In this document: piece by piece, positions 1 to 17,281 of the stretch
Layout: each line of letters opens with the position of its first letter
How positions within the stretch are numbered: position 1 is the stretch's first letter
NCBI GenBank assembly: GCA_048885865.1
Contig: JBHLLF010000050.1
Span: forward strand, 1 to 17,281
Reading direction: 5' to 3'
Source of the DNA: Candidatus Hermodarchaeota archaeon
Lineage (GTDB): Archaea; Asgardarchaeota; Thorarchaeia; Thorarchaeales; Thorarchaeaceae
Length of the DNA stretch: 17,281 bases
Made by a program: the position numbers and the translations under genes
The notes under the pieces: generated by a model
What the model saw: the letters and a program-made list of their open reading frames with translations, nothing else
Told to the model about the DNA's origin: nothing
Databases searched by the model: none

Positions 1-177
1 GTCATGCTAAACAAGCGAGACCTACCTAATAGAATGTCTCGAGATGAGATGCTAGACCTTCTCGGTCTTGGAGGCAATGTCCCCATCTATGAAACGATTG
101 CTGTCCAAGGCGTAGGAGTTAAGAGGGCGTTTCAGGCAATAGCGAGGGAAGTAATCCTCAAAAGAATGTACAAATGA
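1..177 (+). CDS. C-terminal part of an MglA/Arf-like small GTPase (5' end outside window)
   Basis: Frame 1 reads VMLNKRDLPNRMSRDEMLDLLGLGGNVPIYETIAVQGVGVKRAFQAIAREVILKRMYK* (TGA 175-177). It has the G4 motif NKRD and a G5-like ETIA..G.GV, and lies directly upstream of a roadblock gene. Not in the ORF track. Confidence 0.88.
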   Translation, partial: VMLNKRDLPNRMSRDEMLDLLGLGGNVPIYETIAVQGVGVKRAFQAIAREVILKRMYK

Positions 178-194
178 TTGACTAGGTGAAACGA

Positions 195-566
195 ATGTCA
201 GAGACCCGCGGAGACACTTTGGAAGGCGTTCTTAATGAACTTCAGGGGAGTATACCTGAGATTGAGGCGTGCGCAATAGTTAGCGTTGAAGGGCTTCCAA
301 TCGTGTCAGCTCTGCCCACAGATGTTGATGAGGCAAAGGTAGCTGCGATGACTGCAGCTATGCTGACTCTTGGCGAGAAAGCCGCAATTGAACTTGGAAA
401 GGGAAATCTAGAGCAGGTCAATATCAAAGGTATCGAAGGCTGGCTTCTTGTTATTCAGGCTGGAATGAACGCATGCCTTACAGTATCTACTACTGCCAGT
501 GCAAAGCTAGGAATGGTCTTTCTTGAAATGAAGCGAGCTGCTGAGAAAGTTTCTGGCATGATTTAG
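195..566 (+). CDS. Roadblock/LC7 (MglB-like) domain protein
   Basis: Typical pattern IEACAIVSVEGLPIVSAL...VAAMTAAMLTLGEKAAIELGKGNLEQVNIKG...LGMVFLEMKRAAEKV. ATG 195 is preferred over GTG 186 because AGGTGA (184-189) is an SD-like motif. Confidence 0.92.
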   Translation: MSETRGDTLEGVLNELQGSIPEIEACAIVSVEGLPIVSALPTDVDEAKVAAMTAAMLTLGEKAAIELGKGNLEQVNIKGIEGWLLVIQAGMNACLTVSTTASAKLGMVFLEMKRAAEKVSGMI

Positions 567-646
567 CCATAGTACACACACTGACCCAACATCAAGCCTT
601 TTAGGGGATGCACTTAGATTCAGAGTGAAATAGGAAGTGCAGTTGA

Positions 647-1414
647 GTGAATCTAACAGGCCCTGTGTACAGGCTCTATGAATACTTTCTACATAGGCAG
701 TTACACAAAGACAAGACGCCTCGTCATGTTGGAATTATTCTAGACGGAAATCGCCGATATGCACGTCAACATGGACTTGAGGTCCCTTGGTTCGGGCACC
801 AAAAAGGCGCTCAGAAGGTCATGGAGGTCTTGAAAATCCTCTGGGAGGCTGGAGTCAAGGTCTGCACTCTCTATGCCTTCTCGGTAGAAAACTTCCAGCG
901 AAGCCAAGATGAAGTCGATGAGATAATGGCCATTGCCAAAGACAAGTTCAGCGAGGTAGTAGGTAATCCGGATGTGCACAAACACAGGGTTCGTATCCAA
1001 GCTATCGGAAGGGTAGACCTCTTGCCAGACGAAGTCCAACTGGCTATAGCACAGGCTGAAGAGGAAACTCTGGACTACAATGATCACATTCTGAATGTTG
1101 CCATTGGTTATTCAGGTAGAGCAGAACTCGTGGATGCGGTACAGGCCATTGGAGAGAAGATTCAGTCAGGCAGTCTAGATCCTTCCAAAGTCGATGAAGA
1201 ATTGATTGAGAAACACCTCTATACCAACGGCATCCCTGATCCAGACCTGATAATTAGAACATCAGGTGAAGAACGCCTGTCAGGTTTCCTTCTCTGGCAG
1301 TCTGCCTATTCAGAGCTATATTTCGCACAGATGTACTGGCCTGCCGTTAGACGGATTGATATCTGGAGAGCACTTAGATCATATGAACGAAGGGCTCGTC
1401 GCTTTGGTTCATGA
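647..1414 (+). CDS. uppS: cis-prenyltransferase (undecaprenyl/polyprenyl diphosphate synthase)
   Basis: Motifs HVGIILDGNRRYA, GHQKG, LYAFSVENFQR, PDLIIRTSGEERLSGFLLWQSAYSELYF and C-terminal RRFG. Confidence 0.95.
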   Translation: MNLTGPVYRLYEYFLHRQLHKDKTPRHVGIILDGNRRYARQHGLEVPWFGHQKGAQKVMEVLKILWEAGVKVCTLYAFSVENFQRSQDEVDEIMAIAKDKFSEVVGNPDVHKHRVRIQAIGRVDLLPDEVQLAIAQAEEETLDYNDHILNVAIGYSGRAELVDAVQAIGEKIQSGSLDPSKVDEELIEKHLYTNGIPDPDLIIRTSGEERLSGFLLWQSAYSELYFAQMYWPAVRRIDIWRALRSYERRARRFGS

Positions 1415-1441
1415 GCTAACTGTAATTTGGTGACACAGCGC

Positions 1442-1478
1442 TTTATATTGCTCTAACACCTCTTCGATTGAACGGAGG
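1442..1478 (+). promoter_or_regulatory. Archaeal TATA box and Shine-Dalgarno for the 1490 ORF
   Basis: TTTATAT at 1442-1448 and GGAGG at 1474-1478, upstream of TTG 1490. Confidence 0.55.
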
Positions 1479-1489
1479 AGACTATATCC

Positions 1490-2686
1490 TTGGCACGAAA
1501 GCCAATTGACGTCTACCAAGGTCTGATTAAGACAAAGCTCTCGGTAGACAGTGTTTCACATATCGATTCTGTAGTTGGACGTTATGAGGACCACATGCTT
1601 GTTGGCCAGAAGCTCTCCTTTCACCTCAGAAGGTTCGTAGAATTCTGGAGCAGACACTACGCATTCCTTGATAACCGTGAAACGACGACTCTCTCCGACC
1701 TAACGATAGCCATAGATTTGCTGGACTATTTCACATCCACTTCTAAATGGTGGACAATGACAAGAGAGGATCCCGGACTTGTCTTGAGGCTTCCATCCCG
1801 CGACCCTCGAGAATTCATCAAATCGATTCCGCTAATTCAGATGGTGGGTGAAACTCTCGGTCGGGTTACTGGTGCAAGAGACCGTCTCGTTCGCTTTTTA
1901 GAGGAACATGAATTGGGCGACGATAGAACTCGTGCAGTACTGGCCGAATATCTAGTATCGATTTGGCTGCTTCTTTGTGGCTTTTCCTGCAAGGGGCAGG
2001 GACGGAACATCACAACGGAAGAAGATTTCGAAACTGCATATGACATTGTTCGGATTCTTCTCTTCTACATGTCCCTGAATGATTTCAAAGCACTCACGGC
2101 CGTGCGTCAGATTGCCACGGATCCTAACCTCCCTAGGATTGCAGTGATTGGTTTCTCCCCTGGGTTTGAACGAAAACTCGACTCCTCACTTGCTGCAAGC
2201 TTGGAACGTGTGCATGGCGAATATCTTACAAAAGTGGCTACTTCAACTCCCGGTGCATCAAGAAACATTCTCACAAACTCTTTGCGCATCTTAGGGCAGA
2301 TACAGGCGATGAAACTTGAGATGACTAGGATTGAGAAAGAGGACTATGACTCAATTATAGTTGGAGCTATGAACCTCCTTGAAACGCTTGATGTACCTGC
2401 AAGGCTGCTCCAGGACGAAAACGAAGTTTTAGCGCTGTTCAAGGGCCTACAACCAGAAGAAGGTTTTGAAGAGAAGCTATCTCTTCTAACAAGAAGAATA
2501 GAGGGATTGCTTGTAGACTCGGCTGGTAACAGGGACTACGTGCTTCAATATGCTAGAATGGTTCCGCGGATTATATCTTTGCTACTCTTGGTCGCTGCGG
2601 CAACCAAGACGGAGCCGACAGAGCCTCTTCAAGATCAGGATTTGAAGAGAGGTCTCATTCTACTCAATAGACTGTTCAGTGGCTAG
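1490..2686 (+). CDS. Hypothetical 398-aa helical protein with four ~100-aa repeats resembling AAA+ lid / histone-fold helix-strand-helix motifs
   Basis: Long ORF with TATA and SD. Recurring segments AFLDNRETTTLSDLTIAI, CKGQGRNITTEEDFETAY, AMKLEMTRIEKEDYDSII and AAATKTEPTEPLQDQDLKRGL; no Walker motifs. The CDS is well supported; the fold call is inference. Confidence 0.75.
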   Translation: MARKPIDVYQGLIKTKLSVDSVSHIDSVVGRYEDHMLVGQKLSFHLRRFVEFWSRHYAFLDNRETTTLSDLTIAIDLLDYFTSTSKWWTMTREDPGLVLRLPSRDPREFIKSIPLIQMVGETLGRVTGARDRLVRFLEEHELGDDRTRAVLAEYLVSIWLLLCGFSCKGQGRNITTEEDFETAYDIVRILLFYMSLNDFKALTAVRQIATDPNLPRIAVIGFSPGFERKLDSSLAASLERVHGEYLTKVATSTPGASRNILTNSLRILGQIQAMKLEMTRIEKEDYDSIIVGAMNLLETLDVPARLLQDENEVLALFKGLQPEEGFEEKLSLLTRRIEGLLVDSAGNRDYVLQYARMVPRIISLLLLVAAATKTEPTEPLQDQDLKRGLILLNRLFSG

Positions 2687-3422
2687 TAGAATCTCCTTTA
2701 TTGGGATCATCGATAAGGATACGGGCATCCACAACAAGTGCGCCTTTCCCCTTATCGTATACAAAGGTCGGATTGCAATCAAGTTCATTGATCTCTGGGT
2801 TCTCATCTATCATCTTTGAGACCCCCATAATCACCTCGACCAAGGCATCTACATCTCTAGGAGCTTGTCCTCGGATACCCTCCAGTATCTTGGCGGCTTT
2901 GATCTCTGATATCATTTCTCGAGCGTCAATCTCTGTGAGAGGAATGAGACGAAATGTGACATCCTTAAGGACCTCGACAAAGATTCCTCCAAGACCAAAC
3001 ATGATGGCATGACCGAATTGCGGGTCACGTGTGACTCCCACAATGACTTCTGTCCCCATATCTGCGAAGTCTGAGATGAAAACTCCTTTACTGAGGTCAA
3101 CCTCTATCCCCTTCTCTTTCCCGAATTTCTTTGCATTCTCCATTATTTCGTCAAATGCTTCACGGACCTCGTCCTCGTTCTTGAGATTGATTCTAACACC
3201 ACCTGCATCTGACTTGTGAAGAATGTCCTTAGAAAGTATCTTCAAAACAACCGGAAACCCGATTTTCTTTGATTTCTCTACTGCTTCGTCAGCTGTAGCA
3301 GCTGTGTCATAGGCAGGGATTGGGATTCCATATTCCTTCATTATGTCCTTGGCCTCATGCTCAAGAACAAAGGTCCTTCCCTCATCTAGAGCCGCTTTGA
3401 ATATCTTCTTGGCTGCTTTCAT
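2676..3422 (-). CDS. acdB: ADP-forming acetate/acyl-CoA ligase beta subunit (ATP-grasp)
   Basis: LEHEAKDIMKEYGIP, GFPVVLKILSKDILHKSDAGGV, GLGGIFVEVLKD and ELDCNP...VVDARI are characteristic of ACD beta subunits. Confidence 0.9.
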   Translation of the reverse strand: MKAAKKIFKAALDEGRTFVLEHEAKDIMKEYGIPIPAYDTAATADEAVEKSKKIGFPVVLKILSKDILHKSDAGGVRINLKNEDEVREAFDEIMENAKKFGKEKGIEVDLSKGVFISDFADMGTEVIVGVTRDPQFGHAIMFGLGGIFVEVLKDVTFRLIPLTEIDAREMISEIKAAKILEGIRGQAPRDVDALVEVIMGVSKMIDENPEINELDCNPTFVYDKGKGALVVDARILIDDPNKGDSTSH

Positions 3423-3569
3423 CCTTCTTCAGACCTCTCTGCATTTGCTGGCATGTCGGTCTTATTTATCATTTGAGGCAGGAACTGTCTTTTTGAACTT
3501 GCCTCCACACCCGGTTCCATAACACAATTCTAATAGCAGCACGCTATAAGCAGACTATGAGGCACGATC

Positions 3570-4577
3570 TTGGGATTTGACATACTTACTGATGGTCAGG
3601 CCATCATGGATTCCTCAAGTGCTGATTTTGAAAATCAAATGAGAGCGGCCTATGAGAGTCGATTTGAGGTGTTTGGAGCCGAATTACTATGCTACAGTCC
3701 CACTGCCTATCCCTACAAGATAGATGACCATCAACAGGTCAGCCGCCACAATTTCATCTCTATTAGTGTCACAGGCACATCCTGTTCTCTTCAGTGTGAT
3801 CATTGTGAAGGACGTCTTCTCAAGGGGATGGAACCTGCAATGACTCCTGACCAACTCGTTCAGGTATGTAAGGAGGTGAGAATGCGTGGAGCAGAGGGAG
3901 TATTGATCAGTGGAGGGTCTGATTCAAAGGGCCACGTTCCGCTTTCTCAGTTTGGAGAGGCAATAAAGACAGCCACCTTGGAACTAGGTCTCAAAGTCGT
4001 TGTCCATACCGGCCTTGTCGATGACAAGACCGTTCAATTGTTGAAGGAAGCATCAATCGATGCTGCAATGCTGGACATAATCGGAAGCAGAGAGGTCTCA
4101 GAGAGGGTCTATCACTTGGAAGATGGCCCCGAGCGCATGGAACAATCACTCGAATTGCTATATGCAGCAGGCATTCCAACTGTTCCACACGTCTTAGTGG
4201 GACTTGATTACGGTTCACTTGGAGGCGAGATGGAGGCTCTAGACATGATATCTCGCACTAACCCGGCCGGAGTGGTGATTATCGCTCTGAGCCCATTGCG
4301 GAAGACTCCAATGGCTTCTGCTATGCCACCTTCTGCGGAATCAATAGGCAAAGTTCTCACCGTCGCTCGCCTGGCAATGAAAGAAACACCAGTCCTACTC
4401 GGATGTGCAAGACCAATAGGACAACACAAGATAGAGACAGACAGGTATGCCCTTCAAAGTGGAGTCAACGGAATCGCATACATAAGCCAAGAAGGTGTCG
4501 ACTACGCAAAGTCACTCGGTCTAAAGCCGGTGTTTAGGGATGTGTGTTGCAGTCTTGCCTATGAAATAATCAGGTAG
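3570..4577 (+). CDS. lipS1: Radical SAM protein, biotin-synthase-like; probably LipS1-type archaeal lipoyl synthase component
   Basis: CxxxCxxC (CSLQCDHC) and LISGG, plus GCAR and C-terminal CC (VCCS), the GC(M/A)R and CC signatures recalled for Thermococcus LipS1. Start may be ATG 3606. Confidence 0.72.
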   Translation: MGFDILTDGQAIMDSSSADFENQMRAAYESRFEVFGAELLCYSPTAYPYKIDDHQQVSRHNFISISVTGTSCSLQCDHCEGRLLKGMEPAMTPDQLVQVCKEVRMRGAEGVLISGGSDSKGHVPLSQFGEAIKTATLELGLKVVVHTGLVDDKTVQLLKEASIDAAMLDIIGSREVSERVYHLEDGPERMEQSLELLYAAGIPTVPHVLVGLDYGSLGGEMEALDMISRTNPAGVVIIALSPLRKTPMASAMPPSAESIGKVLTVARLAMKETPVLLGCARPIGQHKIETDRYALQSGVNGIAYISQEGVDYAKSLGLKPVFRDVCCSLAYEIIR

Positions 4578-5139
4578 TCCATCTGCTGACAACAAAACTC
4601 GCAAGCTCATACCCCAGGTCAAAAAACCACAGCCCGACAGCTGCGGCAAAGAAACCAGTCCATATGATTGACAGGAGGACTACTGATACTTTCAAAGTGA
4701 ATCTATAATAGAAAAAGTACGATATCCATTGTTTCTTGCCACTATCTGCCCAGTCGTTCCCACGTTCGTCTACTATTGCTGCCAGAAGCAAGATGATTAG
4801 GAGAGCAGAGAGCATCACTCCGTTGGATATTGCAGGTATACCGCGCAGCAAGAGCAATGCACCTATCATGATGAAACCAACTAGAAACTGAGGCCTGTTT
4901 ACCTTCCCTGACAATAGAACTCCAATGACGATTGCACTCAGAAGAACCAGATCCCATTCAGACAGTGTCATAATTTGGCCAAATAGCACTCCTGAGAGCG
5001 CCAGGGGCACAACTGCAGCAGTTGGTCGATTTAGTTCATCAAGAAGGTCATCACCTATCTTTAGAGTCAAGCCAGCCAGTAAATATGCAGCATAGTAAAT
5101 AAGCCACTCAATCACCAAGTTCGCCATCCAGGAATTCAC
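4570..5139 (-). CDS. Archaeal multi-pass membrane protein of unknown function
   Basis: About 6 hydrophobic segments with acidic motifs KIGDDLLDE and IVDERGNDWAD; 8-nt convergent overlap with the radical SAM gene. Confidence 0.8.
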   Translation of the reverse strand: MNSWMANLVIEWLIYYAAYLLAGLTLKIGDDLLDELNRPTAAVVPLALSGVLFGQIMTLSEWDLVLLSAIVIGVLLSGKVNRPQFLVGFIMIGALLLLRGIPAISNGVMLSALLIILLLAAIVDERGNDWADSGKKQWISYFFYYRFTLKVSVVLLSIIWTGFFAAAVGLWFFDLGYELASFVVSRWTT

Positions 5140-5155
5140 TGTGGATTAGAATAGT

Positions 5156-5227
5156 GGCTCCTCAGTCTAACTATGACTCGTCGCTGGGCATTTCTGCCCT
5201 CAGATAGCCAATTGCATCATCGGAGCC
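5156..5227 (-). ncRNA. Double-guide box C/D methylation guide sRNA targeting LSU (23S) rRNA
   Basis: Minus strand: GGCUCC-G-AUGAUGC(C)-AAUUGGCUAU-CUGA(D')-GGGCA GAAA UGCCC-A-GCGACGA(C')-GUCAUAGUUAGA-CUGA(D)-GGAGCC. It has a 6-bp terminal stem and two K-turn geometries. The guides are complementary to the conserved LSU rRNA sequences UAACUAUGAC (H69) and GUAGCCAA. Confidence 0.85.
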
Positions 5228-5270
5228 TAGTCTGCATTCGATGATTGATTGATAAAAGTTGGTACATGTT

Positions 5271-5555
5271 CTACTGAAGAACCACCGGAGTTCCTATGGC
5301 CTGTCCGGGTAGGTTTGTGTGGAATTTGGCACGCACAACGCCACTATTTCCATGAGGTCCCAGAACCTTCCCCAAAAACTCCCTTCCGGTTTCTGAAGTC
5401 CATTTCACTCTCCGACCCACAATTGTAGCAGCTTCGGCACGAGTCTTGATGGCGTCGAATAGCAAGAGCACTTGATTGGGATGCTGAAGGTGCTTGCCTC
5501 TTCTATAGCTTGTAACAACACCTTGTAGACCCTTCTTGACTTCTTTCTTGGACAA
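5271..5555 (-). CDS. rpl35ae: 50S ribosomal protein L35Ae (eL33)
   Basis: GVVTSYRRGKHLQHPNQVLL...GRRVKW...GKVLGPHGNSGVVRAKFHTNLPGQAIG is the L35Ae signature. True start is probably TTG at 5555, preceded by AGGAGG and TTATAT (5601-5606, - strand), not 5708. Confidence 0.93.
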   Translation of the reverse strand: MSKKEVKKGLQGVVTSYRRGKHLQHPNQVLLLFDAIKTRAEAATIVGRRVKWTSETGREFLGKVLGPHGNSGVVRAKFHTNLPGQAIGTPVVLQ

Positions 5556-5631
5556 GTGGAGTTCCTCCTGAGGAGTTGTCGTTGACGCCCTGGAGTTGGA
5601 ATATAAGAGTTGTGTCATGGGAACAGTTAGG

Positions 5632-6264
5632 TCACACAATTCCAGGGCCCTTATCGGAATCTGGTTTCCTGCCAATCTCAGACATATGTGAATCGATGCG
5701 TTCTGCAATGGCTTTACTCTTCTCCATCAGAACATCACGCACCGACCACCCAATAACATCCTGTTGTTGTGCAATTTTGAATAGTGCAAACCAAATCTGC
5801 CCATCAGCATATGCTCCTGCTTGATATAGCTCTTCCACCATCTGCCCTATGATACCAATCCTGTCAACCGAGTCATCAATTCTCTTGAGAATGACCTTTT
5901 CCTTCTTCAGAACCTCTCTGACACGCATAATCATCTGAACCGAGCTAAGAGCTGACAACACAACAACAAAGAGTGTAATGGCAAACAGTTCAAGGACCAA
6001 TTCAACGCCCCCTCTCGGGTAGAGAATTGCCACTATTGATCCAACTAGGATTATCTCAAAGACGATTCCCTCAATGACGATGTTTAGAAGGTTCTTGATT
6101 CTCCAAGCATAGTATCTGGCGAGTGATGATTTTGGTTTGCGGAAGTTCATGATGGAGTTTAGATATGCATTCCGTCCACCCCTCACAATATAGATGAGAA
6201 TTCCCTGCAAGAATAGAGCGGTTATCACAATGGTGAAGGAATAGAGGTTGACAAGGGTCTGCAT
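5632..6264 (-). CDS. Hypothetical membrane protein (3 TM + soluble C-terminal helical domain)
   Basis: 210-aa ORF with three hydrophobic segments. TATA-like CTTTTAAAC on the minus strand at 6287-6295 is consistent with a leaderless transcript. Confidence 0.8.
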   Translation of the reverse strand: MQTLVNLYSFTIVITALFLQGILIYIVRGGRNAYLNSIMNFRKPKSSLARYYAWRIKNLLNIVIEGIVFEIILVGSIVAILYPRGGVELVLELFAITLFVVVLSALSSVQMIMRVREVLKKEKVILKRIDDSVDRIGIIGQMVEELYQAGAYADGQIWFALFKIAQQQDVIGWSVRDVLMEKSKAIAERIDSHMSEIGRKPDSDKGPGIV

Positions 6265-6409
6265 AGCTACACATATTCGCTACGTTGTTTAAAAGCTATT
6301 GAAGTGCGCCTGACAAATTACTTTCGGTCCACTCTCCAGACCCAACAAGTATCCGAAAGCGCATATTTCCCTGCAGAAAGGGCTAACCATGTCTAATACA
6401 GTGTAAGTC

Positions 6410-6478
6410 ATACTCGATTCGTTTTGGGTATACGCGGGTCCGGGTGTGGCCCTCCCGGAATACAACCTGGGCTCGCGT
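6410..6478 (+). other. Tandem stable RNA hairpins upstream of deoxyhypusine synthase (structured leader or small ncRNA)
   Basis: AUACUCGA/UUGGGUAU (6410-6431) abuts the 14-bp stem ACGCGGGUCCGGGU/ACCUGGGCUCGCGU (6432-6478). The G-U pairs work only on the + strand. A pyrimidine-rich tract follows. Confidence 0.5.
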
Positions 6479-6526
6479 CTTATTCTTCATCTTACGAATG
6501 ACTTATCTCGGGACCTAAGACTCTCG

Positions 6527-7459
6527 ATGTCTGTGCCCGACATGAGACCTGTACGTCACATAGACCCAGCTGATGACATAACTCTACGTAGCATTCTAGA
6601 ATCCATGAGAGATGTAGGTGTCCTTGGAGCTGGGCGGCTTGGGAGAGCCGCATCAATTGTTGCGCGTATGTTTAAGGACTCTGACTGTTTCAAGTTCCTA
6701 TCACTCTCCGGCCCAATGGTCCCTGGTGGTCTAAGGGGAATAATCTGCCATCTAGTAGCGGGTGGACATATCAACGCCATCATCACAAGCGGCGCGAACA
6801 TCGTTCATGACCTCGTTGAAGCATATGGAGGAGCACATTACCGGGTACCGCCTCAGAAGGATGACCATGAACTAAGAGAGGCAGGGATGGGCAGGATTGC
6901 AGATCTCTACGTAGAGGAGAAGGACTTTGAAGTCTTCGAGAAGGAAATCTACGAATTCCTTGATATGCTTCCTGATGAGAAAATGACAGGTCTTGCTCCG
7001 AGTGAGTTCATGTCGGAATTGGGTGGCACTCTGAAAGATGACGCATCGATAGTGCGACAGGCTGCCCTCCACAATGTTCCTATATTCTCACCTGGACTGA
7101 TGGACTCGATGCTGGGGTTCCATATGTACACTTACAGTACCACGAAACCTTTTGCACTTGACTTTGTGAAAGACCTACGAATTCTGGGAGAGATTGTGAC
7201 AAATGCCAAGAAGACAGGTGCAATTATGCTGGGTGGTGGCCTTACAAAGCACTTTACCATGGGCTCGACCATATTACGGGGAGGCCTCGATATGGCTGTC
7301 CAAATCACGCTCGACCGTCCTGAAGGCGGCAGTCTTGGCGGTGCGCCTCTGGTCGAAGGGATTTCATGGCAAAAGGTTCAGACCGAAGCTCGATTTGAAA
7401 CAGTCATTGGCGATGCAACGATTATCTTTCCAATCCTAATTCTAGGTGTACTCAGCTAG
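6527..7459 (+). CDS. dys: Deoxyhypusine synthase
   Basis: LSLSGPMVPGGLRG, ITSGANIVHDLVEA, GRIADLYV, LGGGLTKHF and EGISWQK (catalytic Lys retained), ending GDATIIFP. ATG 6527 (or 6542) is preferred; the 6446 GTG lies inside an RNA hairpin. Confidence 0.93.
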   Translation: MSVPDMRPVRHIDPADDITLRSILESMRDVGVLGAGRLGRAASIVARMFKDSDCFKFLSLSGPMVPGGLRGIICHLVAGGHINAIITSGANIVHDLVEAYGGAHYRVPPQKDDHELREAGMGRIADLYVEEKDFEVFEKEIYEFLDMLPDEKMTGLAPSEFMSELGGTLKDDASIVRQAALHNVPIFSPGLMDSMLGFHMYTYSTTKPFALDFVKDLRILGEIVTNAKKTGAIMLGGGLTKHFTMGSTILRGGLDMAVQITLDRPEGGSLGGAPLVEGISWQKVQTEARFETVIGDATIIFPILILGVLS

Positions 7460-7468
7460 TATCTGACC

Positions 7469-7690
7469 TCAATAGTCAGATGAGCGTGCCATCGCAATAA
7501 GTCCAATCAGCATGATTAATGCGCCTATGTACAGATGCTGTAGATGAAACCCACCTATTATAATGGGGGGGAAATCCGGCATCCAGTGCAGCCAATCTGT
7601 GCCTGGTACAAAGTCATGAAGGTCATCTACAAAGATAGCCAGTCCAATTACAAAGAGTATTGCTCCAGGAATCTTCGAAATCTCTCTCAC
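7469..7690 (-). CDS. Small two-TM membrane protein with His/Asp motif
   Basis: 73 aa, GGAGGAGA SD right before GTG, two hydrophobic helices, DDLHD and GFHLQHLYIG motifs. Confidence 0.75.
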   Translation of the reverse strand: MREISKIPGAILFVIGLAIFVDDLHDFVPGTDWLHWMPDFPPIIIGGFHLQHLYIGALIMLIGLIAMARSSDY

Positions 7691-7822
7691 TCTCCTCCGT
7701 CAGTTGGTGACGGTGCTAGGCTTCCGTATGTAGCAGTTGGATATCAACTATTGCACGCCTTTGAGAAGATTTATCTCGGTACACAGTTAACAAATGTTAA
7801 GAAGAATCTGGAGAGGAATCTA

Positions 7823-8230
7823 ATGACAGACAAGTATCCAATCCCATACAGTAAGGAATCAGTCTACTTCCAGTATGACGTCAAGGACTTCAATCGAGCC
7901 AAGAAATTCTATGAAGAAATTCTAGGACTCGAGAAGACTTGGGACGGCGGGGAAGAAGTTGGTTGGATGGAGTTTGCTCTACCAATCACTGGTGCACGGC
8001 TGGGCCTAAACTATAAGCCAGAGGGAAAGATTGAGCGAGGATCTGGTACTCTCACACTTGTAGTGGATGACCTTGTGGTCACAAAGGAGTATCTGAAGAG
8101 TAAAGACATTGACTCAGACGAAATTGTGGACATCCCCGATATGGTCTCTTACTTCAACTTCGAGGACTCTGAGAGCAATCCTATTCAAGTCGTTTCTGAT
8201 CCCCGTGTGAAATCTGAGGAAGAGAAATGA
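7823..8230 (+). CDS. VOC/glyoxalase-bleomycin resistance family protein
   Basis: VKDFNRAKKFYEEILGL, WMEF, LVVDDL and FNFEDSESNPIQV. Start ATG 7823 follows GGAGAGG; the upstream extension to 7544 overlaps the antisense gene and is spurious. Confidence 0.88.
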   Translation: MTDKYPIPYSKESVYFQYDVKDFNRAKKFYEEILGLEKTWDGGEEVGWMEFALPITGARLGLNYKPEGKIERGSGTLTLVVDDLVVTKEYLKSKDIDSDEIVDIPDMVSYFNFEDSESNPIQVVSDPRVKSEEEK

Positions 8231-8718
8231 CTGATGAAATGGAGCCAATCGCGAAGGCATTGGTAAACCAGTATACGTCAGTATGGAAGATGCTGCAGAA
8301 CGCTATCACGGAAGTTCCTGATGAGAGATGGCATGACGGAGTGGGTCAATGGTACTTCTCACAGACTGCTTACCATATCATCGAAACAGCACAGTTCTAT
8401 CTTGGCAGTGACCCTGATGTAATGCAATGGGGCGCACGTGCTGGTATAGTCTGGGATGATGTCGAAGATATACAGAAGGAGTTTCTTCCTAAATTGACCA
8501 AGGAACTAGTCAACTCCTATCTGCAAGAGATTGGGCAAGAGTGGGATGATACTTTGAAACCAGCTTCTGATTCCAAGCTTCTTGAAACAGATGGCTTTCA
8601 TTGGTTCAGTTCCATACTTGACAAACTCATCTACCTCTTGAGGCACACCAACTACCATGTTGGCGAACTCAACCGGGCTCTCAGGGAGTGGGGTCTATCT
8701 CCTGCTAGATGGGGGTAA
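8227..8718 (+). CDS. DinB/YfiT-superfamily protein
   Basis: Four-helix pattern with His triad (AYHIIE ... RHTNYHVGEL); ATGA overlap with the VOC gene suggests translational coupling. Confidence 0.85.
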   Translation: MTDEMEPIAKALVNQYTSVWKMLQNAITEVPDERWHDGVGQWYFSQTAYHIIETAQFYLGSDPDVMQWGARAGIVWDDVEDIQKEFLPKLTKELVNSYLQEIGQEWDDTLKPASDSKLLETDGFHWFSSILDKLIYLLRHTNYHVGELNRALREWGLSPARWG

Positions 8719-8744
8719 AAGCACCGAGAGCCGCCATTGCTGAG

Positions 8745-10922
8745 TTAATTTCCCCGTCTTCTAGCGTTGAGTCGTTGTGCAAGAAGGAAAAGCACTACGG
8801 TAATCTCTATTCCGACCATTACTCCCAGCGCAAAGTCTGGTAGCCTGTACGACATCCACTCATCATTAGAAACTCTCGGGTCGTTCGGATTGTATCCGTT
8901 ATTCACTTCCCACACATCGGGTATACTATCGCCATCACTATCCACCAGATTTGGCGATGTGCCAGCAAGATATTCTTCGTAGTTCAATAGATTATCATTG
9001 TCGCGGTCCCCCATGGCGTCGTTGAACAATGGGTCAAGACCGTATTGAATCTCCCATGAATCGGGCATGCTATCGCCATCTGTGTCAGAGTTCCTTGGTG
9101 ATGTATCATGATAGTACTCTTCGATGTTAGTAAGAGAGTCCCCATCTGGATCTTCGAGAGAATCATCGGCAAGAGGGTCTAGTCCATATTCTACCTCCCA
9201 TTCATCTGACATCATATCATCATCAGAATCCTGATCGATTGGAGAGCACCCATTTAGATACTCATCGAGATTTGATAACCCATCCGAGTCAGCATCGCCA
9301 TTTGCATCATCAGCCAGCGGATCTAGGTCATATTGGTACTCCCACCCATCAGGCATGAGATCAAAATCAGTGTCGAATAGGTGTGGATTCGTACCTATCG
9401 CAATTTCGATACAGTCTGGGAGTAAGTCTTCGTCCGAATCTGAGAGGTCCATGAGTTTGAACGCAAATGCGTCTTCATTTCCGTTATGAGTTGCATCGGA
9501 GGCATTCGCCAATGGGAAGTCTGGGGAGAAGGTCCAGCCGGAAACGTAGATGTATCCATTATCATCGACACAAATGCCACCAGGCCCATCCGATTGACCC
9601 CCACCAACGAATGTAGAGAAGAGTGACTCGCCAAGGGGATTGAACTTGGTCACAAACACATCATAGACACCATTGAAGGTGTCATCGTAGGCGTTCAAGA
9701 CTGGGAAGTTTGTTGATGGCGTGCCTCCTATGACAAAGGCTTCACCCCGAGAGTTAACAGCAACATCCCTAGCCTGATCATAATCCCAGCCACCTATGTA
9801 GGTTGAAAAGTTCAGGTAATCGCCAGTCGGATTAAGCTTGGTAACAAAGCCATCATAGCCGCCCATCCTGTATTGATATGGATTCCTTGTTGGATAATCG
9901 TAAGAAATGGTCTCCCCAACAATCCATGCATAACCCTCCGTGTCTGCTGCTATTGAAAATGCTCCCTCAAGACTGGAGCCACCCAGGTACGTCGAATACT
10001 CCAGAGTTGACCCATCTGAGCTTATTTTGAAGGCTATCACATCCCAATCGTCACTGTATGTATAGTCATATGCACTCACTGTTGGGAAGTCTTCAGACTG
10101 AGTTGCGCCACACACATAGGCTTTACCAAGGGCATCCATGTCCACGCCATAGGCATGATCCCAATCTGAGCCTCCCACAAAGGTGGAGTAGACAATAGAA
10201 CCTGTCGATCTCAGCTTGGTGACAAAGCAGTCATCCAGTCCATTTTGTGTACTATCAATTGCATTTAACACGGGGAAATCGGTGGATTCGGTGGATCCGA
10301 CGACACAGACGACGCCGTCACTCGACACAGTTAGATCCTGTACCATATCCACAAGTGAGCCTCCAAGAAAGGTGGAATATTCCAGATCATCTCCAGCTGC
10401 ATTGAGCTTGCACACAAAACCATCCATCTGCTCGAGAGTGCCATCAAAGGCATTTACGGTTGGGAAATTTGCAGATGCGGTTGAACCAGCAATGTAGACG
10501 CAACCGCTTGAGTCTACTCCAATTCCTCCAATCAAGTCATCGTCATTACCGCCGATGAACGTCGAATAGACAATGCTTCCATTGGAATCCAACTTCACCA
10601 CAAAACAATCACTATTTCCGCCGTTCCACGAATCGTCATAGCCGCCTGCTGCAGGGAAATCACTGGAGAAGGTCGTACCTCCGACATAGACGTTGCCAGC
10701 ATCATCAAGGGCGAGATGATACGCTCTGTCTTCATCGGAGCCTCCAATAAATGTCGAGTAAGCAAGAACATCTTCAATAAACAGGGTGATATTCAGGTCC
10801 GATAAGGCTGTCTCAACTACTTCTACATGTCCGTCTTCTACATTTGTAGATGGACTCCCACATGTTCCCAGTCCAAGGAACATGCATATGAGGAGCAGGA
10901 ATGCCGATATTCGGAATCTCAA
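8745..10922 (-). CDS. Membrane-anchored surface protein: SBBP 7-bladed beta-propeller + thrombospondin type-3-like Ca-binding repeats
   Basis: N-terminal signal peptide, seven [YF]ST[FY][ILV]GG repeats, eight DxDxDxxx[DN] units, C-terminal TM helix and RRRGN tail. Confidence 0.9.
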   Translation of the reverse strand: MRFRISAFLLLICMFLGLGTCGSPSTNVEDGHVEVVETALSDLNITLFIEDVLAYSTFIGGSDEDRAYHLALDDAGNVYVGGTTFSSDFPAAGGYDDSWNGGNSDCFVVKLDSNGSIVYSTFIGGNDDDLIGGIGVDSSGCVYIAGSTASANFPTVNAFDGTLEQMDGFVCKLNAAGDDLEYSTFLGGSLVDMVQDLTVSSDGVVCVVGSTESTDFPVLNAIDSTQNGLDDCFVTKLRSTGSIVYSTFVGGSDWDHAYGVDMDALGKAYVCGATQSEDFPTVSAYDYTYSDDWDVIAFKISSDGSTLEYSTYLGGSSLEGAFSIAADTEGYAWIVGETISYDYPTRNPYQYRMGGYDGFVTKLNPTGDYLNFSTYIGGWDYDQARDVAVNSRGEAFVIGGTPSTNFPVLNAYDDTFNGVYDVFVTKFNPLGESLFSTFVGGGQSDGPGGICVDDNGYIYVSGWTFSPDFPLANASDATHNGNEDAFAFKLMDLSDSDEDLLPDCIEIAIGTNPHLFDTDFDLMPDGWEYQYDLDPLADDANGDADSDGLSNLDEYLNGCSPIDQDSDDDMMSDEWEVEYGLDPLADDSLEDPDGDSLTNIEEYYHDTSPRNSDTDGDSMPDSWEIQYGLDPLFNDAMGDRDNDNLLNYEEYLAGTSPNLVDSDGDSIPDVWEVNNGYNPNDPRVSNDEWMSYRLPDFALGVMVGIEITVVLFLLAQRLNARRRGN

Positions 10923-10983
10923 GCCTCTTACACCACGACCTGGCTCCTGAGCCTAGATGATAATTCACATCTGGGCATATATG

Positions 10984-11265
10984 TTATGCTAGACAATTTT
11001 CCACTTGCCAGAAAAGTATGGAGCCGCTATCTAAAGAGCTAATTGGTGGATTGATCCACACATAGTACAGGGTGAATAGAAGCAAGGATAGAAGAACGCC
11101 AATCGTAAGTATCAATGCATACTCCCCGAGGAAGCCTCCCGCCATTTGGATCAATATGAGGATGAATCCGAGAGTCAGGTATACATAGAGTAGATCGTAG
11201 CACATTCGCTTGGGAGGCCCCCATCTCTCAGCGTTGGTTGGGTCCCCTGATTCAATCATCTTCAC
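10984..11265 (-). CDS. Small hypothetical two-TM membrane protein
   Basis: 93-aa ORF with two clear hydrophobic helices, co-oriented with neighbours; start uncertain. Confidence 0.55.
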   Translation of the reverse strand: MKMIESGDPTNAERWGPPKRMCYDLLYVYLTLGFILILIQMAGGFLGEYALILTIGVLLSLLLFTLYYVWINPPISSLDSGSILFWQVENCLA

Positions 11266-11428
11266 AACTCACTACAAACTCGTCAGCTATCTTGTCTTTC
11301 GAAAGATGGATGACTTCTCATACTCTTCCTAATCCCTCCTAGGCCATTAGAGTATTTGGGATAGCCCGCCGCAAAGGTATATCGCGAAAATGAGCCTAAT
11401 GGGCCTTGATATGACGCTAACCACTTCA

Positions 11429-12415
11429 TTAGCTTCTCGTTAGTTTCTTGAATTCAGGATTATCCTTAAACTTCTTGAAAACAGCATCAGCTCCTGCAAT
11501 AGCCCTGTAGTTGTAATCAAGGGTGATCAACCACTCGAGAGCACTTAGAGCCTCTTTCACTCGTCCCAGTTCTGCTAGGCAACATGCTCTTCTATAGGCT
11601 GCCTTTGTATTATTGGAGTCAATTCTGAAACACTTCTCAAATTTGTCGACAGCATCATCGTATCTTTCACCCTTGTATAGCATTTCTCCGTAATAATACC
11701 ACACTCTCGCATCATCTGGAGCAATCTCTGCAGCCTTTTCGAGTCTACTGAACCCTTCCTCTTCTCTTCCTAAATTAAGAAGGCTAGCACCAAGTGCAAG
11801 TTGAACCATGAGCTTGTTCGGATCAAGTTGCACAATGCGCTCATAGACGCTTACAGCCTCCTCTGTTCTTCCCAGTTGAGTAAGACAAAAAGCCTTGTTC
11901 TCCAAAACAGCAGGCTCTATTTTTCTTGTGCCTAATACATCACCCACTTCTTCAGCCACCTTGTCCAATTCAGGTGCCTTTCTAAGTGCAATATCCATTG
12001 CTCTTATCGCATATTCGTACTCTTTATTCTGCATCAGTCTATCTGCCAATTCCAGGGCCTTTGGCACATCATCCAGAACTGATGCAACCATCATTGCTTT
12101 GATCTTCGCTGCATCTCTGTGATATGCGTCTATGTTCTGCAACGCAGCTGCCTTCTGAAAGGATACCAATGCTTCATCCATTCTTACAAGGTGTCTGTAG
12201 AGCATTCCCAGATGATACCAAACGTGCCAATTATCCGGGACTTTCTGACTAGCCTTGGCCAATTCCCTCTCAGCCTCTTCATACTTCTCCTTCTGGATGA
12301 GCTTGACTCCACGTTTAGCATGCTTGTCGGATTTGCCCTCTTTCAGGAATTGCTCTTCTCCCTCTCTAGATAGTCTAATCATCTCATCAGCGATTTTCTC
12401 AAATTCCTCCGCCAT
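11429..12415 (-). CDS. Tetratricopeptide repeat protein
   Basis: Multiple TPR motifs (WYHLGMLY...A, LENKAFCL..LGR.EEA, WYYYGEML) and a terminal YRRACCLAELG...D..FKKF.DNPEF..L capping motif. Confidence 0.9.
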   Translation of the reverse strand: MAEEFEKIADEMIRLSREGEEQFLKEGKSDKHAKRGVKLIQKEKYEEAERELAKASQKVPDNWHVWYHLGMLYRHLVRMDEALVSFQKAAALQNIDAYHRDAAKIKAMMVASVLDDVPKALELADRLMQNKEYEYAIRAMDIALRKAPELDKVAEEVGDVLGTRKIEPAVLENKAFCLTQLGRTEEAVSVYERIVQLDPNKLMVQLALGASLLNLGREEEGFSRLEKAAEIAPDDARVWYYYGEMLYKGERYDDAVDKFEKCFRIDSNNTKAAYRRACCLAELGRVKEALSALEWLITLDYNYRAIAGADAVFKKFKDNPEFKKLTRS

Positions 12416-12578
12416 AGCCTAACCCTTTCCTGCTAATGCCCTCAACAGCTCTGCTTTCTTATCTCTCTTGTGAGAATCTTGAAACCAAAGGCAACAACAC
12501 CAAACCATCCTATCTGCATCTGCCAGCCTCACCATCCTAGGCCATAATCCTGGGCTCGTAGCTTTGATGAGAGGACGA

Positions 12579-12629
12579 GAGATTTGCGCTGGGCGGGCAC
12601 GTGAAAAGCCCGCAAGCTGGCACATTTTC
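12579..12629 (-). repeat. 51-nt hairpin-forming intergenic element, family 2, copy 1
   Basis: 43/51 identical, ungapped, to 15799-15849; stem GCGGGC/GCCCGC. Confidence 0.8.
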
Positions 12630-12649
12630 ATTTTGACTAAATGATGCTG

Positions 12650-12830
12650 AAGAACAATTAAGCTAGTTACTCTGGAGTCTATTAGGAACCAGAAGCGCTA
12701 AACCGGATATTGATGGTGCATATGTTGTCAGTCAAGATGTTGGATGTTGCAGAGATGAGATAGACGTCGTCATTGTTTCTCAATCAAGTATCGGCGATTA
12801 ATGTGTTGAAGCTTGAGAGCCTTAGTCCTC
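12650..12830 (-). pseudogene. Decayed parallel beta-helix (NosD/PbH1-like) gene fragment
   Basis: Minus frame reads GLRLSSFNTLIADT*LRNNDDVYLISATSNILTDNICTIN..SASGS, then after a frameshift NRLQSN*LNC. The Asn-ladder periodicity resembles the neighbouring beta-helix protein. In-frame TGA at 12784-12786. Confidence 0.4.
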
Positions 12831-12932
12831 TTGATCCGCGTTCATCTGCAGAGGATTTGATATGTTGACGAGTAAGAGGCAGAACTGATTTCCATAGGAG
12901 CATGGCAACACACCGCTTTGAATAGTTCCCAT

Positions 12933-12962
12933 AAAAAAAAAGGATGCCCCCAAGCGGGGGCA
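12933..12962 (-). terminator. Hairpin + U-tract terminator of the beta-helix surface protein gene
   Basis: Minus strand UGCCCCC-GCUU-GGGGGCA-UCC-U9, starting 10 nt after the stop codon at 12973. Confidence 0.8.
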
Positions 12963-12972
12963 AGTCTATTCT

Positions 12973-15084
12973 TCATTGACTTCGCTTTCTTAGGACGACT
13001 ATTACTATGACAATGACCACTCCACCCAAACCCAAAACAAGAATGAGTGTCATGTCAGGAGGGGGCGGTGGCGGCGGAGTCGTCGTTGTTGGTGGAGTAG
13101 TACCTGCTGGTGTAATGACAAGCAATACAGTATCGGTGGTGATGTGATAGCCATCTGTGACCACAACTGTGTAGTTGTAGGTTCCCGGTGCCATCCCCAT
13201 AATGGCATAGTTGAAGTTTATGATATTTCCAATTGGAACTCCACCCTCCTGGACTTCATCTCCATTCTCATAGATGACATAGGTCATGGGGCTTGCATCA
13301 ATGACCATCCAGCTAATGGCACCACTAGCATCTGCTCCCTCTATGAATTCTAAGTCTTCAGGATGACTGATTGAAGGCGGGATTGTATCAGCGACGGTGA
13401 CGGTGAAGATTGCTGACACATATTTGTCCTCAGGGTCGTAGGCTCTCACTTCGATTCCATGGATTCCTACTGGTGGATTCGCTGCATATAATACGCCTGT
13501 ATTAGGGTTGATGCTAAAGTATGTTGTTGCATTTGTCCAGTACCGATCAATACCCCAGGCATCAGATGCATTTAGATCATAGCTGAAGGTTTGGCCAAAT
13601 TCGTGGAATTGATCAGTTGGTTCTTCATCCCATGTTGGTATGAGTGTATCATTGATATCTATCCTGAAAGTAGCTGATATTGTGAAGCTATAGATATTCC
13701 TAGCCCATACTGTAAGAGGCAGATCATATTGCGTAACAAACACAGTTGCGTTCGTGATCACGCCATTAGAGTCAACTGAAAACCACGATGCAAAAGCACC
13801 AGATAACCACCAGTAGATTGGCTCTGGCGCCGTGCAGTTGAGATCGTACCTGAAGGCATATCCAAGCTCCAGATGCTGATCTGTAGGAGCAGGAGTCCAA
13901 GTTGTGGAATACCTTGGGGTTGAAGGAGTCATCAGGGGATGTGTGTCTTCGTTATTTGCAGTTCCCGAAACCGGGTGTGGGGTATCACCAATTCCATCCC
14001 CGTTTGCATCCGAACCGATATAGTCAGACCAGTAATTTGTACCAAAGAATGTGTCCGTTCCATTATCCTCAGCGTTCAATGTGTTGCCATCGAAGAAGTT
14101 TCCGACAAACCAGTTCCTATCAGAATCAGCAACGACCAAGACACCGAAGTTATTTCCGGAAACTGTGTTATTCTCGAAGAGACAGTCATCAGGTTGGTCA
14201 ACATTGACACCAGTGCTGCCGTTGGCTATTGTGTTGTTAGCAATTGTTTGAGAATTGCCGCCGTATACACTAAGTCCAGTGTCACATTCACTGAATGTGT
14301 TGTTGAAAACCAATGCATCAACGCATACAGCCATTCTCATTCCAATTGTGTTATTAGCCAGGTTGTTATTCTCAATCACAAGATTAGGGCCTTCGAAATA
14401 CATGCCTAGTTCTGAATGAGTGCTTGTATTATTTTCAAACCATCCAGTGTCAATTTCGTTCATCCACATATTGAATTGACTACCGTTCAAGATATTATGC
14501 CTAACAATGATATCGCCACCATAGTTTTGGGTGATACAATCGCCAATGCCATTGATATTATTGCTCAACACCTCGATGTTGTAACTATCCTGCAAACCTA
14601 TGCCATATTGGCTGGATGTTATGTTATTCGCTTGGATAGTGATATCTGTGCAATTGTTGATGAAAATGGATTGCCAGTTGTCATATATCGCATTATCGAA
14701 GATTTCAGCATTAGACACATTGTAGAGAAATATCGCATCATTCCCAAATCCACTCTGGTGAAGAGTGCAGTTCTTAATGATGAAATGCTTGCGGGTATTT
14801 TGTATGCTGATTAGGTCTGTGCTAACACCAGTTATATTGAAGTCCTCGATACGATAGGGATTTCCAGGCGAGCCGTCGCCTCCAAAGCCCAATATTGCGA
14901 AGTCATCATCATTTGTTATAGCAATCGTTGGGTCCTCACTGATGTAATGTTCCTTAGCCTGCACGGAGGGAGTTTCGATGTTATCACTCTGAGTAACAAT
15001 GCTGCTCAGAGAAGTTGTTGAGATGAATAGAGGAAGGACCAACAGGAGTACCATAACAAATAGCCACGATTTTCGTGCAATCAT
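12973..15084 (-). CDS. Membrane-anchored surface protein: right-handed beta-helix (NosD-like) + two cadherin/Ig-like + one Ig-like domain
   Basis: Start ATG 15084 after GGAGGAG, then signal peptide, GDGSPGNPYRIE, many I.NN repeats and NYWSDY...DANGDGIGDTP. Two PTDQ..E.G..F.YDLN repeats, a Thr/Pro linker with P7, a TM helix and RKRSQ tail follow. Many N-x-S/T sequons. Confidence 0.9.
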   Translation of the reverse strand: MIARKSWLFVMVLLLVLPLFISTTSLSSIVTQSDNIETPSVQAKEHYISEDPTIAITNDDDFAILGFGGDGSPGNPYRIEDFNITGVSTDLISIQNTRKHFIIKNCTLHQSGFGNDAIFLYNVSNAEIFDNAIYDNWQSIFINNCTDITIQANNITSSQYGIGLQDSYNIEVLSNNINGIGDCITQNYGGDIIVRHNILNGSQFNMWMNEIDTGWFENNTSTHSELGMYFEGPNLVIENNNLANNTIGMRMAVCVDALVFNNTFSECDTGLSVYGGNSQTIANNTIANGSTGVNVDQPDDCLFENNTVSGNNFGVLVVADSDRNWFVGNFFDGNTLNAEDNGTDTFFGTNYWSDYIGSDANGDGIGDTPHPVSGTANNEDTHPLMTPSTPRYSTTWTPAPTDQHLELGYAFRYDLNCTAPEPIYWWLSGAFASWFSVDSNGVITNATVFVTQYDLPLTVWARNIYSFTISATFRIDINDTLIPTWDEEPTDQFHEFGQTFSYDLNASDAWGIDRYWTNATTYFSINPNTGVLYAANPPVGIHGIEVRAYDPEDKYVSAIFTVTVADTIPPSISHPEDLEFIEGADASGAISWMVIDASPMTYVIYENGDEVQEGGVPIGNIINFNYAIMGMAPGTYNYTVVVTDGYHITTDTVLLVITPAGTTPPTTTTPPPPPPPDMTLILVLGLGGVVIVIVIVVLRKRSQ

Positions 15085-15120
15085 CTCTTCTCCTCCTTGC
15101 GTAGTGTTGTGCCATAGACT

Positions 15121-15534
15121 ATGGATGAGCTGGATATTGAATCTTGTGAACCTCCATCTTCCCACTGTCCTCAAGGCCTAAATCTAACTCGAGGATATTG
15201 TGGTCCACAACAGATTGCCAGCTTCCAATGGACTCCAACTGATCTGTATCCTGCAAGCTATATGATACTGCTTGACAATGAGCTCCTATCTTCTGGTGAA
15301 TGGAATACAAGTGGCGAGTCAATTCAAATCTCAGTTGATGGCTTAGCGGCAGGGACTTACACATATAATCTGACAGCTATCGATCAGAGTGAAAACTCCG
15401 CTTTTGACCTAGTGACTGTGATTGTTCTACCTAGGCCCATCCTAAGTCCAGACAACATGATAATAATCCTCATGATTGGTGGAGTTGCAGTGGTAGTAAT
15501 AGTGGGGTCGATTGTCTGTAGATCAAGGAGGTAA
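15121..15534 (+). pseudogene. Stand-alone or 5'-truncated Ig-like domain + TM anchor of a surface protein
   Basis: WTPTDLYPASYMILLD...SVDGLAAGTYTYNLTAID...D.V.V.V aligns with the last domain of the 12973-15084 protein. TM + RSRR tail but no signal peptide; starts only 36 nt from the divergent gene. Confidence 0.65.
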
Positions 15535-15630
15535 AACGGAAACATCTGCAATATCATGCCATGACACTACACATCTTCTAAAGCTCTAATTGGTCGTTCA
15601 ATCCCACAGTTTCATAAAGACCTACCTCGA

Positions 15631-15706
15631 TCTTCATTGTGCACACCCGATAGTGAAGGCAGGACTGGGCCTGCGCTCCGGTTATTTGAGACGCCGATCA
15701 TCGAGA
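15631..15706 (-). repeat. 76-nt structured leader-like element, family 1, copy A
   Basis: 68/76 identical, ungapped, to 17100-17175. Ends in ATGAAGA, which starts a 19-aa ORF (15637-15578, MKIEVGLYETVGLNDQLEL). Confidence 0.85.
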
Positions 15707-15798
15707 ATGCATCCATCAATGTGGGAACGTGATTGATGAATTTGGGAGAGCTCAAAATGCCTACTCTTCAAAGCTGGAATAAGATGTAGTTGTTGCAG

Positions 15799-15849
15799 GA
15801 GATGTGCGCTGCGCGAGCGCGTGACAGGCCCACAAGCTGCCACATTTTC
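15799..15849 (-). repeat. 51-nt hairpin-forming intergenic element, family 2, copy 2
   Basis: 43/51 identical to 12579-12629; minus-strand stem GUGGGC/GCUCGC, closed by GCU/AGC and AUGUG/CACAU. Confidence 0.8.
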
Positions 15850-16046
15850 TTCTTTCTGAATTCTCATTCTGCATATCTACTATTTCTAAGATCACTGTCA
15901 TCAGCCAGAATGTCATAGATTGATGTGCTGTCTAGACCAGCGGTTTCTGAAGATAGAGCCGCAAAACCATCCTTCAAACTTCCATTTCATCTGAAGAGCA
16001 ACCATTTGAGCATCGGGCTCTGTAATATGCGATTGTAAGATTTGGT

Positions 16047-16733
16047 CTATTCTCTTCTGAGTACTGCCAGCACGAATAGAATTACTACAGTGCCGGTCAT
16101 GACCACTCCTACAATTCCTATTAGTGAATCAAGTGGGAATGGCCAATCAACTCTTTCAACCAGTGAAATCCTGCGCAGTAAAACCAATCCACTCTCTGGC
16201 CAGGTGCTTCTTAAGTAAAGAGTATGAAGTACTCCCGTAGCCCTCAAGTAGATTTCTGCGTAGGTATCTGTTCCTGACCTCGAAGTAACAGTGTAGTTGT
16301 AGCCGATGAGGTTAGGCGTGATAATAATGTCTTGAGTCACGTTTAACTCAGGTTGATCTGACCACCACCCTTCCCAGATGCTGATGATTACACCCCAGTT
16401 CCCAACTGGAAGGACATACCAGCTAGAAGCCCCCTCAATTTGAGTCCCATTTTCGTGGAAACGTGTTGCACCAGGTCGGTCAGGAAGGTCACTCGTTGCA
16501 TTGATATCATCCGGAATGCTCGGCAGACTATCGATTATAACATAGAAATCCTTCTCTTCAGGACTGTCCTGTATCGTGGAATTTGTGTATTCGTGATAGT
16601 CAAACCTACTTCCAACAGTGACACCCCACTGCAGACCCTGATTATTTGCAGCACTCACTGGGGTGACAGCAAAACATAGAACAAACAGCATAGCCATTAA
16701 TTGAAAGGATAAACTCTTGGACATATGTCGCAT
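16047..16733 (-). CDS. Secreted protein with C-terminal membrane anchor, unknown function
   Basis: Signal peptide ending VTPVSA, then NQGLQWGVTVGSRFDY, several N-x-S/T sequons, C-terminal TM and RRE tail. Confidence 0.82.
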   Translation of the reverse strand: MRHMSKSLSFQLMAMLFVLCFAVTPVSAANNQGLQWGVTVGSRFDYHEYTNSTIQDSPEEKDFYVIIDSLPSIPDDINATSDLPDRPGATRFHENGTQIEGASSWYVLPVGNWGVIISIWEGWWSDQPELNVTQDIIITPNLIGYNYTVTSRSGTDTYAEIYLRATGVLHTLYLRSTWPESGLVLLRRISLVERVDWPFPLDSLIGIVGVVMTGTVVILFVLAVLRRE

Positions 16734-16734
16734 C

Positions 16735-17106
16735 TCAACTTACGACTCTGTTGATGTTCCTGTATCTAGATATTGATGGCTCTTTGAAACTATAAACATT
16801 TGTTCCCAATTCGCTTGAGTGCAAAGAGCAAAATGGGCTCCTTCCAGTCTTGTCTAAGAACTGCTCGAAAAGACTAACTGCTTTGCGAATTCCCTCTTGT
16901 ATCTCTGCTTTTTGGCCCTCTGTTTCGCTGAGTTTTTCCTGCAACTCGTTCTTTTGGGTGAGCAAGCCTAGTGCTGATGTGAGTCCGTCTACGAAGAATT
17001 TCACCGCGTATGGCATTGGGATTACGATTGTGTAGGTTGAGAATCCCTCATGAAATGTGAGTAAAAGGGACTTTCCCTTCTGAGAGGGGTTTATCTTTGT
17101 CTTCAT
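16735..17106 (-). CDS. Hypothetical 123-aa protein (beta-hairpin + helical/coiled-coil)
   Basis: MKTKINPSQKGKSLLLTFHEGFSTYTIVIP...NELQEKLSETEGQKAEIQEGIRKAVSLFEQFL. Start set at ATG 17106 because the upstream 57 nt belong to a duplicated non-coding element. Confidence 0.55.
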   Translation of the reverse strand: MKTKINPSQKGKSLLLTFHEGFSTYTIVIPMPYAVKFFVDGLTSALGLLTQKNELQEKLSETEGQKAEIQEGIRKAVSLFEQFLDKTGRSPFCSLHSSELGTNVYSFKEPSISRYRNINRVVS

Positions 17107-17175
17107 TCTGCACACTCGATGGTGGAGGCAGGACTGAGCCTGCACTCCGGTTATTTGAGACATCGATCATCGAGA
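17100..17175 (-). repeat. 76-nt structured leader-like element, family 1, copy B
   Basis: 68/76 identical to 15631-15706; perfect stems CUCGAUG/CAUCGAG, GGAG/CUCC and GCAGG/CCUGC on the minus strand; abuts the start codon of the 123-aa ORF. Confidence 0.85.
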
Positions 17176-17281
17176 TGTTCTTCAAAGCACGGGAACGCAA
17201 ATTGCATTGCTAGTCCCGAATGAAGAGATCTCTCTCACAATTCCAATCAGATGTGGCATTTTATTCTCGTACAAATTCACT

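Follow-up and report, generated by a model that had tools for sequence, protein, structure and literature searches.

The loop of helix 69 (H69) in large-subunit rRNA is part of an intersubunit bridge that contacts small-subunit helix 44 and the A-site tRNA. Crystal structures of archaeal sRNPs show a 10-bp guide-target duplex at guide positions 2-11, archaeal sRNPs work best in vitro with a 12-nt spacer and about 10 bp, and the usual arrangement between boxes D' and C' in archaea is a K-loop of 3-9 nt. In hyperthermophilic archaea, H68, H69 and H71 are methylation hotspots (PMC4644070; PMC6009581), and Ignicoccus sR91 and Sulfolobus Sac-sR113 already carry the H69 guide discussed here (Dennis et al. 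2015, BMC Genomics 16:632, PMC4644070). The Ignicoccus hospitalis RNA is likewise a dual-guide RNA: by the +5 rule, in which the nucleotide opposite guide position 5 is methylated, its D guide, AUCAGAGUUACG-CUGA, is aimed at the second A of GUAACUCUGA, its D' guide lies on the neighbouring H70/H71 strand, and it is labelled I91 in the H69 and 1940-1950 blocks of the published 23S alignment (PMC4644070). In Sulfolobus acidocaldarius, the D guide of Sac-sR113, CUCAGAGUUACU-CUGA, places +5 on the same H69 adenosine of GUAACUCUGA, and the RNA is labelled S113 in the H69 block (PMC4644070).

In eukaryotes, SNORD46 (U46, RF00218) and yeast snR63 guide 2'-O-methylation of the homologous H69 adenosine, which in yeast is Am2256, guided by snR63, with yeast Psi2258 corresponding to E. 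coli 1915 (PMC2794176). The Rfam consensus of SNORD46 carries GUCAUAGUUAcACUGA, identical over 10 nt to the D guide of the thorarchaeal RNA described below. SNORD46 and snR63 are longer than that RNA, SNORD46 is intronic in RPS8, and their proteins are Snu13, Nop56 and Nop58. The C/D sRNA families of Pyrobaculum follow the same box order and +5 rule with individual promoters, aim two guides at rRNA sites <100 nt apart and often lie beside or overlapping protein genes (Lui et al. 2018, PMC6009581). A literature search for Asgard C/D sRNA catalogues, ribosome modification maps and Thorarchaeota biochemical data found nothing specific.

We analysed a 17,281-nt stretch of an Asgard (Thorarchaeota) genome, here called the window, in which a preliminary description had placed a double-guide box C/D sRNA on the minus strand. 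The 72-nt element (Table 1) is very probably a genuine, conserved dual-guide box C/D sRNA and a member of a known RNA class, with expression and methylation as predictions; homologue conservation, covariation and a covariance-model search all support this assignment. Read along the minus strand, its order is GGCUCC-G-AUGAUGC-AAUUGGCUAU-CUGA-GGGCAGAAAUGCCC-A-GCGACGA-GUCAUAGUUAGA-CUGA-GGAGCC, and the boxes, the 6-bp terminal stem and the internal hairpin all lie where they had been described. K-turns can be drawn for both box pairs, each with a canonical stem, a 3-nt bulge (GAU for C/D, AGC for C'/D'), tandem G.A/A.G pairs, a U.U (or C.U) pair and a G-C pair, in agreement with the geometry proposed earlier. 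The C/D K-turn sits beside the terminal stem and deviates from consensus only at the seventh nucleotide of box C, which is C rather than A. Box C' of the internal K-turn, GCGACGA, is degenerate but keeps its GA..G core. No open reading frame of at least 40 aa overlaps the element on either strand. Its peculiarities are minor: the internal K-turn is a true one, the D' spacer is short, and the RNA lies between rpl35ae and a conserved membrane-protein gene, behind its own putative promoter.

Table 1. Features of the sRNA locus, in window coordinates
Feature	Position	Strand	Remarks
rpl35ae (ribosomal protein L35Ae)	5271..5555	minus	Pfam PF01247 E 4e-21; NCBIfam PRK04337 98 bits, above cut-off
BRE/TATA-like element AACTTTTATC	5251..5260	minus	-33..-24 from the first G of the RNA; putative promoter
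Box C/D sRNA, 72 nt (predicted)	5156..5227	minus	from sequence; covariance-model score 103 bits, E 5e-23, sole match in genome
Terminal stem, 5' half GGCUCC	5222..5227	minus	pairs with 5161-5156
Box C AUGAUGC	5214..5220	minus	consensus RUGAUGA, seventh nt is C
D' guide AAUUGGCUAU, 10-nt spacer	5204..5213	minus	GGCUA core invariant in alignment
Box D' CUGA	5200..5203	minus	its C pairs with G of C' in 35/36 homologues
Internal hairpin GGGCA-GAAA-UGCCC	5186..5199	minus	canonical stem of C'/D' K-turn; covariation; RNAalifold
Box C' GCGACGA (degenerate)	5178..5184	minus	GA..G core invariant
D guide GUCAUAGUUAGA, 12 nt	5166..5177	minus	UCAUAGUUA invariant in 36 homologues
Box D CUGA	5162..5165	minus	C.GA invariant in alignment
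Terminal stem, 3' half GGAGCC	5156..5161	minus	partner of 5' half
Uncharacterised membrane-protein gene	4570..5139, likely ATG 5127	minus	directly downstream of the RNA; conserved

When the 3.58-Mb genome was scanned with a strict pattern (C-N9-13-D'-N3-21-C'-N10-13-D plus a terminal stem of at least 4 bp), this locus was the single match, and each of three shuffled genomes gave none. The fold z-score of the sRNA was -2.4. The element is present at 20 further loci found by BLAST against relatives and at 45 further loci found by scanning one genome of each prokaryotic species for the exact pattern, and the named records that carry it are all Thorarchaeota, Promethearchaeota (Asgard) or an uncultured-archaeon MAG. 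The preliminary description had proposed looking behind rpl35ae in other Asgard genomes and had named loss of the boxes at orthologous loci as grounds for rejection. The sRNA was found there, with tight synteny in nearly all thorarchaeal loci, and the boxes are kept across the 36 distinct homologues that we aligned.

In this alignment, the boxes are invariant, as are the guide cores UCAUAGUUA and GGCUA, and the sequence is free to change in the flanks, in the hairpin loop and at those guide ends that do not pair, a pattern typical of a guide RNA. The UGAUG of box C is invariant or nearly so; box D' is mostly CUGA or CCGA, with two homologues showing CCUA and one AUGA. The inner four pairs of the terminal stem do not vary and the outer two show compensatory changes (GC to UA, GC to AU). 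Four of the five pairs of the internal hairpin also change in a compensatory manner (for example GGGCA/UGCCC vs GGACA/UGUCC or GGUGA/UCACC), and the bulge between the hairpin and the GA of C' is 3 nt in every homologue inspected, bearing out the earlier claim of a true stem between D' and C'. Over the alignment, 95% of the cells of the specified structure are paired and six pairs are compensatory, values reached by none of 500 shuffles. RNAalifold, given the same homologues, independently recovered the terminal stem and the internal hairpin. The minimum-free-energy fold of the single sequence pairs the two guides together and was rejected because the alignment fold does not back it.

A covariance model built from the alignment found a single copy in 25 of the 26 genomes sampled from the organism's own family (f1), one in the single genome of f2, the one other family of the order, and one in 12 of 13 genomes of family f5. 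Weaker matches (25-38 bits) occur in other families of the phylum, f5 included, and all of them keep xxAUAGUUAxx-CUGA. Rfam at gathering thresholds matched no family. A search of 401 nt at permissive E-values returned only SNORD83 (RF00137; 19.7 bits vs a gathering score of 35, E 0.32) and SNORD46 (15.9 bits vs 40, E 1.1), both below the threshold for membership.

Since neither 23S nor 16S rRNA is present in the assembly, and no fragment with H69/H70 sequence was found in its 117 contigs, target sequences were taken from the 23S rRNA of four relatives in two genera. All four read ...GGGACUAACUAUGAGUCUCUUAAGGUAGCCAAAUGCCUUGUCGG... and are identical over the H69 target. In these sequences, the D guide (positions 2-11) pairs with the loop and 3' strand of H69 (CUAACUAUGA) through 10 Watson-Crick pairs. 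This was the sole 10/10 site in the 23S and 16S rRNAs of a same-genus relative and 19 tRNAs of this genome, where the next best site had 8, and the chance of a 10-mer match in ~4.6 kb is ~0.004 by simple arithmetic. A guide of ~12 nt with ~9-10 bp in the +5 register, as expected for this RNA class, is seen in the D guide and partly in the D' guide.

By the +5 rule, the D guide is predicted to select the second A of UAAC, an adenosine that published sequences, the 23S alignment and the relatives' 23S rRNA all agree on. This nucleotide is the E. coli A1913 equivalent, because it falls there on the E. coli ruler of the Dennis et al. alignment and because yeast Psi2258 equals E. coli 1915, so the site named in the preliminary description stands; its equation with yeast Am2256 (snR63) likewise agrees with PMC2794176. 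The H69 sequence expected earlier needed revision in part. This lineage reads CUAACUAUGAG and not GUAACUAUGAC, with ...UAUGAG instead of ...UAUGAC, so that guide G1 is unpaired and guide G11 pairs with a lineage-specific C, and the 10 Watson-Crick pairs at positions 2-11 are retained. The loop-closing pair of H69 is itself flipped within the phylum: it is C...G (CUAACUAUGAG) in Thorarchaeota and family f5 (loci L021-L024, L121-L122), and G...C (GUAACUAUAAC or GUAACUCUGAC) in f9, f18, E. coli and the other archaea of the Dennis et al. alignment.

Across Asgard families, the D guide tracks its H69 target at two positions. Thorarchaeota and f5 combine H69 C-UAACUAUGA-G with the guide UCAUAGUUAG (10 bp, on its own 23S rRNA for f5), and f18 combines G-UAACUAUAA-C with UUAUAGUUAC (10 bp, own 23S rRNA); in f9 the D guide forms 8 contiguous pairs plus 1 with its own 23S rRNA. 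Because the guide follows H69 at two positions, this covariation is the strongest computational evidence for the predicted interaction. The D' guides differ among the families, and all of them land in H70-H71: on the 1940 equivalent in f5 with a perfect 10-bp duplex, on the G1945 equivalent in f9 with 9 bp, and, by manual reading, on the G1945-equivalent site in f18 with ~8 bp. The covariation and the drifting D' target offer an example of dual-guide evolution around a fixed anchor site.

In the window, the D' guide pairs with GUAGCCAA of the relatives' 23S rRNA through seven Watson-Crick pairs at positions 2-8 and a G.U at position 1. Its +5 position falls on the first C of GCC in H70, the E. 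coli C1934 equivalent, 21 nt downstream of the H69 site, matching the target and distance claimed earlier. Homologues support this site assignment because their longer guides extend the pairing at the same site: the D' guide of locus L029 forms 10 Watson-Crick pairs at positions 2-11, those of L048 and L065 form 9 plus a G.U, and all three gain one more U. Methylation there is doubtful because a 10-nt spacer and a duplex of seven Watson-Crick pairs plus G.U fall short of the in vitro optimum, and we put the chance that the D' guide methylates the C1934 equivalent at roughly even.

Another stretch of rRNA pairs with the same region of the sRNA. In the 23S rRNA of relative G010 (L022:4034-4045), AUAGCUAAUUGC, ~490 nt downstream, could pair over 12 positions, one of them a G.U, with GCAAUUGGCUAU, which consists of the D' guide and the final two nucleotides of box C. 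We rejected it as an alternative D' target despite the 12/12 pairs, because it lies in a variable helix, is absent from relatives G015, G011 and G019, and requires the last two box C nucleotides. G015, the closest relative, keeps CCAAUUGC. The match is probably a coincidence and possibly a genus-specific extra contact.

The preliminary description implied that the H69 guide was new, which the published sR91 and Sac-sR113 contradict (PMC4644070). The D' guide of sR91, UAACUCGGCAAGC, is directed to the G1945 equivalent and not to C1934, its guide letters diverge where H69 diverges (CUCUGA vs CUAUGA), its terminal stem and D'-C' spacer are different, and its host is a crenarchaeal hyperthermophile. 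It aligns end to end with a homologue from Asgard family f17 (L120), the shared letters being nearly all boxes or guides, and its similarity to the thorarchaeal form is weaker. Common descent with sR91 is plausible and, since guides are constrained by their target, not provable. Sac-sR113 is short (listed at 59 nt) and lacks an internal hairpin; its D' guide is unrelated, and its overall similarity is weak. The likeness to SNORD46 and snR63 is limited to the boxes and the guide. Functional equivalence with these eukaryotic RNAs is clear from the predicted target, and descent cannot be demonstrated because that target dictates the shared letters. Compared with archaeal C/D sRNAs in general, the thorarchaeal RNA has a 15-nt D'-C' spacer with a covarying 5-bp hairpin and a true internal K-turn, and a D' spacer of 10-11 nt rather than 12.

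The rpl35ae gene starts with TTG after a GGAGG Shine-Dalgarno sequence, and its TAG stop at 5273-5271 leaves the 43-nt gap to the RNA that had been noted before. In nearly all loci, ~40-60 nt separate the end of this gene from the RNA, and the two are also adjacent in families f2 and f18, a conserved gene order indicating that the linkage is old. The only conserved block of the spacer is AAnTTTTATC at -33..-24; of 44 distinct upstream regions, 40 have YTTTAT starting at -30 or -31. In position and sequence, the block is what one would expect of an archaeal BRE/TATA box, and tRNA promoters elsewhere in the genome look similar, for example AAACTTTTATAAC before a tRNA-Thr gene.

On the other side, the RNA is followed by an open reading frame of 185-189 aa encoding a very hydrophobic protein; its possible start codons are a GTG, 16 nt beyond the end of the RNA, and a likelier ATG, 28 nt beyond it. 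A homologue of this membrane protein lies on the same strand in all 62 loci with downstream sequence (45-91% identity), and its extrapolated start is 0-38 nt past the RNA in nearly all of them and ~90 nt in two. The protein matched no Pfam family, and the only hint of its nature was a non-significant UbiA-like NCBIfam match (E 0.009). With the gene starting 0-38 nt after the RNA, there is no room for another promoter. From the conserved BRE/TATA-like box and the close downstream gene, we infer that a separate transcript most likely begins with the RNA and probably takes in the membrane-protein gene as well. These same two features argue against the analogy, drawn in the preliminary description, to snoRNAs hosted in ribosomal-protein transcripts.

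Two thorarchaeal loci depart from the usual spacing, with ~630-650 nt inserted between rpl35ae and the sRNA (L033:6466-7095 and L034:6050-6702 in the oriented copies). In L034, an open frame within the insert could encode a small hydrophobic protein, and beyond the insert the sRNA retains its TATA-like box; L033 has a CTATAA-like element instead, at a similar position.

Several other readings of the locus were weighed. That short motifs fell together by chance in an intergenic spacer and have no function can practically be dismissed: the boxes are indeed short, and C and C' are off consensus, but the single genome match against none in the shuffles and the unique 10-bp rRNA match speak for a real RNA, and maintenance with covariation across more than 40 genomes already refutes chance. 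A much stronger contender, to which we give somewhat less than an even chance, is that only the D guide methylates, the D' guide acting as an auxiliary or chaperone pairing that tethers H70 beside H69 while the 23S rRNA folds, or being partly vestigial. The short spacer and duplex in the window fit this, as do the 5-8 pairs in most homologues, the D' box variants CCGA, CCUA and AUGA, and the shift of the D' target among Asgard families (C1934, 1940 and G1945 equivalents), which means that no single D' methylation is conserved. In Pyrobaculum, ~45% of sRNAs aim both guides at nearby rRNA sites, which has been read as a folding-chaperone role (PMC6009581). On the other hand, the GGCUA core never varies among the 36 homologues and covariation preserves the C'/D' K-turn, which implies a selected function; the 9-10 bp reached at the same site by some homologues and the perfect 10-bp D' duplex in f5 also count against this reading.

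The origin of the RNA and its role as a leader can be read differently as well. Processing from the 3' region of the rpl35ae mRNA without a promoter of its own, as for a hosted eukaryotic snoRNA, would account for the tight synteny with rpl35ae in nearly all thorarchaeal loci and its adjacency in f2 and f18; no obvious terminator separates the gene from the RNA, and co-transcribed sRNAs are known in other archaea (PMC6009581). We consider this origin unlikely, as the BRE/TATA-like block is conserved and matches same-genome tRNA promoters, a TATA-like box is kept in L034 despite the ~650-nt insert, and in families f5 and f9 the RNA has no rpl35ae in its neighbourhood. Read-through from rpl35ae may nonetheless contribute to expression. 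L7Ae binding to mRNA leaders is reported in archaea, and the element could be a cis-regulatory K-turn 5' leader through which L7Ae or ribosome-biogenesis status controls translation or stability of the downstream mRNA, the rRNA complementarity being secondary. The downstream gene present in every locus, its closeness to the RNA and the lack of space for a separate promoter would suit such a leader, as would the Shine-Dalgarno-like GAGGAG within the 3' half of the stem. A primary leader function is nevertheless very improbable. The two antisense elements and the +5 register in which they meet rRNA are under the strongest selection, changes in H69 between families are matched by changes in the guide, the guides persist in different surroundings in f5, f9 and Ignicoccus sR91, and the RNA does not lie at a constant distance from the start codon.

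The organism encodes the core proteins that such a guide requires. Fibrillarin (PF01269, 292 bits) and Nop5 (PF01798, 230 bits) are adjacent on contig C5 (55380-56863, minus strand), the classical archaeal pair, and L7Ae (PF01248, 95 bits) is on C67 (2045-2323). A weak second match to a fibrillarin-like methyltransferase (28.5 bits) lies at C76:9615-9821. Given the observed anatomy, conservation, covariation, complementarity and protein machinery, the sRNA would be made and used as follows. Transcription most likely starts at or beside G5227, from the RNA's own BRE/TATA promoter just behind the rpl35ae stop, and probably continues into the membrane-protein gene, after which the sRNA would be trimmed to a protected sRNP. 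In that particle, L7Ae would sit on both K-turns, the terminal one of C/D and the internal one of C'/D', which is closed by the 5-bp hairpin and is not a K-loop; a Nop5 dimer and a pair of fibrillarins would be its other components. D-guide nucleotides 2-11 would form the 10-bp duplex with H69 of 23S rRNA, and fibrillarin would 2'-O-methylate the nucleotide opposite guide position 5, the A1913 (yeast A2256) equivalent. The D' guide on H70 may direct less efficient methylation of the C1934 equivalent, or mainly hold neighbouring rRNA segments during folding.

This locus adds a well-supported, previously unannotated C/D guide RNA to the Asgard archaea, with a specific prediction: a ribose-methylated adenosine at the tip of H69, in the intersubunit bridge touching the A-site tRNA, at the same nucleotide that is methylated in yeast and human. 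Because the same guide exists in Crenarchaeota, it marks no special Asgard-eukaryote link, and its main value lies in better annotation and as a target for mapping methylation in Asgard ribosomes. A bolder and rather unlikely proposal is that the RNA belongs to an ancient dual-guide lineage (D to H69 A1913, D' to H70/H71) that predates the TACK-Asgard split and is ancestral to snR63 and SNORD46, and that in Thorarchaeota it also serves as the 5' leader of the membrane-protein mRNA. If such a lineage existed, Am1913 would be among the few rRNA ribose methylations with an unbroken guide lineage from archaea to humans, and a leader role would couple the membrane-protein gene to sRNP assembly.

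A loose genome-wide search for further C/D sRNAs (a 9-mer antisense to rRNA, a C-like box and CUGA) gave 36 matches vs 17-24 in shuffled genomes, so close to the background that we make no claim on the number of other sRNAs in the genome. Matches at C2:~73130-73205, C20:~18210-18285 and C18:~45570-45640, all on the plus strand, might be C/D sRNAs, the count as a whole being near background. At the locus itself, the 3' end of the sRNA (5156-5165, minus strand), CUGAGGAGCC, includes the Shine-Dalgarno-like GAGGAG. In loci L005 and L036 the downstream ATG is only ~10 nt past the RNA, so the terminal stem could mask the ribosome-binding site there.
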